DNA from: an uncultured Bacteroidales bacterium
Lineage (GTDB): Bacteria > Bacteroidota > Bacteroidia > Bacteroidales > Paludibacteraceae
NCBI GenBank assembly: GCA_934692905.1
Contig: CAKUUM010000001.1
Location: 27,997-91,996, forward strand
DNA: 64,000 nt
Direction of reading: 5' to 3'
In this document: positions 1 through 64,000 of the stretch, piece after piece
Position numbering within the stretch: position 1 is the stretch's first letter
How the letters are laid out: each line of letters opens with the position of its first letter
Translations under genes and position numbers: made by a program
Notes under the pieces: generated by a model
The model's input: only the letters and a program-made list of their open reading frames with translations
Databases searched by the model: none
What the model was told of the DNA's origin: nothing

Positions 1-2506
1 TGTCGAACTCTACGCGGCGGTTCTGTGCACGCCCTGCCTTGGTCTTGTTGTCAGCGATGGGCTTGTCGGGACCGTAGCCATGTGCGGTGAGCGAGGTGGC
101 GGGCACACCTTTCTTGATGAGGTAGTCGCGGACGGCCTGTGCACGGCGTTCGGAGAGGTCCACGTTGAACTTGTAGTTGCCGACATTGTCGGTATGTCCT
201 TGAACCTCAATGCGATATGTCGGGTTGTCGATGAAGGTCTTGGCAATCTGGTCGAGGAGTTTGTTGGACGACTTCTTGATGGTCGCCTTGCCGTTCTCGA
301 ACTGGATGCCTTGCATGGCTTTCTTGAGCAGGTTGCGCACCTCACGTTTCACTTCGGGGCAGCCCTTGTTTGCCTTGGAGCCAGGCACGGTGGGACACTC
401 GTCGAGGTAGTCGGGTACTCCGTCGCCGTCGGTGTCGAGTGGGCAGCCGCAGGTATCCACCCGCCCATACGCCTCTTTGGGTGTGCCCGGGCACTTGTCG
501 AGGTAGTCAGGCACTCCGTCGCCATCGGTGTCGAGCGGGCAGCCGAACTCGTCAATCAAGCCGTATGCCTCGGCAGGTGTGTTCGGGCAGCGGTCGATAT
601 AGTCGGGCACTCCGTCGCCGTCGGTGTCAAGGGGACAGCCAACCGAGTCCACAAAGCCCTGTGCGGCAGCAGGTGTGCCGGGGCATTGGTCGAGATAATC
701 CGGCACTCCGTCGCCGTCCGTATCCAACGGGCAGCCATCGGCATCCACGAAATCACGTGCCTTTACAGGTGTGTTGGGACACAGGTCGAGGTAGTCGGGC
801 ACACCATCGAGGTCGGAGTCGATGGGGCAGCCGACAGAATCCACCATGCCATACGCAGCAGAGGGTGTGTTGGGGCATTGGTCGAGGTAGTCGGGGATGC
901 CGTCGCCATCGGAGTCGATGGGGCAACCGAGGTCGTCCACGCGGACATTGGCAGGCGTGTTGGGGCACATATCCAGTTTGTCGAAGATGCCATCATGGTC
1001 AGAGTCTTTAGGCTTCTTGTTGGTGCCCCAGACGATGCTGAAACCTGCAACCAGATTCACTCCTTTTGAGCGATACGGGATATTGATGTCGCCAGCCGTC
1101 TCATCACGATAATATACATAAGACGTTGGTATGTAGTCCATTGCAAAGGTGAGGTTGATGCCATCGTAGGGCATAATGCTGATACCTGCGCCGAGGTTGC
1201 TGAACTTGCCATTGTTGACCAGCGAGTAACTGAGGGCGAGGTTGAACCAGTTGCATGGACGAAGGGCAGCACCCAGCGTGACTTCCTCGTAAAGGCGGTT
1301 GTCGTGCAAGCGGGTACTCGACAAAATGCCTACGCCTACGCGGTTGTCCCAGAAGTTGGCATCCACACCCACATTGAAACGCGCATTGACCATACGTGCA
1401 AAGCCTGCACGACCTGCATAGGTGGCATGTATGCCGTCCACAAGTCCCATGAGGTTGTTGGTCACGTCACTCATAAGGCTGTCGGTGCTGAATTGCCCGT
1501 CCACCACGTAGTCGCTGTAGTTGAAATCGCCCGCGCCCGTGAAAGTGGTGTCAATGGTGCAACCGTAGCGGCGACCATTGCCCCAATAGATGAAGCCGAG
1601 GTCGTTGATAGCAGCCGTAATCTGCACTTGCTCAATAGGTTTGTAGGTGAAACCAAGGTCGAAGGCTGCACCATAGCCGCTGGGGTGTAGAATGGTCTTC
1701 ACTATCTCAGCGGTATTGTCTGTCCCCATAAGGTCTTGCCACGGCGTATCTTCAAGGGTTTCCCGATTCAAGTCGTTTGGCAGGTTCTCCCATTGTATGG
1801 GGGCGGCTACGAACAGGTCGGCATTGCCGTAGAGGCGCCATTCTGAGGCAGAAGCGTCGATGTTCAAGTTGTTGGCTCCCAACCCTGCATAGGCTGTACC
1901 AAGCAGGAACTTTACCTTTCCGCCGACTGTCCATTGGTCGTTAATCTTGTGCGAATAGCCTGCACCAATCTCGGTGTAGATGGAGGCATCAAGCCCCAAT
2001 GGGGAAAGGCGGATATTATTGATGCCGCCCTCCAAGTCTTTCATTCCGCCTCCTAACGCGAAATCATATAATCCCCGCGGGGTGGTCAGTCCGCCTACTC
2101 CGCGCAGCATTGCATTGAAATGAAAATACCCGTTTTCGTTCACCCGAAACCCGAAGCCCAGCAGGTCGGTGGATAAGTCCGTATCCATCAAGGTTGCCTT
2201 GCGGAAAGTGCTGAGCAGGGCTTGTTTGTTGCCATTCGGGTGCAGGGCTGTGATGGGTTGCCCTGTCTGAGGGTCTATATATATAAGGTCTCGCAGCGTG
2301 AGAGAGTTGTTGCCAGCCCAAAAACCAGTGTAGCCCAGTGGCGAGAAATTGATGTACCCGTTGCTGACCGGCTGAAATGCAGGGTTCACGATGTGGCACA
2401 TAGGCGCATTCTCAAGGAAATAGAGCGTGGTGACCTGCTGTGCACTGATGGCGGCGGATGTTATCAGGAGTGCGAGAGTGAGTATGTGTCGGATGCTTTT
2501 TTTCAT
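1..2506 (-). CDS. OmpA-family outer-membrane protein: signal peptide, predicted beta-barrel region (PorP/SprF- or DUF5723-like, uncertain), 7 thrombospondin type-3 repeats and a C-terminal OmpA peptidoglycan-binding domain. The 3' end is cut by the window edge.
   Basis: Absent from the ORF track because this frame has no stop inside the window. My translation of the minus strand from ATG 2506..2504 gives MKKSIRHILTLALLITSAAISAQQ...NPAFQP.... It then shows 7x DxDxDG[IV]PDxLDxCPxTP and ends ...GHTDNVGNYKFNVDLSERRAQAVRDYL...GRAQNRRVEFD at nt 2. No listed minus-strand ORF uses this frame, which fits one long open frame. Confidence 0.85.
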   Translation of the reverse strand, partial: MKKSIRHILTLALLITSAAISAQQVTTLYFLENAPMCHIVNPAFQPVSNGYINFSPLGYTGFWAGNNSLTLRDLIYIDPQTGQPITALHPNGNKQALLSTFRKATLMDTDLSTDLLGFGFRVNENGYFHFNAMLRGVGGLTTPRGLYDFALGGGMKDLEGGINNIRLSPLGLDASIYTEIGAGYSHKINDQWTVGGKVKFLLGTAYAGLGANNLNIDASASEWRLYGNADLFVAAPIQWENLPNDLNRETLEDTPWQDLMGTDNTAEIVKTILHPSGYGAAFDLGFTYKPIEQVQITAAINDLGFIYWGNGRRYGCTIDTTFTGAGDFNYSDYVVDGQFSTDSLMSDVTNNLMGLVDGIHATYAGRAGFARMVNARFNVGVDANFWDNRVGVGILSSTRLHDNRLYEEVTLGAALRPCNWFNLALSYSLVNNGKFSNLGAGISIMPYDGINLTFAMDYIPTSYVYYRDETAGDINIPYRSKGVNLVAGFSIVWGTNKKPKDSDHDGIFDKLDMCPNTPANVRVDDLGCPIDSDGDGIPDYLDQCPNTPSAAYGMVDSVGCPIDSDLDGVPDYLDLCPNTPVKARDFVDADGCPLDTDGDGVPDYLDQCPGTPAAAQGFVDSVGCPLDTDGDGVPDYIDRCPNTPAEAYGLIDEFGCPLDTDGDGVPDYLDKCPGTPKEAYGRVDTCGCPLDTDGDGVPDYLDECPTVPGSKANKGCPEVKREVRNLLKKAMQGIQFENGKATIKKSSNKLLDQIAKTFIDNPTYRIEVQGHTDNVGNYKFNVDLSERRAQAVRDYLIKKGVPATSLTAHGYGPDKPIADNKTKAGRAQNRRVEFD
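385..1010 (-). repeat. Coding tandem repeat: 7 thrombospondin type-3 (Ca-binding) repeats inside the OmpA-family gene
   Basis: Repeated DSDGDGIPDYLDQCPNTP / DTDGDGVPDYLDxCPGTP units in my translation. The repetitive DNA also produces long spurious ORFs on the plus strand. Confidence 0.8.
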
Positions 2507-2525
2507 TGTTGTTCTCTCCTAATCA

Positions 2526-4415
2526 TTATTTGTTAGTACCATTGGCTATACTGTCCAAAGTGCCGAAATCGAATATAGCCCCTACTTTTGCCGTGATGCC
2601 GATATTCACACTAAGGGAAGCATCTTCTGTCAGCCTGGTGTTGAAATTACCTTTCTCAAAAGCGTAATCCAATGATTTATTGTCTATAGTAGCATCAAAG
2701 ACAATGCTCTTGATGTGCGACAACATATCAAACTTTTCTTGGTTGACAGATATGACCTCGATGTGTTCATACGGTTTGATAATGCCCCATGCGCCATTCT
2801 CATAGGCGAATGCCGGCGGCTCGATGGCAATGGTGTCCGATGCGGTCAGACGGAGCGGGGCACCTGTAGCCGGGTCTATGACGTCCTGCCCGTTTTCGTC
2901 TATGGCGCGGAAGACACCACGCATGCCTAACTGGATGGTATTCTGCAACTTGACAAACAATTTCAGTTCGCTTGTCTTCAATGTGTCCAAGTGCTCCACA
3001 GACTCAAGCAATGAGTCCAATGTAAGAGTACTCATATCAATGCCGCGTATTGTATCGGCGTATTGCAGAGCCATATTCTCTTTGAAGATAAAGGGCAACG
3101 TGTAATCCACACTGAAATGCACACTCGTATAAGGCGTGATACGCACTTGCGGAGTCTCCTGCTGGTTGAAATCCATGTGGTATTTATAGCCGACATAGTC
3201 GGGACGCACATTGAAAGCCTGGTCCAAGTGTCCGTGTCCCTCTGTCTCGTCAAATGTGAGTGACATGGTTGCAGAGTCCCCTATCTGACTATCCAATGAC
3301 AGGTATTGCCCTTTCTTGAAATAGTACGGTTTGTATTCGCTGCCCAATTCCACCTCCTGACGCTTGCCAGAAGTCTCTTGGACATAAAGATAGTCCCCGT
3401 AAATCCTTAATGCGCCAGCCACACGAGTGGTGATGTTGACGTCTGCACGGGGTTTGGCGAAGGGCAGGGTGGCCTGTTTGAACTTGTGCCACGTCTCCCA
3501 CTCATCGCCAATGGCTATTACGTCCTCATCGCGCATATCCCCTGAGGGCTCAAACATACCCCAAATGGCATAATAGTCAATGAACTGAACATTCAAAGTG
3601 TAGTCAAACGCCGCATCATCAGGCACATACACCTCACCTGCCGATGTAGGAATGGTAACGTGGAAGTTGATATGGAAATCGCATGAGTCTATCACATTGT
3701 TCTCATACTCAGACCAACGGTTAGGATATTTGTTCTTCATCAGACAAATGGAAAACTCATCCACTCCGATGGGAATGTCGCTTCCGTATCCGTATTGGCT
3801 GTCGCTGCTACGTTGTTTGTCGTAAACGGTTATTTCGTTGCCTTGCGGACGGGTGAAAGCATCGCCCAAGTCAATAGTAACACGGTCTATCCATTCCCAT
3901 TGGATAGGCAGATTACTATTTCTCTCTATTGTACTGATAAAGCGGGCGTTCTGTATCAAGGCACTGTCCAAGCGCTCGTGCGATACATCTTGGTTGATGC
4001 CATTCAGTTTCAGCGTCATAGGGAACGTCAGTACTATGGGGTTTCCTGTGCCTGTAATCTTGTGGTCTGACATAACAGGCTTGTCTTTCAGGCAGTTGTA
4101 CACGTTCATGGTCAGCATATCCTTACTGATATACTGACTCAAATCCACATCATGGTAGGTCAGAACTTTATCGTAGTTGCCTTTGTAGGTGAATACACCT
4201 TTGTTGTCCATGGAATCAACGTATAGCCCTTGTACCTGATTTCCGCCCAAGAAATCCCCTATTGTGGCATGTATCGTACCCACCGGCAACGCCAAGCCGA
4301 AATCCAACTCTGTGGTCAAGTCCGTGTCGTTGATATACAACTTATCCTGCTTGCAACCAAACAACATCGCTATGCACAGCAACGCCGCCCATAGTTTGAT
4401 ATATGAATGTCTCAT
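2526..4415 (-). CDS. Large lipoprotein of unknown function (629 aa), probably co-transcribed with the downstream OmpA-family gene
   Basis: N-terminus MRHSYIKLWAALLCIAMLFGC carries a lipobox (LFG|C). Only a 19-nt gap separates it from the next gene. I recognise no family. Confidence 0.8.
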   Translation of the reverse strand: MRHSYIKLWAALLCIAMLFGCKQDKLYINDTDLTTELDFGLALPVGTIHATIGDFLGGNQVQGLYVDSMDNKGVFTYKGNYDKVLTYHDVDLSQYISKDMLTMNVYNCLKDKPVMSDHKITGTGNPIVLTFPMTLKLNGINQDVSHERLDSALIQNARFISTIERNSNLPIQWEWIDRVTIDLGDAFTRPQGNEITVYDKQRSSDSQYGYGSDIPIGVDEFSICLMKNKYPNRWSEYENNVIDSCDFHINFHVTIPTSAGEVYVPDDAAFDYTLNVQFIDYYAIWGMFEPSGDMRDEDVIAIGDEWETWHKFKQATLPFAKPRADVNITTRVAGALRIYGDYLYVQETSGKRQEVELGSEYKPYYFKKGQYLSLDSQIGDSATMSLTFDETEGHGHLDQAFNVRPDYVGYKYHMDFNQQETPQVRITPYTSVHFSVDYTLPFIFKENMALQYADTIRGIDMSTLTLDSLLESVEHLDTLKTSELKLFVKLQNTIQLGMRGVFRAIDENGQDVIDPATGAPLRLTASDTIAIEPPAFAYENGAWGIIKPYEHIEVISVNQEKFDMLSHIKSIVFDATIDNKSLDYAFEKGNFNTRLTEDASLSVNIGITAKVGAIFDFGTLDSIANGTNK

Positions 4416-4467
4416 GCCGTTTTTTATTATTCCAGTAACACAATCCGTTAGTGCATATTTTAGCCCA

Positions 4468-4499
4468 CAAAGGTACGCTTTTTTAGCGGAATATGCAAT
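4468..4499 (-). promoter_or_regulatory. Bacteroidetes-type promoter for the lipoprotein/OmpA operon
   Basis: On the minus strand, TACCTTTG (-7 box, plus-strand caaaggta 4468..4475) lies about 20 bp from an ATTG/TTTG-like -33 box. Confidence 0.45.
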
Positions 4500-4502
4500 A
4501 GG

Positions 4503-5900
4503 TTATCCTTTTTTCAGCATATATACACATTCCGATGCACGTGTCACGGCTGTGTAGAGCCATCGGAGATAGTCGACGGTGTGTTGCTCGGGGGGGACGT
4601 TTCCTGTGTCGATAAATACCCGTTTCCACTGTCCGCCCTGCGCCTTGTGGCACGTGACGGCATACGCAAAACGGACTTGCAATGCGTTGTAGTAGGGTGA
4701 TTTGTAGATAGCCTCCGTCAGTTTCCGCCTGTTGCGTTGCAGTTCTGGATAATCCTCTGATATTCCGACATATAGCGTCTTTTGCAGTTCGTAGTTTGAT
4801 TCCGGCGAGTCTGTATGGAGAGTGTCCAACCACAAGATGACGTCTATCTCCCAATCGTAGTCCAATGCGCGGAGTGAGGCATCCGCGAAGTGAAATCCAT
4901 ACATCTCTCTCTCGTTGCGAAGACGAATGATTTCCATCATATCCCCATTGGCGAGAAAAGGAAGTCCTTCATACTGCTCTGTCCAGAAATAGTTGTTTTT
5001 GCTCACCATGAGCCGGTCGCCGGTTGATATTTCGTCCTCTTTCCAGAGGATGCGCCCGCGCACGCCCTGGTTATATAGATTGGTCCTGCGATTGGTGCGT
5101 GTCAGAATGATGGTCTCTTCTTCCCCCACTTCGCGGTAGGCGCGTTCCAGTTCCTCCAAGAAGTCCTGTCCTGCTAACTCTTGAAAGTCAGCACTATAGA
5201 GCCAATGCTCTTCGGTATCTATGCCCTCGGACAGTTGTTCCCTGAGGCGTGTGGCATTTGCCAAGATGCCGCTGTCGAGGGCTTGACGTGCCACCCCGGT
5301 CAGCGTGTATGTGGTGATGTCCAAGCCGTATCCTGCCATGTATTGCGGGTCCAAAGCAGGTGATAATGAGGAACCTACGGGTGGTAGTTGGGCGTCATCG
5401 CCCAAAAGAAGGAGGCGGCACCCCTCGCCCGCATAAACGTAACTCACCAAATCATCCAACAACATTCCTGTGCCGAAAGCCGATGTGTCGCGTTGCCCCG
5501 AAATCATGGATGCCTCATCTACAATAAATAAGGTGCGCTTGCGCAGATTGTTCGCCAATGTGAAGTCCTCCACACCCAACAGGCGTTGGCGGTAGATGCA
5601 CTTGTGTATGGTGTATGCGGGTTTGCCTGCGTAGCGGGATAAGACTTTGGCGGCTCGTCCCGTGGGTGCCAACAGTATGACGGGCTGCTTGAGTTCGTCC
5701 ATCGCCCGCACCAATGCCGCCATAATACTCGTTTTGCCTGTTCCCGCATATCCCCGGAGGATAAAAGCGGGGCGTTTTTCGCTCTGTGTGTCGTGGCAAA
5801 TAACGAATTGTGACAATAGCGCCAATAACCGCTTCTGCCCCTCGTTGGGAATGAACGGCAAAGCCTGCAGGATTCTATTTTCTATAAATTTCTCTATCAA
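4503..5900 (-). CDS. RecD/TraA-like SF1 ATP-dependent DNA helicase (AAA_30 + UvrD_C_2 type)
   Basis: Walker A GYAGTGKTS, DEASM (Walker B) and the C-terminal YAVTCHKAQGGQW motif typical of RecD-like helicases. Length 465 aa. Confidence 0.9.
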   Translation of the reverse strand: MIEKFIENRILQALPFIPNEGQKRLLALLSQFVICHDTQSEKRPAFILRGYAGTGKTSIMAALVRAMDELKQPVILLAPTGRAAKVLSRYAGKPAYTIHKCIYRQRLLGVEDFTLANNLRKRTLFIVDEASMISGQRDTSAFGTGMLLDDLVSYVYAGEGCRLLLLGDDAQLPPVGSSLSPALDPQYMAGYGLDITTYTLTGVARQALDSGILANATRLREQLSEGIDTEEHWLYSADFQELAGQDFLEELERAYREVGEEETIILTRTNRRTNLYNQGVRGRILWKEDEISTGDRLMVSKNNYFWTEQYEGLPFLANGDMMEIIRLRNEREMYGFHFADASLRALDYDWEIDVILWLDTLHTDSPESNYELQKTLYVGISEDYPELQRNRRKLTEAIYKSPYYNALQVRFAYAVTCHKAQGGQWKRVFIDTGNVPPEQHTVDYLRWLYTAVTRASECVYMLKKG

Positions 5901-5912
5901 AACTACGAATTA

Positions 5913-5944
5913 TTTGGTTGTTCCGTTTTTTTGTTGTATCTTTG
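5913..5944 (+). promoter_or_regulatory. Promoter of the SRP RNA gene
   Basis: TTTG (5913..5916), a 20-bp spacer, then TATCTTTG (5937..5944). This matches the Bacteroides sigma-A consensus TTTG-N19-21-TAnnTTTG. Confidence 0.55.
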
Positions 5945-5960
5945 CAGTCCATTTGTATAG

Positions 5961-6056
5961 GGTAAGTCCTACACGACCAGCTCCCTCCGAACTCCCCCAG
6001 GTCTTGACCGAAGCAAGGGTACGAGGTTGTAGCGGTGCGATGTAGATAGCTTACCC
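5961..6056 (+). ncRNA. ffs: Signal recognition particle RNA (small bacterial 4.5S type)
   Basis: No ORF. The sequence forms a long imperfect hairpin with closing helix GGTAAG...CTTACC. The apical region CCCCAGGUC-UUGACC-GAAGCAAGGG keeps the helix-8 motif CAGG-UC...GA-AGCA seen in E. coli 4.5S RNA. A T-run follows the closing helix, and the gene has its own promoter. Confidence 0.7.
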
Positions 6057-6128
6057 TTTTTGTGTCTGTATCCCTTGTCTGCTGTTTGTGAAGGGGGGGA
6101 TTGTGTATTGTTTTGTAAATCCACGCTG

Positions 6129-6160
6129 CAAAGTTATAATAAATTTTGCGAAGAAACAAG
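6129..6160 (-). promoter_or_regulatory. Candidate minus-strand promoter upstream of the helicase gene, lying beyond the SRP RNA gene
   Basis: Minus-strand TAACTTTG (plus-strand caaagtta 6129..6136) with CTTG about 20 bp upstream. I found no TAnnTTTG box between 5900 and 5960. Confidence 0.35.
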
Positions 6161-6189
6161 ATGTGAGTGAACAATTCATGGTTGGTAGC

Positions 6190-6227
6190 AAAAGAATAGA
6201 GACTGCCCCAACCACAGGACAGTCTCT
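6190..6227 (-). terminator. Intrinsic terminator after the 6426..7871 ORF
   Basis: 8-bp stem agagactg/cagtctct (6198..6205 / 6220..6227), followed on the minus strand by ATTCTTTTG. Confidence 0.5.
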
Positions 6228-6320
6228 TCCCCCTTACTGGGCTCAAAACTATTAATCCAAAAATAACTTTGGATGACTCGCTTCACAGCGAGGTGTCTCC
6301 GAGATGGAGACGTGTTGTTT

Positions 6321-6383
6321 CTCCATTAATGACCATAAAACATTGAGGAACATGTAATTACCCGTGTAATTAACCATTAATTT
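6321..6383 (+). repeat. AT-rich dispersed element (the 'ccattaat / taattaaccattaat' family), 63-bp form
   Basis: ctccattaatgaccataaaacattgaggaacatgtaattacccgtgtaattaaccattaattt is near-identical in architecture to 42383..42445. Its 3' half also matches 48806..48839, 18366..18403 and, inverted, 49338..49513. Confidence 0.8.
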
Positions 6384-6425
6384 TTGCTCTGACAATAGCC
6401 ATTGGGTCATTAACTAGCCTTCATA

Positions 6426-7871
6426 TTACTCAATCACTTGACCTTGGGCATTGTAACGAGTGCCGTCAATTGTGATAACCAGTTGACCGTTTTCGATTGT
6501 CTTGATAATGTTCTGTGCTTTATTGGCAGCATCCTGTATGTTTGTGGTAGTGCCGTTGCAGATAGTAGCATAGTCGGAGATAGTTGATTCCTTGTAAGTT
6601 ACAGAGATGGCTTGGAATTGGTCATTTCCACTTGTACCGTCCTCTGTTAAAACAACTTCTTTTGCCGAGCCTTCCCGAATATTGTTGGCATTGTCCCATT
6701 TCTCAACATTCGAAGTAAGGGAATTTTCTTTGTTCAGTTTACCTTTGTCATTCTTACTGAAAGTAATTTCTACTTTGGACATTGTAGCCACAGATGAGAT
6801 AGTTAGTGTGCCTTTTGCATAAAGACGGATAGCCGTACCCGAAGTATAGTATTTTGGCTCGTTTTGGGCTTTTGCTTTGGCAAATGTGCAACTTACGTTA
6901 TCATCAATAGCAATTTTTATACCATCAAAACTTTGCCCGTTACTATACTCTTGTTCGCTGAAGTCAATGGTGGCGGTAGTGCTTTCGGTGCTCTCTGCAA
7001 CTAATGCAAAAACTGCGTAGTAGGTGACATCTGTGGTCGGTATGGTGGAAGAAGTTACCCATTTGATGTCGGTGCCGTCTGCATTAACTGTTGACTCCAT
7101 AGCCCAACCAATGAAAGTTTTGGCAGAGCAAGTGCTCGGGACTTCAGGGGTAGCAGGCAATACAACTGCCTCACCATCAATCACCTCTGTAGTGGCTGTT
7201 ACTTTGCCGTTTACACTCCAAGAAATAAGGTTTGCAAGTAGAATCTCGCTACTCAAAGATACAACGACACTCTTCTTGCCACTTGTTAGTGTCAAAGTTG
7301 CCGTGTTTTCGCCCAACGCTTCCATGTCCGGGGTAACGATAATATCGCCACCAGTAGCAGGCAATGTGGTCTTATCCACTATAAATGCGGCTTTGTCGGA
7401 GAGCGTAATGGTGATGTCCTCGGTTAGGTTTTTGCCCGTTACGGTAATCGTTTTCTTGGGTGCTGTGGCATACATTGAGATACTGCCGAAATCAATAGCA
7501 TCTTTAAGGACAGTCAGAACAGGATTGGTATTCTCCGTCCATTTGACGATAGTGCTACCTTCTCCTATTTGCGGTTGATTATAGGTCGACATTGTGCCTT
7601 TTACGACCACTTTGTCCCCCTCTACCAGAGTCAATATATCTTCCAAACCGGACGCTGCATCTGCCGTTCCCTTATATACGTACAGAGTATTTGTGCCATC
7701 GGTAATGGTATAATTGGTAGTGCCACTTGATGCGTATGGTGTTGCCTCGGTTACAGTTCCTGCCACATAGATGTCAGCGGCTGCACCTTTATCCGCATAG
7801 AGTTTCAAAGCCTCGGTCGTAGAATAAGGCAGGTCAGCAGTGCTCTTGTGAAAGCACATAGTCTGTATCAA
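6426..7871 (-). CDS. Surface/secreted repeat protein fragment with an OB-fold-like N-terminal segment and a Listeria-Bacteroides (InlB B-repeat) type domain. It has no signal peptide, so it is probably the 3' part of a disrupted gene.
   Basis: The ORF starts at a TTG right after a stop in its frame. WSVNGKVTATTEVIDGEAVVLPATPEVPSTCSAKTFIGWA...DVTYYAVFA fits the List-Bact repeat pattern. The C-terminus is ...ENGQLVITIDGTRYNAQGQVIE. Confidence 0.55.
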   Translation of the reverse strand: MIQTMCFHKSTADLPYSTTEALKLYADKGAAADIYVAGTVTEATPYASSGTTNYTITDGTNTLYVYKGTADAASGLEDILTLVEGDKVVVKGTMSTYNQPQIGEGSTIVKWTENTNPVLTVLKDAIDFGSISMYATAPKKTITVTGKNLTEDITITLSDKAAFIVDKTTLPATGGDIIVTPDMEALGENTATLTLTSGKKSVVVSLSSEILLANLISWSVNGKVTATTEVIDGEAVVLPATPEVPSTCSAKTFIGWAMESTVNADGTDIKWVTSSTIPTTDVTYYAVFALVAESTESTTATIDFSEQEYSNGQSFDGIKIAIDDNVSCTFAKAKAQNEPKYYTSGTAIRLYAKGTLTISSVATMSKVEITFSKNDKGKLNKENSLTSNVEKWDNANNIREGSAKEVVLTEDGTSGNDQFQAISVTYKESTISDYATICNGTTTNIQDAANKAQNIIKTIENGQLVITIDGTRYNAQGQVIE

Positions 7872-8697
7872 GTTCCAAATTCTGCTTGGCTCTTATCCAT
7901 ACCGACTGCGCATACGTATATCCTGCATCGGGTTGTTTGCTTTTACCGATGTATATTTCATTTCCTGTGCCACCGTCATAGTCTTTTACTACTCTGGCAG
8001 CGTAGCAGTCGCCGTAAGCAAAGATGTTGGCTGTGCTACTTCCATCGGAGTTAAGCACGAGGTTTCTCCCGCCTATCTGCAAGTTGTCGAGTGCTGCTTT
8101 TGCGGCACTGGCAGAGACCTTGTCGGCATAGGCATTGGCTACCTCGTCCGCTTTGGTTGAGATAGCATTGAGTGCCGTTGTACGTGCGGTATAGTATGCT
8201 GTCTGCTTTGTGGAGAAATCCGCGGGTATAGCGATATTCTCGGGATTGTTTGCGGACAATGTTACCAAAACGGCACGGTAGTTTGTATGGGCGGTGTTGA
8301 AAGCAGTAGGGGTGCCTAAATACTCGGCAGTTATCTGCGACTTGTCAGCGTCTATACGTGCTATCTCGTCTTTGATACCCTGTTTCTCCACGGGGCTTAT
8401 CACTCCGTCGGCAGCCCAGTTGTTCAGACGCGTGGTTGCGGCGTCTGCCACAGACTTCGCACTATTGGCAGCAGACTTCGCATTGGCAGCGTCAGTAACT
8501 GCTTTGTCCGCCGTGGTCTTGATACTATCGGAGTACTTATTGGCAGCGTCTGCAATAGCATTGACAAGCACCTGCCTTGCGGAGTAGTACGCCGTTATCT
8601 TGTTCCATGAATACTGATTGTCGTGTCCGTGATAATGGCAATATAGCCGTTTTGGGCATTGCTCTCCGTGGTGTAGTAGGTGAGTGCCTTGACACAA
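7834..8697 (-). pseudogene. Phage tail-fibre / host-specificity-like gene fragment (middle piece, different frame from both neighbours)
   Basis: NNWAADGVISPVEKQGIKDEIARIDADKSQI and LQIGGRNLVLNSDG are typical tail-fibre motifs. The first ~30 residues of the listed ORF are out-of-frame read-through of the upstream fragment. There is no start context and no signal peptide. Confidence 0.55.
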
Positions 8698-8950
8698 GCA
8701 TTATAGGCTGTGATGTAGGCGTTTTGGTTCACACTTGCGTACCATTTCTGTGCCTCACCACCTTTGCCGTCCGTACCGACTAATTGTATCTTCTCCTGCT
8801 TGATGTTCTCTAACTCAACTGCAAGCGATTTCATTTCGCTGATATACACCCGCCCGTCTTTGTTCACCTCTGCGAGATTGGTGAGGGCTTGTGTAGCGTC
8901 CGCCTGCACTGCGTCTGCGGCTTTCTTGGCATTATCCGCTGTTGTCTTTG
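8595..8950 (-). pseudogene. Phage tail-fibre-like gene fragment (5' piece), beginning abruptly at the junction with the truncated Fic-like ORF
   Basis: The meaningful translation starts about TTADNAKKAADAVQADATQALTNLAEV.... Everything upstream in this frame is the out-of-frame Fic-like ORF. It ends at a stop at 8595 one frame away from the next fragment. Confidence 0.5.
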
Positions 8951-9192
8951 TCCGCTTCTTCCGTGTCGGTGTTCTGCTCCGAGGCGGGCAGGGTCTCATA
9001 GTACGAATTGACCAACCGCTGCGCCTCCGCATAGTCCACCTTGCCCTCAATGTGTTTGCGGGCGGTATCGATCAAGTATTGCGACGGTTTGAGTCCGTCC
9101 ACATCCTGCAGACCGATGGCAATCGCCCACGCCTCCGCCTTTTCGCGCTGCGAGGGTTCGCCTTGCTGTATGTAGTAGTCAAATTCGGTCAT
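8932..9192 (-). pseudogene. Truncated N-terminal fragment (86 aa) of a Fic/DOC-family protein with a VbhA-like N-terminal module
   Basis: MTEFDYYIQQGEPSQREKAEAWAIAIGLQDVDGLKPSQYLIDTARKHIEGKVDYAEAQRLVNSYYE resembles, from memory, the N-termini of Bacteroidales Fic proteins. The ORF stops after ...TEEADKDNSG and has no HPFxxGNGR Fic motif. Confidence 0.5.
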
Positions 9193-9197
9193 GCAAT

Positions 9198-10139
9198 CTA
9201 TGATTTTTCGCTTAAACGGTTAATGCGGTTTTGAATGAGAGACCAATAGGCATCTTGTAGGTCGTGCGGCAGGAAAGAGGCACGGATGGTGCTTTCCCAT
9301 GCGGGGTAAATCTTTAGGAACTTACGGAAGATGTTGCTCACTACTTTTTCGTTCAATCCGCTGCCGAGCATGGCTTTCTCAAAGTCAGTGCGGGTCAGTC
9401 TGTGCTTCTTACCATTGAGGGTTAGTGCAAGTTCTTCGTTATCCGCAGGATTGACAATCGCTACATTCAGCAGGTCGTATGCAGGAGTCAGCACATACCC
9501 CGTATTTGTCGGACGATACAAGAAAAAGTTCTTCAAGTGCATATTATTGCCTGTCAGCCAACAGAATAGCAGCAGTTCATAATAGCGCATCAAGTCCAAA
9601 ACCGGTGTGGCGGAATAGCGCGCAATCACTTTTGCCACTTGCTCATACGAACTCTTGTATTTGTATTCGGTCGGGCGTTCCGACAACTGGCACATATCCT
9701 CCATTGCGACCTTTCCGCTGCTGGAAATACGGTCTATCCTGCGGGTAATATACCCCAATTCCCCGTCTGCCAACCGAATCAAAGAATGGGGCACGACATC
9801 AATTTTGTTTTGTTCCGCCAAATGCATTGTCAGATCTTCCACTTCGGGCAAATGCGGATAGTATTCCGTTTGCGGCTTGAAAATATATCCGCCCCATAAC
9901 CCCACAATCGTCAGCCGTTTGCAGCCTTCGTGGTCTTGCAAGTGCAACGAAATCTTGGGTTGTACTCCCGTGAGCGTGGTTTGGGTGGCAATGACCTCTT
10001 TTGCCAATGCATCCATATCCGCCCGCGTATAGGCTAATGCGGGTACTTCCTGTGTGCCGAAGAAACGCCGCACACAAGCAGAGTGAAAATCCTTTTCCCC
10101 CTCCCGCAATTCCTTATAGCAATACAAACAACGGCACAT
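9198..10139 (-). CDS. hipT: HipA C-terminal kinase-domain protein (HipT-like toxin of a tripartite HipBST-type module), with an N-terminal CxxC...HxxC segment
   Basis: Motifs: GVQPKISL, LTGNNMHLKNF (HipA catalytic-loop region) and TPAYDLLNV. The likely start is the ATG at 10139 (MCRCLYCYKEL), 2 nt after the upstream stop. The track ORF extends to 10181. Confidence 0.85.
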   Translation of the reverse strand: MCRCLYCYKELREGEKDFHSACVRRFFGTQEVPALAYTRADMDALAKEVIATQTTLTGVQPKISLHLQDHEGCKRLTIVGLWGGYIFKPQTEYYPHLPEVEDLTMHLAEQNKIDVVPHSLIRLADGELGYITRRIDRISSSGKVAMEDMCQLSERPTEYKYKSSYEQVAKVIARYSATPVLDLMRYYELLLFCWLTGNNMHLKNFFLYRPTNTGYVLTPAYDLLNVAIVNPADNEELALTLNGKKHRLTRTDFEKAMLGSGLNEKVVSNIFRKFLKIYPAWESTIRASFLPHDLQDAYWSLIQNRINRLSEKS

Positions 10140-10141
10140 AA

Positions 10142-10462
10142 TCAGTCTGTTGCGTCTATCACGCTTACCGCCCCGATACAATCTTTGCAGCAGAGCAATA
10201 GCAAGCCCATTCTATCCAATATGCTCACATCGGTGTTTCTCAATGCCACATCCAGCAGCCACCCCTCCGGTATCAGCCCGTCGAAAAAAGGAAACAGCGT
10301 TTTGCTTTCGTATGCAGTCTGCGAAAGGGGTAGCGTCAAACTGATTGGCACGGCTTCCGCCTGCTGCAAGTATTGTTCATAATAGGTAAAACGATACCCA
10401 GCATCGGTTTCTGCTAACATTCCCGCCAAGGAATCCTGGTAATATATTTCAGCCTTGCGCAT
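10142..10462 (-). CDS. hipS: HipA N-terminal-domain protein (HipS-like), 106 aa
   Basis: MRKAEIYYQDSLAGMLAETDAGYRFTYYEQY...FPFFDGLIPEGW matches the HipA_N / couple_hipA pattern. It overlaps the hipB stop by 14 nt and abuts the kinase gene. Confidence 0.8.
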   Translation of the reverse strand: MRKAEIYYQDSLAGMLAETDAGYRFTYYEQYLQQAEAVPISLTLPLSQTAYESKTLFPFFDGLIPEGWLLDVALRNTDVSILDRMGLLLLCCKDCIGAVSVIDATD

Positions 10463-10661
10463 TTTCTTTTTGCTGCGGAACTAACTCGTAATTAAACAAA
10501 TCCAATACTTGGTTCACCTTGTCCATACGCAGCGATATTTTCCCCTGCTCCATTTCGCGCACAAAGAACAGGCTTACTCCCGATTTGTATGCCAAATCCT
10601 CTTGCGTCATTCCGTATTGCTTGCGCAGTGCCTTTACGCACTCTGCTAATTTGGTTTTCAT
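10449..10661 (-). CDS. hipB: XRE-family helix-turn-helix protein (HipB-like)
   Basis: LRKQYGMTQEDLAYKSGVSLFFVREMEQGK is a classic Cro/C1 HTH. It is the first gene of the three-gene module. Confidence 0.85.
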   Translation of the reverse strand: MKTKLAECVKALRKQYGMTQEDLAYKSGVSLFFVREMEQGKISLRMDKVNQVLDLFNYELVPQQKENAQG

Positions 10662-10671
10662 TTTATTCTAC

Positions 10672-10689
10672 TATATGCGTTTGCATATA
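10672..10689. promoter_or_regulatory. Inverted repeat TATATGC-N4-GCATATA just upstream of hipB (candidate operator)
   Basis: 7-bp perfect arms at 10672..10678 and 10683..10689, 11 nt from the hipB start codon. Confidence 0.3.
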
Positions 10690-10758
10690 ATACCACAAAC
10701 ACTATGCCGTTCTATATTAGATTTCATATAATTCTGCGTATTAAATGTGAATTATATG

Positions 10759-11262
10759 CTATTTCATATAGTTTTCTGATAGTATCATTTCGCAGAGTTC
10801 GCGGATGGCACCATCGCCGCCGTGGCGGGTGAGGCGGATGATATCGGGCAGGGTTTTGACCTGCGGCATAGCGTTGGCAGGGCAGGCGGGAGTGCCGACG
10901 TGGGAGAGCAGGTCGAGGTCGTTGATGTCGTCGCCCACAAAACAGACATCATCCAAGGTAATGCCCAGTTCGTTGCAAATCTCCTGTGCGGCTTCCAACT
11001 TGGTCTGCTTCACGTTGTCCACTTGCCGCCCAACGCCCATTCGCAGGTATTCCATACCGAGTTTGCGGGCACGGTGTGCTACTATCTCGGTAGTCTCGCT
11101 GGTGAGAATACCGCACGGAATACCCGCTTTGCGGAGCATGACGATACCCATACCGTCATACACGCAGAAACGCTTCAGTTCATCGCCATTGGCACTATAG
11201 TACATCCCCCCATCAGTCATACAACCGTCCACATCGGTCAAAAACAACTTCACATCTTTCAT
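10759..11262 (-). CDS. HAD-IIIA phosphatase of the KdsC family (KDO-8-phosphate phosphatase-like)
   Basis: MKDVKLFLTDVDGCMTDG (DxDG motif I) and GDDINDLDLL (motif III). The ATG at 11262 overlaps the upstream stop (ATGA). The longer track ORF start looks spurious. Confidence 0.8.
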   Translation of the reverse strand: MKDVKLFLTDVDGCMTDGGMYYSANGDELKRFCVYDGMGIVMLRKAGIPCGILTSETTEIVAHRARKLGMEYLRMGVGRQVDNVKQTKLEAAQEICNELGITLDDVCFVGDDINDLDLLSHVGTPACPANAMPQVKTLPDIIRLTRHGGDGAIRELCEMILSENYMK

Positions 11263-14042
11263 CGCAGCCCCTCCTTCCGCTTGCTGACGATATTCACCAG
11301 ATGCGCGATGCCGTAGTATTCGATGCCCGAATGGGTGGTGAGTCCTATTTCGCAGGTGCGGGAGTTGCTGACACCCATTGTGGCATACGCCTTCTCCACC
11401 TGTCCGCGCAGTTTGCGGAGTGCCCACGCATTCAGTTCGGGGTGCGTGAAACCCTTGTCGCCGGCGAAAGCACAGCAGCCAATCTCCTCAGGCACAAGCA
11501 CTTGCGTAGCACACGCCTGCGCCACATGGAGCAGGTGCTGCGTGACGTTCATCTTGCGCGTCGAACAGGTGACATGCACCGCCACGCACGTGTCTAACGG
11601 CGTGATTTCCAATTCGTCAAGCACAAACTTGTCGATAAACTCCGCAGGTTCGTACAACCGCAGATGGGGCATGGTCTCGCGCATACGATGCAGACACGGG
11701 CTCTGGTCACAGAGGATAGGCCAACGCCCGTCCTCACTGGCTCGGCGCAACGCCGCCTCCAACTCGCGTGTCTTGCGCATCGCCTCGTCGGGCATGCCTT
11801 TGCTCTCCCAGATGGTGCCGCAGCAGAGGTTCTCCATATTCTCGGGGAAAATCACCTCGAAGCCTGCCTTGTTCAGCACCTCGGTCATATCGTTGATGAG
11901 GGGTGTCTTGCCGCTGCCCAACCGCTGGTTGAGGCATGACGGGAAATAGACTACCCGCTTGTCAGTCAATCCTTTAAGCCCGTGCACCATGCCATATTCG
12001 CGTGCAATCCTGATGGCTTTTGCACGCACAGGGCGTGGCAGCGAGGGCGTCCACAGCGGGATATTCCTGCCGCTACCGTAGTACAGCCCTTTGCCCACAA
12101 CGGTGGTCATCTTGTCGCCCAGCACGGTCTTCGCTGCGTGCGCCACGCTCAGCACACTCGTCAGCATACCGCCTATGTCGGACAGGTGTTCGCCCGCCCA
12201 GTAGCCAAGGCGTTTCTCGCTTTTGGTGAGTGCCTGCTCGCGCAAGAGGTGGATATAATCGCCCACGTTGATGCCCACGGGACACGAGGTGGAGCACAGC
12301 CCGTCGCCCGCACAAAGAGCACGACCTATATGGCGGAAGTCTTTATCCAACTGCTTGGCAATCAGTTGGTCAGCATGCTTGTCCGAGTGCTGCAACCGAT
12401 GCAACTCACGCTGCACCACAATCCGTTGGCGGCTCGACAACGCGAACCCGCAACTCACGCAGTTCACCTCGCAGAACCCGCACTCTATACACCTGTCTAT
12501 CAGCGCGTTCACCTCGGGAAGCGGCTTGATATGCTCCAGATACGAGTGTTCGTCCTCGTTGAAAATCACCCCCGGGTTCATGATGTTGTCGGGGTCGAAC
12601 AGGGTCTTCACCTCGCGCATGAGGGCGTATGCCTCGTCGCCCCACTCGCGGCGCACAAACGGCGCCATGTTGCGCCCCGTGCCGTGCTCCGCCTTCAGAC
12701 TCCCGTGGTATTTGTCCACCACAAGGTCCACCACGGCGTGCATCATCCTGTCGTATTGCGCAACGGCTTCGGGCGTGTCAAACCGCTGATTGAGAATGAA
12801 ATGGTAGTTCCCCTCCAGCGCATGCCCGTAAATCACGGCATCGGGATAGTGGTGCTCGCGGAACAGCCGTTGCAGGTCCAATGTCGCCTCGGCGAGGTGC
12901 TCAATGGGGAACGCGATGTCCTCAATCAGACACGTAGTGCCTATCTCGCGCGTGCCGCCCACGGCGGGGAAGATGCCCGAGCGCATCGCCCAGTATTTGC
13001 CCACCTGCACGGGGTCGGACGTGAACATCGCAGGTTGGCAGAGCGTATAGTGGCGCAGCACCTCCAAAACGACGTTGTTCTTCTGCGTAAGTTCTTCAGC
13101 GGTAGCGGCTTCTGTCTTTATCAGTACTGCCCCCGCATCTTCGGGCAGCCCCTGCAGTTCGGGGAAATCCTGCTCCACGGTACGCATGGCTTTGCGGTCG
13201 AAGAACTCCGCGGCGGACAGCATCTGCGTCTGCTTCATCTCCGTCACCGCCTCACACGCCGACTGCGTGGTCGGGAACAGCAGCAGCGCCGATGCCGAGC
13301 AGGGCAGCAGGTCAGCCGTGCGCATGGTCACGGACGACAGGAACGCCAGCGTGCCTTCACTGCCCACCATCAGGTGGGCGATGATGTCAAACGGGTCCTC
13401 AAACTCCACAAACGGCAGAATAGTCAAACCCGTCACGTTCTTTATCTGGTACTTCTTGCGTATCAACTCGCTGAGATTCTTGTTCTTACGCACCTGCAAC
13501 CGCAGGTCGTCAATCTTGCGCACGAACCGCGCATGCGACATCAGGAACTCCGACCGGCTCCGCTGGTCGCCCGTATCCAGCACGCACCCGTCGGGCAGCA
13601 CGATGCGCACCGACTGCAGCATGCGGTAACTGTTGGCGTGCGTACCGCAGCACATGCCCGAGGCGTTGTTCATCACGATGCCGCCCACCATCGCCGATTT
13701 GATGCTGGCGGGGTCGGGCGTGAAGTGCTTGCCGTAGGGCTTCAGTATCTCGTTCACACGTTGCCCGATGATACCGGGTTGCAGCGTAATGGTCTGATTA
13801 TCTTTGCCTAAACTGTATTTCTCCCACTTCTTGCCGCATACCACCAGCAGGCTGTCGCTTATCGCCTGCCCGCTCAGACTGGTGCCTGCCGCACGGAACG
13901 TGACATGCTTGCCCTCTTTGTGCGCACGCCGCATAATGGCTTGCACGTCCTCCTCGGTGGCGGGGTGCAGCACCTCTTCAGGAATCAGGCGGTAGAAACC
14001 CGCGTCCGTTCCCCACGCTAAACGCTCAATATATCGTTTCAT
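11259..14042 (-). CDS. FAD-linked oxidase fused to 4Fe-4S and CCG (cysteine-rich) domains; D-lactate dehydrogenase / YdiJ-like
   Basis: FAD_binding_4-like N-terminus (RAAGTSLSGQA), ferredoxin motif CIECGFCEVNCVSCG, and C-terminal CCGT / CCAFAGDKG motifs. The track start at 14081 is GTG. The ATG at 14042 (MKRYIERL) is preferred. Confidence 0.85.
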   Translation of the reverse strand: MKRYIERLAWGTDAGFYRLIPEEVLHPATEEDVQAIMRRAHKEGKHVTFRAAGTSLSGQAISDSLLVVCGKKWEKYSLGKDNQTITLQPGIIGQRVNEILKPYGKHFTPDPASIKSAMVGGIVMNNASGMCCGTHANSYRMLQSVRIVLPDGCVLDTGDQRSRSEFLMSHARFVRKIDDLRLQVRKNKNLSELIRKKYQIKNVTGLTILPFVEFEDPFDIIAHLMVGSEGTLAFLSSVTMRTADLLPCSASALLLFPTTQSACEAVTEMKQTQMLSAAEFFDRKAMRTVEQDFPELQGLPEDAGAVLIKTEAATAEELTQKNNVVLEVLRHYTLCQPAMFTSDPVQVGKYWAMRSGIFPAVGGTREIGTTCLIEDIAFPIEHLAEATLDLQRLFREHHYPDAVIYGHALEGNYHFILNQRFDTPEAVAQYDRMMHAVVDLVVDKYHGSLKAEHGTGRNMAPFVRREWGDEAYALMREVKTLFDPDNIMNPGVIFNEDEHSYLEHIKPLPEVNALIDRCIECGFCEVNCVSCGFALSSRQRIVVQRELHRLQHSDKHADQLIAKQLDKDFRHIGRALCAGDGLCSTSCPVGINVGDYIHLLREQALTKSEKRLGYWAGEHLSDIGGMLTSVLSVAHAAKTVLGDKMTTVVGKGLYYGSGRNIPLWTPSLPRPVRAKAIRIAREYGMVHGLKGLTDKRVVYFPSCLNQRLGSGKTPLINDMTEVLNKAGFEVIFPENMENLCCGTIWESKGMPDEAMRKTRELEAALRRASEDGRWPILCDQSPCLHRMRETMPHLRLYEPAEFIDKFVLDELEITPLDTCVAVHVTCSTRKMNVTQHLLHVAQACATQVLVPEEIGCCAFAGDKGFTHPELNAWALRKLRGQVEKAYATMGVSNSRTCEIGLTTHSGIEYYGIAHLVNIVSKRKEGLR

Positions 14043-14119
14043 TCTTGTCTTTCCGCGGCAGTCCCGCGAAACTTTATTCACAATCTTTCTTTTTTACACC
14101 CAAACCGCCTCAACCGCCC

Positions 14120-14231
14120 CCCGCTAGACCCGCGATAGACCCCCGAGAAGCCCTCGACACAATCTCGTGTCAAGAATAGGTGATTCAGCAAGGGATACGC
14201 AAGGGATGAGCAAGGGATAGGCAACCCATAT
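14120..14231 (+). repeat. Composite intergenic word-array element: GACCCGCGA words, then a CTCGTGTCAA module, then 11-bp GCAAGGGATA tandem words
   Basis: ccgctagacccgcgatagacccccgag ... ctcgtgtcaagaataggtgattca gcaagggatac gcaagggatga gcaagggatag gcaacccatat. Related copies lie at 33430..33603, 18241..18640 (inverted) and 47436..47493 (inverted). Confidence 0.75.
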
Positions 14232-14243
14232 CCACTCTGTTAG

Positions 14244-14315
14244 CCCCCTCTTTCTCGGGGTCCCCATAAGCCCGATAGGGTGAAATGGGGTGAACTTGAG
14301 GGGGCAGGGGGAGTC
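14244..14315 (-). repeat. GC-rich hairpin element, long form (inverted relative to the copy at 45747..45818)
   Basis: The reverse complement gactccccctgccccctcaagttcaccccatttcaccctatcgggcttatggggaccccgagaaagaggggg aligns along its full length with 45747..45818. Confidence 0.8.
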
Positions 14316-14316
14316 T

Positions 14317-15570
14317 TTAATATAGGTAATACTTGCTTGACGCCTCCCTGTATGTCTCCACGTCCTTGTACCAATAATCCTGTACGTCCTCCCAGCGGTA
14401 CCGTTGCCCGAACATCTCACGAATCTTGTTGGTGCCGCACACTTTGTCGAACATGCCGAAGCGACTTTGGTCGCACAGGCTTAACCAGTCCTTGTCGGGG
14501 TACAACCGCATAAGTTCTTGAACGATAAGGAATTGCACCTCGCTCAATCGCGCTTTCTCATAATCCATGATGTGAATCTGCACGCCCTGAATCTGCTCGC
14601 CTTTGAACACGCTGTAGTAGGGCTTGTAGTAAATCGGACGGAAATACAGCCCGGGCAAATCCAAGGCATTCATAGCGTCCGCGAGGCTGTCGGCGTTAAT
14701 CCACGGCGCGCCCATCAACTCGAAAGGCAGCGTGTAGCCCACGCCGATGTTCACGTACCCGAACTCGCCGAAGATGCCCGTCACGGGATAGAAAAGCGCG
14801 GTCTTACCCTGCGGCACATGGGGCGAAGCCACTACCCATTCCAAACCCGTCTCATCCCATGTCATGTCGCGGGTCCAGCCCTCCATTGGCACCACCGTCA
14901 GGCGGCACGGGTGCTCGGCTTGCGCATTCAGGTACAATGCCAACTCGCCGGGCGTCTGACCATATATATAAGGTATCTTGAACTGGCTGACGAACGACAC
15001 ATAGCCGTCCTCCACCAGATTGCCTTCTATCTTGTTGCCCCCCAGCGGGTTCGGGCGGTCCAATACCACCAGTTCCTTGTCGTATTCGGCGCACGCCTCC
15101 ATCAGCATGCCCATCGTGGAGATATACGTGAAACTGCGGCAACCGATGTCCTGAATATCATACACCATCACGTCTATCTCGTCCATCATTTCCTTTGTCG
15201 GCTTGCGCGTAGCCCCATACAGCGAGTACATGCGCAGTCCGGTGCGCTTATCTGTCTCATTACCAACATGATCGCCCGCATGCACGTTGCCTCTTACGCC
15301 ATGTTCGGGACCATACAACGCTACTAAGTTCACATTCTCTGCCTGCCACAGGATATCAATGGTCGAATGCATCTGCAGGTCCACGCCTGTGGGGTTGGTA
15401 CACAGCCCGACACGCTTGCCTTCCAATGGTGCAAAGTTCTGACTTTTAAGCACTTCTATTCCGGGACGTACCACTGACTTTGCAGCAACCTGCTTGCTGC
15501 ACCCCGTCATACCCATCGCCCACGACAGGCATACCGTCAAACTGACCAATACAACTGATTTTTTACTCAT
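14317..15570 (-). CDS. namZ: DUF1343 protein (exo-beta-N-acetylmuramidase NamZ family), lipoprotein
   Basis: MSKKSVVLVSLTVCLSWAMGMTGC signal/lipobox, then GKRVGLCTNPTGV...LYGPEHG...RPNPLGG, typical of DUF1343. The ATG at 15570 is preferred because the track ORF extends into the tRNA-Ser promoter. Confidence 0.85.
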   Translation of the reverse strand: MSKKSVVLVSLTVCLSWAMGMTGCSKQVAAKSVVRPGIEVLKSQNFAPLEGKRVGLCTNPTGVDLQMHSTIDILWQAENVNLVALYGPEHGVRGNVHAGDHVGNETDKRTGLRMYSLYGATRKPTKEMMDEIDVMVYDIQDIGCRSFTYISTMGMLMEACAEYDKELVVLDRPNPLGGNKIEGNLVEDGYVSFVSQFKIPYIYGQTPGELALYLNAQAEHPCRLTVVPMEGWTRDMTWDETGLEWVVASPHVPQGKTALFYPVTGIFGEFGYVNIGVGYTLPFELMGAPWINADSLADAMNALDLPGLYFRPIYYKPYYSVFKGEQIQGVQIHIMDYEKARLSEVQFLIVQELMRLYPDKDWLSLCDQSRFGMFDKVCGTNKIREMFGQRYRWEDVQDYWYKDVETYREASSKYYLY

Positions 15571-15637
15571 ATATTTCTGATGATTAGACCGCAAAGTTAC
15601 GAAAAAAGCGTGATGTGTACAATTTTTCTTGAATTTA

Positions 15638-15669
15638 TTTGCACAATCCAAATTAAAGCAGTACTTTTG
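15638..15669 (+). promoter_or_regulatory. Promoter of tRNA-Ser
   Basis: TTTG (15638..15641), a 20-bp spacer, then TACTTTTG (15662..15669). Confidence 0.55.
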
Positions 15670-15745
15670 CACCCGCTTTCAGGATTGGGACAGCACGCTT
15701 ATGCGCTCCCGATTAACTCATGTAGCACAACGCGTCACGACGCGA

Positions 15746-15832
<87 letters not shown>

Positions 15833-15853
15833 CAAAATAACCGTTTCATAGCA

Positions 15854-15899
15854 AACGCCTGACTGATAGTCAATACATCAGTCAGGCGTTTCTTTTATT
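15854..15899 (+). terminator. Intrinsic terminator after tRNA-Ser
   Basis: 14-bp perfect stem aacgcctgactgat / atcagtcaggcgtt, followed by TCTTTTATTT. Confidence 0.8.
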
Positions 15900-15959
15900 T
15901 CCCGTATTCATGAGAATTATCACCCGCTTTCATGGGAAAGCCCATCGCATTGCATTCCG

Positions 15960-25052: not shown

Positions 25053-25084
25053 CAAAGGTACTGCTTTTTTTTGAACCGTGCAAA
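25053..25084 (-). promoter_or_regulatory. Promoter of tRNA-Lys
   Basis: Minus strand TTTG-N20-TACCTTTG. It lies within a 34-nt block identical to the tRNA-Gln promoter block. Confidence 0.6.
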
Positions 25085-25128
25085 TCTTAGGACATTATTT
25101 TGCCACAAAAGGGTAAATAAAATTATTT

Positions 25129-26559
25129 ATGGACATAAATCGGACATATTCACGCCGCCAAACAACACAGACGCAGGTGGGCAATCTGTCAATAGGCAGC
25201 CTCTCGCCCATCCGCATCCAGACTATGGCAAATACCTCGACCAATGACATCGATGGCAGTGTGGCACAGGCACAACGCTGTATTGCCGCGGGGGCTGAAC
25301 TGGTGCGTTTCACCACACAGGGGCTTCGCGAAGTGGAGTCGCTGAAGAGGATACACGACAACCTCCACACCCCTACCCCCCTCGTTGCCGACGTCCACTT
25401 CCAAGCCGACGTAGCGGATGCCGCTGCACAGGTGGTGGAAAAAGTGCGCATCAACCCGGGCAACTACATCGACCCCGCACGCAAGTTCCGTCATATCGAC
25501 TACACCCATGAGGAGTATCAAGCCGAACTCACACGGCTGCGCGAACGCTTCACACGCCTGCTCAACATCTGTCGCGAGCACCACACCGCCCTCCGCCTTG
25601 GGGTCAACCACGGCAGTCTGAGCGACCGCATCATGTCCCGTTATGGCGACACGCCTGCCGGCATGGTGGAGAGTGTGATGGAGTTCCTCCGCGTGGCAGT
25701 CAGCGAGCATTTCTCCGACATCGTCATCTCCGTCAAAGCCAGCAACACGCGCGTCATGGTGGACACAGTACGCCTTCTGGTGCAGCAGATGGACGCAGAG
25801 GGTATGGCATTCCCGCTCCATTTGGGCGTGACGGAAGCCGGTGAGGGTGAAGACGGACGCATCAAGTCGGCTGTAGGCATCGGAGCCCTGTTGGCAGACG
25901 GCATCGGCGACACGGTACGTGTCAGCCTGAGCGAAGCCCCCGAGAACGAGATACCCGTTGCCCGCGCATTGGTGGATTATTTCGTTGATACACAGAGCAT
26001 TCGATATAATGCAGATACACACACTGCAGTAGAGGGCGACACCGTCTTCTACGCCAACCACGACACCGATTGGGCACTCTTCCAACTCCACGCATCCGCA
26101 GAATGCGGGCGCCTGTTGTGGCAATACAACGCCACAAATCTCGTATTGCAGAACCCGCATTTCACTGCCGAACAGTTGGAACGCCTGGGCAAAGACATCC
26201 TCCAAGCCTCGCGCGTGCGCGTATATAAGACGGAGTATATCTCCTGCCCGGGTTGTGGACGAACCCTGTTCGACCTCGAGAAGACCATCGCCGAGGTCAA
26301 AGCCGCCACCCGGCACCTCACCGACCCCAAAACAGGGCAACCCCTGCAAGGACTGAAAATAGGCATCATGGGTTGTATCGTCAACGGTCCCGGCGAGATG
26401 GCAGACGCCGACTACGGCTACGTGGGCGCAGGTCGCGGGCGCATCAGCCTCTACCGCGGCAAAGAGTGCGTGCTCAAGAATATCCCCCAAGAGCAAGCCG
26501 TGGAAGCCCTACTCAACCTCATTCTACACGACAAACAGATAAATACAGATACATTATGA
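25129..26559 (+). CDS. ispG: 4-hydroxy-3-methylbut-2-en-1-yl diphosphate synthase (flavodoxin-type IspG/GcpE)
   Basis: VGNLSIGSLSPIRIQTMANTSTNDI...; C-terminal CPGCGRT...GCIVNGPGE Fe-S cluster motifs. Confidence 0.9.
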   Translation: MDINRTYSRRQTTQTQVGNLSIGSLSPIRIQTMANTSTNDIDGSVAQAQRCIAAGAELVRFTTQGLREVESLKRIHDNLHTPTPLVADVHFQADVADAAAQVVEKVRINPGNYIDPARKFRHIDYTHEEYQAELTRLRERFTRLLNICREHHTALRLGVNHGSLSDRIMSRYGDTPAGMVESVMEFLRVAVSEHFSDIVISVKASNTRVMVDTVRLLVQQMDAEGMAFPLHLGVTEAGEGEDGRIKSAVGIGALLADGIGDTVRVSLSEAPENEIPVARALVDYFVDTQSIRYNADTHTAVEGDTVFYANHDTDWALFQLHASAECGRLLWQYNATNLVLQNPHFTAEQLERLGKDILQASRVRVYKTEYISCPGCGRTLFDLEKTIAEVKAATRHLTDPKTGQPLQGLKIGIMGCIVNGPGEMADADYGYVGAGRGRISLYRGKECVLKNIPQEQAVEALLNLILHDKQINTDTL

Positions 26560-27884
26560 GAATACATTTTATCGCCATCGGCGGTGCTGCCATGCACAAT
26601 CTGGCAATCGCAGTAGCCGGCAAAAAAGGATACGTCGTCACAGGTTCCGATGATGAAATCTTCGACCCCGCACTCACCCACCTCCGCAATGCGGGACTCT
26701 TGCCCGAGCAGATGGGCTGGCACCCCGAACTCATTACCCCTGACATCGACGCCATCATCCTCGGCATGCATGCCCGTGAGGACAACCCCGAACTGCTTCG
26801 CGCACGCGAACTCGGCATACGCATCTACTCCTTCCCCGAGTACCTCTACGAGCAGACCAAAGACAAGGTGCGCATCGTCGTAGGCGGAAGCCACGGCAAG
26901 ACCACCACTACCGCCATGATTCTCTATGTCCTCCGTCACCTCGGCATCGAGGCGGACTACATGGTCGGCGCACAGATAGAGGGTTTCGACACCATGGTAC
27001 GTCTTTCCGACACTGCCCGCTACGCTGTTTTTGAGGGCGATGAGTACCTCACTTCCCCACTCGACCGCCGTTCCAAGTTCCTCCTCTACCACCCGCATGT
27101 GGCAATCCTCACGGGCATTGCGTGGGACCACATCAACGTCTTCCCCACTTTCCCCGAGTACGTGGACACCTTCCGCAAGTTCGTAGCAGGAATTGAACCC
27201 GACGGCACCTTTATCTACTACGAGGGCGACGAAAACCTCCGCGCATTGGCAGCCAACGCACGCCCTGATATTCAATGTATTCCGTACAATGCCTACAAGG
27301 GCAACATCCCCATGCAGGTCTTCGGACGGCACAACATGCAGAACCTTCAGGCGGCATGCCTGGCGTGCGAAGCCATCGGCGTAGCCCGTAACGACTTCTA
27401 CCATACTATTGCCTCTTTTACGGGGGCCAGCAACCGCCTTGAGAAGATTGCCGAAATCGGTGACAACGTAGCGTACAAGGACTTCGCCCACTCGCCCAGC
27501 AAACTGCGTGCCACTGTCAATGCCGTGCGCGAGCACTATCCCGACAAGCGTCTTGTTGCATGTATGGAGTTGCACACGTTCTCGTCTCTTATGGCGGACT
27601 TCCTGCCGCAGTACCATGGCTGTATGGCGGAAGCCGATGTCGCCTTGGTCTATTTCAACCCGAAAGTGATTGAGCACAAGCACCTTACGCCCATTCATGC
27701 CGAAGATGTACGCCGTGCTTTCGGCACTGACAATGTAGAGGTCTTCACCGACAGCCAAGCCCTGCAAACGCGCCTGCGCGGCTTGGATTATCACAACACC
27801 GCCCTGCTCATGATGACCTCCGGCACTTTCGATGGCATCGACATCCCCGCCTTCGCCTACGAACTGATTCACAATAAGGAATAG
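26556..27884 (+). CDS. mpl: UDP-N-acetylmuramate:L-alanyl-gamma-D-glutamyl-meso-diaminopimelate ligase (murein peptide ligase)
   Basis: MRIHFIAIGGAAMHNLAIA...GGSHGKTTTTAM (Mur ligase P-loop). Its ATG overlaps the ispG stop (ATGA). The track ORF start at 26253 lies inside ispG and is rejected. Confidence 0.85.
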   Translation: MRIHFIAIGGAAMHNLAIAVAGKKGYVVTGSDDEIFDPALTHLRNAGLLPEQMGWHPELITPDIDAIILGMHAREDNPELLRARELGIRIYSFPEYLYEQTKDKVRIVVGGSHGKTTTTAMILYVLRHLGIEADYMVGAQIEGFDTMVRLSDTARYAVFEGDEYLTSPLDRRSKFLLYHPHVAILTGIAWDHINVFPTFPEYVDTFRKFVAGIEPDGTFIYYEGDENLRALAANARPDIQCIPYNAYKGNIPMQVFGRHNMQNLQAACLACEAIGVARNDFYHTIASFTGASNRLEKIAEIGDNVAYKDFAHSPSKLRATVNAVREHYPDKRLVACMELHTFSSLMADFLPQYHGCMAEADVALVYFNPKVIEHKHLTPIHAEDVRRAFGTDNVEVFTDSQALQTRLRGLDYHNTALLMMTSGTFDGIDIPAFAYELIHNKE

Positions 27885-28687
27885 AGTAGAGGGTAGAGAT
27901 TAGAGAAAGGTCAGCAAGATGTTCAGTCGTTGCCTTGCAGACTTTTGTAACATACGTGATAACCAAACCACTTATGCTTGTGATTGTATCAGACAATTCA
28001 AAGATGAACCTTTGAACCCATAAACCTTTTTAACAAACGGCTTATCTTCATAACTTACCTTCTTATGCCAAGATAGAACAATCAACATAGCGGGTTTGTT
28101 CATATCAAAAATACAAAAAAACGAACAAAAACCGCATTTATACGCGCGCGTGCGCGCACGTTCCAAGTTAGACATATATCAGTACTCAGTTCGTATATAT
28201 CAGTTGCACTAATTTTTCAAGACATGGAGTTTGTGGAAAGATATGGATTTTTATACTAATTAGTGATAATACGGCGTAGCCGCCCGTTGATAAGAGAAGT
28301 ACTCGGTAAGGTCTCGGTAACCTCTCGGAAATACGTCATGCCCCGACACTTAAATTCTACACTAACCGCTACTCTATAGCCCCTACTGCTATTCACTACC
28401 CCCTAATCTCTATCCTCTAACCTTTACCCCCCTTAAAAAAGGGTTCAAAGGTTCATCTTTTTTTTACCCATACACTACCCTGCATATACCCACTCTAAAA
28501 ACATAATATACAGATTATTAAATACTTATACATATAATATATAATTATTATATGTAAATATATGTATATTTCATCCTATATATACCTTATATTTTCTATA
28601 TTTTCCATTTTTCCAACATACCCTCTGAAAAAAAGTGAACCCATGAACCGATGAACCTTTCGCACTTGCACATATGAAAAAAAAATA

Positions 28688-28695
28688 CTACTTTT
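28688..28695 (+). promoter_or_regulatory. -7 box of the udk promoter
   Basis: TACTTTTG lies 28 nt upstream of the udk ATG. Confidence 0.4.
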
Positions 28696-28722
28696 GCAGC
28701 CCGAAGGCAAACATCAATATCT

Positions 28723-29337
28723 ATGTTTATTATCGGCATTGCGGGCGGCACCGGCTCGGGTAAAACAACGGTGGTTCGAAAATTGACAGAGCGCCTGCCC
28801 AAAGGCGAAGTGGTGGTAATCCCCCAAGATTCATACTACAAAGACAGCAGCCATGTGCCCGTCGAGGAGCGTCAGAACATCAACTTCGACCACCCCGATG
28901 CTTTCGAATGGCCCCTGTTGGTGAAGCAGATAGAAATGCTCAAAAACGGCGAGGCGATAGAGCAGCCCGTGTACGACTACCTCACCTGCACCCGCCAAAA
29001 AGAGACCATACACATCGAACCCCGCGAAATCATTGTCGTTGAGGGCATTATGGCACTACGCGACTACCACCTGCGCGAACAGATGGACCTCAAAATCTTC
29101 GTTGATGCCGATGCCGACGACCGCCTGATACGTGTTATACAGCGCGACATCGTGGAGCGCGGACGTACCGTAGAGGCGGTGATGGAGCGTTACCAGCGTG
29201 TCCTCAAACCCATGCACGAGCAGTTCATAGAGCCCTGCAAACGATATGCGGACGTCATCATCCCGCAAGGCGGGCACAACAATGCCGCCATCAACATGCT
29301 GGTGAAATTCATCAAGCAGCAGATACGTGAAAACTAA
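28723..29337 (+). CDS. udk: Uridine kinase
   Basis: IGIAGGTGSGKTT P-loop; 204 aa; typical Udk length and motifs. Confidence 0.9.
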   Translation: MFIIGIAGGTGSGKTTVVRKLTERLPKGEVVVIPQDSYYKDSSHVPVEERQNINFDHPDAFEWPLLVKQIEMLKNGEAIEQPVYDYLTCTRQKETIHIEPREIIVVEGIMALRDYHLREQMDLKIFVDADADDRLIRVIQRDIVERGRTVEAVMERYQRVLKPMHEQFIEPCKRYADVIIPQGGHNNAAINMLVKFIKQQIREN

Positions 29338-29376
29338 TCCCTAATCTCTACTTCCTAATCTCTAACTCCCCCTGAC

Positions 29377-29922
29377 ATGAAAATGTTTTTCGAGTTGTTT
29401 TGGACCTACCTCAAGATAGGTACTTTCACGCTTGGGGGAGGCTATGCCATGCTGCCGCTGATACAGAAAGAGGTGGTGGACAACAAGCATTGGATTGACG
29501 AGGAGGAGTTTCTTAACATGATTGCCCTCGCGCAGGCAGCCCCCGGACTGATAGCAGTCAATTCGGCGGTTTTCATCGGCTGGCGCATATACGGTTGGCG
29601 GGGCGTGATTGCCACGGTGTTAGGTGCCGTGCTGCCCTCGTTCCTCATCATTCTGGCAATCGCCATGGTGTTCCGGGACTTCAAGGACAAGCCTGCCGTC
29701 GAGGCGGTGTTCAAGGGTATCCGACCGGCTGTGGTGGCACTGATTGCAGCCCCGCTGTGCAAGATGGCAAAGAGTGCTAAGATTACTTGGGCAACGGCGT
29801 TCGCACCTGTTGCGGGTGCCCTGCTGATATGGCTCGGCGGATTGTCACCCGTATGGATTATCCTCATCACCGTCGTGGCGACACTGGCATACACGTGGCT
29901 ACGGGAAAGGAGGCAGCGATGA
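29377..29922 (+). CDS. chrA: Chromate transporter (ChrA) family protein, first half-size paralogue
   Basis: LKIGTFTLGGGYAMLPLIQKEVV..., the CHR family signature. It forms a pair with the next gene. Confidence 0.85.
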   Translation: MKMFFELFWTYLKIGTFTLGGGYAMLPLIQKEVVDNKHWIDEEEFLNMIALAQAAPGLIAVNSAVFIGWRIYGWRGVIATVLGAVLPSFLIILAIAMVFRDFKDKPAVEAVFKGIRPAVVALIAAPLCKMAKSAKITWATAFAPVAGALLIWLGGLSPVWIILITVVATLAYTWLRERRQR

Positions 29923-30503
29923 TTTACCTGCAGTTGTTTCTCAGTTTCCTCAAGATAGGCTTGTTCGGCTTTGGCGGCGGACTGGCTATCCTGTCGCTCA
30001 TTCAGCACGAAGTGGAGACCCATGGCTGGCTCACACAGTCAGAATTCGTTGATATAGTGGCTGTTAGCCAAGTAACTCCAGGACCGATAGGCATCAACTG
30101 CGCCACGTATGTGGGCTATACCGCGACGGGCAGTGTATGGGGAAGCATTGTCGCTACGTCGGCGATTGTGCTGCCAAGTTTGGTAATCATGTTGGCGTTG
30201 TGCAAAATCTATTTTGTGCTCAACACACGCTTTCAGCGCAGCCCCTATTTCCAAAACACCATGCACTTTCTGCGCCTGTCCGTCTTGGGCCTGATTGCCG
30301 CAGCAGCGCTCTGTCTCATGACACCGGCCAGTTTCATCGATTGGCGCAGTTGGCTGATATTCGCACTCGTATGTATCTTTACCATCCTACCGCAGTTTGT
30401 ACGTAGTGGCACAGTATGGGGAAAGAAATTAGTGAATATACTATCCCATCCCATCCTGCTAATCGTCTTGGCAGGAGCGGCAGGCTATTGGATTTACAAA
30501 TAG
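29919..30503 (+). CDS. chrA: Chromate transporter (ChrA) family protein, second half-size paralogue
   Basis: MIYLQLFLSFLKIGLFGFGGGLAILSLIQHEV.... Its ATG overlaps the previous stop (ATGA). The longer track ORF is rejected. Confidence 0.85.
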   Translation: MIYLQLFLSFLKIGLFGFGGGLAILSLIQHEVETHGWLTQSEFVDIVAVSQVTPGPIGINCATYVGYTATGSVWGSIVATSAIVLPSLVIMLALCKIYFVLNTRFQRSPYFQNTMHFLRLSVLGLIAAAALCLMTPASFIDWRSWLIFALVCIFTILPQFVRSGTVWGKKLVNILSHPILLIVLAGAAGYWIYK

Positions 30504-30541
30504 CCTAAAAAACAAAAAAAAATACATTTTTTGCTCTTTTA

Positions 30542-30573
30542 TTTGCTCGTTTCCACAAAAAGCAGTACCTTTG
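30542..30573 (+). promoter_or_regulatory. Promoter of tRNA-Gln
   Basis: TTTG (30542..30545), a 20-bp spacer, then TACCTTTG (30566..30573). Confidence 0.6.
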
Positions 30574-30594
30574 CAGCCGCTTTTGAGAAAGCAC

Positions 30595-30665
30595 TGCCTA
30601 ATGGTGTAATGGTAGCACTACAGATTCTGGTTCTGTCTGTCTGGGTTCGAGTCCTGGTTAGGCAA
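30595..30665 (+). tRNA. tRNA-Gln (anticodon CTG)
   Basis: Manual fold: TGCCTAA-TG-GTGT-AATGGTA-GCAC-T-ACAGA-TTCTGGT-TCTGT-...-TTCGAGT-...-TTAGGCA-A. It has the U1:A72 pair typical of bacterial tRNA-Gln. The T-stem needs G-U pairs. Confidence 0.75.
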
Positions 30666-30670
30666 CTCCG

Positions 30671-30706
30671 AAGCCGTTTGAGAGAACCTCAAGCGGCTTT
30701 TTGTTT
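30671..30706 (+). terminator. Intrinsic terminator after tRNA-Gln
   Basis: 12-bp stem aagccgtttgag / ctcaagcggctt (one G-U pair), followed by TTTTTG. Confidence 0.75.
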
Positions 30707-30774
30707 CACATATGTTTTCCCTCAACTTACCGCGAAAAAATCGGATTGCGGTTGCAGAAGTCGCGGGAAAGCAG

Positions 30775-30782
30775 TACCTTTG
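30775..30782 (+). promoter_or_regulatory. -7 box of the ftsK promoter
   Basis: GCAGTACCTTTGCA, the same extended -7 context as the tRNA promoters, lies 27 nt before the ftsK ATG. Confidence 0.45.
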
Positions 30783-30808
30783 CAAACTAAACCAATCCCG
30801 TTTGGCAT

Positions 30809-33373
30809 ATGGCAAGACGAATCTCCAAACCCACCACCCGCACCACCGCGGGCGACACCGATACGAACCCCATCCGCGTAGAGCGCACCCGCAAGTTCGA
30901 CCTGCGTCAGACTCTCCATACCTGCGGCAATATCCTGCGCAGCAGCCGTTTCCGTCTCATCATCGGCATCACACTGATGGCGATAGCGCTCATGCTGCTC
31001 ATCGCCTACATCAGTTTCTTCTTCACGGGTGCCAACGACTACTCCATCATCGAGAGCGCCTCCGACCGCCGTGCTATCCGCACAGGCATCACCAACGCCC
31101 TCGGACTGCCAGGGGCGGTTATCTCCCGCGGATTGATTGACGGGGCTTTCGGCATCGTTGCCATCCTCCCCATCCTCGCGCTGGGCGTCTATGCCGCACG
31201 TCTCCTCTACGAGTTCCCGCTGAAAGGGTGGAAACTGCTGTTTATCACGTTGTTCGGTACATTCTGGGGCTCCATCGTCCTCGGCTTTGCGCAACAGATG
31301 ACGGGCATCGGTTCCTTCTTCCGATGGGGTGGCGCGCACGGTCAAATCATCTCTGAATGGGCGACCTCCTACATCCAATGGCTGGGACTTCTGCTCATTC
31401 TCATTGTCGTGCTCGTGATATTCCTCATTGTCATCGACCGCCATTTCATCGACAACTGCCGCCGTTTCGGACAATGGTGCAAGCGCCTCTTCACCCGCAA
31501 GCCGAAGCCGCAAGAGGAGCAGGAAAGTACTGACGTTCAAGAAGATACGCCCATTGAGATACAGATAGAGCCCAACGGCGAGGACACCGGCGGGAATACC
31601 ATCACCATTGACATCGCGGACACAGAGGCTCCCGCTGCAGATACCGCTCCTGCGGGCGAGATTACCGTCACCATTGAGAATACACACACGCAAGATGACC
31701 TGTCGGAAGAGCCTTCTGAACCGGAGCCTGAAGACGAAACGGGCGATACTCCCCTTGACATCGAGGAGCCCCAGGACGTGGAACTCAGCGAGCAAGACCC
31801 TGATTTTCTGCTGCATAAACTCGGTCCCTACGACCCCCGCAAGGACCTCGAGAACTACCATTTCCCGCCCCTCAACCTCCTCAAGGTCTATGACAACGAG
31901 ACCGCGCCCGTCATCAACCAGGACGAGCAGCAGGCAAATGCCAACCGCATCGTGACCACCCTCCGCAACTTCGGCATCGAAATCGACAGCATCAAAGCCA
32001 CCGTCGGACCTACCGTCACGCTCTACGAGTTGGTCCCCAAGGCGGGCGTCAAAATCTCGAAGATAGCCAACCTCGAGAACGACATCATGCTCTCCCTTTC
32101 CGCCACGGGCATCCGTATCATCGCCCCCATGCCGGGCAAGGGAACCATCGGCATCGAGGTGCCCAACGAAAAGCCGCAAACCGTTAGTATGCACTCGGTG
32201 ATAGCGTCCAAACGCTTCCAGGACGAGCAGAAGATGCGCCTGCCCATCGCCATCGGCCGCACCATCACCAACGAGGTCTTCCTCTTCGACCTCGCCAAGA
32301 CGCCGCACCTCCTCGTGGCAGGTGCCACGGGGCAAGGTAAGTCCGTGGCTATCAACGCCATACTCACTTCGCTGCTCTACAAGAAGCACCCCGCCGAACT
32401 CAAACTCGTCCTCGTGGACCCGAAGATGGTCGAGTTCTCCCCCTACAAGGAACTCTACCGCCACTACCTCGCCGCCATGCCCGACGTTGAGGAGCAGGAC
32501 ATCATCATCACCGACTGCGAGAAGGTCATCAACACCCTCAACTCCCTCGTCATCGAGATGGAGAACCGCTACAAACTCCTCATGGACGCCGGTGTGCGCA
32601 ACCTCGAGGACTACAACGACAAGTTCGTCAAACGCCGCCTCAACCCCGAAAAACTCGTGGCGGACTCGCTCCACCACCGCTATCTGCCTTATATTGTGAT
32701 AGTTATCGACGAGTACGGTGACTTTATCATGCAGGCAGGCAAACAGGTGGAGACGCCTATCGCCCGCATCACGCAGAAGGCGCGTGCCGTGGGTATGCAC
32801 ATGATTCTCGCCACCCAGCGCCCGTCCGTGAACATCGTCACGGGCGTCATCAAGGCGAATATCCCGACCCGTATCGCCCTCCGCACGCAGTCCGTCATCG
32901 ACTCCCGCACCGTCCTCGATGCCAAAGGTGCCGAGCAACTCATCGGACGCGGCGACATGCTCTACGCCGGCAACGGCAACATCACCCGTATCCAGTGCGC
33001 CTTCGTGGACACCCCCGAGGTGGACGCTATCGTCGAGTACATTGAGGAGCAGCAGCACTACTTCGAACCCTACCAACTGCCCGAGTATATCCCTGAGGGT
33101 CAGGAAGATGCAGTCACCCCAGGCAGCGTGGATATGAAACGTCTCGACCCCATGTTTGCCGACGTGGCACGCTACGTGGTCGCCAAGCAGGAGGGCTCCA
33201 CCTCGCGCCTGCAACGTGCTTTCGAGATTGGCTACAACCGTGCGGGCAAACTGTCCGACCAACTCGAAGCCGCGGGCATCGTCGGTCCCAACAAGGGCCC
33301 CAAAGGGCGCGATGTGCTGATTCAGGACATGGACATGCTCGAACAGAAACTGCAAGACCTCGGTGCCGTCTGA
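30809..33373 (+). CDS. ftsK: DNA translocase FtsK/SpoIIIE
   Basis: N-terminal TM segments, an acidic/Pro linker, Walker A GATGQGKSV, and a C-terminal winged-helix gamma domain (STSRLQRAFEIGYNRAGKL). Confidence 0.95.
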   Translation: MARRISKPTTRTTAGDTDTNPIRVERTRKFDLRQTLHTCGNILRSSRFRLIIGITLMAIALMLLIAYISFFFTGANDYSIIESASDRRAIRTGITNALGLPGAVISRGLIDGAFGIVAILPILALGVYAARLLYEFPLKGWKLLFITLFGTFWGSIVLGFAQQMTGIGSFFRWGGAHGQIISEWATSYIQWLGLLLILIVVLVIFLIVIDRHFIDNCRRFGQWCKRLFTRKPKPQEEQESTDVQEDTPIEIQIEPNGEDTGGNTITIDIADTEAPAADTAPAGEITVTIENTHTQDDLSEEPSEPEPEDETGDTPLDIEEPQDVELSEQDPDFLLHKLGPYDPRKDLENYHFPPLNLLKVYDNETAPVINQDEQQANANRIVTTLRNFGIEIDSIKATVGPTVTLYELVPKAGVKISKIANLENDIMLSLSATGIRIIAPMPGKGTIGIEVPNEKPQTVSMHSVIASKRFQDEQKMRLPIAIGRTITNEVFLFDLAKTPHLLVAGATGQGKSVAINAILTSLLYKKHPAELKLVLVDPKMVEFSPYKELYRHYLAAMPDVEEQDIIITDCEKVINTLNSLVIEMENRYKLLMDAGVRNLEDYNDKFVKRRLNPEKLVADSLHHRYLPYIVIVIDEYGDFIMQAGKQVETPIARITQKARAVGMHMILATQRPSVNIVTGVIKANIPTRIALRTQSVIDSRTVLDAKGAEQLIGRGDMLYAGNGNITRIQCAFVDTPEVDAIVEYIEEQQHYFEPYQLPEYIPEGQEDAVTPGSVDMKRLDPMFADVARYVVAKQEGSTSRLQRAFEIGYNRAGKLSDQLEAAGIVGPNKGPKGRDVLIQDMDMLEQKLQDLGAV

Positions 33374-33429
33374 CCCGCCTCGCACACCCCCTATATTATA
33401 TAAGGTGTGCCTGCCCTGATTTTCAGCAA

Positions 33430-33603
33430 ACGACCCGCGACAGACTCCCTACCGACCCGCGACAGACCCGCGACAATGATGCGGCAATGCCGAGACAATG
33501 CGGCGATAAATTCCTAAATAAAGTCAATACTTCCCCGCGTTTTTGTCGGGTCAAACAGCAAGGGATGCGCAACCCATACGCAAGGGATAGGCAACGGATA
33601 GAA
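33430..33603 (+). repeat. Composite word-array element (GACCCGCGA words ... TTTTTGTCGGGTCAAACA module ... GCAAGGGATA words)
   Basis: cgacccgcgacagactccctaccgacccgcgacagacccgcgaca ... gcgtttttgtcgggtcaaaca gcaagggatgc gcaacccatac gcaagggatag gcaacggatag. Confidence 0.75.
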
Positions 33604-33626
33604 TACAAACAATAATAAAACAACTG

Positions 33627-34232
33627 ATGAATATCGCAAAAATACGCAACATATTAGGCGTGCTCATGCTCCTTTGCAGCACCACCCTGTCAGCCTCCAC
33701 CCTCCCCACGCTCTTATCCTCGTTAGAGGACAAGACACTCCGCTCGGACTTCACCCTTACCGTCACCGATGACCAGTCGCAACCCATGACCTACTCGGGC
33801 ACACTCACCATGCACGGCAGGCAGTTCCTTCTGTCGATGTGGGCTATTGAATCGGCATTCGACGGGCAGACGCTCTATATGTACAGCGAAGATTCTGAGG
33901 AACTTACGCTCTCCACGCCCACCGAGGAGGAGTTGCTCCAAACCAACCCTTTCCTCTACGCCAAGGCACTCGTCCCCGTCTGTCAGGTGGACGAAAAGCC
34001 CCTTTCCGGCAAAGGGCAGACCCTCATCACCCTCACCCCCGACGACCTTTCGGCGGGCATCGCACGTTTCGTGCTCAAGGTCGAAACCGCCACGTTGCTC
34101 CCCTTGTCAATAGAACTCCGCGAGACCACGGGCAGGACGACCTCGCTTCGCCTCACCAATCCCGCATATATCACTGACCCTCAGTCGTTTACTATCGAAA
34201 AGCCCGACGCCTTTCTCAACGACCTGCGGTAA
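33627..34232 (+). CDS. lolA: LolA-like outer-membrane lipoprotein carrier family protein
   Basis: Signal peptide, 201 aa, and a position immediately after ftsK. The ftsK-lolA neighbourhood is conserved in Bacteroidetes. Family assignment is by size, context and pattern only. Confidence 0.65.
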   Translation: MNIAKIRNILGVLMLLCSTTLSASTLPTLLSSLEDKTLRSDFTLTVTDDQSQPMTYSGTLTMHGRQFLLSMWAIESAFDGQTLYMYSEDSEELTLSTPTEEELLQTNPFLYAKALVPVCQVDEKPLSGKGQTLITLTPDDLSAGIARFVLKVETATLLPLSIELRETTGRTTSLRLTNPAYITDPQSFTIEKPDAFLNDLR

Positions 34233-34269
34233 CTTTCAAATTTACAAATTGCCAAATTTACAAATTGTT

Positions 34270-35196
34270 ATGCATACTAAGTGCCTCATCATCGGCTCCG
34301 GACCTGCGGGCTACACCGCTGCCATCTACGCCTCGCGCGCTAACCTCCACCCTGTCCTCTTCGAGGGCATGCAGACGGGCGGACAACTCATGATTACCAC
34401 CGAAGTAGAGAATTTCCCAGGCTACCCCGACGGCGTCGAACCCTTCCAAATGATGGATGACATGCGTCGTCAGGCGGAACGCTTTGGCGCAGACATACGC
34501 GCAGGCGTGGTTACCAAAGTGGACTTCAGCACCTCGCCCAAGCGTGTGCAGATTGACGACAACGAGTGGTGGACCGCCGACACGGTCATCATCGCCACGG
34601 GCGCAAGTGCCAAGTTCCTCGGCATACAGTCCGAAGAGGACTACAAGGGGCGCGGAGTCTCGGCATGTGCCACGTGCGACGGATTCTTCTACCGCAAAAA
34701 GACGGTGGCTGTCGTAGGTGGCGGCGACACGGCATGTGAGGAAGCGTCTTACCTCGCAGGGCTTTGCGAAAAGGTCTATATGATTGTCCGCAAACCCTAC
34801 CTGCGCGCCTCCGACATCATGCAGAAGCGTGTCCTTGAGAATCCGAAAATCGAAGTGCTCTTCGAGTGCAACACCCTGCGCCTCACGGGCGAGGACAAGG
34901 TGCACGGCGCAGACCTTATATATAGGAAAGGCACGCCCGACGAGCAACTCCGCCATATTGATATTGACGGATTCTTCCTTGCCATCGGGCATCGTCCGAA
35001 CACGGATTTGTTTGCCGGATACTTGAACCGTGATGCCGAAGGCTACATCATCACGGATGGCGACAGTCCCCGCACCAATATCCCGGGCGTGTTTGCTGCC
35101 GGCGATTGTGCCGACCCGCACTACCGCCAGGCCATCGTCGCCGCCGCCTCCGGCTGCAAAGCCGCCATGGATGCCGACCGATATTTGAGTAAATAG
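34270..35196 (+). CDS. trxB: Thioredoxin-disulfide reductase
   Basis: IIGSGPAGYTAAIYA, redox-active CATCDG, and GGGDTACEEA. The ATG at 34270 is preferred over the TTG at 34249. Confidence 0.95.
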   Translation: MHTKCLIIGSGPAGYTAAIYASRANLHPVLFEGMQTGGQLMITTEVENFPGYPDGVEPFQMMDDMRRQAERFGADIRAGVVTKVDFSTSPKRVQIDDNEWWTADTVIIATGASAKFLGIQSEEDYKGRGVSACATCDGFFYRKKTVAVVGGGDTACEEASYLAGLCEKVYMIVRKPYLRASDIMQKRVLENPKIEVLFECNTLRLTGEDKVHGADLIYRKGTPDEQLRHIDIDGFFLAIGHRPNTDLFAGYLNRDAEGYIITDGDSPRTNIPGVFAAGDCADPHYRQAIVAAASGCKAAMDADRYLSK

Positions 35197-35198
35197 AT

Positions 35199-36779
35199 TT
35201 AGAAATACCTGCTCTCCCTATCCAGATTCCGATAGGAAATCGCCTCCGTGAGGTGCCGTGGTTGAATGTCCGCGCTGTTGTCTATATCGGCAATGGTGCG
35301 GGCTACTTTCAGTATGCGGTCGTAAGCGCGCGCCGACAAGCCCATCTTGCTCATCGCAAAACCCAGCAACCGGTCACACTCCTCGGACAGCACGCAGAAT
35401 GTCCGCAGCATCTTCGGCGTCATCTGCGCATTGCAGTGCACTGGCACTTCCGCGGTCCGGTTGTACTCCGCAAAGCGTTTCCGCTGTATCTCCCGTGCCT
35501 TGACCACACGCTCGCGCATAGCCGCACTACTCTCGCCGGGCTCCATACTGCGCAGTTGCTCATAAGGCACCGCCTGTATATCGCACTGAATATCAATCCT
35601 GTCCAGCAGCGGACCCGATATACGGTTCAGGTATCGCTGTATCTGCACAGGCGTACACGTACACGGGTGCGCAGGGTTGTTCTCCCCGAAGTGTCCGCAC
35701 GGGCAAGGGTTCATGGCAGCCACCAGCATAAACGCCGCAGGGTACTCCACGCTCATCTTTGTCCTTGTCACGCATATCCGCCTGTCTTCCAGCGGCTGGC
35801 GCATCACTTCCAGCGCAGAACGCTTGTACTCAGGCAGTTCGTCAAGAAACAGCACCCCGTTGTGTGCCAGACTTATCTCGCCGGGCTTCGGGTTGCTCCC
35901 GCCGCCCACCAGTGCCACATCGGTCACCGTATGGTGCGGACTGCGGAACGGTCGCTGCACAATCAGCGCAGCGGCACGCCCGTCTTGCTTGGTGTACTGC
36001 GCCATCATACCTGCCACCGAGTATATCTTCGTCGTCTCTAATGCTTCGCCCAGCGTCAGCGGTGGCAATATCGACGGCAACCGTTTCGCCATCATGCTCT
36101 TACCCGCCCCGGGAGGACCAATCATCAGCAGGTTATGTCCCCCTGCGGCTGCCACTTCCATTGCGCGGCGGGTGCTTGCCTGTCCGCGCACATCGGCGAA
36201 ATCCAAGTCCGTGGGAAAGGCATGCAACGCGAACTCCGCAGCGATATCCACCGTCACGGGCTCGAAGGCTTGCGTACCGTTCAGCATACGAACCACGTCC
36301 AACAGGTGCTCCATGCCATAGACTTCCAGTCCGTTTACCACAGCCGCCTCGCGGGCATTCGCTGTGGGCAGGATAATCCCCTTGTAACCTGCACGTTGCG
36401 CCGCCAATGCCATAGGCAGCACACCCTGTATCGCGTGCAACGAACCGTCCAGCGACAACTCGCCCATAATCAGGTATTGCTCTAATAACCGTGTCTGCAC
36501 CAACTCCTCTGCTGCCAGCACGCCTATCGCCAGCGGCAAGTCGTATGCCGCACCCTCTTTCTTGATGTCGGCGGGTGCCATATTGATGGTCAGGGTATGC
36601 TTGGGCTTGCCGAAACCGTTGACGGCAATGGCGGACATGATTCGTTCACGGCTCTCCTTCACCGCGTTGTCGGGCAAGCCGACCAGCGTGAAGTCATACC
36701 CCGCCTCGGCGTGTACCTCAATGGTGATTATCACTGCGTCTATGCCTTGCACGGCGGCACCGTAAGTCTTGATGAGCAT
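35199..36779 (-). CDS. comM: YifB/ComM family Mg-chelatase-like AAA+ ATPase
   Basis: N-terminal Lon-protease-like domain, Walker A GPPGAGKSM, and MCM/ChlI-like motifs (LFLDELPE). Confidence 0.9.
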   Translation of the reverse strand: MLIKTYGAAVQGIDAVIITIEVHAEAGYDFTLVGLPDNAVKESRERIMSAIAVNGFGKPKHTLTINMAPADIKKEGAAYDLPLAIGVLAAEELVQTRLLEQYLIMGELSLDGSLHAIQGVLPMALAAQRAGYKGIILPTANAREAAVVNGLEVYGMEHLLDVVRMLNGTQAFEPVTVDIAAEFALHAFPTDLDFADVRGQASTRRAMEVAAAGGHNLLMIGPPGAGKSMMAKRLPSILPPLTLGEALETTKIYSVAGMMAQYTKQDGRAAALIVQRPFRSPHHTVTDVALVGGGSNPKPGEISLAHNGVLFLDELPEYKRSALEVMRQPLEDRRICVTRTKMSVEYPAAFMLVAAMNPCPCGHFGENNPAHPCTCTPVQIQRYLNRISGPLLDRIDIQCDIQAVPYEQLRSMEPGESSAAMRERVVKAREIQRKRFAEYNRTAEVPVHCNAQMTPKMLRTFCVLSEECDRLLGFAMSKMGLSARAYDRILKVARTIADIDNSADIQPRHLTEAISYRNLDRESRYF

Positions 36780-36806
36780 GGTAATAAGGTTGTGTATATC
36801 AATATG

Positions 36807-39800
36807 TTATTTCCCTGTCGCGATGCTGTCCCGTGGCGTTGCGGTCTGTGTGGTGTCCTTCTTGTGACGGGGTTTCCAGTTGAAGTCGTGCTTGAACACA
36901 AAGCCCACGCCCTGCACCGTATTCGCCTGCCGCAGCGAGTACTTGTCCACCGTATGCGTATAGGCTTTGGCACGCAGTTTCCCGTTCTCGGTCAGCATAT
37001 ACTCCACGTCAAGGTCGCCGAAGAACGGACGGTTGCTCAGGTCATTGTAGCGGTACCCGAAGTTACCGTTTATCAGCAACTGGTTGATAGGATGCAGTTG
37101 GAAGTTCGCCTCGTACTCCTGGCTTGCCGTAGCCCCTTCGCCGTCCGTGCGGATATTGAAGCCCATGGTGAAGACATCCGTCAGTTTGCTCAGCCATGCG
37201 TTTATCTGCCCCGTGATGGTGGACGACAGCAGCGAGTAGGTCTCGTTGAGCCCTACATTCTTGGTGTTCTGCAGATAGTCGGGCGTATAGAACCGGTTGA
37301 ATACCAGCAGGTATATCACCTGACGCATCAGCATCTCGTTGGTGTTAATCATCGAGCGCACTTGGCTTTGCACGGACTCGTCGGACTGCGGCAGTTCTAT
37401 TGCGAACGAGATAATCGGGTTGAACAGTTGGTCTGTCATGTGGAGCACGCAGTTCACCGGTACCGATGTCCTGTTGGTCGCCAACTGCTCTATTTCGCTT
37501 CCGTACAGGTCGCGCAGCGATGCCGTCAGGTGGTATTTGCCCGTCACGTCCACACTCGGTGAGGTCGGGTCACCGCTCCATATCACACGGCTACCCTCTG
37601 CTATCTCGAAACTGCGGCGAACGATATTGCCGAGCGAGAAGGTAAACGTACCCGACTGCAGCGTGTAGGTACCCAGCAACTGCACATCGCCTGTCCGGTC
37701 GTCATAGTTCAACTTCAGATTGCCTTCCCCGCGACCGCGCAAACCGTCATCACCGCCCATGCGCAGGTTAATCTCCGCCTGGGGTGTAACATCCACTTGC
37801 AACGACAGCAGCACCCTTGTCGAACTCTTCTTCTCTGCCTTCGCCTGTTTGTCCGCAGGCTGTTGCAGCAGCCGCAGCAGACTGTGCGAGGTGGTGTCGG
37901 GCTCCACGAAATTGATAAACGAAGTTGATGCCGCAGTACTGGCTGTGTTTACGCTCAGGTAGAACTTCGACCGCGATTCCGTCTGTGCATTCACGCCGAT
38001 ACGGCACTCTTTCTGGTCGCCCTGTATATCCACCCTTCCCGTGCCATATACTTTGCCGTAGAACATCGACTGCGGGTCGTATGGCAGATTCAGAGCCAGC
38101 ATTTTCTCCACCGTCGCCGTCATGTTGTAGCGGAAATCCTCAAACTGTGTGTGTGTCAGTGCGCCGTCAAACGTACCCTTGTGCCCTTCCATGTCGTACA
38201 GTGTGATATGGGGGAAGCGTATTGCCGTGGAGTCCATCAGCACCGAGTCCGAAAACATGAACGTCGCCCCAATCATCGGTACCGTCAGTTGGGCGTTCTT
38301 GCCGTACAGCCCTGCCGTGATGTAGGTCTCGCGCCGGTGACCGCCTATGTGCAGGTTGCCGTACCCCAGTCCTTTGAGGTCCGACAGGATACCCTTCGTC
38401 CAGAAATTCACTATCGCAAGGTTCACGCTGTCGCACGCAATGTCGAGTTCCCAATACCCTTCGGGTTTCACAAGCCCGTCCACATGGGCGATGGTGTATT
38501 CCGTAGTGTCTATCACATCGCCTGTGATGACTACCGTTTTGTTCTCCTTGTCCAGGTGCGCCTCCGCCACAGCCCTGCCCAAAGGCACACCGTTCAGTCC
38601 CGCTTCGGGCATCGTAACCTGTGCCTCGAACATCGGTTGCGAGAACAGACCGTATATCGTAGCCCAGCCTGTCGCTGCGCCGTCCACCGACAGCGCATGC
38701 GCCACATTCGTATAGGACAGCAGGTAGTTCACGTTGATGTTCTCTAATGCCACATCTATCGAGTCCTCCACGCTCTTCGATGCCATACCGTTGGCGCGGA
38801 TAGACTGGTTCGTGGTGCTCAGCCCGAAGTGCTCCACCGCCAGAGTCTGGTCGGCGGCGGTATATATAATGTGTGCGTCCGCGATACTCCACACCGAGTC
38901 ATTCAGTACGATGTCGCTCGGGTGGATATGCACATCCCATATCGGACGGTTGGCGTATTGCTGGAGTATGGTCGAGACACGTATCACACCCTCGTTGCGG
39001 ACGCTGTCCGTATTGTCGAGCCGCACCGTCAGTCCTATCACGTCATCCTTCGCGGTCATATCCAGATAGGTCTTCACATCGCCTATCTTGGCAGTCGTAG
39101 GGTTGTCCTGTGGCAGGTGACTCAGCGCGTACACCGACAACTTCGCCCTATTATTGAGATTGTCTACCGAAATCGTCAGGTCCTGCATAGACGCACTTTC
39201 CCCTGCCAACATGGGTACGTACGCTTGCAGTCCGAATTGGTTCTCCGACTCATGCAGAAAACCTTTGACTGTCGGATACGAAGGCAAGTGTATCCCAACC
39301 CCCAGTGTCTCCGTAATTTTGTCTATATCACGGAAATACGCATAGAAGTCCACATCATTTGTACGCCTTTTGATATGTATATTATCGTCCGCGCGTCCCA
39401 ACGACGGCAGGTACTGCCCCACAAACGCCATCACCGTGCCGGGCATCGTGTTGTACGAGAACTCCCCGGTGATGCCCGCCGTCAGGAAATCCGATTGTAT
39501 CTTCAATTGGTGCACGGGATGGTTCCGCAGCATCTGGTTATCCACCACCACCTTTATCTGTTCCGCCACCATCTCCTTATCGCCGTTCCGCAGCAGCAAT
39601 GTGTCCACAATCAGGTACCCCGTCATATTGTCCATAATCTCGGCAGGCGTCTTTCCCGAGGTGTAGATGCTGATGTAGTTCATGCAACTCACTTCCAATT
39701 CGAGTAGTTTGTCTGTCAGGCGCAGCGCCCCCGGGCGGAGGTGTTCCACGCGCAGACCAAGGTCAAAGCGGGTGTCTTCCTCCGACAAGTCCACCAATCC

Positions 39801-41030
39801 GTTGGCGTCTATCCATACATTCTCATCATTTATCCTCAGGCTGCCGCTAATCTGCTCATCGGCAAACTGACCGTCGAAATATATATTATGGTACGCATAG
39901 TCTCGGAATACAATCTTGCCGATTTTTGCATCCGCCACGCAACTCAATGGCACGTCGCGACCTGCTTTCACATCTACGTGAGCACTCACGGCGATGGTTC
40001 CTAATTCTTTGTTATTCAGCAGCCTGCCCAAGTGAAAGCGGCGTGTGGAGACATGCCCGCAGAAGTCCACATTCCGCAATGCGGTATCCGCCTTTGCCTC
40101 TCCGTTCACCGTCAGCGAACCCAATGCCGACGAGAACGCCCCGTGCAGCCGCATATCCTCTAATCTGCCCGCCACAAAGCCTTTGTAGTGTACATCTCCC
40201 AATGTCGCCACGGGGTTAGGCAGGTGGGACGGGCGCCTGAACAACTGCGACAGCATGTCCTGCAACAGCGCATGGTTCAGAAACAGGTCATTACAATCCG
40301 CCTGTACATACAGCGAGTCCAATTTCGTCGGCTCATATACCGCCAGGTCGCCGTCAAACAACTGTGTCCCGCGGTATGTCAAGCGCAACTCGTCGGCAAA
40401 CAGCGAGTCCAAATCACCATGTATATTCGCCCGGAAACCCGCATCCAAGCGCCCCAAACGGGCTTGCAAAGTCAGCGATTCTATCTTGAAATCCAGCGAG
40501 TCGCTGCTCAGCACGGGCATGCCGAAGTCCATGTTTATCTCGTCCACCGTCAACTCATCATACCGCACGCGCATATCCCTCAGGTGCAGCGCATCCACAT
40601 TCACCCGCAGCGCAAACGACGACGAATCCGACGTCAACTTATCTATCAAAAACGAGCAATTCAGCGTTGTGTCATTCAACTTCTGCACATTCACATACGG
40701 GCCGTCCAACTCCACACGCTCAAAGTCCAATCGTTTATCGCGCAAGGACAACGGGTGGAAATGCACATGCACATGGTCTATAAATGCCAACGTATCTCGC
40801 TGTTGGTCACTCAGATACACGCTGTCTAGTGTCAGTTTGCTGAAGGGTCGGAAGTCGAAACGTTTGATGCTCACATCGGCACCTATCTGTTCCGACACTT
40901 TCTTTGCCACCACACCGATTATATAGGTCTGTACGCTGCTCTGATTCAGCAATACCACGCCGCCCCCCACCACCAGCAGCAGGGTCAGCAACACAATCGC
41001 TATGCCTATCAGAACCTTTTTCATCATCAC
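36807..41030 (-). CDS. tamB: Translocation and assembly module protein TamB (DUF490 family), 1407 aa
   Basis: N-terminal TM anchor MMMKKVLIGIAIVLLTLLLVVGGG, very long beta-rich body, and a C-terminal DUF490-like region. Confidence 0.8.
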   Translation of the reverse strand: MMMKKVLIGIAIVLLTLLLVVGGGVVLLNQSSVQTYIIGVVAKKVSEQIGADVSIKRFDFRPFSKLTLDSVYLSDQQRDTLAFIDHVHVHFHPLSLRDKRLDFERVELDGPYVNVQKLNDTTLNCSFLIDKLTSDSSSFALRVNVDALHLRDMRVRYDELTVDEINMDFGMPVLSSDSLDFKIESLTLQARLGRLDAGFRANIHGDLDSLFADELRLTYRGTQLFDGDLAVYEPTKLDSLYVQADCNDLFLNHALLQDMLSQLFRRPSHLPNPVATLGDVHYKGFVAGRLEDMRLHGAFSSALGSLTVNGEAKADTALRNVDFCGHVSTRRFHLGRLLNNKELGTIAVSAHVDVKAGRDVPLSCVADAKIGKIVFRDYAYHNIYFDGQFADEQISGSLRINDENVWIDANGLVDLSEEDTRFDLGLRVEHLRPGALRLTDKLLELEVSCMNYISIYTSGKTPAEIMDNMTGYLIVDTLLLRNGDKEMVAEQIKVVVDNQMLRNHPVHQLKIQSDFLTAGITGEFSYNTMPGTVMAFVGQYLPSLGRADDNIHIKRRTNDVDFYAYFRDIDKITETLGVGIHLPSYPTVKGFLHESENQFGLQAYVPMLAGESASMQDLTISVDNLNNRAKLSVYALSHLPQDNPTTAKIGDVKTYLDMTAKDDVIGLTVRLDNTDSVRNEGVIRVSTILQQYANRPIWDVHIHPSDIVLNDSVWSIADAHIIYTAADQTLAVEHFGLSTTNQSIRANGMASKSVEDSIDVALENINVNYLLSYTNVAHALSVDGAATGWATIYGLFSQPMFEAQVTMPEAGLNGVPLGRAVAEAHLDKENKTVVITGDVIDTTEYTIAHVDGLVKPEGYWELDIACDSVNLAIVNFWTKGILSDLKGLGYGNLHIGGHRRETYITAGLYGKNAQLTVPMIGATFMFSDSVLMDSTAIRFPHITLYDMEGHKGTFDGALTHTQFEDFRYNMTATVEKMLALNLPYDPQSMFYGKVYGTGRVDIQGDQKECRIGVNAQTESRSKFYLSVNTASTAASTSFINFVEPDTTSHSLLRLLQQPADKQAKAEKKSSTRVLLSLQVDVTPQAEINLRMGGDDGLRGRGEGNLKLNYDDRTGDVQLLGTYTLQSGTFTFSLGNIVRRSFEIAEGSRVIWSGDPTSPSVDVTGKYHLTASLRDLYGSEIEQLATNRTSVPVNCVLHMTDQLFNPIISFAIELPQSDESVQSQVRSMINTNEMLMRQVIYLLVFNRFYTPDYLQNTKNVGLNETYSLLSSTITGQINAWLSKLTDVFTMGFNIRTDGEGATASQEYEANFQLHPINQLLINGNFGYRYNDLSNRPFFGDLDVEYMLTENGKLRAKAYTHTVDKYSLRQANTVQGVGFVFKHDFNWKPRHKKDTTQTATPRDSIATGK

Positions 41031-41429
41031 AAACTCTCGTCAACCTATAAGCCCGCAAAGATACAAAAAAGAATTGAAATAAGCAAATAAATACTGATTT
41101 ATATCGGCGCCATCCCATCAATCCCCGGCATTTCTTGCACTTTTATGGAGACAACGCCTGCCGGAGCCCCATAAACCAATGCCGCTGTCAGGGACGCGGA
41201 CGCCAGCAGGGTCCCCGTAAGCCCGTGGGTGCAACGAGGTGCTCTCTCGTCCGCGGTCAGTTTGGTACAAACTGAATGGATTTACTATGTTTGTGGGGAC
41301 GACGCGTCTCGCGTCGTCAAATCCTTTTTGGACAATAGGGTGTATCTATGTTGCGGGTTGCCAACCTCGCATTTTACGGCTGATTTGTGTTAATACGGCG
41401 TAGCCATCCGTTTAATTCTCGAGCACTCC

Positions 41430-41568
41430 CCGATAGTCATTGCGCATTACGCATTGAAAATTGCGCATTATTTCTCATGTTTTTGTCGGGCTAATTGTAT
41501 GTGATTAGTATGTGGTTAGTATGTGATTAGTATGTGATTAGTATGCTATTCTGCCGACCTTGCCGCGA
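41430..41568 (+). repeat. Word-array element, TATGTGATTAG type (copy B), preceded by ATGCGCAAT-type words
   Basis: cattgcgcattacgcattgaaaattgcgcatta...tttttgtcgggctaattg [tatgtgattag tatgtggttag tatgtgattag tatgtgattag] tatgctatt ctgccgaccttgccg. Confidence 0.85.
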
Positions 41569-41830
41569 GCATACCGCAATGTTCTGCACCAAACACTCAG
41601 CCTTCGCCCCATCCTTTTCTACCCCATACCGAACTTTCGTCAAAATTTCACCCACATTTCACCACATCTGATTATAAATTACATAATCATCTGTAAACAA
41701 ACATATTATCATGTTGATAACATTGTTAATAACCGACTTATAAGTATGTTGATAAAATTTTCGTGGGGAAAAGTGGGGTATATGAAATAATTTTTGTAAC
41801 TTTGCGGCGGAAATGAGGTAAATTACTGAT

Positions 41831-42337
41831 ATGAGTACGTTTATTGGCAATATCGAAGCGCGGTTGGATGAGAAAGGGCGCATATTCATCCCCGCAGGGT
41901 ACAGGAAGATACTGGGCGAGATGGAGTCGCGCCGTATCATCATGCGCCGAGATACAGACAATGAGTGTATCATCTTCTACCCCGAACAAGTGTGGAACGA
42001 GAAAGTGGGGCAACTGCGCCATGCCCTGAACGAGTGGGACCCTGACGACCAGATGATACTGATGCAGTTCATCGCCGAAGCAGAGATACTGGAACCCGAC
42101 AGCCAAGGCCGCGTACTGCTCCAGAAAAAGAACGTGGAGATGATAGGTGCCCAACAAGACGTGCTGTTCGTGGGCATGTTGGACCGCTTCGCATTGTGGA
42201 GTCCGAGTGTCTTCCGCGAAAAGCAAATGCCGCAGAAAGATTTGGCAGAGCGTATAAGACAGAGAATGAAGGGGGGTACACCCTACAACCAAGGCTTCAT
42301 TAAAGACCGCACAAAAGAAGTGGAGGGACTCCGTTAA
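41831..42337 (+). CDS. mraZ: Transcriptional regulator MraZ
   Basis: MSTFIGNIEARLDEKGRIFIPAGYRK and a second SpoVT/AbrB-like half (DSQGRVLLQKK). It is the first gene of the dcw cluster. Confidence 0.9.
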   Translation: MSTFIGNIEARLDEKGRIFIPAGYRKILGEMESRRIIMRRDTDNECIIFYPEQVWNEKVGQLRHALNEWDPDDQMILMQFIAEAEILEPDSQGRVLLQKKNVEMIGAQQDVLFVGMLDRFALWSPSVFREKQMPQKDLAERIRQRMKGGTPYNQGFIKDRTKEVEGLR

Positions 42338-42445
42338 TTGCCGTTAATTGACCGTTAATGCAGGCAAGAAGATTGGGAAGAACTCCATTAATGACCATTA
42401 AAAAGAGAAAGAACATATAATTGTCGTGTAATTAACCATTAATTT
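42331..42445 (+). repeat. AT-rich repeat block: 3 x ccgttaattg tandem (overlapping the mraZ stop) plus a 63-bp 'ccattaat / taattaaccattaat' element
   Basis: ccgttaattg ccgttaattg accgttaatg ... aactccattaatgaccattaaaaagagaaagaacatataattgtcgtgtaattaaccattaattt. Compare 6321..6383. Confidence 0.8.
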
Positions 42446-42466
42446 CTCAAAGCAAAGAACTTGAAT

Positions 42467-43492
42467 ATGAGTGAGGTGTACCACATACCGGCAATGCTGG
42501 AGGAGACGATAAACGGACTGGATATCAAGCCCGAGGGGACGTATGTGGATGTCACCTTCGGCGGAGGAGGTCACTCACGTGCTATCATGAGCAGGCTCGG
42601 GGATACAGGAAGGCTGTTCTCGTTTGACCAAGACATGGACGCATATATAAATGAGAAGACCCCCTCCAACTCCCCCTTCAAAGGGGGAGAGTGCAGATGC
42701 TCGGAATACCCCTCCTTGAAAGAGGGGTCAGGGGAGGTCCATCGGTTGTCTGAAGACAAGCGATGGCAGTTTGTGCATGGTAATTTCCGTTACCTGAGGA
42801 ATTTCATGGACTATTACGGGGTAACGGAGATAGACGGGCTACTGGCTGACTTGGGTGTGAGTTTCCATCACTTCGACGAGGCAGAACGCGGCTTCTCGTT
42901 CCGGTTTGCCGGTCCGCTGGATATGCGCATGAATCGGGAAGGCGGGCGCACCGCAGCCGACATCGTAAACACCTACTCCGAGGAAGACCTGACACGCGTA
43001 TTCCGTATCTACGGCGAGATGAGCAACGCCAAAGCCGTGGCACAGCGGATAGTCAGGCAAAGGGAAAACGCACCCATTCTCCGCACCGAACAATTGGTAG
43101 AATGTGTCATGCGCAATGTGCAATGCGCAATGTGCGATGGTCTTATCGAGGTGCCGACATGGGCAAAGAAAGACTTGGCAAGAATGTTCCAAGCGTTGCG
43201 CATAGAGGTGAACGACGAATTGGGTGCGCTACGAGAGATGCTGCTGGCAGCACGCGAGTTGCTTCGTCCGGGCGGACGGATAGCCATACTGACCTATCAC
43301 TCGTTGGAAGACAGGATTGTGAAAAACTTTCTGCGTTCCGGTAACTTGGACGGCACCATCGAAAAGGATTTCTACGGCAACATACTGACACCCTTCCGAG
43401 TAATAGAAAAAGGGGCTACGGCAAGTGAAAAGGAAGTGGAGCGCAATCCGAGAGCAAGGAGCGCGAAACTGCGGGTGGCGGAGAAACTATAA
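42467..43492 (+). CDS. rsmH: 16S rRNA (cytosine1402-N4)-methyltransferase, carrying two low-complexity inserts
   Basis: MSEVYHIPAMLEETI, GGGGHS, DGLLADLGVS and FQALRIEVNDEL motifs. The ATG at 42467 is preferred over the TTG at 42461. Confidence 0.9.
   Translation: MSEVYHIPAMLEETINGLDIKPEGTYVDVTFGGGGHSRAIMSRLGDTGRLFSFDQDMDAYINEKTPSNSPFKGGECRCSEYPSLKEGSGEVHRLSEDKRWQFVHGNFRYLRNFMDYYGVTEIDGLLADLGVSFHHFDEAERGFSFRFAGPLDMRMNREGGRTAADIVNTYSEEDLTRVFRIYGEMSNAKAVAQRIVRQRENAPILRTEQLVECVMRNVQCAMCDGLIEVPTWAKKDLARMFQALRIEVNDELGALREMLLAARELLRPGGRIAILTYHSLEDRIVKNFLRSGNLDGTIEKDFYGNILTPFRVIEKGATASEKEVERNPRARSAKLRVAEKL
42658..42740. repeat. Inverted pair of short-form GC-rich hairpin elements inside rsmH coding sequence (in-frame)
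   Basis: gaccccctccaactcccccttcaaagggggag ... gaatacccctccttgaaagaggggtcaggggaggtcc. These encode about residues 64-92 (TPSNSPFKGGECRCSEYPSLKEGSGEV). Confidence 0.8.
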
Positions 43493-43553
43493 AGGAATAA
43501 AGAGTAAGGAATAAGGAATAAAGACGAATAACATGAATTAGTAAGGTGTTGCG

Positions 43554-43865
43554 ATGAGACAGGGCAGCATAAAGGAAATACTTAGCGGAGATGTGCTGAA
43601 GCGGGGCTGGTTTCGCAGGCAGTACAAACTGATACTGCTGATATGCGGACTGATATTCGTGTATATCTATGCGGGATACCAAGCCCAACGGCAGCAGAGA
43701 CACTTGGGCGACCTGCAGAAAGAACTGCAAGATGTGCAGTTCGAGCAACTGACGGTCAATGCGCAGTTGGTGGAAGTGACACGGCAATCGGCTGTGGCAG
43801 AGGAACTGAAGAAAAGGGGAAGCAAAGTGAAAGAGAGCGATGTACCCGCGGTGCGGGTGCAATGA
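43554..43865 (+). CDS. ftsL: FtsL-like cell-division protein (single TM + coiled coil)
   Basis: 103 aa, TM segment YKLILLICGLIFVYIYAGY, then a coiled-coil region. It sits between rsmH and ftsI. Confidence 0.75.
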   Translation: MRQGSIKEILSGDVLKRGWFRRQYKLILLICGLIFVYIYAGYQAQRQQRHLGDLQKELQDVQFEQLTVNAQLVEVTRQSAVAEELKKRGSKVKESDVPAVRVQ

Positions 43866-43935
43866 GAGAGATTAGAGGTTAGAGATTAGAGTTTAGAGAA
43901 GTTGAAAGAAGAAAGTAGAGAGTAAAGAGAAAGAT

Positions 43936-45747
43936 ATGAGTGACAATCTGAAAAATACGATACTGAGGTTCGCAGTCATCTTTGTGGTGATTGTGATGCT
44001 GTTCGGTGTGGTGTTGTTTCAGATAGGCAGGCTACAGACAGTGGAACGCAGTCAGTGGGAGAGCATTGCGGACAAGTTTGAGTCCGTGACCAAGCCCATT
44101 CCCGCAACGCGAGGGAATATCTACGATGCGGACGGACGACTGCTTGCCAGCAGTATCCCACAGTACAGCGTACACATAGACACACGTGTGGAAGCCCTAC
44201 ACATGGACAACGGGAAACTGTTCTGGGAGAATGTGGACTCCATCGCCGAAGGGCTCAGCAGGATTATCGGCGACAAATCGCCGCAGGAGTACAAGCGGCA
44301 GATGGTGACAGCCTACAAGGCGCGCACCAACAGGGAAAGGGATATACGTCTGTACAGGGGACGTATCAGTTACATACAGAAGAAGGAAATCCAGCAGTTG
44401 CCCCTCGTAAGGCGCGGGTACTACAAGAGCGGTTTCCACTATGAAGACCTGCATCGGCGGGTGAAGCCTTTCGGAAGCCTCGGCAGTAGAACCATCGGCA
44501 GTATCTATGGCGAAGGGGGACACGGAAACGCAGGTATAGAGAAGCGGTTTGACGCCTATCTGTGCGGCGAGGACGGCGTAAGTGTTCGGCAACCCGTAGC
44601 GGGAAAATTGCAGTACGTGCCCGTGAAAGACGCGGTGAACGGCTGCGATGTCTATACCACCTTGGACGCCAACCTGATGGACATCTGCGAAACGGCGTTG
44701 CGTCAGCGGCTGAACAAGACGGAAGCCGATTGGGGTTGCGTCGCGCTCATGGAGGTATCAACAGGCGAGATAAAGGCGATGTGCAACCTGGACAGAGCCG
44801 AAGACGGTACGTACTATGAGGCAATGAACCACGTGGTGTCGCGCGTGGAGCCCGGTTCCACGTTCAAAACCATCGCGCTGATGGCGGCATTGGACGACGG
44901 CAAGATTGACATCGATGACACGGTGGAAGTATATCGCAAAGGGTGGACCTACTACAACGCCCGACATACCGACTCGCACCCGCGAGATACGGTGTACAGC
45001 ATCCGCAACGCGCTGGCGGTGAGCAGCAACATCGCCATGGCGAAGATAATCACCGAGGGTTACAAGGGCAGCGCACGCAAGTTCGTGCACAAGTTGGACC
45101 GTATGGGACTGTTGGACAGCGTGGACTACATCATCCCGGGTGCCGACCAGGCGCGTATCGACATCCCCAACGACACGGTGACCATCTCGCGCATGTCGTA
45201 CGGCTATTCGGTGGAGATGAGTCCGATGCAGACTATGCTGTTCTACAACGGCATTGCGAACGGGGGTAAGATGATTTCGCCTGTGCTTGTGCGTGAGGTT
45301 CGGAAGAACGGCAAGACGATAAAGACATACCAGACGGAGACCATCGAGAGCAGTATATGCGGGTCGTCCACGCTGCGCGACATACAATCGTGTTTGCATG
45401 ACGTGGTGTGGGACAACCATTTAGGTACGGCGTCGGTGAACCCGTGGAAGATGAAGAAAGCCCAAAGCGACTTGGTGCATATCGCGGGCAAAACGGGCAC
45501 GGCGCAGTTGTTTGAGAAAGGACGGTACCAGAGCCACAGGCACCGTATGTCGTTCGTGGGGTATTTCCCCGAGGAGAACCCGCAATACACATGTATATGC
45601 GTGATTAGCGGTCCGAAATACTACGGGTATTACGATGCGGGTATGGACTGCGGCTCGGTGGTCCGGCAGATAGCCGAGAAGACGATGGTATATGCGGCGG
45701 AATATGTGATTGAGAACGGGGAGAAGGTTCTGCAAATCAAGAATTAA
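43936..45747 (+). CDS. ftsI: Penicillin-binding protein 3 type transpeptidase (FtsI)
   Basis: N-terminal TM; SxxK (PGSTFKT), SxN (VSSNIAM) and KTG (AGKTGTAQ) motifs. Confidence 0.9.
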   Translation: MSDNLKNTILRFAVIFVVIVMLFGVVLFQIGRLQTVERSQWESIADKFESVTKPIPATRGNIYDADGRLLASSIPQYSVHIDTRVEALHMDNGKLFWENVDSIAEGLSRIIGDKSPQEYKRQMVTAYKARTNRERDIRLYRGRISYIQKKEIQQLPLVRRGYYKSGFHYEDLHRRVKPFGSLGSRTIGSIYGEGGHGNAGIEKRFDAYLCGEDGVSVRQPVAGKLQYVPVKDAVNGCDVYTTLDANLMDICETALRQRLNKTEADWGCVALMEVSTGEIKAMCNLDRAEDGTYYEAMNHVVSRVEPGSTFKTIALMAALDDGKIDIDDTVEVYRKGWTYYNARHTDSHPRDTVYSIRNALAVSSNIAMAKIITEGYKGSARKFVHKLDRMGLLDSVDYIIPGADQARIDIPNDTVTISRMSYGYSVEMSPMQTMLFYNGIANGGKMISPVLVREVRKNGKTIKTYQTETIESSICGSSTLRDIQSCLHDVVWDNHLGTASVNPWKMKKAQSDLVHIAGKTGTAQLFEKGRYQSHRHRMSFVGYFPEENPQYTCICVISGPKYYGYYDAGMDCGSVVRQIAEKTMVYAAEYVIENGEKVLQIKN

Positions 45748-45818
45748 CTCCCCCTACCCCCTCAAGAGCACCCCACTTCGCCCTGCGGGGCTCGTAGGGA
45801 CCCCGCTACAGAGGGGGA
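45747..45818 (+). repeat. GC-rich hairpin element, long form (reference copy), between ftsI and murE
   Basis: actccccctaccccctcaagagcaccccacttcgccctgcggggctcgtagggaccccgctacagaggggga, homologous along its full length to the reverse complement of 14244..14315. Confidence 0.8.
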
Positions 45819-45856
45819 CACAAAAGTAAAATGAAGGATTATTAAACGATAATTAT

Positions 45857-47389
45857 ATGAAACTAAGTGAGTTGCTGAAAGGTGTGGAGGTGCTGCAAAC
45901 CGTGGGCAGTACGGATGTGGAGATACAGAGTATCCAGTTCGATTCGCGACGCGTGGATGAGGGCGATGTGTTCGTAGCCCAACGCGGCACCAGCGTGGAC
46001 GGACATACGTTTATCGCACAATGTATCAACCAAGGGGCAGTAGCCATAGTCTTGGAAGACAAGAACTATATCCGACTCCCCCAACCCCCTCAGGGAGGGG
46101 GCTCAACAAAGCAGGCACCTGATGTTACCTATATATTAGTAAAGAACAGCGATGAAGCCCTTGGCAGAATGGCACACACATGGTACGGGGAGCCGAGCAA
46201 GCACCTGCGGTTGGTGGGTGTGACAGGCACCAACGGCAAGACCACCACCGCCACCCTGCTCTACCGTCTGACAAAAGCCATGGGACACAAGGCAGGACTG
46301 CTCTCGACGGTCGTCAATTACGTGGACGACGAAGCCGTAGAGGCTACGCACACCACGCCCGACGCGTTGGAACTCAACGGGTTGCTGCACCGCATGGTAG
46401 CGGCAGGGTGCGAGTACGCCTTCATGGAGGTCAGCAGCCACGCCATCGCGCAGGAGCGCATCGCGGGCTTGGAGTTCGCGGGGGCGTTGTTCACCAACCT
46501 CACACGCGACCACCTCGACTACCACAAGACCTTCGACAACTACCGCGACACGAAGAAGAGGCTATTTGACGGGCTTCGCAAAGAGGCATTTGCCGTTACG
46601 AACCTGGATGACAAGAACGGGCTGGTGATGACGCAAAACTGTCGGGGTCACGTCTTCACGTATTCGACACGCGGCATGGCGGACTTCCGCGGGAAGATAC
46701 TTGAGGAAGGGTTCGACGGTATGCTGCTCCGCATACAGAGTACACAAGGGGCAGTGGACACCGAGGTATTCGTGCCGCTGGTGGGGCGTTTCAATGTGAG
46801 CAACCTGCTGCTGATATACGGTGCGGCTGTGGAACTCGGTTTCGACCCCATGGAGGTGCTGCGCATATTGAGTGGGCTGCACCCCGTGAACGGACGCTTC
46901 GAGACCATACACGCCCCGCAGGGCTGGACGGCGATTATTGACTACGCCCACACGCCCGATGCGGTGGAGAATGTGCTCCGTACCATCAACGAGATAATAT
47001 CGTCCACGGCGGGCAAGCGCAAAGAGCCCGCACAGGTGATTACGGTGGTCGGCTGCGGCGGCAACAGGGATAAGGGCAAGCGTCCGATGATGGCACGAAT
47101 TGCTTACGACCGGAGTACGCAACTGATACTGACCTCCGACAACCCCCGCGACGAGGAGCCCGCAGCCATTCTGCAAGACATGGCGGCAGGTCTGACGGAG
47201 GACGAACTGCGGCACGTGCTGATTATCGAAGACCGTGCGTCCGCCATCAAGACCGCCTGCACCATTGCACGCGACGGCGATGTGATACTCGTTGCCGGCA
47301 AGGGGCATGAGGACTACCAGATAATCAAAGGGGTGAAGCACCATTTCGACGACCATGAGGTGGTGAGAGGGTGCTTGATTGTTAAGTAA
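45857..47389 (+). CDS. murE: UDP-N-acetylmuramoyl-L-alanyl-D-glutamate--2,6-diaminopimelate ligase
   Basis: GVTGTNGKTTTA P-loop and the DNPR motif (TSDNPRDEEP) typical of MurE. Confidence 0.95.
   Translation: MKLSELLKGVEVLQTVGSTDVEIQSIQFDSRRVDEGDVFVAQRGTSVDGHTFIAQCINQGAVAIVLEDKNYIRLPQPPQGGGSTKQAPDVTYILVKNSDEALGRMAHTWYGEPSKHLRLVGVTGTNGKTTTATLLYRLTKAMGHKAGLLSTVVNYVDDEAVEATHTTPDALELNGLLHRMVAAGCEYAFMEVSSHAIAQERIAGLEFAGALFTNLTRDHLDYHKTFDNYRDTKKRLFDGLRKEAFAVTNLDDKNGLVMTQNCRGHVFTYSTRGMADFRGKILEEGFDGMLLRIQSTQGAVDTEVFVPLVGRFNVSNLLLIYGAAVELGFDPMEVLRILSGLHPVNGRFETIHAPQGWTAIIDYAHTPDAVENVLRTINEIISSTAGKRKEPAQVITVVGCGGNRDKGKRPMMARIAYDRSTQLILTSDNPRDEEPAAILQDMAAGLTEDELRHVLIIEDRASAIKTACTIARDGDVILVAGKGHEDYQIIKGVKHHFDDHEVVRGCLIVK
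46074..46101 (+). repeat. Short-form GC-rich hairpin element inside murE coding sequence (in-frame)
   Basis: gactcccccaaccccctcagggagggggc. It encodes about residues 73-82 (RLPQPPQGGG). Confidence 0.75.
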
Positions 47390-47435
47390 TAAGTAATAGT
47401 TAATAATTGATAAAACAAAGCCATCTTTTTTCGTG

Positions 47436-47493
47436 TGTATGGGTTGCGTATCCCTTGCTCATCCCTTGCGTATCCCTTGCTGTTTGACACGAG
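47436..47493 (-). repeat. GCAAGGGATA word array (inverted copy) between murE and mraY
   Basis: Reverse complement: cctcgtgtcaaaca gcaagggatac gcaagggatga gcaagggatac gcaacccatac. Confidence 0.75.
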
Positions 47494-47534
47494 GATGGTA
47501 GCATTAGTAATAGTTAATAATTAAGAGGTAATAT

Positions 47535-48806
47535 ATGTTGTACGAATTATTCAACCATTTCAGCACCATTCCGGGAGCGCGACTGATGACGTATATTTCG
47601 TTCCGCGCCATCATAGCGGGCGTGTTGGCATTGTGTATCAGTATCTGGATGGGCAACTGGTTCATCAACCTGCTGCGCCGCAAGCACATCTCCGAGACGC
47701 AGCGCGACGAGAAGACCGACCCCTTCAACGTCAACAAGAAAGGCGTGCCCACCATGGGTGGAGTGGTGATAATCGCGGCGATGCTGGTTCCGTGCCTGCT
47801 TATGGGCAAGTTGACCAACGTCTATATGCTGCTTATGCTGCTGACTACCATACTGTTAGGAGCACTCGGCTTTGCGGACGACTACATCAAGACTTTCCGT
47901 CACAACAAGGACGGCTTGAACGGTTGGATCAAAATCGCAGGGCAAGTCACCCTTGGTCTTATCGTCGGGCTCACGCTCCGTTACTGCCCCGACGCGGTGA
48001 TGAACGAGGTCGTAACCTCCCGCATCGAGAACAACATCGAGGTGGTGGAGAAGTCCCCCGACGTCAAGTCCACCCGCACCACCATTCCCTTTGTGAAAGC
48101 GCACAACTGCAACTATGCCGACATGTTCTCGTGGCTCGGCGAGACCAACAAATACAAAGCCGGCTGGGTCTTCTTCGTGCTGCTGACGGTGCTTGTAGTG
48201 GCAGCCGTGAGCAACGGAGCCAACCTCAACGACGGTATGGACGGTATGTGTGCGGGCAACTCGGCGATTATCGGAGCGGCACTTATCGTACTGGCGTATA
48301 TCAGTGGCAATGTGGTGTTTGCGGACTATTTCGATGTGATGTACATCCCTGGCAGCGAGGAACTGGTAGTGTTCCTTGCGGCATTCGTAGGCGCGCTGAT
48401 AGGTTTCCTCTGGTGGAACGGTTTCCCTGCGCAAATCTTCATGGGCGACACGGGCAGCCTCACGATAGGCGGCATCATAGGTGTGTGTGCCGTGATTATC
48501 CACAAGGAGTTGCTTTTGCCTATCCTTTGCGGTGTGTTCCTGATGGAGAGCGTGAGTGTCATACTGCAGACGCAGGTGTATAAGTTCGCCAAACGGCGCG
48601 GCAAGCACATCCGTGTATGGAAGCGCACGCCGCTGCACGACCACTTCCGCACATCCATGGAGCAGGTCTTGCGCAACGACCCCACATGCTCCGTCTATTT
48701 CAAAGGGCACGGCAACCTGCAGCACGAGACCAAGATAGTACTCCGTTTCTGCATCGTCACCCTCCTATTGGCAGCCCTGACTATCCTCACACTCAAAATA
48801 CGATAA
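47535..48806 (+). CDS. mraY: Phospho-N-acetylmuramoyl-pentapeptide transferase
   Basis: Polytopic membrane protein with PTMGG, NGANLNDGMDG and the FMGDTGSL motif. Confidence 0.95.
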   Translation: MLYELFNHFSTIPGARLMTYISFRAIIAGVLALCISIWMGNWFINLLRRKHISETQRDEKTDPFNVNKKGVPTMGGVVIIAAMLVPCLLMGKLTNVYMLLMLLTTILLGALGFADDYIKTFRHNKDGLNGWIKIAGQVTLGLIVGLTLRYCPDAVMNEVVTSRIENNIEVVEKSPDVKSTRTTIPFVKAHNCNYADMFSWLGETNKYKAGWVFFVLLTVLVVAAVSNGANLNDGMDGMCAGNSAIIGAALIVLAYISGNVVFADYFDVMYIPGSEELVVFLAAFVGALIGFLWWNGFPAQIFMGDTGSLTIGGIIGVCAVIIHKELLLPILCGVFLMESVSVILQTQVYKFAKRRGKHIRVWKRTPLHDHFRTSMEQVLRNDPTCSVYFKGHGNLQHETKIVLRFCIVTLLLAALTILTLKIR

Positions 48807-48839
48807 ACATATAATTATCGTGTAATTAACCATTAATTT
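48806..48839 (+). repeat. 'taattaaccattaat' element, forward copy immediately 5' of the GxxExxY gene
   Basis: aacatataattatcgtgtaattaaccattaattt. It matches the reverse complement of the 44-bp units at 49338..49513 (about 30 of 33 positions for unit 3). Confidence 0.8.
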
Positions 48840-48840
48840 C

Positions 48841-49350
48841 ATGGATATGGAACAGGACGCGGGACGGCAGCACTACAAGCAGGTGATATATGATATCATC
48901 GGTGCGGCAATGGAGGTGCACAGGACATTGGGTTGGGGATTGCTGGAACCTGTATATCAAGAGGCATTGTACTTGGAACTGCAAAGCAAAGGTATTGATT
49001 GTCAGAGGGAACAAGAGATAGAAATAAGGTACAAGCAATACGTATTGGATAAGAAATACAGGGCGGACTTGATAGTGGGCGATGTAATAGTGGAGTTGAA
49101 GTCTGTGTGGCAGATACTGGGCGAACATCGTGCGCAGTTGTGTAATTATCTGCGGCTTACCAAGAAACCTTACGGAGTATTGATTAACTTCGGGGAGCGG
49201 AGTCTGGCAGGAGAGCGGTGGCAATACGACCCGCTGACAAATGAGTGCACGTTGATAAACAAGAACATGGAGCCGGTTATATCGGACGATTACCGGTTTG
49301 AGCGGTACGATATACAGACAAACAAGACTAAGGAAGAAATTAATGAATAA
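48841..49350 (+). CDS. GxxExxY family protein (PD-(D/E)XK nuclease-like fold), inserted in the dcw cluster
   Basis: GWGLLEPVYQEALYLEL contains the GxxExxY signature. RADLIVGDVIVELK fits a D...E.K nuclease-type motif. 169 aa. Confidence 0.8.
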   Translation: MDMEQDAGRQHYKQVIYDIIGAAMEVHRTLGWGLLEPVYQEALYLELQSKGIDCQREQEIEIRYKQYVLDKKYRADLIVGDVIVELKSVWQILGEHRAQLCNYLRLTKKPYGVLINFGERSLAGERWQYDPLTNECTLINKNMEPVISDDYRFERYDIQTNKTKEEINE

Positions 49351-49513
49351 TTATACGGATAATTATATGTTCTAATGATAAAATTAATGATTAATTATAT
49401 GGGCAATTACATGTTCCCATAATGGAATTAATGGTTAATTATACGGGTAATTATATGTTCTTATAATGAAATCAATGAACAATCACATGGGTAATTACAT
49501 GTTCCCATAACAA
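49338..49513 (-). repeat. 4 x 44-bp tandem repeat of the 'taattaaccattaat' element (inverted orientation) between the GxxExxY gene and murD
   Basis: Units start at 49338, 49382, 49426 and 49470, an exact 44-bp period. Example: aattaatggttaattatacgggtaattatatgttcttataatga. The first unit overlaps the last codons of the GxxExxY ORF. Confidence 0.85.
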
Positions 49514-49524
49514 TGTATATGTAT

Positions 49525-50895
49525 ATGAAGAGAATTGTTGTTTTAGGCGCAGGAGAGTCAGGGACTGGCGCGGCGATACTGGCGCAGACCAAGGGGTTTG
49601 ACGTGTTTGTAAGCGATATGGGGGAGATAAAACCCGCATACCGTGCATTGCTTGACCAACACGGTATCGCGTGGGAAGACGGGCATCACACCGCGGACAA
49701 GATTCTCAATGCCGACGAAGTCATCAAGTCACCCGGCATTCCGAACACTGCCCCGCTTATCCTGCAACTGACGGCACAACACACGCCTGTCATCTCCGAG
49801 ATAGAGTTCGCCGCACGCTACACGCAGGCAAAGATGATTTGCATCACGGGCAGCAACGGCAAGACCACAACAACATCGTTGCTGTTCGATATGCTGCGCC
49901 GCGCAGGCTTAGACGTAGGTCTGGCGGGCAACATAGGCAACTCGCTGGCGTTGCAGGTGGCGCAGCAGGACCACGCATACTATGTCATTGAGTTGTCCTC
50001 GTTCCAGTTGGACAATATGTATGACTTCAAGGCGGACATCGCTATCCTGCTGAATATCACACCCGACCACTTGGACCGCTACAACTATGAGTTCCAGAAC
50101 TACGTGGACGCCAAGTTCCGTATCACGCGCAACCAGACCGCACGCGACGCCTTTATCTATTGGAGCGAGGACCCCGTGATTGACCGTGAGATAGCCAGGA
50201 TACGTCCGCAGGCAACGCTCTATCCGTTTGGCAGCAACAGTCAGAACGTGGCATACACCGACGGCAGCCACCTTGTCCTGGCGGCACCCGATGCCGTGGA
50301 ACCGCTGCGAGTGCCCCTTGAGGAACTCAGCCTACGGGGCAGACACAACCAACTCAACTCCATGGCGGCAGGCTTGGCAGCACAGATTCTGCACATCCGG
50401 AACGAGGTCATACGCGAGAGCCTGAAGCAGTTCGCAGGCGTGGAACACCGTCTGCAATACGTGGCAACGGTACGCGGCATACGATACATCAACGATTCCA
50501 AAGCCACCAACGTCAATTCCTGTTGGTATGCGCTCGAGAGCATGACCACACCCACCGTGCTTATCCTCGGCGGCAAAGACAAAGGCAACGACTATACCGA
50601 GATAGACGAATTGGTGCAAGCCAAGTGCAAGACGCTCATTTTCATGGGTTTGCACAATGAGAAACTAATCGAACACTTCGGCGCGTTGGGCTATGTGCCT
50701 TCCACAGAGGCTACTGCCGGTACGGAGCGCATATACGTGGACACCGACAACCTGCACGATGCCGTACAAGCAGCCTACCAAACAGCGCACGAGGGCGATA
50801 CGGTACTCTTGTCACCCTGTTGCGCCAGTTTCGACCTGTTCAAGAGTTACGAAGACCGCGGCGAACAGTTCATGAACGCCGTCCGAGCCCTCTGA
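49525..50895 (+). CDS. murD: UDP-N-acetylmuramoylalanine--D-glutamate ligase
   Basis: MKRIVVLGAGESGTGAA (Rossmann-type) and ITGSNGKTTTT P-loop. Alternative upstream ATGs at 49513/49519 lie within the repeat. Confidence 0.9.
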   Translation: MKRIVVLGAGESGTGAAILAQTKGFDVFVSDMGEIKPAYRALLDQHGIAWEDGHHTADKILNADEVIKSPGIPNTAPLILQLTAQHTPVISEIEFAARYTQAKMICITGSNGKTTTTSLLFDMLRRAGLDVGLAGNIGNSLALQVAQQDHAYYVIELSSFQLDNMYDFKADIAILLNITPDHLDRYNYEFQNYVDAKFRITRNQTARDAFIYWSEDPVIDREIARIRPQATLYPFGSNSQNVAYTDGSHLVLAAPDAVEPLRVPLEELSLRGRHNQLNSMAAGLAAQILHIRNEVIRESLKQFAGVEHRLQYVATVRGIRYINDSKATNVNSCWYALESMTTPTVLILGGKDKGNDYTEIDELVQAKCKTLIFMGLHNEKLIEHFGALGYVPSTEATAGTERIYVDTDNLHDAVQAAYQTAHEGDTVLLSPCCASFDLFKSYEDRGEQFMNAVRAL

Positions 50896-50933
50896 GAAGT
50901 CTAACCTCTAACATCTAACTTCTACCCTCCGAC

Positions 50934-52190
50934 ATGGATAAGAAAGGACTCATAGGACTCTGCAAGAACCGGCTTCGGTACGCCGACAAGACATACTGGA
51001 TTCTGTTCGGTGCGCTGATGGTTGTGTCGATTATCGCATTGTTTTCCGCCAGCAGCAGCCTCGCGTTCAAACAAGACAGCGCACTCGAACCCGTGATGAA
51101 GCATATCCTCTTCCTTGCGCTTGGCGCAGGGGCGGCATTCGTAGTGCAACTGCTGCCGAGCAAATTGGTACGAGTTTTCGGCTACGTGGGCTTGGCATTG
51201 TCGTTTGTACTGCTGCTGCTCACCTTCACATCATTGGGCGTGGAGCACAACGGTGCAAAGCGGTGGTTACGGATTGCGGGTCTCGAGTTCCAGCCGTCCG
51301 AATTGGCGAAACTGACGCTTCTCATCGTGGTGAGCGACCTACTCAGTCATATCCGCACAAAGGACGACGAGAAGAAGTATTTCTTTATCACATTGGCGGT
51401 AACGGCATTGATTTGCCTGCCCATCTTCCCCACCAACCTATCCACTACGCTTCTCTTGGGCGGCGTGGTGTTTCTGCTTTTCTTCCTCGCGCGCATACAT
51501 GTCAAATACTGGGGCACAACGCTCCTGATAGCCATGGGAATGTTGGTCGCAGGCTACTTCTTTGTGGAGAAATTCTATATCGAACCCAACAAAGAAGCCA
51601 AAGGAGTGATGAAGCGTGTGACCACATGGGTCGGACGTGTGGATGACCTTATCGAAGAAATCAAAGCCCCTGACGATGAGTTCCGCTTGACGGACGACAA
51701 CTATCAGCGGTCGCTGTCGAAAGTGGCGGTAGCACGTGGCGGCAAGTCACCCGTGGGCGTGCTGCCGGGCAACAGCACCATGCGCGACCGCTTGCCTCTG
51801 GCGTACGCCGACTATATCTTCGCCATCATTGTCGAAGAGACAGGCATGTTTGGTGCCATCGGACTGATATTCATCTACTTGGCAATACTATTCCGTGCCT
51901 GTCTCACCAGCAGCCGCTACGCCGACTATGCCGCAATGCTGATGACCATGAGCCTTGCCCTTATGCTCACCTGCCAGGCCTTGGTGAGTATGATGGTGGT
52001 AGTCGGCATTGGTCCCGTGACAGGGCAACCGCTACCGCTCATCAGCCGAGGCGGAACCAGTGTACTGATAACGGGCGTCTATTTCGGCATCATTATGTGT
52101 GTCGCGCGCGAACAGAACGAACTTCACGCCCGCCAGCAAGCAACCGCCGAGGACAGCCTGCAGGAAGTCCCTAACATCCGCTTGGATTAG
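50934..52190 (+). CDS. ftsW: FtsW/RodA/SpoVE family peptidoglycan glycosyltransferase
   Basis: Polytopic membrane protein in the murD-ftsW-murG position, with SEGT-like motifs (QPSELAKL, PLISRGGTS). Confidence 0.9.
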   Translation: MDKKGLIGLCKNRLRYADKTYWILFGALMVVSIIALFSASSSLAFKQDSALEPVMKHILFLALGAGAAFVVQLLPSKLVRVFGYVGLALSFVLLLLTFTSLGVEHNGAKRWLRIAGLEFQPSELAKLTLLIVVSDLLSHIRTKDDEKKYFFITLAVTALICLPIFPTNLSTTLLLGGVVFLLFFLARIHVKYWGTTLLIAMGMLVAGYFFVEKFYIEPNKEAKGVMKRVTTWVGRVDDLIEEIKAPDDEFRLTDDNYQRSLSKVAVARGGKSPVGVLPGNSTMRDRLPLAYADYIFAIIVEETGMFGAIGLIFIYLAILFRACLTSSRYADYAAMLMTMSLALMLTCQALVSMMVVVGIGPVTGQPLPLISRGGTSVLITGVYFGIIMCVAREQNELHARQQATAEDSLQEVPNIRLD

Positions 52191-52253
52191 CATGGAATTA
52201 GTATCGGCTATATATTGCACATTAACTATTAATTATTACTTATTAACTAAAAC

Positions 52254-53381
52254 ATGCGTTATTTGATTAGTGGAGGCGGCACAGGAGGGCATATCTTCCC
52301 CGCCATTAGCATAGCCAACGCCTTGCGCGAACTGGACCCCGAGTGTGAGATACTCTTTGTCGGTGCCTTGGGCAGAATGGAGATGGAGCGTGTACCACAA
52401 GCGGGATATAAAATCATAGGTCTGCCGGTACGGGGCTTTGACCGCAGCCATCCGTGGAAGAACATCCGCGTACTCCTTGACCTCATTCGCAGCATGCGTC
52501 AGGCACGTGACATCGTACGCGACTTCCGCCCCGACGTAGGCATTGGTGTAGGCGGCTACGCCAGCGGGGCAGCCATGAAGGTTGCCGCACGCATGGGCGT
52601 ACCTATCCTCTTGCAGGAGCAGAACGGCTTTGCGGGGGTCACCAACAAACTCCTGCGCAACGACGCAGCCAGGATTTGTGTTGCCTACGAAGGCATGGAA
52701 CGGTTCTTCCCCAAAGACAAACTCATCCTCACGGGCAACCCTGTGCGGCAGAACCTGACCTCCGGCACACGCCCAGAGGCACTCGAATACTTCAATCGCG
52801 AGTTCGGTGTGCAATTCACGCCCGACCGCAAGACGCTCCTTATCATTGGCGGCAGCCTCGGCGCACGCACCATCAACGATGCCATGCTGGAGGGCATCCG
52901 TCGCCTTTCCGAAGCCGGTATTCAGGTGGTTTGGCAGACGGGCAAAACCTACTACGACCGTATCCGCGACGCCGTCAATGCCCTGCCCGATGCGCAGACA
53001 ATCCTTGCCCATACCATCATCACGCCATTCCTCAGCCAGATGCCGCTCGCGTATGCCCTTGCGGATTTGGTCATCTCACGTGCGGGCGCATCGTCCATAT
53101 CCGAGTTGTGTCTCTTGGGCAAACCCGCCATTCTGGTTCCCTCACCCAACGTAGCCGAAGACCATCAGACGCACAATGCCATGGCACTCGTACACAAATC
53201 CGCCGCCGTCCTCGTCCGCGACGCCGACGCACAGAAAGAGTTAGTAACCAAAGCATTAGCACTAATCACAGACAACGCCAAGTTACAGACTTTGCATACG
53301 AATATCCTCACTTTGGCACTTCCTGACTCAGCCCATATCATCGCCCAAGAAATCATCCGGCTGGCAAAGGGGGACAGGTGA
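52254..53381 (+). CDS. murG: Undecaprenyldiphospho-muramoylpentapeptide beta-N-acetylglucosaminyltransferase
   Basis: ISGGGTGGHIFPAISIA N-terminus and GGSLGARTIN. Confidence 0.95.
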   Translation: MRYLISGGGTGGHIFPAISIANALRELDPECEILFVGALGRMEMERVPQAGYKIIGLPVRGFDRSHPWKNIRVLLDLIRSMRQARDIVRDFRPDVGIGVGGYASGAAMKVAARMGVPILLQEQNGFAGVTNKLLRNDAARICVAYEGMERFFPKDKLILTGNPVRQNLTSGTRPEALEYFNREFGVQFTPDRKTLLIIGGSLGARTINDAMLEGIRRLSEAGIQVVWQTGKTYYDRIRDAVNALPDAQTILAHTIITPFLSQMPLAYALADLVISRAGASSISELCLLGKPAILVPSPNVAEDHQTHNAMALVHKSAAVLVRDADAQKELVTKALALITDNAKLQTLHTNILTLALPDSAHIIAQEIIRLAKGDR

Positions 53382-53393
53382 GAACAGGCATCT

Positions 53394-54485
53394 TTATTTA
53401 CCGATACTGATAACCTCGACGGGTTGCGTTTTCGTTACATCCAGAGGGGCAGCCGTGTACTTGACACGCCGGAAGTTGATGTCCGACAAGTTGATACAGC
53501 GGATAGTGGCATTGTACATGGTGCGGAAATAGATACGATGGTTAGCGAGGTCTGTCGCTATGGTGAGTTGTGTGGCACTCGGCATATCGGGAGCGATTTG
53601 CCCTTGCGCAACCTGAATACCGATGGGGATATCAAAATTGTTCAGTATATGAAACGCTTGATTAACAGTTTCTTCCGTTGTCTTCAGTTTAGGGGCAGAG
53701 GCTTGAAAGAATGCCGCCCGCACAAAGCGTGAGGGAGGTGTCATGTCGCCCGGGATACCGTGAAGCCCCCCTCCGCCGCCAAATGCGGTAAGGGTAAGGT
53801 CTCCTATCCGGCGCGTCTGTATAGTCCCTGTCATCAGGTTGATGTAGTTGTTGAGATTCGTCAGGTGCCACTCAAATCCCGGGGCGTTGGTGAGTACGCC
53901 AAGGGTGTTCTCATAGAAGTGCGGCTGCCCGCCGGTGATTTCGAGAACCACCTGTCTGCCAGAGGGTTCCGTAATGCGCCAATGCACTGTGGAACTGCGC
54001 GGGTCGATGCCCACCACGCTGACGGATGGCAGAGCGGCTTGGAGTTCGTCGATAGTGGAGAACGAACTCAGTATCCACGCAACCAATTGAAAATCACTAA
54101 TTGTCTGTTCACGTTTTGACACATCGTAGGGCTCGTATCCGCCATAGGCGGGGAAATAAAAGAGCCCTGCCGCCAATCCCGTTTCGTTGATACCGTCCAT
54201 CACAAATTCAGGCTGCTCGACGGTCAGTCCGACGTATCCGTATTTCGCCCTGAACTTCAAGCCATTCTGCCCGCCGTCGGGCGTGAAAGACTGCTGTTTG
54301 TGTCCGCGCGGTACGACCACATAGCCCGTATTCAGGGGGTCCACCGCCCACTCAATCGTCCTGGCAGTTACGACATCATTGCCCGCGGTACGCAACGTGA
54401 TGCCCGTGCACGCCTGTACTTCACGCGTTGCGCACACCAAAAACACCGACACCAATAAGGTTAAAGGAAAAAGAGACTTCTTCAT
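53394..54485 (-). CDS. Choloylglycine hydrolase / linear amide C-N hydrolase family (Ntn hydrolase), secreted
   Basis: The signal peptide ends ...EVQA|CTGITL, placing the nucleophile Cys at the mature N-terminus as in bile-salt hydrolase / penicillin V acylase relatives. Confidence 0.8.
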   Translation of the reverse strand: MKKSLFPLTLLVSVFLVCATREVQACTGITLRTAGNDVVTARTIEWAVDPLNTGYVVVPRGHKQQSFTPDGGQNGLKFRAKYGYVGLTVEQPEFVMDGINETGLAAGLFYFPAYGGYEPYDVSKREQTISDFQLVAWILSSFSTIDELQAALPSVSVVGIDPRSSTVHWRITEPSGRQVVLEITGGQPHFYENTLGVLTNAPGFEWHLTNLNNYINLMTGTIQTRRIGDLTLTAFGGGGGLHGIPGDMTPPSRFVRAAFFQASAPKLKTTEETVNQAFHILNNFDIPIGIQVAQGQIAPDMPSATQLTIATDLANHRIYFRTMYNATIRCINLSDINFRRVKYTAAPLDVTKTQPVEVISIGK

Positions 54486-54597
54486 AGTTGTACTAATTAG
54501 AGGTTTGACAATAGGTTTGTTGTGTAAAAAAACTGCAACAAATATAGTGCCAAAGTGGCTATGAGTGCTAAATTTGTCCCATATTCCCCCAGCAACC

Positions 54598-54727
54598 TCA
54601 CGGCAAGGTCGGCAGAATCACATACTAATCACATACTAACCACATACTAATCACATACTAATCACATACACTTAGCCCGACAAATACACGAGGGGCAATT
54701 CACAATGCGCAATGCGTAATGCGCAAA
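54598..54727 (-). repeat. Word-array element, TATGTGATTAG type (copy C, inverted), with ATGCGCAAT-type words
   Basis: Reverse complement: gcgcattacgcattgcgcattgtgaattgcccctcgtgtatttgtcgggctaagtg [tatgtgattag x2, tatgtggttag, tatgtgattag] tatgtgatt ctgccgaccttgccg. Confidence 0.85.
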
Positions 54728-54750
54728 GTTTAGAATAATTACATACATTG

Positions 54751-54782
54751 TTTGCGTATATGAAATAAATAATGTACCTTTG
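54751..54782 (+). promoter_or_regulatory. Promoter of the WG-repeat lipoprotein gene
   Basis: TTTG (54751..54754), a 20-bp spacer, then TACCTTTG (54775..54782). Confidence 0.55.
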
Positions 54783-54820
54783 CGGCGGAATGTAATATGC
54801 ATTATTAACCATACTATCCT

Positions 54821-56116
54821 ATGAGACGTTATCTCCCTACCCTGCTGCTGTGCGGGATGCTGGCAGCGGTTTGCACAAGTTGCGAGGAAATCAATCACAC
54901 CGACCCCGACCACGACACCACCAAACTATGGCCCGCCTACGACATTGCCACCAAGAAGTGGGGGTACATCAACGAGAAGGGCAAAATGGTGATTGCGGCT
55001 CAGTACAACGAAGTTCACGGGTTCTCGTGCGGGTATGCGTGTGTTCTCAAGGACGGGCAGATTATGTATATCAATCCAGACGGGGCTGTCCAATTCAGTG
55101 CAGAAGAGAATGACAGTCAGTACCTTTATTACTTCTTCGACGGTCACGATTTCTACTACGATTATGTGGTTGTGCTACAAGACAGGAAATACGGGTTGAT
55201 GAACAACAAGTTTGAGTATGTGGTTCAACCACAATATATGTACATAGGCAATATGAGCAGAAGCGGTCTGGCACTGGTCGAAGAATACCCCGAAAAGTCG
55301 GACTATAATCCGCATCCATACGGCTATATCAACACAAAAGGAGATATTGTAATTTCCTGCCAATATGACCGTGCAGAATCTTTCGTAGACGGGTATGCGA
55401 TAGTGATGGGGGGTAGTGGGTATGATTGTGGCGTTATCAATACCTCGGGTGAGTATGTTATCAAACAAGGCGAACATTCACTTTTGTATGTAGGCGGTGA
55501 TATGTTTGCCTTCAAAAGGCCTAATGATTCCGGCATGGGGCTGCTGAGTGCCAAAGGCGAAATACTATCCAATCCTACCGCAAAAGTCAAATATGAGCCG
55601 GCTGTGGACAATGAACTGATAGGTGTGTCCAACACACAGAGGAAGTTCGGGTATATGGATTTCGGGCGGAATATGAAGATAGACTATCAGTTTGACTATG
55701 TGATGCCGTTCTATGAGGGGTATGCGTTTGTGGAAGTGGAAGAGGGCGATGAGGATATTGTGAAAGTGATAGACACCAAGGGCAAGGTGGTGTACACGTT
55801 GCCCAAATGGAGCGAACCCGAGACCGGTTTCCATAACGGGTTGGCGTTGATTGTGGTGGAGGGGGATGAGGATTACCGCTGCAGATACATCACGCCCAAA
55901 GGGGAGACCGTTTATGAGTGGGTATTGCCTGATGTCATAGATTGTGCGCCTGTGCGCCGACTGACCGAACGTTACACAGCGAATGAGACTCCAAACCCCT
56001 CCATGGAGGCGGACATGACGAATACCATTGAGGGATTTACCGCCCAGACCAAACATTTTTCTTCCGCGCGGCATAGCAGGCGCTATGCCCACAAATGTGA
56101 CCCGTATGAGGATTAA
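54821..56116 (+). CDS. WG-repeat (KWG) containing lipoprotein
   Basis: Lipobox LAAVCTSC. Repeated ...KWGYINEKGKMVI..., ...KYGLMNNKFEYVV..., ...YGYINTKGDIVI... and ...KFGYMDFGRNMKI... units. Confidence 0.8.
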   Translation: MRRYLPTLLLCGMLAAVCTSCEEINHTDPDHDTTKLWPAYDIATKKWGYINEKGKMVIAAQYNEVHGFSCGYACVLKDGQIMYINPDGAVQFSAEENDSQYLYYFFDGHDFYYDYVVVLQDRKYGLMNNKFEYVVQPQYMYIGNMSRSGLALVEEYPEKSDYNPHPYGYINTKGDIVISCQYDRAESFVDGYAIVMGGSGYDCGVINTSGEYVIKQGEHSLLYVGGDMFAFKRPNDSGMGLLSAKGEILSNPTAKVKYEPAVDNELIGVSNTQRKFGYMDFGRNMKIDYQFDYVMPFYEGYAFVEVEEGDEDIVKVIDTKGKVVYTLPKWSEPETGFHNGLALIVVEGDEDYRCRYITPKGETVYEWVLPDVIDCAPVRRLTERYTANETPNPSMEADMTNTIEGFTAQTKHFSSARHSRRYAHKCDPYED

Positions 56117-56210
56117 ACAGGTGAAGACATTGACGACGGGGATGTGTCGTCCCCATAAAAGTGCGCATTTTTGTATAGTGCGCATTTTTGTTTTGTAAAA
56201 ACGTTTTTTA

Positions 56211-56242
56211 TTTGTCTGTTTAGGAATAATTATGTACCTTTG
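56211..56242 (+). promoter_or_regulatory. Promoter of the mce-mmd operon
   Basis: TTTG (56211..56214), a 20-bp spacer, then TACCTTTG (56235..56242), leaving a leader of about 145 nt. Confidence 0.55.
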
Positions 56243-56395
56243 TGCCAAATTTGGTTTTGTGAGAGGGCTATAAAAAGAGGTGAAAAACCAAAGTGAAAAT
56301 GCTCTTGCGGAAAGAGCGGCAAAAGGTGGGGCGACAGGGGTAAAAGCAGACAAAAAGAATATAAAAATATAGTTTAACTTATAAATCAACAAACA

Positions 56396-56809
56396 ATGAA
56401 ACCAACTCATATTGAGCATCTTGGAATCGCTGTGACAAGTTTGGAAGAGGCAATGCCGTTCTTCGAGTTCTTAACCGGTAGCAAATGCTACGCTATTGAA
56501 GAGGTTGCAGACCAGAAAGTTAAGACCGCGTTCTTCAAGGTGGGTCAAACAAAAATCGAGTTATTGGAGCCGACATGCCCTGAGTCCACTATCGCAAAAT
56601 TCATCGAGAAAAACGGCGGTCGCGGCGGCGTTCACCACGTAGCATTCAACGTAGAGAGCGTTGAGGAGGCTCTGAAAGAGGCAGAGGCAGCAGGTATCCA
56701 ACTGATTGACAAGGCTCCCCGCAAAGGCGCAGAGAACCTGATGATTGCATTCCTGCACCCGAAGAGCACGAAGGGTGTATTGACAGAGTTGTGCCAACAG
56801 CCCAAATAA
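56396..56809 (+). CDS. mce: Methylmalonyl-CoA epimerase (VOC/glyoxalase fold)
   Basis: IEHLGIAV...KIELLEP...GGVHHVAF...; 137 aa; lies upstream of the decarboxylase genes. Confidence 0.85.
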   Translation: MKPTHIEHLGIAVTSLEEAMPFFEFLTGSKCYAIEEVADQKVKTAFFKVGQTKIELLEPTCPESTIAKFIEKNGGRGGVHHVAFNVESVEEALKEAEAAGIQLIDKAPRKGAENLMIAFLHPKSTKGVLTELCQQPK

Positions 56810-56946
56810 TTTTGCGTTTTTCTTGGCATCTTGCCGCTTGCTGCGCAGTCACAATGTCCAATTGCTCCTTTGCAGCGCACGCCAAACTGCTCAAGAAAAC
56901 TCACAAAATTCACAAATGTAACTAACTACGCACAATTAGTGTAATT

Positions 56947-58503
56947 ATGGATAACGTAAAATTGCAAAAACTGATTGACAATCGCGCAAAGGCAGCAGCC
57001 GGAGGCGGTGAAGCAGCAATCGAAAAACATCACGCAAAAGGCAGTTATACTGCCCGTGAGCGTATCAATATGCTCCTCGACGAGGGGTCGTTTGAGGAAG
57101 TGAACATGTTCCTCACCCACCGTTGCCACGATTTCGGCATGGAGAAGAAAGTCTTCCTCGGTGACGGTGTGGCAGTAGGTTCGGGTACCATTGACGGCCG
57201 TTTAGTATTCGTATTCGCACAGGACGCAACCGTTATCGGCGGTTCGCTGAGCGAGACCATGGCGCAGAAAATCTGCAACGTCATGGATATGGCTATGAAA
57301 CTGGGTGCACCTATCATCGGTCTGAACGACTCGGGTGGTGCACGTATCCAGGAAGGTGCTTGCGCACTGGCAGGCTACGCAGAGATTTTCGAGCGTAACA
57401 TCCTCGCCAGCGGTGTGGTACCCCAAATCAGTGTCATCTTTGGTCCGTGCGCCGGCGGTGCCGTTTACAGCCCCGCGTTGACCGACTTCATCATGATGAC
57501 CGAGCAGAACTCGTATATGTTCATCACCGGTCCGAAGGTAGTGAAATCGGTTACAGGTGAGGACGTTAGCGTAGAAGACCTCGGCGGTGCAAAGGTACAC
57601 GCAACGAAGTCGGGTGTCACCCACTTTGTGGCAGCCACAGAGGAAGAGGCTATCGCCCAAGTACGCCGTCTGGTAAGTTTCATCCCGCAAAACAACATGG
57701 AGGAGGCTCCTGTGCTGAAGTGCACCGACGACCCCATGCGTGTGGAGGAGAGCCTGAACGAGATTGTACCTGACGACCCGAACAAACCTTATAATATGAA
57801 GGACATCATCAACCTGATTGTTGATAACGGCGACTTCATGGAGGTTCAAAAAGACTATGCCAAGAACATCATCTGCGGTTTTGCACGTTTCAACGGCCGC
57901 TCGACCGGTATCATCGCCAACCAGCCGAGTTGGCTGGCAGGTGTGCTGGACTGCGACGCCAGCCGCAAGGCAGCCCGCTTCGTGCGTTTCTGCGATGCGT
58001 TCAACATCCAGATTCTGACGTTGGTTGACGTGCCGGGCTTCTTGTGCGGTACCGGTCAAGAGTACGCAGGTATCATCGACCACGGAGCAAAACTGATGTT
58101 TGCTTACGGTGAGGCTACCGTTCCAAAGGTAACAATCACGGTTCGCAAGTCGTACGGCGGAAGCCATATCGTGATGAGTTGCAAGCAGTTGCGCGGCGAT
58201 ATGTGCTATGCATGGCCCAATGCGGAGATTGCCGTCATGGGTGCCAGTGGTGCAGTGGGCGTGCTTCAAGCCAAGGCTATCAAGGCTATCGAAGACCCCG
58301 AAGAGAAGAAAAAATTCATTGCTGAGAAAGAGGCAGAGTACAAAGACTTGTTCGCAAGTCCGTATCAGGCTGCAAACCGCGGCTACATCGACGACATCAT
58401 CGAGCCGCGCAATACCCGTAAGCGTATTATCCACGCCTTCGAGAACCTGCAGACCAAGCGCCTGACGAACCCTCTGAAGAAGCATTCAAATATCCCATTG
58501 TAG
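56947..58503 (+). CDS. mmdA: Methylmalonyl-CoA decarboxylase alpha subunit / acyl-CoA carboxyltransferase
   Basis: Carboxyl_trans family (GGARIQEG, GPCAGGAVYSPALTD); 518 aa. Confidence 0.9.
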   Translation: MDNVKLQKLIDNRAKAAAGGGEAAIEKHHAKGSYTARERINMLLDEGSFEEVNMFLTHRCHDFGMEKKVFLGDGVAVGSGTIDGRLVFVFAQDATVIGGSLSETMAQKICNVMDMAMKLGAPIIGLNDSGGARIQEGACALAGYAEIFERNILASGVVPQISVIFGPCAGGAVYSPALTDFIMMTEQNSYMFITGPKVVKSVTGEDVSVEDLGGAKVHATKSGVTHFVAATEEEAIAQVRRLVSFIPQNNMEEAPVLKCTDDPMRVEESLNEIVPDDPNKPYNMKDIINLIVDNGDFMEVQKDYAKNIICGFARFNGRSTGIIANQPSWLAGVLDCDASRKAARFVRFCDAFNIQILTLVDVPGFLCGTGQEYAGIIDHGAKLMFAYGEATVPKVTITVRKSYGGSHIVMSCKQLRGDMCYAWPNAEIAVMGASGAVGVLQAKAIKAIEDPEEKKKFIAEKEAEYKDLFASPYQAANRGYIDDIIEPRNTRKRIIHAFENLQTKRLTNPLKKHSNIPL

Positions 58504-58504
58504 T

Positions 58505-58861
58505 ATGATTTTCCTTGAAGTAAACTCATTCATTTGGATGGTGACGGGACTGGGCTTCTGCCTGGTACTGCTGCTGCTGTTCGTGTTTGTGTACGTTCTG
58601 AAACTGATGGGTTGGATTATGCAACCGCGCGTAAAGCCCAAGAAACAGGCAGAACCGCAACACTCACAAACCGTGGCGCACACACAGAAAGAGGACAAAG
58701 AGCGCATCACCCTGACCGCCGACAGCACGGCAGCCATCGCGTTGGCACTGCACCTCTACTACAACGGCGTGCACGATGAGGAATCCACCAAAACTATTGT
58801 TCAACCCCACCGTACACAATGGAACAACAAGATGTACGGCATGAATAATCTTCACAGATAA
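58505..58861 (+). CDS. OadG-family small membrane subunit (decarboxylase delta/gamma-type anchor)
   Basis: Single N-terminal TM (WMVTGLGFCLVLLLLFVFVYVL), with position and size typical of OadG/MmdD. Confidence 0.7.
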   Translation: MIFLEVNSFIWMVTGLGFCLVLLLLFVFVYVLKLMGWIMQPRVKPKKQAEPQHSQTVAHTQKEDKERITLTADSTAAIALALHLYYNGVHDEESTKTIVQPHRTQWNNKMYGMNNLHR

Positions 58862-58862
58862 G

Positions 58863-59612
58863 ATGAAAGCATTTCAATTTACCATCGACGGCCGCAAATA
58901 CGACACGACCGTCAACGAGATAGACGGCGGCATGGCTGAGGTAACAGTCAACGGTACCGTTTTCCATGTGGCTATCGACCAAATGAAGAACGCCACCTCT
59001 ATCAAACCTGCCGCTCCACGCGCTGCCGCTGCTCCTGCAGCCGCTCCGAAGGTGGCTCAAGCCGCAGGCACCACCGTAGTCAAGAGCCCGCTACCCGGTA
59101 GCATCGTCAAGGTGGTAGCCGCTGCAGGTCTAGCCGTTAAGCGCGGTGACTTGCTCCTGACCATGGAGAGTATGAAGATGGAGAACCAAGTGCTCAGCGA
59201 GGTTGAGGGTACCGTGAAGGCAGTGCTCGTACAGCCCGGTCAGAACGTGATGCAGGACGACAAACTGGTTGAGATTGAGACCGTTGCCATTGCAGCCGCA
59301 CCTGCCACTGCTCCCGCAGCACCTAAGGTAGCACCCGCTCCGAAACCCGCTCCTGCTCCTGCACCTGCTGCCCCCAAGGCGGCTGACGTACCCGCAGACG
59401 GAAAGAAAGTGGTTTCGCCACTGCCCGGTAGCATCATCAAGGTGGTAGTGACTGAAGGTCAAGTTGTGAAGAAAGGCGACCTCCTGCTCACCCTTGAGAG
59501 CATGAAGATGGAGAACTCCGTATTGGCAGAGTGCGACGGCACGGTGACAAAGATTGCCGTGGCTGCCGGTCAGAACGTAATGCAGGACGACCTGCTTGTA
59601 GTACTCGGATAA
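58863..59612 (+). CDS. mmdC: Biotin carboxyl carrier subunit with two tandem biotinyl domains
   Basis: Two copies of PLPGSI[IV]KV...GD[L]LLT[LM]ESMKMEN...GQNVMQDD, separated by an Ala/Pro linker, plus a small N-terminal domain. Confidence 0.85.
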   Translation: MKAFQFTIDGRKYDTTVNEIDGGMAEVTVNGTVFHVAIDQMKNATSIKPAAPRAAAAPAAAPKVAQAAGTTVVKSPLPGSIVKVVAAAGLAVKRGDLLLTMESMKMENQVLSEVEGTVKAVLVQPGQNVMQDDKLVEIETVAIAAAPATAPAAPKVAPAPKPAPAPAPAAPKAADVPADGKKVVSPLPGSIIKVVVTEGQVVKKGDLLLTLESMKMENSVLAECDGTVTKIAVAAGQNVMQDDLLVVLG

Positions 59613-59624
59613 TCATTGCCTGAT

Positions 59625-60920
59625 ATGGAGCAAGTATTAGAGTTCTTCCAGACAATGGGATTTATGAATATGGACTGGCGTCAGGGCGTGATGCTGCTCA
59701 TATCGTTCTTCCTGTTGTATCTGGCCATCAAGAAGCAGTACGAACCGTTGCTGCTCTTGCCTATCGCGTTTGGTATGTTGCTGACCAATCTGCCCAACGC
59801 CCATATGTTCAACCAGGAGTTGTGGGACTTGTTCCTTGCCAAGGACCTGTTCTATGACCCGAATGTGGTTAATCCCGATTCTATCACCAACGTGCTGGAC
59901 GCGTTCCGCAATGGAATCTTGGTAGATGCGGCTCATAGTACGAGCGATATGCTGGCGATTGCCAACCCGTCGTATCACAGTTACGGTGCGGTGATGAAGA
60001 ATGCCGGTCTGCTTGACGTGCTGTATATCGGTGTCAAGGCCGGTTTGTACCCCTGCTTGATTTTCATCGGTGTGGGCGCTATGACCGACTTCGGTCCGCT
60101 GATTGCCAACCCGAAATCGCTGATGTTGGGTGCGGCTGCTCAGATTGGTATCTTCATTACGTTCCTTTGCGCCAATGCTATCGGCTTCACGCCCGCTGAG
60201 GCAGGTTCGATTGGTATCATCGGTGGTGCCGACGGTCCTACGTCCATCTACCTGACATCCAAACTGGCTCCGCATCTGCTCGGTCCTATTGCTATCGCGG
60301 CTTACTCGTACATGGCACTCGTGCCTGTCATCCAACCGCCTATCATGAAGACCCTGACTACCAAGAAAGAGCGTCAAATCAAGATGAAACAACTCCGCTC
60401 GGTGAGCAAGGTGGAGAAGATTGTCTTCCCCGTTGTCATCACCGCTATCGTGGCACTCGTATTGCCCGATGCTGCTCCGCTGATTGGCTGCCTCATGCTG
60501 GGTAACCTGATGAAGGAGTGCGGCGTGGTTGACCGTCTGAGCAAAACCGCGCAGAACGAGTTGATGAACATCGTTGTTATCTTCCTCGGCTTGTCGGTAG
60601 GTGCTACGGCTACGGGTGCTACTTTCTTGAATGCCAAGACGATTGCTATCCTCTGTATGGGTATTGTGGCATTCAGCCTGAGTACCGCAGGTGGTGTGTT
60701 GCTGGCTAAGTTGATGAACCTCTTCTCGAAAGAGAAAATCAACCCGCTCATCGGTTCGGCTGGTGTTAGTGCAGTGCCTATGGCAGCCCGTGTCAGCCAA
60801 ATAGAGGGGCAAAAAGCAGACCCGACCAACTTCCTGCTCATGCACGCCATGGGTCCGAATGTTGCCGGTGTCATCGGTTCCGCTGTAGCAGCAGGTATCC
60901 TGCTCTCCATGCTCGGATAA
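59625..60920 (+). CDS. mmdB: Sodium ion-translocating decarboxylase beta subunit
   Basis: OadB/MmdB family polytopic membrane protein ([24 protein letters not shown]). The ATG at 59625 is preferred over the TTG at 59616. Confidence 0.9.
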
Positions 60921-60943
60921 TAGGCTGTATTAAATAAAAAAGA

Positions 60944-60977
60944 CTGCCTGACAAAACCTGTCTCAGGCAGTTTTTTT
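60944..60977 (+). terminator. Intrinsic terminator of the mmd operon
   Basis: ctgcctga-N11-tcaggcag, followed by TTTTTTT. Confidence 0.8.
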
Positions 60978-61053
60978 GTATCTGCCATTGGAAAGGATGC
61001 TTCATCTTGTTTTGGCAGATTATCGCACCATACAAGTACAAGCATGAAAGATG

Positions 61054-61134
61054 TCAGAAAGACCAGTAGTTGCCGTTGTTCTGCACATTGTTCACATTCG
61101 ACCCGTTGCGGTTGCCCGAAGCAGGCAAGAAAAC
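61054..61134 (-). pseudogene. Short remnant of a paralogue of the 61486..62541 gene
   Basis: Minus-strand translation VFLPASGNRNGSNVNNVQNNGNYWSF* parallels AVFLPASGRRLGSYANSVQGYGSYWSA of the intact neighbour. DNA similarity to 61603..61680 is visible by eye. Confidence 0.5.
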
Positions 61135-61394
61135 ACAAAGTAGTAGCCGCTCCTTACACCATAAGGGGAATATATTTTCCGAAAGAGACTACCTTATGGA
61201 GCGTCTCAACAGCCCTGAGGGCTGTATTTTGGCATACAAACGCCGAGTACTTCCTCAGCGCGGGCTACTGATTTATCTATGCACACTACCACACGACTCC
61301 TCCGAGCGATATGGTACTCCGGCTACACCTATGTGCACACCCTCTCTATACTTTATATATAATGCTTTGTCATATAGGGACGATGTCCCGCCGA

Positions 61395-61431
61395 CTTCAC
61401 TGCTTGCCCCATCGAGGGGCAAGCAGTGAAG
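61395..61431. other. Perfect 16-bp-stem hairpin downstream of the 61486..62541 gene
   Basis: cttcactgcttgcccc-atcga-ggggcaagcagtgaag. There is no clear U-tract on either strand. Confidence 0.6.
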
Positions 61432-61485
61432 AGCAGTATCCGCCCAACGTAGCAGCCACCCTTACGGGATGTCTGCTACTATTGT

Positions 61486-62541
61486 TTAATCTAAATCTTG
61501 AACAAGACGGACTGCTTGCCCGGTGTCGCGATGCCAACTGTGGCCCGCGTTCGCTTCGCTCGAGAAGAAGCAGAATACGTCCGCGTAGTCCGAGACGAAA
61601 GGCGTAGCAGACCAGTAGCTGCCGTAGCCCTGCACACTGTTCGCATACGACCCGAGGCGGCGGCCCGAAGCAGGCAAGAAAACTGCGCCTGCGGCTTCCA
61701 ACTTCTGCCAATCAGCAAGAGTGAAAGTCTGGTAGTCAGCATACGCCCGAACGCTGTGCGTATCAGAGAAGCCCGACTTGAAGGTTACACCAGCAGGACA
61801 TGTCCATGTATCAGGGAGTAGGATAAGACCATTCGCATACTCAGTACTATCCGCATTGAGGGCTATACGTGCCACACCTACCAAATCATTCGCATTAGCA
61901 CGATTCCAACGCAGGTAGTACCATTCGTCATTAGTCAGTGTGTACCATGTGTTGCCATCACCAATGTTCTTACCCCAATCCACGAAGTCACCACTATAAT
62001 CAGAATTGGACTGTGATGTACCAATACCCCACTTGGCTGTAGCAGTACTACCACTCCAACCAAACAAGTCAATTATGTCCGCCAAGCCACTACCATTTAC
62101 ATTTGCATCGCCAATCATATCATATTGATGCTCAGCAAACGACCATGTCTGTGTACTTTGCGTGTATTGAAGATTGCCACGAGAGAAACGCACTTGCTTA
62201 TCCGCGCTCACAGAAAATGCACCTGCAAGTGGTTTGTCCGATACGGTGTCGGGGCAATACTGAATATACACCGTGTCCTTGATAATTTGGGTAATGGTAT
62301 CACGTACGGTGATTATCTTTGTGATAGTATCGTGCACCGTTACGGTCTTGATGATGGTGTCGTGTATCTCTTCGCACTCGTTGAGAATACCATCGGGAAA
62401 CTGCAAGAAGGTAACGCTATCTACATCCGTGGTGAAGTATTGGGTATAGGTGTTACCCTCCCATACCTGCATACGACGTTGAGCATTAACGCTCAACAGG
62501 GTGGCGACAATCATTGTCGCCAAAAGAATAATTCTTTTCAT
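61486..62541 (-). CDS. Secreted protein with DTIxK tandem repeats and a C-terminal FISUMP/DUF1566-like domain (uncertain family)
   Basis: Signal peptide MKRIILLATMIVATLLSVNA. Repeats HDTIIKTVTVHDTITKIITVRDTITQIIKDTV. The C-terminal pattern GAVFLPASG...GSYWSAT...GQAVRLVQD resembles the Fibrobacter-major-paralogous-domain style motif. Confidence 0.6.
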   Translation of the reverse strand: MKRIILLATMIVATLLSVNAQRRMQVWEGNTYTQYFTTDVDSVTFLQFPDGILNECEEIHDTIIKTVTVHDTITKIITVRDTITQIIKDTVYIQYCPDTVSDKPLAGAFSVSADKQVRFSRGNLQYTQSTQTWSFAEHQYDMIGDANVNGSGLADIIDLFGWSGSTATAKWGIGTSQSNSDYSGDFVDWGKNIGDGNTWYTLTNDEWYYLRWNRANANDLVGVARIALNADSTEYANGLILLPDTWTCPAGVTFKSGFSDTHSVRAYADYQTFTLADWQKLEAAGAVFLPASGRRLGSYANSVQGYGSYWSATPFVSDYADVFCFFSSEANAGHSWHRDTGQAVRLVQDLD

Positions 62542-62567
62542 ATTGTTATTTGTTTCATGTTATTACT

Positions 62568-63047
62568 CTACTCCTTGATAAATCTCATTACCTGTGTCCC
62601 TATCTGCAGCAGATATGTGCCTTGCGGCAACTGACTGACATTGATTTGTGTCCCTTGTGCCGTGGTGAGCAACTGCCCTGTGGTGGAATAGACACGCAGC
62701 GTGGCATCGTCGGGAATGCCCTGTACGCAGAGCACCTCGTGCGTGGGGTTGGGATAGACGATGACTGTGCCGGGCTGTGCGTCGTCTGTAGCGGTGGGCA
62801 CGGGCGGGGTGTTGGAGAAGGTGATTTTGATAATGTTTTCCATATACTCTTCTCCCAACAGATAACCCTCATGGTCAATCAGTCGGATACGGTCGTCCAC
62901 GAAGACCCATTTGCCGATAGCGGCAATGTCTTCCATTCGGTCGGCACCAAAATAACGGTGCTCAACTACCAATTTGTCTGCCCTGACGGTCGTGGCACAC
63001 AAGAGTGCCATAAACAGACAACATCGTAATAAAATCGTTTTTCTCAT
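62568..63047 (-). CDS. Small secreted protein with a T9SS type A C-terminal sorting domain
   Basis: Signal peptide, then a C-terminal VIVYPNPTHEVLCVQGIPDDATLRVYSTTGQLL...VSQLPQGTYLLQIGTQVMRFIKE (Por secretion tail pattern). Confidence 0.8.
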   Translation of the reverse strand: MRKTILLRCCLFMALLCATTVRADKLVVEHRYFGADRMEDIAAIGKWVFVDDRIRLIDHEGYLLGEEYMENIIKITFSNTPPVPTATDDAQPGTVIVYPNPTHEVLCVQGIPDDATLRVYSTTGQLLTTAQGTQINVSQLPQGTYLLQIGTQVMRFIKE

Positions 63048-63157
63048 ATCTTTTTTATTTTTGTTGATTATATTTCTTCCAGTTTGCCAAATGCTTATTC
63101 ACCAAAACGAATATTCCCCAACCAAGAAACGTAAATATCTGACAAGCCTGAACGTTC

Positions 63158-64000: not shown

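Follow-up and report, generated by a model that had tools for sequence, protein, structure and literature searches.

An in-frame palindromic-repeat doublet in rsmH of an uncultured Paludibacteraceae bacterium

What kind of DNA segment lengthens the conserved methyltransferase RsmH of an uncultured Bacteroidales bacterium (Paludibacteraceae), how did it come to lie in the gene, and why is it tolerated there? Palindromic repeats that have colonised essential genes in frame are known best from Rickettsia. We addressed the question in a 64,000-nt stretch of contig CAKUUM010000001.1 (the window), in related strains and in loci from metagenomes.

The insert in RsmH

The host gene and the substructures of its insert are positioned in the window as follows.

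42467..43492, + strand: rsmH, the host gene (16S rRNA m4C1402 methyltransferase), an open reading frame with PF01795 recorded on the identical product
42658..42739, + strand: core-less doublet element, GACC...GGTC, 82 nt, in frame in rsmH
42658..42689, + strand: left unit (left terminal repeat), GA + C-box CCCCCTCC + AA + hairpin CTCCCCCTT-CA-AAGGGGGAG
42660-42667: C-box of the left unit, CCCCCTCC
42670-42689: hairpin of the left unit, CTCCCCCTT/AAGGGGGAG, 100% complementary
42690..42707, + strand: spacer AGTGCAGATGCTCGGAAT, 18 nt, where larger doublets have their variable core
42708..42739, - strand: right unit (right terminal repeat), inverted, hairpin ACCCCTCCTT-G-AAAGAGGGGT + CA + G-box GGGGAGG + TC
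42708-42728: hairpin of the right unit, ACCCCTCCTT/AAAGAGGGGT, 90% complementary
42731-42737: G-box of the right unit, GGGGAGG
43101..43139, + strand: second variable loop of rsmH, a heptamer array (AATGTGC x5.6)

The gene follows mraZ and precedes ftsL, ftsI and murE (order mraZ-rsmH-ftsL-ftsI-murE). Its product carries PF01795 (Methyltransf_5) and matches the solved RsmH/MraW structures 1WG8 and 3TKA with E ~1e-58. Query residues 4-62/63 and 93/102-340 align with RsmH of T. thermophilus (1WG8) and E. coli (3TKA), and residues 98-99 of the 3TKA chain are contiguous where the query skips from 63 to 93, which amounts to a 29-residue insertion. An earlier note, made from the sequence of the window, had placed about 29 extra residues between the FDQD and RWQFVH motifs. 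Orthologue and structure alignments agree with it in both position and size, as the residues are missing from the E. coli and T. thermophilus structures and from many Paludibacteraceae, in which the SFDQD...W.FVH.NF segment measures 25 aa as compared with 56 aa here. Conservation of the segment at the protein level in distant RsmH orthologues, which would have contradicted the note, was not found. Of the limits it had proposed, the start at 42658 is correct, while the end at 42740 lies one base too far and is moved to 42739.

The 82-nt element codes for T65-V91, the peptide given in the earlier note, and for the third base of K64, within an insert of ~27-29 residues that is rich in Pro, Ser, Gly and Glu. 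The insert is located between the helix 57-64 and the strand 100-104, its gap falling exactly between the aligned blocks of the solved structures. In the AF2 model of RsmH, which is otherwise confident (pLDDT 82.5, pTM 0.83), residues 68-90 are predicted with pLDDT <50. The insert is therefore best read, on the basis of the model, as a disordered surface loop outside the conserved methyltransferase core. An assembly artefact was ruled out, since the exact RsmH protein of the window is present on 10 independent metagenome contigs; the allele also occurs in many members of its protein cluster.

Two inverted ~31-nt units, each comprised of a C-rich box and a C/G hairpin, flank the 18-nt spacer. 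The reverse complement of the right unit aligns with other units of the family described below, in accordance with the earlier observation that the insert combines a forward copy of a repeated element with an inverted one. The left unit is identical in 31/32 positions to the left end of a 230-nt intergenic doublet in the sister strain L208. Comparison of the sequences suggests that the two copies are most likely terminal inverted repeats of a single doublet and not two separate insertions, because the identical end pair recurs around other cores.

A family of units, doublets and gene-carrying cassettes

A scan for a C-box followed by a perfect C-rich hairpin disclosed 5 units in the window, compared with 0-1 in 20 shuffled sequences, and 0 matches to the exact hairpin patterns are expected by chance. 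All short units of the window (5/5) are intragenic, in rsmH, murE, ribF and the lpxB-like ORF. Outside rsmH, the following copies were mapped, including two of an intergenic long form.

46073..46101, + strand: solo unit in frame in murE, encoding RLPQPPQGGGS
16274..16302, + strand: solo unit in frame in ribF (gene on the - strand), encoding SSPLSEGVRGS
63746..63774, + strand: solo unit in frame in an lpxB-like ORF (gene on the - strand), encoding SPSLRGAGGAP
45748..45818, + strand: intergenic long-form unit in the ftsI-murE spacer, a C-box and CCCCCTC...GAGGGGG with ~45 nt inserted in the loop
14244..14317, - strand: second intergenic long-form unit, in reverse orientation

The ORF that holds the 63746..63774 unit we take to be lpxB from our reading of the sequence. 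In murE, the unit is located within a 13-aa insert absent from most orthologues, and in ribF within an insert of ~47 aa that T. maritima RibF does not have. The loop insert of the long-form unit at 45748..45818 recurs in the right end of the intergenic doublet of L208.

The unit family is widespread in metagenomes, and all named hosts encountered belong to Bacteroidota. Metagenome loci were chosen for containing a unit, with the exception of L061, L065 and the loci of independently picked DUF559 homologues. Units reside on both strands, in intergenic DNA and in unrelated genes; 40 of 138 metagenome units (~29%) lie deep inside ORFs, and those 40 use all six reading frames. Use of every frame, together with the intergenic copies, indicates a repeat at the level of DNA and not a protein motif. 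Convergent unit pairs, forming doublets like those of MITEs or REPINs, are 65-311 nt long and recurrent in 2.4 Mb of loci, and other short doublets are also translated within other ORFs. The end pair of the rsmH type flanks a 125-nt core in L007, where complementarity reaches into the spacer, and forms the 230-nt doublet of L208. The rsmH segment is thus a DNA-level repeat, and its family includes gene-carrying cassettes as well as doublets and solo units. From one habitat to another, the unit consensus hardly varies. As an observation apart, and as a counterpoint to selfish spread, a host function could account for how strongly the 29-mer is conserved between habitats.

The gene carried by the cassettes encodes a DUF559 protein (Pfam PF04480). 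Nearly all of the 15 DUF559 genes in the loci have a unit within ~200 nt, commonly as a + strand unit, the gene and a - strand unit, some of this co-occurrence being inflated by the unit-based choice of loci. Five DUF559 homologues were also picked regardless of repeats; adjacent units were found in 4/4 recovered contexts, and 3/4 have convergent pairs. In L061, the solo unit in rsmH is identical in 27/32 positions to the end of a DUF559 cassette of the same genome. In L112 and L199, a Type ISP enzyme contains a complete doublet-DUF559-unit cassette in frame, which splits PF18135. No DUF559 gene was found in the 64-kb window or in the 21-kb sister-strain loci, and a BLAST comparison of gene-less doublet cores with DUF559 cassettes disclosed only the ends in common.

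To our knowledge, no transposase activity of DUF559 has been described. We infer from the bracketing by units that these genes (Vsr/PD-(D/E)XK-like) have a mobilising or homing function, and the rsmH copy would be a non-autonomous derivative if DUF559 mobilises the family. The family also probably is or was mobile, although neither a transposition event nor an empty donor site was demonstrated in the loci compared. No target-site duplication was established at the doublets or at the rsmH site, where the flanks extend the palindrome (AAGACC...GGTCTT) and a duplication is for that reason not callable; for rsmH, duplication of 2 bp (CA) is only a conjecture. A scan of ~2.5 Mb of loci in six frames for HUH/Y1 motifs, made with a crude regular expression on loci in which single-copy genes are rarely sampled, revealed 0 RAYT-like ORFs.

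Alleles at the rsmH site and their explanation

Presence, absence and orientation of the element vary among close relatives. The element is forward in the window and in L004-L007, and inverted in L084 and L208. One unit is found in L008-L010, a decayed unit in L011, heptamer-repeat inserts in L086 and P0017, and others have no insert. Junctions are identical in L004-L007, L084 and L208 (gagca, GACC...GGTC, cgtcag). At the second variable loop, L004-L007 carry a hairpin unit in place of the heptamer array. Short and ambiguous similarities to the element spacer were observed in L086 and L087.

The inverted and forward alleles of the same species are ~83% identical after flipping, while their flanks are 97-100% identical. 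Over 6.4 kb, L208 and the window share 97.1% identity, and P0154 (inverted) and P0002 (forward), which fall into the same 90%-identity cluster as the window, have 0 amino-acid differences outside the variable loops. Compared by eye, L208 and L084 have inverted alleles with 2/82 differing positions, and forward alleles of different lineages match at 77/82, each allele type being closer to its own type in another lineage than to its flipped partner. From these comparisons, the two orientations appear to be old diverged alleles and not a fast switch. In the inverted allele the spacer is inverted along with the units, and the length of 82 nt is the same in both. Inversion as an assembly artefact was ruled out by the many substitutions beyond orientation and by the recurrence of each allele on many independent contigs.

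The explanation that we consider probable is that the 82-nt segment is a gene-less miniature doublet of the palindromic repeat family, tolerated in frame as a loop of RsmH and harmless there. Its two terminal units, inverted to each other on either side of what remains as an 18-nt spacer, would be transcribed and translated with the gene. The element would persist in rsmH because it does no harm at that spot: its length preserves the frame, the used frame is stop-free in either orientation, and the loop is outside the conserved core. It is probably without function for RsmH. The hairpins may also make the site fragile, and this would lead to its rapid turnover.

A wider reading, put forward tentatively, joins these alleles with the DUF559 genes. 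Units would be the ends of undescribed selfish DUF559 cassettes of Bacteroidota, the rsmH doublet their minimal form, and the alleles a product of palindrome inversion. In active members the enzyme would be a DUF559 (Vsr-fold) endonuclease and not a transposase, and the sites colonised by cassettes would be the narrow spacers of operons and, with the frame kept, loops of proteins. Orientation alleles would arise by inversion of the whole palindrome at the base of a T-shaped hairpin, by analogy with the flip/flop of parvovirus terminal repeats; recombination would afterwards be suppressed by the inversion, which would survive as a polymorphism common to several lineages.

Two independent events, in which an ancestral single unit was later joined by a second, inverted unit 18 nt downstream and the alleles are separate insertions into a hot spot, would be an unlikely alternative to the single harmless doublet. 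L008-L011 (RsmH 72-75% identical) do have one unit, oriented alike and ≤3 nt from the same position, the rsmH loop has been struck repeatedly by different repeats, and the divergence of alleles is sufficient for different copies of the family. Nevertheless, the doublet architecture with the same end-type pair recurs elsewhere, and joint inversion of units and spacer, with the same junctions and length in both alleles, argues against it.

We regard as improbable a programmed intragenic inverton, in which a site-specific recombinase flips the segment and produces two RsmH loop isoforms in a population. Both orientations occur at identical junctions, also within the protein cluster of the window and between the nearly identical backgrounds given above, and in-silico flipping left the reading frame open in all four elements tested. 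Recoding intragenic invertons, documented in Bacteroides (PMC10028968), share with this locus the intragenic inverted repeats, the two orientations in nature and the open reading frame. However, the alleles of one species are not reverse complements of each other; they are old, diverged and common to several lineages, and neither exact within-strain flips nor an invertase were found. Flipping the element in silico in RsmH of the window and of L084 gave exact proteins that occur nowhere among 15 billion sequences. Besides, the whole element is inverted here, asymmetric ends included, and the outermost 4 nt would need to contain the crossover.

Just as improbable is selection in the dcw operon for a functional structure of the mRNA or DNA. 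Such a structure might pause translation, act in RNase processing or mRNA stability, or be bound by a protein of nucleoid or gyrase type, as has been suggested for REPs. Covariation was replaced by a region-wise conservation test because distinct sequences were too few. Between alleles, boxes and stems differ at 3/50 positions and linkers, loops and spacer at 11/32 (Fisher p = 0.0017), with the spacer as the least conserved part (7/21 positions differ). This difference, which also fits constraint on the ends of a doublet element, is in favour of a structure, as are the near-invariant unit consensus and hairpins that are perfect in most relatives. The inverted allele, folded as DNA, also exceeds shuffled sequences (z = -3.4). 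On the other hand, the fold of the mRNA strand (-40.2 kcal/mol over 101 nt) is indistinguishable from composition-matched shuffles (z = -1.05). In place of the extended hairpin of ~80 nt that had been proposed, it has a three-way T shape, with an 8-bp bulged outer stem and two local hairpins. Substitutions seen in the hairpins are not compensatory (in L006, and in the window, where a silent G-to-A breaks one base pair of the right-hand hairpin). Rfam scans, of the whole window at gathering threshold and of 42400-43000 by E-value, gave chance miRNA-level matches only, and a terminator and promoter scan of 42300-43600 detected neither a U-tract terminator nor a promoter on the sense strand, and no excess over shuffles. 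Moreover, unrelated heptamer repeats substitute for the element in close lineages, the site is empty in more distant relatives, and the unit is also found in unrelated genes in either orientation.

An adaptive new loop of RsmH, serving for example in contact with the ribosome or a partner, is very improbable: it is kept in frame across lineages at ~90-97% nucleotide identity, and intragenic units prefer frames that give TSPxPSxGGE and SPPLEGLGEV, but its pLDDT is <50, within-species alleles are unrelated in sequence, and it is missing from other related lineages and from solved homologues.

Relation to known repeats and significance

The in-frame doublet, read as harmless, recalls several known systems. 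Rickettsia palindromic elements (RPEs) are, according to the summaries of Ogata et al. 2000 in PMC10969869 and PMC3733652, in-frame palindromic repeats in unrelated housekeeping genes, translated as surface segments. Units of the window likewise occur in frame in unrelated genes (rsmH, murE, ribF and the lpxB-like ORF) and, as predicted by the model for rsmH, in a loop or at the surface, where the fold can accommodate them. Hosts of RPEs are obligate intracellular Alphaproteobacteria, in contrast to free-living or gut Bacteroidota here, and those summaries give RPEs a length of ~100-150 bp, in contrast to 29-32 nt for units and 82 nt for the doublet. A CGTC tag and a length of ~150 bp are described in PMC3733652, and CGTC-type RPEs have 8-9 bp stems started by A/T and a CCA tail. 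Units with a C-box and C/G stems starting with GAC show no resemblance in sequence to RPEs as so described and probably lie outside the families RPE-1 to RPE-10 of Rickettsiales; an association with DUF559 is not reported for RPEs.

REP dimers encoding 20-30 aa inside genes with the frame intact have been published, and "double foot" forms have been explained by central deletion of a dimer (PMC3116915, PMC3733652, PMC6006769). Similarity to REP/REPIN-RAYT systems extends to imperfect palindromes of 20-40 nt, inverted doublets that fold larger around a variable spacer, a small gene between convergent units, and ends more conserved than the spacer. Unlike REPs, units have no GT[AG]G or CGTC tag; they start with GAC(C/T), and doublets end with GGTC. 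The flanked gene encodes a DUF559 Vsr-like nuclease, and while REPs are mostly extragenic, copies here lie largely inside genes (5/5 short units of the window, with ~29% of metagenome units deep inside long ORFs). With MITEs (reviewed in PMC10969869) the family shares terminal inverted repeats, small size, non-coding character, heterogeneous cores, presence/absence polymorphism and occasional in-frame fusions, but no IS with a recognised transposase has these ends, and gene-carrying forms encode DUF559. The proposed relationship of DUF559 and the units is similar to that of REP/REPIN with RAYT and of MITEs with IS, though the enzyme differs.

DUF559 belongs to the same PD-(D/E)XK clade 58 (VSR/DUF559/DUF2726) as Vsr-fold homing endonucleases such as I-Bth0305I (PMC3424549). 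Both form small, selfish-looking inserts in tight operons, even in frame within a host gene, but DUF559 genes here are outside introns and inteins, flanked by hairpin repeats and without known activity. A literature search of incomplete coverage (DUF559, unit sequence and peptides, REPIN/RAYT in Bacteroidetes) did not return a description of the family. Thus, the kind of element is already known, while this repeat family and its features appear to be undescribed.

The finding means that in-frame colonisation by palindromic repeats is common in an abundant uncultured lineage of gut and rumen Bacteroidales. The results also suggest a role for DUF559, the very common "endonuclease domain-containing protein" to which none has been assigned: it may serve a hairpin-repeat family as partner enzyme. 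Such inserts inflate and fragment protein clusters, and annotation and strain typing can be misled by them. The rsmH loop is a natural experiment, with several radically different alleles among close lineages, including a translatable inverted pair in one species, and these alleles bear on the origin of new protein segments and on the destabilisation of coding DNA by palindromes.

The inverted unit pair translated within rsmH

The rsmH gene, located in the usual order mraZ-rsmH-ftsL-ftsI-murE-mraY, incorporates in frame an element built of two hairpin units.

The rsmH gene and its element (window coordinates)
42467..43492, + strand: rsmH
42658-42739: element, reading GACCCCCTCCAACTCCCCCTTCAAAGGGGGAG-AGTGCAGATGCTCGGAAT-ACCCCTCCTTGAAAGAGGGGTCAGGGGAGGTC (left unit, 18-nt spacer, right unit)

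The left unit is comprised of a C-box followed by a 9-bp hairpin without mismatch. The right unit is of the same design but inverted, with a 10-bp hairpin carrying one mismatch, followed by a G-box. Its reverse complement can be aligned to the left unit as well as to other copies, as expected from the earlier note, which had described one forward and one inverted copy. The hairpin patterns are beyond chance, because no matches are expected in shuffled sequences and a unit scan detected 5 units in the window vs 0-1 per shuffle (20 shuffles).

The translated product of the element is T65-V91, TPSNSPFKGGECRCSEYPSLKEGSGEV. The proposed 29 extra residues of RsmH were also confirmed: solved RsmH structures cover query residues 4-63 and 93-340, leaving residues 64-92 without a counterpart. 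An identical RsmH protein is encoded on 10 independent contigs, and its closest named RsmH relatives are from Paludibacteraceae MAGs of gut and rumen; the window, from an uncultured Bacteroidales bacterium, has a small SRP RNA of the Bacteroidales type. The AlphaFold2 model of RsmH (45 homologues) has high overall confidence (pLDDT 82.5, pTM 0.83), with pLDDT < 50 at residues 68-90, which sit between helix 57-64, after the FDQD strand, and strand 100-104 (WQFVH). In the model, the insert appears as a disordered excursion, with a conserved element on either side.

Folding of the 101-nt RNA region gave a three-way structure, with two local hairpins and an outer stem that pairs C-box with G-box and has a single bulge (-40.2 kcal/mol vs a mean of -36 in composition-matched shuffles). 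The corresponding z is -1.05 for the mRNA strand and -2.1 for its complement; folded as DNA, the region gave z ~ -2. Of the extended hairpin of about 80 nt suggested previously, the structured region therefore stands and the single hairpin does not, since the fold is T-shaped and its stability is largely what C/G runs would yield anyway. No matching family was found in Rfam, and no terminator or promoter signal on the rsmH sense strand.

Unit pairs in convergent orientation occur frequently; they measure 65 to 311 nt and enclose unrelated cores, and several of the short pairs are translated as part of other proteins. Relative L007 has a 195-nt doublet in its mraY-murD spacer whose two ends are of the types seen in the rsmH element and whose complementarity reaches into the region matching the rsmH spacer; in the equivalent doublet of the sister strain L208, the left end is 31/32 identical to the rsmH left unit. 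Because of these shared ends and the frequency of such pairs, the rsmH element can be read as a core-less doublet. A stepwise origin, with a single unit arriving first at the rsmH site, is consistent with the single unit found at most 3 nt from the same rsmH position in relatives L008-L011 (decayed in L011), and is considered improbable. The core-less doublet follows the same logic as "double foot" REPs, which are attributed to loss of the centre of a dimer (PMC6006769). A 303-nt doublet in locus L197 (4930-5232) has a core comprised of about 7 tandem repeats of a 33-nt unit (CTGTAGGAGGGGGATTGAATGCAAAGGATGTCT).

Copies of the unit and their association with DUF559 genes

Further copies, with the unit consensus GACTCCCCCtaaCCCCCTCagaGAGGGGG, are in frame in other genes of the window.

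Other copies of the unit in the window
46073-46101: in frame in murE, inside a 13-aa insert absent from most orthologues
16274-16302: in frame in ribF, inside a ~ 47-aa segment unmatched in T. maritima RibF
63746-63774: in frame in an lpxB-like ORF
45748-45818 and 14244-14317: intergenic long-form units, with ~ 45 nt inside the hairpin loop

In ribF, a second, decayed unit (GACTCCCAATAACCCCACTCGAAAAGGAAAGG, 16235-16270) lies directly beside the intact one, and the two make up much of the ~ 47-aa insert, in the riboflavin kinase part. The ~ 45-nt loop insert of long-form units is conserved (AAGAGCACCCCnCTTCGCCC...GGGGACCCCGC; window 45765-45811, L208 16498-16545) and occurs in either orientation; it may be a nested element in its own right.

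The surroundings of rsmH in 80 related genomes (1.5 Mb) contained 69 units, several of them elsewhere within rsmH. One subfamily (GACCTCCCC..CCCCTCC..GGAGGGG) was scanned for in metagenomes and turned up at least 120 loci; those listed, which come from gut, rumen, lake, sludge and soil, hold at least 138 units. Among these listed matches, 40/138 units lie deep within ORFs of at least 200 aa and use all six reading frames, so that the unit is defined at the DNA level and not as a protein motif. Two frames, TSPxPSxGGE and SPPLEGLGEV, predominate among the 40, in counts that are not phylogenetically independent; they are the two used by the rsmH doublet.

ORFs within wider unit pairs encode DUF559 (PF04480) proteins. 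Nearly all of the 15 DUF559 genes in all loci have units within ~ 200 nt, mostly as a convergent pair; unit-flanked cases include L061 and L065, loci selected through rsmH rather than through repeats. For an independent check, five DUF559 homologues were chosen irrespective of repeats; one was without a record, and four contexts were obtained (rsmH-DUF559-ftsL, thrA-DUF559-apgM, kdgK-DUF559-eda and korA-DUF559-korB). Adjacent units were observed in 4/4, and convergent pairs in 3/4. In L112 (10373-10910) and L199 (714-1198), a whole doublet-DUF559-unit cassette is in frame within a Type ISP restriction-modification enzyme, whose C-terminal PF18135 domain it splits. The flanking doublet has opposite orientations in these two orthologues. 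Another Paludibacteraceae lineage (L211-L213, 1371-1960) has a DUF559 gene in the narrow space from rsmH to ftsL, preceded by three tandem units, the first overlapping the rsmH 3' end, and followed by one inverted unit.

Among the PD-(D/E)XK nucleases, DUF559 falls into the Vsr clade, of which a homing endonuclease is also a member (PMC3424549). The association between DUF559 and the units is strong; we infer its causal direction and mechanism. Gene-less cores and DUF559 cassettes share no similarity beyond their ends, no DUF559 gene is located within the window, and the loci scanned yielded no HUH/Y1 transposase, in what is a weak test.

Orientation alleles and variability of the rsmH site

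Relatives differ in the length of the segment from SFDQD to W.FVH.NF (25 to 69 aa), in which different lineages hold different repeat-derived inserts. In the closest clade, with 89-95% nucleotide identity of rsmH outside variable loops, the element is in forward orientation in the window and in L004-L007, L086 carries a GAATKAA heptamer array at its site, and L084 has the 82-nt element inverted at exactly the same junctions (71/83 matches inverted and 58/84 direct; self-complementarity baseline 56/84).

Both orientation alleles are present in the species-level cluster of the window, and also in a second lineage. The forward product is EKTPSNSPFKGGECRCSEYPSLKEGSGEVH and the inverted one ERTSPTPSFKEGSSIISAHSPLKGEPEGVQ, the latter carried by proteins P0121 (18 contigs) and P0151 (34 contigs). 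Outside variable loops, P0154 (inverted) and P0002 (forward) show 0 amino-acid differences. Over 6.4 kb, L208, with the inverted allele, shares 97.1% identity with the window, and its rsmH 3' of the element is nearly identical right to the junction. In-silico flipping left the reading frame open in all four elements flipped.

After flipping, the alleles are ~ 83% identical and not exact flips. Differences affect 3/50 positions in boxes and stems and 11/32 in the rest (linkers and spacer; p = 0.0017). Each allele type is closer to the same type in the other lineage than to its own flipped partner, and no exact flipped RsmH proteins were found in the protein collection searched. These features indicate that the two orientations are old, stable alleles. 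They would have originated by an ancient whole-element inversion or else by two ancient insertions, and are now common to several lineages, with flanks homogenised through recombination. Assembly error is excluded by allele-specific substitutions and recurrence on many contigs. An inverton that switches rapidly, as described in Bacteroides (PMC10028968), is improbable given the ~ 83% identity and the absence of exact flips from the collection searched. Between the window and L208, divergence is visibly greater in the first ~ 100 nt of rsmH (42467-42570), 5' of the element, than in the ~ 750 nt 3' of it, which may be linked to the old inversion polymorphism or mark a recombination breakpoint.

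Other repeats also occupy this region. Heptanucleotide tandem arrays are located in and between dcw genes (window 43101-43139, 43492-43521 and 43867-43929): AATGTGC x5.6 within rsmH, AAGGAAT and AGAGATT in spacers. Other heptamers (AATGCAC, GAATKAA, GGGAATC) form arrays in the same RsmH/MurE loops of relatives L008, L086, L015 and L057. The products of these arrays are 7-aa periodic peptides, e.g. NAQCTMH, NEELRMK and GNRESGI, and a change in copy number would shift the frame unless it came in threes.

An AT-rich 34-nt repeat in the mraZ-rsmH spacer (42411-42444, - strand) is found again at 48805-48838 (-), directly upstream of a small gene (48841..49350) which, by our own reading of the sequence, we take to be of the GxxExxY type (PD-(D/E)XK-like). 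After this gene, the same AT-rich unit follows in opposite orientation as a 44-nt x3.8 tandem array (49336-49504, +), a layout of a small nuclease in inverted repeats resembling that of DUF559 with hairpin units. Within the species, the content of the mraY-murD spacer varies (window 48806-49523 vs L208 16340-16575), with the putative GxxExxY gene in the window and a 230-nt hairpin-unit doublet in L208 (97% identical); in L061 this spacer holds a unit-DUF559-unit cassette.

Relation to known repeat families

Rickettsia palindromic elements, selfish palindromes translated within housekeeping genes, are functionally the same phenomenon as the rsmH element (PMC10969869), which also matches intragenic REP dimers encoding 20-30 aa (PMC3733652). 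The architecture is like that of REP/REPIN-RAYT systems in its conserved ends, variable spacer and small gene between convergent units, whereas the unit family differs in having no GTAG or CGTC tag, in its copies, which are mostly intragenic here, and in that RAYT was not found in the loci (a weak test). Of the features required of MITEs, target-site duplication and a transposase were looked for, and neither was found for the unit family. In tag and copy location, the family does not fit the definition of REP/REPIN-RAYT systems. In a literature search, the unit, its peptides and the link between DUF559 and the repeat were not described, an absence that is not proof of novelty.

The observation and core interpretation of the earlier note, a 29-residue in-frame insert made of an inverted unit pair, are upheld. 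The element is probably a non-autonomous palindromic repeat that RsmH tolerates in frame, in a loop that is both permissive and unstable, and no function for rsmH is evident. As a translated palindromic repeat, it is of a general kind already known. What appears to be new, and deserves follow-up, is the repeat family, its apparent DUF559 partner and the pair of alleles in opposite orientation in a gene of an essential operon.

What the first reader, a model, noticed from the sequence alone, without database searches (positions are those of the whole stretch)
45747..45818. A dispersed GC-rich 'C-box / C-box / G-box' hairpin element with long intergenic and short intragenic forms
At least seven copies share the architecture ACTCCCCCT-(A/G)-CCCCCTC-(loop or core)-GAGGGGG. 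Long forms (about 72 bp) lie at 45747..45818 and, inverted, at 14244..14315. They carry a conserved inner core, CACCCCAyTTCrCCCT..GGGCT..T.GGGACCCCG. A degenerate core-only copy lies near 41200..41250. Short forms (about 30 bp, core deleted) lie at 16237..16303 (two tandem), 42658..42740 (an inverted pair), 46074..46101 and 63746..63775. The single G-box can pair with either of the two C-boxes, giving alternative hairpins. This looks like a MITE/REP-like family, and I do not recognise it as a named Bacteroidota element.
Basis: seen in the sequence. Interest (0 to 1): 0.7.

Follow-up and report, generated by a model that had tools for sequence, protein, structure and literature searches.

The report
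Triplex-type GC hairpin repeat family
A 27-30 bp GC-rich repeat that can fold as a hairpin plus a third strand is scattered through this Bacteroidales genome, even in frame inside essential genes; repeats of the same design bracket a small nuclease gene (DUF559) in many bacteria, which may be the enzyme that spreads them.

Summary
Six copies of the C-box/C-box/G-box design occur in 64 kb, against none in 60 simulations. One further rsmH copy has its boxes swapped, and two more copies are degenerate.

The copies are true insertions. Related genomes have empty, short-form or long-form versions at the same sites. Copies inside murE, rsmH, ribF and lpxB keep the reading frame.

The design is not new. 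It is the published "intrastrand triplex motif" (BoxC/PIT/TMECO class). The first C-box mirrors the hairpin arm, as a third strand must. It is not an alternative pairing partner.

The long form is composite. It is a short form with a separate ~44-nt structured core inserted in the hairpin loop. The same core also sits in the loop of an unrelated hairpin at 41195-41255.

The unexpected result concerns DUF559, a Vsr-like nuclease fold related to homing endonuclease I-Bth0305I.
- In the clade sampled, from several phyla, DUF559 genes are flanked by inverted copies of such motifs.
- This includes E. coli ycjD, which lies next to the region where BoxC was first reported.
- Whole DUF559 units also sit in frame inside large restriction-modification genes.

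I propose, by inference, that these repeats are non-autonomous relatives of DUF559 units, arranged like a REPtron. No DUF559 gene lies in this window.

The parts
45747..45819 (+). Long form A, starting at the last base of the ftsI stop codon (TAA 45745-45747). Third box CTCCCCC 45748-45754; spacer TA; hairpin 5' arm CCCCCTC 45757-45763; 47-nt loop 45764-45810 (AAG plus ~44-nt core); 3' arm GAGGGGG 45811-45817.
   Evidence: Sequence read; fold. The orthologous site has the short form in L121/L122 and is empty in L123. The copy is identical in conspecific contigs.
45767..45810 (+). Nested ~44-nt core inside long form A. It has a hairpin CCCCAC..GTAGGG enclosing the mini-hairpin GCCC-tgcg-GGGC. 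Boundaries are uncertain by about 2 nt.
   Evidence: Four-copy alignment A2. The core helix is 95.8% paired, and 2 of its 6 pairs change on both sides. The insertion boundaries come from comparing long and short forms at orthologous sites.
14244..14315 (-). Long form B, inverted. It starts 1 nt after the stop codon (14317-14319) of the NamZ-like gene 14317-15672(-). The ends and the core match long form A.
46075..46101 (+). Short form inside murE, in frame. It encodes LPQPPQGGG: ACT-CCCCC AA CCCCCTC AGG GAGGGGG.
   Evidence: The insertion is absent from most orthologues. P0003/L121 has two tandem copies read in different frames.
16274..16304 (+). Short form inside ribF (gene on the - strand), in frame.
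   Evidence: RibF residues 231-277 are an insertion relative to T. maritima RibF 1MRZ.
16237..16272 (+). Degenerate tandem copy next to the ribF short form. Its boxes have decayed.
42660..42689 (+). Copy 1 in rsmH, sub-type b: third box CCCCCTC, spacer CAA, hairpin CTCCCCCT-TCAA-AGGGGGAG. In frame.
   Evidence: The insertion is absent in L121 and L123 and present but diverged in L125.
42709..42737 (-). Copy 2 in rsmH, sub-type c, inverted. On the + strand it reads CCCCTC-CTTGAAA-GAGGGG TCA GGGGAGG. With copy 1 it forms a [third box][hairpin]...[hairpin][third box] pair.
63747..63775 (+). Short form inside the lpxB-like gene (gene on the - strand), in frame. It encodes SPSLRGAGG.
41195..41255 (+). 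Core-only copy. The ~41-nt core (41205-41245) lies in the loop of an unrelated hairpin, CGCGGACG (41195-41202) / CGTCCGCG (41248-41255).
   Evidence: The empty version of this hairpin (loop CCCT) is in L124 3684-3725 and L125 7702-7743.

Best explanation
SHOWN
- The window carries a Bacteroidales family of G/C-rich intrastrand-triplex-type repeats. Each is a 7-bp hairpin (CCCCCTC / GAGGGGG) plus a third box 2-3 nt away. The third box is the mirror image of the pyrimidine arm.
- Read on the G-rich strand, the order is hairpin, then GGGGGAG(T), which is the purine-motif arrangement.
- The copies are genuine insertions that differ between related genomes. They persist where they do no harm: straight after stop codons, or in frame in variable protein loops, where they add about 9-10 Pro/Gly-rich residues.
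- The 72-bp long form is a short form whose hairpin loop holds a second, separable ~44-nt structured core.

INFERRED
- The repeats are non-autonomous relatives of the ends of small DUF559 units. A DUF559 unit is [hairpin][third box]-DUF559 gene-[third box][hairpin].
- DUF559 has a Vsr-like PD-(D/E)xK nuclease fold and is related to the homing endonuclease I-Bth0305I.
- The nuclease would recognise the folded single-stranded motif and start its copying or insertion in trans. This parallels how RAYT transposases act on REP sequences in REPtrons.
- The catalytic steps, the target choice and the existence of a DUF559 gene in this genome are not shown.
For: Insertion status:
- The murE loop insert is missing from most orthologues and is doubled in P0003.
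- The ftsI-murE spacer is long in the window, short in L121/L122 and empty in L123. The rsmH insert is present or absent depending on the relative.
- The mraY-murD spacer is long in L121, short in L124 and empty in L123.
- The RibF insert covers residues 231-277 relative to 1MRZ.
- In other Bacteroidales genomes, short forms lie inside ORFs of 459-1461 aa.

Triplex design:
- The mirror rule holds in all three local sub-types.
- In DUF559 flanks the register was chosen on G positions only. Opposite the purine-arm A's the third box has T 136, A 42, G 35, C 12. The direct-register control has A 68, G 66, T 42, C 39.
- This class is published, and an E. coli member forms a triplex in vitro (PMC4666352).

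DUF559 link:
- All 6 DUF559 genes in the 120 motif-selected genome loci lie 0-169 nt from a motif. The loci come from Muribaculaceae, Bacteroidales, Geobacter, Desulfuromonadaceae, Saccharibacteria and one unassigned genome.
- In loci selected only by DUF559 protein similarity, a strict detector finds hairpin+G-box upstream in 21 of 55. It finds C-box+hairpin downstream in 24 of 55. Background windows give 2 of 483 and 0 of 483.
- Orientation is biased so that the third box faces the gene on both sides: 12 versus 4 upstream and 19 versus 1 downstream.
- E. coli ycjD has a TMECO consensus match 167 nt downstream. BoxC was first reported in the paper on the neighbouring envM/fabI gene.
- Whole DUF559 units lie in frame inside ORFs of 1252-1388 aa with restriction-modification/methylase motifs. 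L132 and L139 carry the unit at the site where L021 has only solo elements.
- The DUF559 profile matches PDB 3HRL (1.7e-31) and I-Bth0305I 3R3P (2.8e-5).
Against: - No DUF559 gene lies in the window or in about 57 kb of related contigs. Whether this genome has one is unknown.
- The inverted repeats around DUF559 often extend beyond the triplex module. The 27-30-nt solo copies are therefore only part of a unit end.
- No consistent target-site duplication was found. The only case is TAAC on both sides in L121.
- The elements are identical among conspecific contigs at 96.7-99.98% identity, so there is no sign of recent movement.
- The motif occurs in 46 viral contigs with no DUF559 nearby. Most phage-borne distant DUF559 genes lack the flanks.
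- Holder et al. found no mobility genes near the E. coli copies and could not detect the triplex in vivo.
- Many DUF559 loci are related by descent, so the counts overstate the number of independent events.
Confidence: 0.5

Rival explanations
1. The repeats spread or arise without DUF559, for example by replication slippage, template switching or repair at structure-prone DNA. DUF559 would then be a selfish or homing gene that lands in or beside existing repeats, or is simply kept there.
For: - Solo copies greatly outnumber DUF559 genes. Only 6 of 120 motif loci have a DUF559 gene, and 0 of 46 viral loci.
- DUF559 is related to a true homing endonuclease.
- Holder et al. link such motifs to local instability and small deletions.
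- L063 shows messy 220-nt tandem duplications around the motifs.
Against: - Joining the two DUF559 flanks gives [hairpin][G'][C'][hairpin]. The solo forms seen are [C'][hairpin] or [C'][hairpin][G'].
- The gene-proximal position of the third box on both sides is highly ordered.
- The flank sequence type differs between DUF559 loci while the design is kept.
Confidence: 0.27
2. The motifs are host-selected structural or regulatory signals, such as terminators, attenuators, mRNA stabilisers or recombination hot spots. They would be kept for their effect on neighbouring genes.
For: - Both long forms begin 0-1 nt after a stop codon, in the sense orientation of the upstream gene.
- The hairpins are stable.
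Against: - No T-tract or terminator-like signal is present.
- One long form lies inside the dcw operon between ftsI and murE.
- Five of the nine sites (six of the ten copies) are inside coding sequences, in both orientations.
- Orthologous sites are empty in relatives.
- PIT elements showed no promoter or terminator activity in E. coli, as cited in PMC4666352.
- No Rfam family matches.
Confidence: 0.1
3. It is a classical REP/REPIN family moved by a RAYT (HUH tyrosine transposase) encoded elsewhere in the genome.
For: - The repeats are short, GC-rich and palindromic, and occur as singlets and inverted pairs, as REPs and BIMEs do.
Against: - The gene found beside such motifs is DUF559, not a RAYT.
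- Most copies here are intragenic, unlike REPs.
- No conserved 5' GTAG-type head is apparent. That REP feature is recalled from my own knowledge and was not tested formally.
Confidence: 0.08
4. It is a chance similarity of poly-C and poly-G runs, or ordinary Pro/Gly-rich low-complexity coding sequence.
For: The boxes are simple in sequence. The intragenic copies do encode Pro/Gly-rich peptides.
Against: - There are 6 copies against 0 in simulations.
- The same DNA is read in different frames and orientations, and also lies in non-coding DNA.
- The insertions are missing from orthologues.
Confidence: 0.01

Closest known systems
Intrastrand triplex motif repeats: BoxC / PIT elements / TMECO (Bergler 1992; Hoyne & Maher 2000, 2002; Holder et al. 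2015, PMC4666352)
   Same: - Both have three consecutive G/C-rich blocks: C-G-G on one strand (class II) and C-C-G on the other (class III).
- Both have short loops, many copies per genome, singlets and inverted pairs, and patchy presence between relatives.
- In both, the mechanism of spread is unknown.
   Different: - The sequences differ. The TMECO consensus gives 0 matches in the window.
- Stems are 7 nt here, against 9 nt in TMECO.
- TMECO is reported in Proteobacteria and as 'always intergenic' in E. coli. Here five of nine sites (six of ten copies) are in frame inside genes.
- The long form carries a nested core.
- The DUF559 association is not mentioned in that paper, which states that no mobility genes were found.
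REP/BIME sequences with RAYT transposases (REPtrons, REPINs)
   Same: The overall logic is the same. A small gene is bracketed by inverted copies of a short structured repeat, and that repeat is also dispersed in many non-autonomous copies.
   Different: - The bracketed gene has a Vsr-like PD-(D/E)xK fold (DUF559), not an HUH/Y1 transposase.
- The repeat has a third, mirror-symmetric box.
- Copies tolerate coding regions.
- No transposition activity has been shown.
Rickettsia palindromic elements (RPE)
   Same: Both are palindromic repeats inserted in frame into protein-coding genes, including essential ones. Both add short peptide segments at permissive sites.
   Different: - RPEs are about 100-150 bp, AT-richer and confined to Rickettsia (my own knowledge).
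- There is no sequence or architectural similarity.
- RPEs have no triplex design.
I-Bth0305I, the Vsr-like (EDxHD) homing endonuclease of a phage group I intron (PDB 3R3P; PMC3239194)
   Same: The catalytic fold is related. The DUF559 profile matches 3R3P at E = 2.8e-5. This shows the fold can serve a selfish DNA element.
   Different: - I-Bth0305I is intron-encoded and has extra DNA-binding domains.
- The DUF559 units here are free-standing genes of about 120 aa with structured inverted flanks.
IS1397 / ISKpn1, insertion sequences that target the loops of REP/BIME palindromes (my own knowledge, not checked here)
   Same: The ~44-nt core sits in the loop of three different GC-rich hairpins. 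That is the same kind of loop-targeted nesting.
   Different: The core is about 44 nt, non-coding, and has no identified transposase.

Membership tests
Intrastrand triplex motif (ITxF definition, PMC4666352) | Three consecutive blocks with stems of 6-15 nt. The third block must fit a Hoogsteen or reverse-Hoogsteen third strand, that is, mirror the hairpin arm. At most one mismatch is allowed. | tested here: met
   CTCCCCC / CCCCCTC / GAGGGGG is matched 7 of 7 in copies 45747, 14315, 46075, 16275 and 63747. Sub-types b and c also mirror. The definition is read.
Intrastrand triplex motif (ITxF definition, PMC4666352) | Both loops are 1-6 nt long. | tested here: inconclusive
   Short forms meet it, with loops of 2-3 nt and 3-4 nt. 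rsmH copy 2 has a 7-nt loop. Both long forms have a 47-nt second loop and fail.
Intrastrand triplex motif (ITxF definition, PMC4666352) | The sequence actually folds as a triplex, shown by CD, NMR or footprinting. | not testable with these tools
   Only Watson-Crick folding could be computed. In-vitro proof exists for the E. coli TMECO only.
TMECO / BoxC proper | Match to the consensus CCCTCNCCC N3-6 GGGNGAGGG N3 GGGNGAGGG. | tested here: not met
   There are 0 matches in the window. The positive control gives 1 match beside E. coli ycjD.
REP / REPIN (RAYT-dependent) | A RAYT gene flanked by the same repeats in the same genome. | not testable with these tools
   The whole genome is not available. 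No RAYT was noticed next to any copy examined, but loci were searched only for DUF559.
REP / REPIN (RAYT-dependent) | Extragenic location. | tested here: not met
   Copies lie in frame inside murE, rsmH (two copies), ribF (two copies) and lpxB.
MITE | Terminal inverted repeats plus a target-site duplication. | tested here: inconclusive
   The element is itself a hairpin. Pairs of the form [box][hairpin]...[hairpin][box] exist (rsmH; the mraY-murD spacer in L121/L124). The only flanking direct repeat seen is TAAC in L121.
MITE | An autonomous partner element that shares the ends. | tested here: inconclusive
   DUF559 units share the design of the ends. The Bacteroidales unit L021 shares near-identical boxes, ACTCCCCCCGGCCCCCTC-TCAA-GAGGGGG. 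No partner was found in this genome.
DUF559 (PF04480) unit | A DUF559 ORF lies between the inverted motifs. | tested here: not met
   tblastn and an HMM search of six-frame translations find no DUF559 in the window or in L121-L125. The window copies are at most non-autonomous relatives.
Rfam RNA families | A covariance-model match. | tested here: not met
   No match at gathering score in the window, and nothing meaningful at E<=10 around 45600-46000.

The most novel reading that the evidence does not exclude
DUF559 is a very large family of uncharacterised Vsr-like nucleases that includes E. coli YcjD. It would be the dedicated enzyme of a widespread, undescribed class of selfish elements whose ends are intrastrand-triplex motifs. 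BoxC/PIT/TMECO in enterobacteria and the Bacteroidales repeats seen here would be the non-autonomous offspring of these elements. The elements would be compact and frame-neutral enough to survive inside essential genes. This would be a REPtron-like system built on a different nuclease fold, and it would recognise a three-stranded DNA structure.
Probability: 0.4. Interest if true: 0.85.

Novelty: new variant of a known kind. Interest (0 to 1): 0.7.

Why it matters
- Triplex-type repeats (BoxC, PIT, TMECO) have been known since 1992, yet their origin, means of spread and function are unexplained. The main study states that no mobility gene was ever found near them.
- A consistent, oriented association with one small nuclease family gives a concrete, testable candidate. 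It also suggests a first function for DUF559/YcjD.
- The Bacteroidales family shows that such repeats can colonise essential genes in frame (murE, rsmH, ribF, lpxB). This matters for annotation, for protein evolution, and for using these inserts as strain or species markers.
- The hairpin-loop-seeking ~44-nt core is a second small oddity that deserves its own census.

Tried and rejected
- **Rfam.** No family matches, either at gathering score on the window or at E<=10 around the long form.
- **Terminator and promoter scans.** Nothing was found at either long form.
- **Target-site duplication.** The only case is TAAC in L121. The flanks are otherwise not alignable.
- **Viral contigs.**
  - The motif occurs in 46 contigs, none next to DUF559.
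  - Phage-borne distant DUF559 genes mostly lack the flanks.
  - A pattern for the core gave only chance hits in high-GC coding DNA.
- **E. coli ycjD region across 5,426 genomes.** It is contiguous in 3,346. In one genome checked where it is not contiguous, an efflux operon lies next to fabI. This says nothing about mobility.
- **PADLOC.** DUF559 belongs to no known defence system. It shows only weak similarity to PvuRts1I-like enzymes and to DpdF.
- **Literature searches.** I searched for DUF559, ycjD, 'Vsr-like' with palindromic, Prevotella MITE, and intrastrand triplex. None links DUF559 to these repeats.
- **The 'alternative hairpin' reading.** Rejected in favour of the mirror (third-strand) rule.
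- **Conspecific contigs.** The elements are identical, so no within-species polymorphism was seen.
Full report
**1.

The reported sequences are present.
- The strict pattern CCCCCTNCCCCCTC with one mismatch allowed occurs 3 times, against 0.05 expected.
- The full architecture (C-run, 1-4 nt, C-run+TC, 3-50 nt, GAG-run) occurs 6 times. It occurred 0 times in 60 Markov simulations.
- An nhmmer profile finds the same copies and no others.
- The window is 52.5% GC and carries a Bacteroidales small SRP RNA. It also carries the dcw cluster: mraZ, rsmH, ftsL, ftsI, murE, mraY and so on.

**2. The copies are insertions**

*murE.* The element encodes LPQPPQGGG in a variable loop.
- Most orthologues lack it.
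- One relative, P0003/L121, has two tandem copies read in two different frames.
- Another relative, P0002/L124, has an unrelated AT-rich insert at the same site.

*rsmH.* An inverted pair of copies is present in the window and L125 and absent in L121 and L123.

*ribF.* Residues 231-277 have no counterpart in the solved T. maritima enzyme.

*lpxB-like gene.* The frame stays open through the element.

*ftsI-murE spacer.* The window has the long form, which begins at the last base of the stop codon. L121 and L122 have a short form in exactly that place. L123 has a 9-nt spacer with no element.

*Other Bacteroidales.* Short forms lie inside ORFs of 459-1461 aa.

*Within the species.* The elements are invariant, with contigs at 96.7-99.98% identity.

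**3. The long form is a composite**

At two orthologous sites, one genome has a short form and another has the same ends plus about 44 nt in the hairpin loop.
- ftsI-murE: the window is long and L121 is short.
- mraY-murD: L121 is long and L124 is short.

On the G-rich strand the extra segment always lies just 5' of TGA or TTGA.

The four copies of this core align at 74% mean column identity. They keep a hairpin CCCCNN...NNGGGG with AU/GC and CG/UA exchanges at two pairs, and 95.8% of cells are paired.

The fourth copy, at window 41205-41245, lies in the loop of an unrelated hairpin, CGCGGACG/CGTCCGCG. The empty version of that hairpin is in L124 and L125. The core is therefore a separable element that sits in hairpin loops. 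Whether it is gained or lost at each site is not settled.

**4. The design is the published intrastrand triplex motif**

The G-box is the exact complement of the second C-box. The first C-box is the mirror image of the second. The three local sub-types keep this mirror relation although the boxes themselves differ:
- CTCCCCC with CCCCCTC
- CCCCCTC with CTCCCCCT
- CCTCCCC with CCCCTCC

This is the class III (C-C-G) / class II (C-G-G) G/C-rich intrastrand triplex motif of Holder et al. 2015 (PMC4666352), which equals BoxC (Bergler 1992) and PIT (Hoyne & Maher 2000). That paper reports the following:
- The motif is abundant in more than 260 genomes.
- It forms a triplex in vitro, but none was detected in vivo.
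- It is always intergenic in E. coli.
- It is associated with local variability.
- No mobility genes were found nearby.

The TMECO consensus itself is absent from the window.

**5. The same design is found across phyla**

An exact-pattern scan of one genome per species hit its 120-locus limit. It yielded 140 motif instances. The hits came from Bacteroidales, Geobacter and Desulfuromonadaceae, candidate phyla radiation (CPR) groups, Planctomycetes, Acidobacteriota, Burkholderiales, Chloroflexota and others. There were often several hits per genome. Some copies are full palindromes with a third box on both sides.

**6. The link to DUF559**

*From the motif side.* Six of the 120 loci contain a DUF559 gene (Pfam E = 1e-16 to 1e-20). 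All six genes lie 0-169 nt from a motif.

*From the gene side.* I fetched 80 metagenome loci selected only by DUF559 protein similarity. By eye, most are flanked in the same way:
- upstream: [hairpin][spacer][G-rich third box]
- downstream: [C-rich third box][spacer][hairpin]

A strict detector finds these in 21 of 55 loci upstream and 24 of 55 downstream. Background windows give 2 of 483 and 0 of 483.

The third box faces the gene on both sides: 12 versus 4 upstream and 19 versus 1 downstream.

*Third-strand rule.* With the register chosen on G positions only, the bases of the third box opposite purine-arm A's are T 136, A 42, G 35 and C 12. The direct-register control gives A 68, G 66, T 42 and C 39. 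This is the T.A:T / A.A:T rule of an antiparallel purine-motif third strand. It is not what simple duplication would give.

*E. coli.* K-12 ycjD is a DUF559 gene. It has a degenerate motif over its stop codon, a remnant of a second ycjD 3' end, and an exact TMECO match 167 nt downstream. BoxC was first reported in the paper on the neighbouring envM/fabI gene.

*In-frame DUF559 units.* Whole units with their flanks lie in frame inside ORFs of 1252-1388 aa that carry restriction-modification/methylase motifs. L132 and L139 have the unit at the same site where L021 has three solo elements.

*Fold.* The DUF559 profile matches PDB 3HRL (1.7e-31), the homing endonuclease I-Bth0305I (2.8e-5) and PvuRts1I.

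*Literature.* None of the papers found links DUF559 with these repeats.

**7. Interpretation and limits**

The best-supported reading has two parts. The window's copies belong to the triplex-motif class of dispersed repeats. They are also non-autonomous relatives of DUF559 unit ends, in an arrangement that parallels REP/RAYT REPtrons.

Shown:
- insertion status
- frame neutrality
- the mirror (third-strand) rule
- the nested core
- the oriented association with DUF559

Inferred:
- that DUF559 recognises the folded motif and mobilises it

Against the inference:
- No DUF559 lies in the window or in related contigs.
- The inverted repeats around DUF559 often extend beyond the motif.
- No consistent target duplication was seen.
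- No recent movement was seen.
- Viral copies have no DUF559 nearby.

The main rival is that DUF559 genes settle beside repeats that spread by other means.

**8. Verdict**

The feature is real. It is a new Bacteroidales variant of a known kind of repeat, with two unusual properties: in-frame colonisation of essential genes, and a nested loop-seeking core. It also led to a wider association with DUF559 that was not found in the literature searched. That association is directly testable in E. coli.

Noticed in passing
window 48841-49350 (+) and 49340-49510: A small PD-(D/E)xK-fold gene lies between mraY and murD. It matches PDDEXK_3 at 1e-37 and the GxxExxY family TIGR04256 at 4e-39. AT-rich tandem repeats of about 55 nt follow it. 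Relatives L121 and L124 instead have about 220 nt bounded by triplex-type elements at this site, and L123 has no spacer.
   Followed up: partly
L124 1978-2103 and 2270-2420; L125 5993-6121: In a sister lineage, an unrelated AT-rich repeat (GAATTAAGAATTATGAATTAGGAATTGC-like) occupies two sites. These are the same two sites where the window has C/G-box elements: the ftsI-murE spacer and the murE loop. This suggests shared permissive or targeted sites.
   Followed up: no
window 14186-14230 and 47440-47480 (inverted); also L121 and L124 murE-mraY spacers: A triple GCAAGGGAT(A/G) repeat (CAGCAAGGGATACGCAAGGGATGAGCAAGGGATAGGCAACCC) recurs next to long form B and downstream of murE.
   Followed up: no
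window 41195-41255; L124 3684-3725; L125 7702-7743: A second hairpin family, ACGCGGACG-loop-CGTCCGCGGT, exists in these genomes. The window copy carries the ~41-nt core in its loop, and the L124 and L125 copies are empty.
   Followed up: partly
L063 2756-4260 (Desulfuromonadaceae MAG): There are three 220-nt tandem duplications. Each carries the 3' end of an hsdS-like gene, a remnant of a DUF559 5' end and two triplex-type elements. They lie next to an intact DUF559 gene and an hsdR-like gene.
   Followed up: partly
L121 7447-7480 and 7585-7659; L124 5265-5300 and 5427-5453; window 42660-42737: A second arrangement exists: [third box][hairpin]-spacer-[hairpin][third box], with the third boxes outermost. 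This is the reverse of the arrangement around DUF559. The spacer is 19 nt in rsmH and about 125 nt in the mraY-murD spacer.
   Followed up: no
L256 (viral contig, 52% GC): A DUF559 gene on a viral contig is flanked by a lower-GC version of the same design. Upstream it reads CCTCCCTT-GTAA-AGGGAGG, then a spacer hairpin, then GGAGGGA. Downstream is the mirror arrangement. The design is therefore not limited to C5/G5 boxes.
   Followed up: no
L207 (E. coli O157:H7) 1-3646: In one of the roughly 2,080 E. coli genomes where the query region is not contiguous, an RND efflux operon with an IS1203 copy lies next to fabI. In K-12 the ycjD-BoxC region lies there.
   Followed up: no

What the first reader, a model, noticed from the sequence alone, without database searches (positions are those of the whole stretch)
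46074..46101. Hairpin element translated inside murE
MurE reads ...AIVLEDKNYIRLPQPPQGGGSTKQAPDVTYILVKN.... The RLPQPPQGGG stretch is encoded by gactcccccaaccccctcagggagggggc. This DNA is nearly identical to the ribF and lpxB copies. At 510 aa the protein is somewhat longer than typical MurE.
Basis: partly seen in the sequence, partly recalled or inferred. Interest (0 to 1): 0.65.

Follow-up and report, generated by a model that had tools for sequence, protein, structure and literature searches.

The report
Hairpin repeat translated inside murE
A 30-base GC-rich hairpin repeat that is scattered through this gut Bacteroidales genome sits in frame in the essential cell-wall gene murE, where it adds a floppy 11-13-residue surface loop, a second example after Rickettsia of selfish palindromic DNA living inside housekeeping proteins.

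Summary
GACTCCCCCAACCCCCTCAGGGAGGGGGC (46074-46102) lies in the only murE gene and encodes R73-S83 (RLPQPPQGGGS).

- **Insertion:** the closest MurE proteins without the repeat are 498 aa (84-87% identical) or 494 aa (about 80%), and they have a gap exactly here.
- **Variation at the site:** a sister species has two tandem copies. Other relatives carry unrelated dispersed heptamer repeats in the same loop.
- **Structure:** the insert is a low-confidence coil between two strands of Mur-ligase domain 1.
- **Family:** this genome has about 17 copies and two sister species have 32 and at least 94. Fifteen other species of the genus have none. The core occurs across Bacteroidota, about 30% of the time inside long ORFs, in both orientations. 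In this genome it is also in frame in ribF, lpxB, murF, rsmH and an ABC-F gene.
- **Known classes:** it works like Rickettsia palindromic elements and intragenic REPs but belongs to neither. It has no GTAG/CGTC tag and no RAYT gene.
- **Possible partner:** in related genomes, inverted units of the same architecture bracket DUF559 (Vsr-like) nuclease genes. This genome has no DUF559 gene, so the murE copy is most likely an old, immobile solo unit.

Translation is inferred, not shown.

The parts
46074..46102 (+). Solo copy of the GC-rich hairpin repeat. It has C-run 1 (CTCCCCC), a 2-nt spacer (AA), C-run 2 that forms the 5' arm, the loop AGG and the G-run 3' arm.
   Evidence: scores 43.3 bits with covariance model R1 (G000:C1:74067-74104)
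46085..46101 (+). Hairpin core: 5' arm CCCCCTC (46085-46091), loop AGG, 3' arm GAGGGGG (46095-46101).
   Evidence: sequence; 7 pairs are 96% paired across 15 copies, and 2 pairs show compensatory changes
46073..46105 (+). Eleven codons R73-S83 (RLPQPPQGGGS), the block added to MurE. The net gain over empty alleles is 12-13 codons.
45857..47389 (+). murE (UDP-MurNAc-L-Ala-D-Glu:meso-DAP ligase), 510 aa, intact, the only copy in the genome.
45746..45819 (+). Long form of the same element between the ftsI stop codon and the murE start. It has the same two C-runs and G-arm, but a 47-nt core replaces the 3-nt loop.
   Evidence: a second, inverted long form is at 14244-14315 (R1 hit)
16274..16303 (+). 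Copy inside ribF, read antisense as SPLSEGVRGSL. A degenerate second copy lies just upstream (about 16239-16273).
63746..63774 (+). Copy inside lpxB, read antisense in another frame as SPSLRGAGGA.
42658..42740 (+).

Best explanation
The murE sequence is a solo unit of a dispersed GC-rich palindromic repeat of about 30-33 nt. The consensus is (G)ACTCCCCC-TAA-CCCCCTC-ARA-GAGGGGG-AA. It entered the variable surface loop between two beta-strands of Mur-ligase domain 1 in an ancestor shared with, or later exchanged with, a sister species.

The insertion survived for three reasons. Its length keeps the reading frame. The unit has no stop codon in 4 of its 6 frames. This copy has a 2-nt rather than 3-nt spacer, so its reading skips the TAA of the fifth frame.

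The insert is transcribed and translated with the gene as a Pro/Gly-rich, disordered stretch of 11-13 residues, and the enzyme tolerates it. It has no demonstrable role in MurE.

Shown: the repeat family, the insertion relative to empty alleles, the loop position, and the lineage-restricted copy numbers. Inferred: translation, neutrality, and the mode of spread.

For spread, my best guess (about 0.3) is that solo units derive from, or are acted on by, small DUF559 (Vsr-like PD-(D/E)XK) nuclease cassettes. These cassettes carry the same units as inverted ends in related genomes, in an arrangement analogous to RAYT and REP. This genome has no such nuclease gene, so its copies are probably fossils.
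For: - **Dispersed repeat family.** The core occurs 3 times in the window against 0.02 expected. A covariance model finds 17 hits in this genome, 32 and at least 94 in the two closest species, and none in 15 other species of the genus.
- **Insertion.** Empty alleles of 498 and 494 aa have a gap exactly here. A two-copy allele of 521 aa also exists.
- **DNA-level identity.** The same unit is read as LPQPPQGGG in murE, SPLSEGVRGS in ribF and SPSLRGAGG in lpxB and murF, each an insertion relative to orthologues. It is also in an ABC-F gene and in two C-terminal tails.
- **Permissive site.** In the AlphaFold model the N-terminal domain has pLDDT above 90, except residues 77-86, which are below 50. 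The segment 67-90 is coil between strands 63-66 and 91-95. phmmer places a gap in E. coli MurE inside the insert. The same loop holds unrelated dispersed heptamer repeats in other species.
- **Not an assembly artefact.** The 90% cluster has 94 members from independent assemblies. Of the 14 other members listed, 13 carry the same insert and one carries the AT-rich insert instead.
- **Generality.** In other Bacteroidota genomes, 40 of 132 exact-core matches lie inside open frames of at least 250 aa, 18 sense and 22 antisense, using four readings.
- **Nuclease link.** DUF559 genes in six of the eight free-standing cassette loci I read, from six genomes, are flanked within about 100 nt on both sides by units of the same architecture: inverted pairs in five and direct repeats in one. 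One whole cassette is in frame in the only leuS gene of a related genome.
Against: - No RNA or peptide evidence for translation could be obtained.
- Exact element ends and any target-site duplication could not be defined, because the empty alleles are too diverged around the site.
- Orthologous in-gene copies in the three sister species are more conserved than neutral sites. Third codon positions are 84% identical in the inserts against 69% in the flanks (p = 0.001), and differences are spread evenly over codon positions. This is not what a purely neutral passenger predicts. The murE copy itself does not clearly show it (70% against 59% at 4-fold sites; this pair was not tested on its own).
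- DUF559 is absent from this genome and from the genome with the most copies. The nuclease may therefore be a passenger rather than the mobiliser. These are 93-94% complete MAGs, so absence is not certain.
- No Y1/RAYT transposase was found either.
Confidence: 0.82

Rival explanations
1. The unit is kept inside the genes because it works at DNA or RNA level. It could be a protein recognition site, a recombination or repair signal, or an mRNA hairpin that modulates translation or decay. On this view the peptide is a by-product.
For: Orthologous in-gene copies are more conserved than 4-fold sites of the same genes (86.8% against 68.4%, p = 1e-10). Third positions are 84% against 69% identical (p = 0.001). 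Changes are spread evenly over codon positions. A 24-base specified core is identical across several Bacteroidota orders and in a Chlorobiota genome.
Against: The murE copy does not clearly show the excess conservation. In the sister species the orthologous murE copy has lost two stem pairs through synonymous changes (CCC CCT to CCA CCA). Empty and other-repeat alleles of the loop exist in near relatives. Gene conversion among copies would give the same conservation signal. The pairwise comparisons share branches, so the p-values are optimistic.
Confidence: 0.12
2. The insert is an adaptive change to MurE, a new loop selected for regulation or for contacts with partner proteins of the divisome or the Mur complex.
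For: The insert peptide is the same, apart from an R/G change at its first residue, in the 13 listed members of the species-level cluster that carry it. It has been retained since divergence from the sister species.
Against: Unrelated genes carry the same DNA in other frames. Sister lineages have an empty loop, a different repeat or two copies. The segment is predicted to be disordered. The peptide differs at 4 of 11 residues from the orthologous copy in the sister species.
Confidence: 0.04
3. There was no insertion of repeat DNA. The stretch arose locally by slippage or low-complexity expansion, or it is an assembly artefact.
For: The loop is length-variable across the order. Two short metagenome contigs join the murE 5' part to unrelated DNA right after a repeat copy, which shows that assemblers can break here.
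Against: There is 27/29 identity to a copy 30 kb away in another gene on the other coding strand. The unit scores as a family member. Many independent assemblies give the same sequence.
Confidence: 0.02

Closest known systems
Rickettsia palindromic elements (RPEs; Ogata et al., as summarised in PMC10969869 and PMC3733652)
   Same: It is a dispersed palindromic repeat inserted in frame into unrelated housekeeping genes. It is read as extra peptide in positions compatible with the fold. Copy number is lineage-specific.
   Different: RPEs are about 100-150 bp, belong to about ten Rickettsia-specific families and each encode one conserved peptide (PMC10969869). This unit is about 30 nt, occurs in Bacteroidota, is read in at least five frames on both strands, and shows no sequence relation to RPEs.
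REP elements and REPINs with their RAYT transposases (PMC3733652, PMC3116915)
   Same: It is a GC-rich imperfect palindrome in the 20-40-nt range. It occurs as singlets, inverted doublets and tandem copies. Some REPs are known to lie inside ORFs and add amino acids (PMC3733652). A single-copy enzyme gene flanked by inverted units exists in related genomes.
   Different: There is no GTAG or CGTC tag. No Y1/RAYT gene is present in this genome or its two sister species. About 30% of copies are intragenic rather than almost all being extragenic. The flanked enzyme is a DUF559 PD-(D/E)XK nuclease, not an HUH transposase.
In-frame DUF559 nuclease cassettes with hairpin ends in Bacteroidota housekeeping genes. 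These are reported by earlier agents of this scan, who found no printed description. The nearest printed nuclease they named is the Vsr-like homing endonuclease I-Bth0305I (PMC3239194, which I did not read).
   Same: The end units have the same architecture of C-run, spacer and C-run/G-run hairpin. I re-found one such cassette in frame in leuS of a related genome.
   Different: The murE insert is a solo unit without a nuclease ORF. This genome has no DUF559 gene at all. The one cassette in a sister species carries ends of the sister subfamily (the rsmH type), not the murE type.

Membership tests
MurE (Mur ligase family) | Mur_ligase, Mur_ligase_M and Mur_ligase_C domains, with the best matches to solved MurE structures | tested here: met
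   Pfam E-values are 3e-11, 4e-51 and 3e-29. PDB MurE chains match at E = 1e-87 to 1e-92. Foldseek TM-score is about 0.7 to 7B68 and 4BUB.
Rickettsia palindromic elements | Dispersed palindromic repeat found in frame within functional ORFs | tested here: met
Rickettsia palindromic elements | Unit of about 100-150 bp belonging to the RPE sequence families of Rickettsia, one conserved peptide per family | tested here: not met
   The unit is about 30-33 nt. It has five different readings. The host is a Bacteroidales bacterium.
REP / REPIN-RAYT | Short (20-40 nt) imperfect palindrome present in many copies, often as inverted doublets | tested here: met
   (adjacent inverted pairs in G006)
REP / REPIN-RAYT | GTAG or CGTC tetranucleotide at one end (PMC3733652) | tested here: not met
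   The consensus from 129 copies starts (G)ACTCCCCC and ends GGGGGAA. There is no GTAG or CGTC.
REP / REPIN-RAYT | RAYT (Y1_Tnp, PF01797) gene in the genome | tested here: not met
   No match in G000, G002 or G006. The control genomes ring. The caveat is that these MAGs are 93-97% complete.
MITE | 70-300 bp with 15-30-bp terminal inverted repeats and target-site duplications | tested here: not met
   The solo unit is about 30 nt with a 7-bp stem. No duplication could be read because the empty alleles are too diverged. The 74-nt long form at 45746-45819 comes closer to a MITE but was not analysed further.
Hairpin-ended DUF559 cassette family (scan-internal) | End unit with C-run, spacer and C-run/G-run hairpin | tested here: met
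   Units flanking DUF559 genes in G015, G019, G021, G025, G023 and G002 score with model R1.
Hairpin-ended DUF559 cassette family (scan-internal) | DUF559 ORF between two units | tested here: not met
   There is no ORF within the murE insert, and no PF04480 match anywhere in G000. The murE insert is a solo unit.
Intein / homing-endonuclease insertion | Splicing domain or endonuclease ORF in the insert | tested here: not met
   The insert is 11-13 codons of Pro/Gly-rich coil.

The most novel reading that the evidence does not exclude
The MurE domain-1 loop may not be just a permissive sink. It may be a recurrent target at which each lineage's active short dispersed repeat is written into the gene by a break-and-copy process. 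The repeats are the GC hairpin unit here, (GAAT[GT]AA)n in the closest species and (GGACAAT)n in two others. On this reading the hairpin units are kept at DNA level, above the synonymous rate, because they are the recognition ends of a minimal Vsr-like DUF559 nuclease system. That system would form an undescribed class of mobile element in Bacteroidota that lives inside essential proteins without splicing.
Probability: 0.2. Interest if true: 0.8.

Novelty: new member of a known kind. Interest (0 to 1): 0.5.

Why it matters
- In-frame 'protein-coding palindromes' were long treated as a peculiarity of Rickettsia. Here the same phenomenon is seen in free-living gut Bacteroidales, with a much shorter unit. 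Several essential genes are affected (murE, murF, lpxB, ribF), and about 30% of copies across the phylum lie inside ORFs.
- It shows how selfish DNA can lengthen loops of conserved enzymes, and it gives natural insertion-tolerance maps for drug-target enzymes such as MurE and MurF.
- It explains odd Pro/Gly-rich inserts that confuse annotation and alignment.
- The alleles at one loop (empty, one copy, two copies, other repeats) offer a tractable system for measuring the cost and turnover of such inserts.
- The association with DUF559 nuclease cassettes gives a testable candidate for the spreading mechanism.

Tried and rejected
- **RNA fold.** The 76-nt region is no more stable than shuffles (z = -0.05), so thermodynamics alone does not mark the hairpin.
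- **Rfam.** Nothing near threshold (best 16 bits against a gathering score of 35).
- **RAYT/Y1 transposase as mobiliser.** Absent from G000, G002 and G006.
- **DUF559 as a resident mobiliser.** Absent from G000 and G006.
- **Autonomous elements between inverted copies.** In L151 one copy is simply in frame in a 653-aa ORF. In G006:C6 the inverted pair encloses only a truncated DUF1016_N ORF.
- **The GxxExxY gene between mraY and murD.** It is flanked by different, AT-rich repeats and is unrelated to this unit.
- **Exact ends and target duplication.** Could not be read from the empty alleles because the flanks are too diverged.
- **Codon-position test for translation.** The inserts show no third-position excess (12/11/15), so the test gives no support for protein-level selection. 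It points instead to DNA-level conservation.
- **Literature search for the core sequence.** No papers found.
- **LeuRS in G000.** tblastn found nothing, and the genome search confirms that this MAG lacks a detectable leuS. This is a completeness gap.

Full report
**Observation.** The 29-mer GACTCCCCCAACCCCCTCAGGGAGGGGGC is at window 46074-46102. It lies inside the 510-aa ORF 45857..47389. The ORF has the three Mur-ligase domains, matches solved MurE structures at E = 1e-87 to 1e-92, and is the only murE in the genome. The second weak hit in that search is murF.

Codons 46073-46105 read R73-LPQPPQGGG-S83. The 17-nt core CCCCCTCAGRGAGGGGG occurs three times in the window against 0.02 expected. 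The other two copies are in ribF and lpxB, both genes on the minus strand. There the same DNA is read antisense, as SPLSEGVRGSL and SPSLRGAGGA. The stem is 7 bp with a 3-nt loop. A local fold is not more stable than shuffles. However, two stem pairs covary between subfamilies of the repeat: CCCCCTC/GAGGGGG against CCCCTCC/GGAGGGG. Across 15 copies 96% of cells are paired, and 0 of 500 shuffles reach the observed covariation score.

**Is it an insertion?** Yes. I aligned MurE from 30 related genomes. The five congeners at about 80% identity read ...EYI|K(E/D)DG(V/I)CY... where this genome reads ...NYI-RLPQPPQGGGSTKQAPD-VTY.... A search of the large protein collection and of cluster members gave closer brackets:
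- P0004 (84% identical, 498 aa) has an empty loop.
- P0140 and P0144-P0149 (498 aa, in the cluster of P0002, which is 87% identical) also have an empty loop (LPTDCHTT).
- The species-level cluster has 94 members. Of the 14 other members listed, 13 carry the same insert apart from an R/G change at its first residue.
- The second-closest species (G002, 521 aa) carries two tandem units (GLPRPPQRGGN-GDSPDPLKEGD).

Alleles differ by 11 codons (498 to 509, and 510 to 521). Tandem copies elsewhere repeat every 30 nt. The unit is about 30-33 nt and so keeps the reading frame.

**The loop is a hot spot.** The closest species (G006) has, at the same place, a different 11-codon insert, GELKMKNEELR. It is made of (ATGAAGA)-like heptamers and is polymorphic against the empty 498-aa allele within a 90% cluster. 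Two other congeners carry 5 and 8 units of GGACAAT there, a difference of 21 nt, so the frame is kept. Both heptamer motifs are themselves dispersed repeats of the genomes that carry them:
- GAAT[GT]AA-type: 68 matches in G006.
- GGACAAT-type: 37 and 44 matches in G003 and G005, and none in G002, G006, G007 or G012.

So each lineage's loop holds whichever short repeat is abundant in that genome. Mosaic alleles exist: P0131 has a body of this species with the AT-rich insert, and P0006 is also mosaic. The murE 5' part of this genome resembles G002 more than G006, although G006 is closer in lpxB, murF and ribF. I infer recombination between species in this segment.

**Structure.** phmmer opens a gap in E. 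coli MurE inside the insert. An AlphaFold2 model (19-sequence alignment, mean pLDDT 77) gives pLDDT above 90 for most of the N-terminal domain. It drops below 50 for residues 77-86, and residues 67-90 are coil between strands 63-66 and 91-95. The model superposes on MurE crystal structures with TM about 0.7. The insert is thus a disordered surface loop of domain 1, the UDP-binding domain by published descriptions of 1E8C (my own knowledge). Distances to the ligand site were not measured.

**The family.** A covariance model of 15 copies finds the following:
- 17 hits in this genome.
- 32 in G002 and at least 94 in G006.
- None in 15 other species of the genus, 4 weak hits in G015, and about 20 weak hits in one genome of another family.

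In this genome the unit is in frame in ribF (two copies, in a 50-aa insertion), lpxB, murF (two sites, one in domain 1 next to the loop equivalent to the MurE site), and an ABC-F ATPase. It also forms the C-terminal tails of a bPH_5 protein and a bAvd-like protein. The ribF, lpxB and murF insertions are shared by the sister species and absent from all other relatives, so they are old.

A 74-nt long form has the same C-runs and G-arm, with a 47-nt core in place of the loop. It sits directly between the ftsI stop codon and the murE start.

A public-genome scan with a 24-base specified core returned more than 119 loci. They come from gut Bacteroidales, Sphingobacteriales, Pedobacter, Cytophagales, Capnocytophaga and Chloroherpeton. 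The consensus is sharply bounded: (G)A-CTCCCCC-TAA-CCCCCTC-ARA-GAGGGGG-AA. Of 132 matches, 40 lie at least 30 aa inside open frames of at least 250 aa, 18 sense and 22 antisense. They use four readings: LPLTPS(E/K)RG, TPPNPLKEG, SPSLRGLGGV and (F/S)PL(S/F)EGxRGS.

The murE reading LPQPPQGGG is a fifth reading. It is open only because the spacer here is 2 nt (AA) instead of TAA, which shifts the second half into the frame that normally holds the TAA stop. The orthologous G002 copy has the same 2-nt spacer.

**How it spreads.** There is no Rfam match, and no Y1/RAYT transposase in this genome or its two sisters. I followed a lead from earlier notes of this scan and searched for DUF559 (PF04480). 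It is absent from this genome and from G006. It is present once in G002 and in 9 of 31 relatives overall.

Where free-standing DUF559 genes occur, they are usually bracketed within about 100 nt on both sides by units of the same architecture with lineage-specific sequence. I read eight such loci. Six had units on both sides: inverted pairs in G015, G019, G021, G025 and G002, and direct repeats in G023. This is the arrangement of a RAYT gene between REPs.

In G019 the whole cassette of about 160 aa lies in frame in the genome's only leuS, at the entry to the CP1 editing domain. It is absent from 25 other genomes. This agrees with many earlier notes of this scan. Later checks of those notes rated nuclease-driven mobility at only about 20-25%, because solo ends outnumber cassettes.

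My data cut the same way. The association is real, but the genome with the most solo units has no DUF559 gene, and the G002 cassette carries ends of the sister (rsmH-type) subfamily. I therefore commit only to this: the murE insert is a solo unit of this family and is probably immobile now. Nuclease-dependent spread is the best available mechanism, at about 0.3.

**Is it neutral?** Orthologous in-gene units of the three species are 86.8% identical, against 68.4% at 4-fold sites of the same genes (p = 1e-10). Third codon positions are 84% against 69% identical (p = 0.001). First and second positions match the flanks, and changes are spread 12/11/15 over the three codon positions. That pattern suggests DNA-level constraint or gene conversion among copies rather than selection on the peptide.

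The pairs share branches and the sample is 96 codons, so I treat this as a lead. The murE copy alone is 70% against 59%. Its G002 orthologue has lost two stem pairs by synonymous Pro changes, which fits a decaying passenger.

**Comparison and verdict.** Functionally this is the RPE phenomenon, in-frame palindromic repeats in housekeeping genes (PMC10969869). It also resembles the intragenic REPs described by Di Nocera et al. (PMC3733652). It fails the defining features of both: size and sequence family for RPEs, and the GTAG/CGTC tag and RAYT gene for REPs. I found no printed description of the unit. I file it as a new member of a known kind. The DUF559 link and the three-repeat hot spot are the parts that could make it more than that.

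**Limits.** Translation is inferred. The ends and any target duplication are undefined. The genomes are MAGs.

Noticed in passing
L222 / L232 (G019:C24:20354-21748, minus strand): A complete cassette of hairpin unit, DUF559 nuclease and inverted hairpin unit (about 160 aa) lies in frame in the only leuS gene of a genome from another family. It sits between the residues equivalent to T. thermophilus LeuRS 236 and 240. None of 25 other genomes has it.
   Followed up: yes
L012 and L016 (MurE of G005 and G003), L002 (G006); genome-wide: Dispersed arrays of heptamer repeats occur at tens of places in some genomes of the genus and not in others: (GGACAAT)n and (GAAT[GT]AA)n. They also sit in frame in the MurE loop, where array lengths differ by 3 units (21 nt). 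They are reminiscent of the TAACTGA direct repeats of Beggiatoaceae (PMC4679880, abstract only seen).
   Followed up: partly
L098 and L099 (two metagenome contigs encoding P0143): The murE 5' part with a two-copy allele is joined, right after the second unit, to unrelated AT-rich DNA in two independent assemblies. This is either a chimeric join at the repeat or a truncated extra copy.
   Followed up: no
window 45746-45819 and 14244-14315: These are long forms of the element, in which a conserved core of about 47 nt replaces the 3-nt hairpin loop. The first starts at the ftsI stop codon and ends 38 nt before the murE start.
   Followed up: partly
G000:C47:1186-2934 (-), C20:3573-4100 (-), C4:35807-36211 (-): Further coding copies in this genome. 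An ABC-F ATPase carries NSPTLRGEGGVG in its C-terminal linker. A bPH_5 protein and a bAvd-like four-helix protein take their last 10-15 residues and their stop codon from the unit.
   Followed up: partly
L261 (G006:C6:39000-42000): Two paralogous secreted proteins start MNTTRN(Q/K)SVFPL(S/F)EE..RGSL. Here the unit encodes the extreme N-terminus ahead of the signal peptide. An inverted pair of units encloses a truncated DUF1016_N ORF.
   Followed up: partly
P0131 and P0006 (MurE homologues): These are mosaic murE alleles. In each, the N-terminal segment, including the loop insert, comes from one species-level cluster and the rest from another. This suggests homologous exchange of the insert-bearing segment.
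   Followed up: no
This repeat family differs from the GC hairpin.
   Followed up: no

What the first reader, a model, noticed from the sequence alone, without database searches (positions are those of the whole stretch)
48806..49513. GxxExxY (PD-(D/E)XK-like) gene bracketed by inverted repeat copies, inserted between mraY and murD
In the canonical dcw order, mraY is followed directly by murD. Here a 169-aa GxxExxY-family ORF sits between them. It is flanked on the left by aacatataattatcgtgtaattaaccattaattt (48806..48839). On the right it is flanked by four inverted 44-bp copies of the same element (49338..49513). The arrangement looks like a small cassette delimited by inverted repeats that landed inside an essential operon without disrupting it. 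GxxExxY proteins are usually multi-copy and of unknown role.
Basis: partly seen in the sequence, partly recalled or inferred. Interest (0 to 1): 0.65.

Follow-up and report, generated by a model that had tools for sequence, protein, structure and literature searches.

The report
Nuclease cassette framed by dispersed repeats
A small nuclease gene of unknown function, framed by inverted copies of a 35-base repeat that is also scattered about 70 times through the same genome, was inserted between two essential cell-wall genes of an uncultured gut Bacteroidales bacterium; gene and repeat family occur together in only 4 of 41 related genomes, which suggests an undescribed nuclease-plus-repeat partnership like those known for other enzyme families.

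Summary
A 169-aa GxxExxY/PDDEXK_3 ORF (48841-49350) lies between mraY and murD. It has one inverted repeat copy on the left (48806-48842) and four 44-bp tandem units on the right (49336-49511).

It is an insertion. In 15 of 20 same-genus genomes, mraY and murD are 0-9 nt apart. Only the sister species G006 has the orthologue, under purifying selection (dN/dS 0.10).

- The gene is single-copy here.
- The arm is a 35-nt unit with 68 copies at 46 loci, 67 of them intergenic. Only the copies around this gene are inverted.
- Gene subfamily and repeat families co-occur in exactly 4 of 41 genus genomes, in two separate clades. In each genome the dominant repeat variant matches the arms of the resident gene.

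Diverged homologues (56-67% identity) at other loci carry the same inverted ATTAATG-word arms. Two of them also sit between mraY and murD. Inverted flanks occur at 11 of 20 GxxExxY loci, against 5 of 1601 genes in this genome.

Best reading: a discrete gene cassette whose Cas4/lambda-exonuclease-like nuclease recognises its own arms. It resembles Ssn/NTS and REP/RAYT, but with a different fold and non-hairpin arms. The mechanism is inferred, not shown.

The parts
47535..48806 (+). mraY, intact (423 aa). Its stop codon TAA directly abuts the outer end of the left arm.
   Evidence: TIGR00445, 255 bits; sequence.
48806..48842 (-). Left arm: one copy of the 35-nt unit, inverted relative to the right array. 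Its inner end overlaps the ATG of the GxxExxY ORF.
   Evidence: the repeat finder I1 and I10; nhmmer hit C1:76798-76836 minus strand, E 1e-6. Identical over 36 nt in G006 although synonymous sites of the gene differ at 37%.
48841..49350 (+). GxxExxY / PDDEXK_3 nuclease gene, 169 aa. It has the RecB/Cas4-type motifs E36 (in G-L-L-E-P-V-Y), D76, E85-x-K87 and Q99-x3-Y103, and a conserved C-terminal extension (G124-E-R-W ... N134-x-C136).
   Evidence: The motif residues are invariant in 35 homologues. AF2 model pLDDT 85.8; best Foldseek hits are Cas4 SSO0001 and lambda exonuclease. dN/dS is 0.10 against G006.
49336..49511 (+). Right arm: four tandem 44-bp units (49336-49379, 49380-49423, 49424-49467, 49468-49511) in direct orientation. 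Unit number varies: 1 in strains whose protein is 98% identical, 3 in G006, 4 here.
   Evidence: TRF; nhmmer, four hits E 1e-8 to 3e-10; strain and species comparison.
49525..50895 (+). murD, intact. The start shown is the one that aligns with the start in relatives.
   Evidence: TIGR01087, 394 bits; junction alignment.
42410..42446 (-). Solo copy of the same 35-nt unit in the mraZ|rsmH junction. It is present in G000 and G006 and absent from the short G002 spacer. A TTAACGG-word array (42329-42349) lies beside it in G000 only.
   Evidence: nhmmer C1:70406-70442; three-genome alignment; pattern hit C1:70325-70345.
6345..6383 (-). Solo copy of the 35-nt unit, intergenic.
   Evidence: nhmmer C1:34341-34379, E 3e-10.
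18365..18401 (-). Solo copy of the 35-nt unit, intergenic and more diverged.
   Evidence: nhmmer C1:46361-46397, E 6e-6.

Best explanation
This is a discrete, roughly 0.7-kb gene cassette of the GxxExxY class. It consists of a Cas4/RecB/lambda-exonuclease-like PD-(D/E)XK nuclease gene framed by inverted arms, and each arm is built from 11-bp-phased AATTA-type words (a 35-nt unit).

Shown:
- The cassette entered the originally 2-nt mraY|murD junction on the stem of the G000+G006 lineage.
- It left both essential genes intact.
- The gene is kept by purifying selection.
- The right arm expands and contracts (1, 3 or 4 units).

Inferred: the gene has no recognisable promoter or terminator of its own, so it is probably read from the dcw transcript. 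The 76-80% A+T arms give AT-rich leaders to both the nuclease ORF and murD.

Shown as correlation: the arms are not private to the cassette. They belong to a lineage-restricted dispersed family with 68 copies at 46 intergenic loci. The presence of this family, and its dominant sequence variant, track the presence and the arm type of the resident GxxExxY gene across the genus.

Inferred mechanism: the nuclease binds the phased words, perhaps through its conserved C-terminal extension, and cuts at or near the outer arm end. Break repair or end processing then copies arms, and occasionally the whole cassette, into tight gene junctions. The gene-less solo copies would be served in trans, as in REP/RAYT or Ssn/NTS. 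Whether this activity now serves only the element or also the host is open.
For: Insertion:
- 15 of 20 same-genus junctions are 0-9 nt.
- The orthologue (88% aa) with the same arms occurs only in the sister G006.

Functional gene:
- dN/dS is 0.10 at dS 0.51.
- E36, D76, E85, K87, Q99 and Y103 are invariant in 35 homologues.
- The AF2 model has pLDDT 85.8, and its best PDB neighbours are Cas4 SSO0001 (E 1e-4) and lambda exonuclease.

The arms belong to the gene:
- Homologues of 56-67% identity at unrelated loci (polysaccharide cluster L042, L046, G055:C38) and at mraY|murD in two further lineages (G050; P0076/L043) all have inverted ATTAATG/ATTAACG-word arms, with the ATG abutting the inner end of the left arm.
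- Inverted flank matches of at least 16 nt occur at 11 of 20 GxxExxY loci, against 5 of 1601 genes of G000.
- Of 11 multi-copy repeat loci in G000, only the one around this gene has inverted copies.

Dispersal and co-distribution:
- There are 68 nhmmer hits, 67 of them intergenic.
- Core-pattern counts are G000 40, G006 44, G050 31, G055 6, G002 2, and 0 in 36 other genus genomes. The reversed control gives 0.
- GxxExxY hits of at least 58% identity occur only in G000, G006, G050 and G055.
- The arm type of G055 (AATTAACGGNAATTAACGGAG) has counts G055 33, G006 13, G000 12, G050 10, G002 3, G019 1, others 0. The dominant family therefore matches the resident gene's arms (Fisher p 3e-12, copies not independent).
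- In the RpoC tree the four carriers fall into two separate well-supported clades.

Turnover:
- One junction (flanks 87-88% identical) holds a four-helix-bundle cassette in G000 and a GxxExxY cassette in G006.

Constraint on the arms:
- The left arm is identical over 36 nt between G000 and G006, although 37% of synonymous sites differ.
Against: - No cleavage, binding or movement has been observed, and no target-site duplication is visible.
- No empty-site allele was found within the species.
- All repeat loci shared by the G000 and G006 syntenic blocks are conserved, so movement is slow if it occurs at all.
- G000 also carries 12 copies of the TTAACGG family without a matching resident gene.
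- Two four-helix-bundle genes, which are not nucleases, have the same inverted-arm layout in this genome, and their arms are dispersed too (44 hits on 27 contigs). A nuclease encoded in cis is therefore not needed for the pattern.
- The four carrier genomes represent only about two independent lineages, so the co-distribution rests on few events.
- Solo copies are single arms or direct arrays, not inverted doublets. This fits no known transposition scheme.
Confidence: 0.55

Rival explanations
1. Bystander colonisation. The gene arrived by ordinary horizontal transfer or illegitimate recombination. The two new spacers it created were later colonised by a lineage-specific intergenic repeat that spreads by some host process. 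Gene and repeat have no functional link.
For: - The unit sits at about 45 other loci next to ordinary genes such as surE-, sufS- and crcB-like ORFs.
- This genome holds many other word families, for example GTATGTGATTA arrays with 377 pattern hits.
- The TTAACGG family is present without a cognate gene.
- G002 filled the same junction with unrelated repeats.
Against: - Only 5 of 1601 genes have inverted flanks.
- Diverged homologues in other hosts and at other loci carry the same word type in the same inverted layout, with the ATG abutting the arm.
- Gene subfamily and repeat families co-occur in 4 of 41 genomes in two clades, and the variants match.
Confidence: 0.12
2. IVS-like RNA element. 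The arms matter at the RNA level. In the dcw transcript they pair into a stem of about 33 bp that closes the ORF in a loop, as in the 23S rRNA intervening sequences that RNase III excises. This would make the insertion tolerable inside a transcribed unit. The nuclease would then be cargo, not the partner of the arms.
For: - In the MFE fold of the one-unit allele, the left arm pairs with the right arm and encloses the whole ORF.
- The Coxiella IVS has the same anatomy: a 28-bp stem from terminal inverted repeats, a small ORF, tandem heptamers of variable number before the ATG, and RNase III excision (PMC4990558).
- The ORF family of those IVSs (four-helix-bundle, TIGR02436) forms inverted-arm cassettes in this very genome, and one occupies a junction that holds a GxxExxY cassette in G006.
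Against: - This does not explain 46 loci of solo or direct copies, which cannot form such stems, nor the gene-repeat co-distribution.
- Arm mismatches show no bias towards G-U compatibility on the sense strand. Units 2 and 4 pair better in the antisense strand.
- No Rfam family matches.
Confidence: 0.13
3. Domesticated Ssn-like host function. The nuclease recognises the dispersed units, probably as single-stranded DNA, and modulates recombination or uptake of incoming DNA around marked loci. Arms around its own gene reflect ancestry or autoregulation, not current mobility.
For: - The gene is single-copy and under strong purifying selection.
- Repeat loci are stable between G000 and G006.
- The layout is the same as NTS-ssnA-NTS, where the nuclease was shown to cut ssDNA at its repeat and to affect transformation (PMC11893778).
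- Cas4 and lambda-exonuclease-like neighbours act on DNA ends or ssDNA.
Against: - The unit has only a weak 7-bp palindrome and no significant hairpin (z -1.3 to -2.4), unlike NTS or REP.
- The cassette shows recent gain at two or three independent mraY|murD junctions and cassette swapping between sister species. This looks more like a selfish guest than a fixed host function.
Confidence: 0.15

Closest known systems
Ssn nucleases with NTS/SRM repeats (Chenal et al. 2025, PMC11893778)
   Same: - A small single-domain nuclease gene flanked on both sides by a short repeat.
- The same repeat is dispersed intergenically through the genome.
- Gene and repeat co-occur across genomes.
   Different: - The Ssn fold is GIY-YIG; this protein is PD-(D/E)XK of the Cas4/lambda-exonuclease type.
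- SRMs are hairpins of 20-50 nt; the arms here are three phased 11-nt direct words with only a weak 7-bp palindrome.
- There are about 70 copies here rather than hundreds.
- No biochemistry exists for this system.
REP/REPIN elements with RAYT (Bertels and Rainey 2011, PMC3116915; PMC3337134)
   Same: - A single-copy gene bracketed by inverted copies of an extragenic repeat family.
- The family is lineage-restricted, and gene and repeats co-occur.
   Different: - RAYT is a Y1 HUH transposase.
- REPs are palindromic and spread as inverted doublets (REPINs). The solo copies here are single or direct, never doublets.
- The carrier gene here shows repeated horizontal or independent gain rather than strict vertical descent.
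23S rRNA intervening sequences with an S23p (four-helix-bundle) ORF (Coxiella IVS, PMC4990558)
   Same: - A selfish element of about 0.4-0.7 kb sitting inside a transcribed unit.
- Terminal inverted repeats able to form a long stem around a small ORF.
- Tandem short repeats of variable number next to the ATG.
   Different: - The location is an mRNA operon junction, not an rRNA helix.
- The ORF is a nuclease, not a four-helix bundle.
- RNase III processing has not been tested here.
- IVS arms are not known as dispersed families.
Cas4 (SSO0001, PDB 4ic1) and lambda exonuclease (PDB 1avq, 3sm4)
   Same: - The nuclease core fold and the E / D / ExK / QxxxY motif set.
- Best Foldseek hits are Cas4 at E 1e-4 and lambda exonuclease at about E 2e-2.
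- There is a weak TIGR00372 Cas4 hit.
   Different: - TM-scores are only 0.41-0.46.
- There are no Fe-S cluster cysteines, no CRISPR context and no toroidal-oligomer evidence.
- The protein has a distinct conserved C-terminal beta extension.
Insertion sequences and their MITEs
   Same: Inverted ends around one gene, with gene-less derivatives dispersed in the genome.
   Different: - No known transposase family is present.
- No target-site duplication is visible.
- The 'autonomous' unit is single-copy.
- The gene-less copies are single arms, not paired ends.

Membership tests
GxxExxY protein (TIGR04256) / PDDEXK_3 (PF13366) | Profile score above the curated cut-off | tested here: met
   TIGR04256 133.6 bits against a cut-off of 35; PF13366 129.5 bits against 22.
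GxxExxY protein (TIGR04256) / PDDEXK_3 (PF13366) | GxxExxY motif plus PD-(D/E)XK catalytic residues | tested here: met
   G33-L-L-E36-P-V-Y39, D76 and E85-L-K87 are all invariant in 35 homologues.
GxxExxY protein (TIGR04256) / PDDEXK_3 (PF13366) | PD-(D/E)XK nuclease fold | tested here: met
   The AF2 model has pLDDT 85.8. Foldseek finds Cas4 4ic1 at E 1e-4 and lambda exonuclease at probability 0.99.
REP/RAYT (REPtron) | The gene encodes a Y1 HUH (IS200/IS605-like) transposase | tested here: not met
   The only family hits are PDDEXK_3 / GxxExxY.
REP/RAYT (REPtron) | Single-copy gene flanked by inverted copies of a repeat that is dispersed in extragenic space | tested here: met
   One gene copy; inverted arms; 68 copies, 67 intergenic.
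REP/RAYT (REPtron) | Repeats are palindromic hairpins occurring as inverted doublets (REPINs) | tested here: not met
   ssDNA folding gives z -1.3 to -2.4 with only a 7-bp stem. The 10 other multi-copy loci all have copies in one orientation.
Ssn/NTS | GIY-YIG single-domain nuclease | tested here: not met
   PD-(D/E)XK family and fold.
Ssn/NTS | Gene flanked 5' and 3' by its cognate repeat, which is also abundant in the genome and co-occurs with the gene | tested here: met
   Carriers have 31-44 core-pattern copies; 36 non-carriers have 0.
Ssn/NTS | Site-specific cleavage of ssDNA at the repeat | not testable with these tools
   This needs purified protein and oligonucleotide substrates.
23S rRNA IVS-type element | Terminal inverted repeats form a stem that encloses the ORF in the transcript | tested here: inconclusive
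   The MFE fold of the one-unit allele pairs the arms. There is no sense-strand G-U bias and no RNA data.
23S rRNA IVS-type element | Located in an rRNA helix and excised by RNase III | tested here: not met
   It lies between the protein-coding genes mraY and murD. Processing could not be tested.
Insertion sequence / MITE | Known transposase family, target-site duplication, several autonomous copies | tested here: not met
   No transposase domain; no duplication at the junction; one gene copy.

The most novel reading that the evidence does not exclude
GxxExxY proteins form a very large family with no assigned function (PMC3424549 lists PDDEXK_3 as 'Unknown'). In this reading they are sequence-reading nucleases that each recognise their own array of 11-bp-phased words. 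Together with those arms they form a so far undescribed class of minimal guest cassettes. These cassettes home into tight junctions of conserved operons (mraY|murD at least twice or three times in this genus) and seed gene-less arm copies across the genome. They would share junctions, and perhaps a mobility route, with the four-helix-bundle ORF elements known from 23S rRNA intervening sequences.
Probability: 0.25. Interest if true: 0.85.

Novelty: new variant of a known kind. Interest (0 to 1): 0.62.

Why it matters
PF13366/TIGR04256 is a very large family without a known function. The papers I could search mention it only in passing. This locus gives the family a concrete, testable partner: a defined 35-nt DNA unit.

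The genus offers a natural experiment with four parts:
- carriers and non-carriers;
- two arm variants that track two gene variants;
- repeated use of one operon junction;
- a cassette swap between sister species.

If the nuclease does read its arms, three things follow. There would be a third enzyme fold, after Y1 transposases and GIY-YIG Ssn, paired with a dispersed repeat family. It would explain many of the 'word arrays' that fill intergenic spacers in gut Bacteroidales. It could also provide a source of small sequence-specific nucleases. If it does not, the locus remains a clean example of a guest gene tolerated inside the essential dcw operon.

Tried and rejected
- **Rfam.** An E-value scan of 47000-51000 gave no match.
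- **PDB by sequence.** No hit at E of 1 or below.
- **Target-site duplication.** None is visible when filled junctions (G000, G006, G050) are compared with empty ones.
- **Empty-site allele within the species.** A pattern scan of metagenome contigs gave 0 hits, but a control pattern for the filled site also gave 0. The test says nothing.
- **Close relatives in genome contigs.** Only G006 was found (CAKVBV01, a Hadza gut MAG).
- **Orientation of solo copies relative to neighbouring genes.** 33 against 13 per copy looked biased, but per locus it is 20 against 13 (p 0.30). Rejected.
- **Solo copies in divergent versus convergent spacers.** No preference.
- **Promoter or terminator role.** There is no Bacteroidetes-type TAnnTTTG motif on the sense strand, and sigma-70-like and terminator-like hits do not exceed shuffles.
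- **Recent recombination tract between G050 and G000 at the junction.** Rejected: flank dS is 1.0-1.4 and the cassette gene is saturated at synonymous sites.
- **Common origin of the three mraY|murD cassettes.** Not supported: they are 60-66% identical to each other, no closer than to cassettes at other loci.
- **Genes lying between direct solo copies.** These are ordinary housekeeping-like ORFs, not further cassettes.
- **G023 in the RpoC tree.** It has an aberrant branch, probably a frame problem in my extraction, and should be ignored.
- **Integron-type cassette.** Not pursued, because the arms are phased direct words rather than attC-like palindromes and no integrase was looked for.
Full report
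**1. The observation**

The window is C1:27997-91996 of a 2.06-Mb, 103-contig, 51% G+C assembly. Its closest public relative is an uncultured Bacteroidales MAG from Hadza gut samples.

The ORF at 48841-49350 encodes 169 aa. It matches TIGR04256 'GxxExxY protein' (E 4e-39) and PF13366 PDDEXK_3 (E 1e-37). It lies between an intact mraY (47535-48806) and an intact murD (start 49525 by alignment with relatives).

Downstream, Tandem Repeats Finder reports a 44-bp period with 3.8 copies at 49336-49504. Upstream, 48806-48842 is an inverted copy: 24 nt at 92% complementarity plus a 14/14 block. The last four codons and the stop of the ORF lie in the first right unit, and its ATG overlaps the inner end of the left arm.

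The locus was assembled identically in six displayed contigs from other samples.

**2. It is an insertion**

I located mraY in 41 genomes of the genus and read the junction in 20 of them.

| mraY-murD spacer | Genomes |
|---|---|
| 0-9 nt (typically 'CT') | 15 |
| 36-52 nt, word-like sequence | 3 |
| 223 nt, GC-rich hairpin elements and other words, no gene | G002 |
| Orthologous gene (88% aa), same left arm, three right units | G006 |

G006 is the sister species (RpoC 99% identical).

Strains of the window's own species whose protein is 98% identical have exactly one right unit. The minimal form is therefore one arm on each side, and the array is dynamic (1, 3 or 4 units).

Between G000 and G006 the gene has dN 0.052 and dS 0.51, giving dN/dS 0.10. 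The gene is maintained by selection.

The left arm is identical over 36 nt in the two species although 37% of synonymous sites differ. I infer constraint or homogenisation of the arm.

No target-site duplication is visible.

**3. The arms belong to a dispersed family**

tblastn finds only this one GxxExxY gene in the assembly.

A profile of the five local units finds 68 copies at E of 0.01 or below, on about 30 contigs. Of these, 67 are intergenic by a rough ORF map.

Conservation is confined to about 35 nt: AAATTAATGGTTAATTAYRYGGTAATTATATGTTC. This is three 11-nt AATTAnnnGnT subunits. It has only a weak 7-bp palindrome and no significant hairpin.

The copies form 46 loci. Eleven loci hold several copies, and in ten of those all copies point the same way. 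Only the GxxExxY locus has inverted copies.

Solo copies show no significant orientation bias relative to neighbouring genes (20 against 13 loci, p 0.30). They sit beside ordinary genes.

At the mraZ|rsmH junction (window 42410-42446) the unit is present in G000 and G006. It is absent from the short orthologous spacer of G002. Units have therefore been inserted into tight operon junctions in this lineage.

**4. Gene and repeat families travel together**

| Genome(s) | 35-mer core pattern | G055 arm type AATTAACGGNAATTAACGGAG | GxxExxY homologue of 58% identity or more |
|---|---|---|---|
| G000 | 40 | 12 | yes (100%) |
| G006 | 44 | 13 | yes (88%) |
| G050 | 31 | 10 | yes (66%) |
| G055 | 6 | 33 | yes (58%) |
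| G002 | 2 | 3 | none |
| G019 | 0 | 1 | none |
| the other 35 | 0 | 0 | none |

The reversed-pattern control gave 0 in every genome in both searches.

In each carrier the dominant dispersed variant is the variant that frames its own gene. Taken as a 2x2 table of copies this gives p 3e-12, but the copies are not independent events.

An RpoC tree puts (G000, G006) with G002, next to a ten-genome clade whose junctions are empty. (G050, G055) form a separate, well-supported clade. At least two changes of state are needed (G023 is unreliable there).

**5. The layout is a property of the gene family**

In G050 the homologue also sits between mraY and murD. It has two inverted left copies and three or more right copies of a co-varying unit (AATTAATGAATAATTACACGATAATTATATGTT). 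The murD start codon there is supplied by the last unit.

A third lineage has a cassette in the same junction (P0076; host MraY 82.5% identical to G000).

Homologues inside a polysaccharide cluster (P0032), next to unrelated genes (P0004) and at G055:C38 are all framed by inverted arrays of ATTAATG or ATTAACG words. In each, the ATG abuts the inner end of the left arm.

The three mraY|murD proteins are 60-66% identical to one another. They are no closer to each other than to cassettes elsewhere. Synonymous sites between G000 and G050 are saturated, while the flanking genes have dS 1.0-1.4. This argues against a single recent transfer of the junction.

I applied one fixed criterion: an ungapped inverted match of at least 16 nt between 150 nt upstream and 200 nt downstream. 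By this criterion 11 of 20 GxxExxY loci are bracketed, against 5 of 1601 genes of G000.

The five in G000 are:
- this gene;
- two TIGR02436 four-helix-bundle genes;
- a spurious ORF;
- an NtrC-like gene lying among TAGAG words.

**6. A wider cassette habit**

The arms of the two four-helix-bundle genes are also dispersed in G000. For example, TTTACGATGTACGATTTA has 44 hits on 27 contigs and 0 in the reversed control.

One junction has flanks 87-88% identical between G000 and G006. It lies between a gene ending ...NVLETLK.FNA.LL and one beginning MKPNF.... It holds a four-helix-bundle cassette in G000 and a GxxExxY cassette (55% identical to the query) in G006, with unrelated arms. G050 and G055 have GxxExxY genes in that junction too.

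Each cassette thus brings its own arms, and junctions turn over between sister species.

This is the anatomy of the 23S rRNA intervening sequences. The Coxiella IVS is a 428-nt selfish element with a 28-bp stem made of terminal inverted repeats, a four-helix-bundle ORF and tandem heptamers of variable number before the ATG. It is excised by RNase III (PMC4990558).

In line with that, the MFE fold of the one-unit allele pairs the two arms around the ORF. I found no sense-strand bias in the mismatches, and I have no RNA data.

**7. The protein**

E36, D76, E85-x-K87 and Q99-x3-Y103 are invariant in 35 homologues. So is a C-terminal block, G124-E-R-W ... N134-x-C136.

No solved structure matches by sequence. 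An AlphaFold2 model (pLDDT 85.8, pTM 0.79) is closest to Cas4 SSO0001 (E 1e-4). Lambda exonuclease, LHK-Exo and RecE follow, with TM-scores of 0.41-0.46.

This places the protein in the RecB/Cas4/lambda-exonuclease branch of PD-(D/E)XK enzymes, which process DNA ends or single strands (established knowledge of those families).

**8. Interpretation**

Shown:
- a discrete gene-plus-arms unit was inserted into a 2-nt junction of the dcw operon without damaging its neighbours;
- the gene is under purifying selection;
- its arms belong to a lineage-restricted dispersed family;
- gene subfamily and arm families co-occur, and their variants match;
- the inverted-arm layout is a family trait.

Inferred:
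- the nuclease recognises the phased words and cuts at the arms, and this activity spreads arms and occasionally the cassette;
- the gene is expressed from the dcw transcript, because no promoter-like or terminator-like signal exceeds shuffles and there is no TAnnTTTG motif;
- the 76-80% A+T arms serve as leaders for both downstream ORFs.

Arguments against a simple nuclease-drives-everything model:
- the non-nuclease four-helix-bundle cassettes have dispersed arms too;
- the TTAACGG family has no resident gene in G000;
- repeat loci are stable between G000 and G006;
- there is no duplication at the target.

I put the cassette-with-cognate-arms reading at 0.55. The rivals are Ssn-like domestication at 0.15, an IVS-like RNA role at 0.13 and bystander colonisation at 0.12. 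The first two are not strictly exclusive of the main reading.

**9. What is known**

In the papers I could search, GxxExxY appears only in passing. PDDEXK_3 is listed as 'Unknown', with multiple transfers (PMC3424549).

The nearest described systems are:
- Ssn/NTS, a GIY-YIG nuclease flanked by the hairpin repeats it cuts, which are dispersed and co-occur with the gene (PMC11893778);
- REP/RAYT (PMC3116915, PMC3337134);
- IVS elements (PMC4990558).

This case differs from them in enzyme fold, in its non-hairpin phased-word arms, in having solo rather than doublet copies, and in its home in operon junctions. I therefore class it as a new variant of a known kind.

Earlier notes of this scan report the same pairing in many other genomes. 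One later check reported 62% of PF13366 loci between inverted repeats, against about 1% for other genes. I used these notes as leads only. My own small sample (55% against 0.3%) agrees with them.

Noticed in passing
Genome contigs C36:11886-12272 (-) and C12:5429-5797 (-), outside the window: Two TIGR02436 four-helix-bundle genes (the 23S-IVS ORF family) are each bracketed by inverted word arrays: ATTTACGAT words and AAGGAATAAGG words. Those arm words are themselves dispersed (44 hits on 27 contigs; 11 hits on 7 contigs).
   Followed up: partly
G000 C12:~5200-6000 compared with G006:C53 (L040): The same junction, with flanks 87-88% identical, holds a four-helix-bundle cassette in G000 and a GxxExxY cassette in the sister species G006. 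G050:C92 and G055:C50 also have GxxExxY genes there. It looks like a cassette hot spot.
   Followed up: partly
window 23457-23510, 41497-41545, 54616-54669: There are near-perfect 11-bp tandem arrays of GTATGTGATTA (one of them inverted). A two-unit pattern has 377 hits on 49 contigs genome-wide, with 0 in the reversed control. No cognate gene was looked for.
   Followed up: no
L038 (G050:C59), right end of the cassette: In G050 the murD start codon (MLKRLVV...) lies inside the last repeat unit (…TAATTATATGTTAAAGCG). The element therefore supplies the start of an essential gene.
   Followed up: no
L012 (G002:C14), mraY-murD spacer: G002 fills the same junction with 223 nt of unrelated repeats and no gene. 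These are two GC-rich C-box/G-box hairpin elements and AATTAGAC-type words. G006 shares a 'TAG CCCCCTC' stub after mraY that G000 lacks (a 22-nt indel).
   Followed up: no
L021 (G012), L025 (G055), L028 (G023), mraY-murD spacers: Three further genomes have 36-52-nt spacers made of word-like sequence (for example TTTAACGATTAATTG, and AAATGG/AAATGA repeats). G055's spacer ends ...ACGCAAATTTATGTTA, which resembles an arm end. These may be solo arms or footprints in the same junction.
   Followed up: no
window 42329-42349 and 12 other sites in G000: The TTAACGG-word family (CATTAACGGTCAATTAACGGCAATTAACGGAG), which forms the arms of the G055:C38 GxxExxY gene, is present in G000 without any matching resident gene. 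It is often adjacent to the 35-mer.
   Followed up: partly
L033 (G045:C78), L007 (G022:C17), L005 (G012:C33), L004: Some GxxExxY paralogues (43-50% identical) are flanked by long direct repeats of 47-97 nt rather than inverted ones. Some of these repeats contain a hairpin (ttgctcat...atgagcaa).
   Followed up: no
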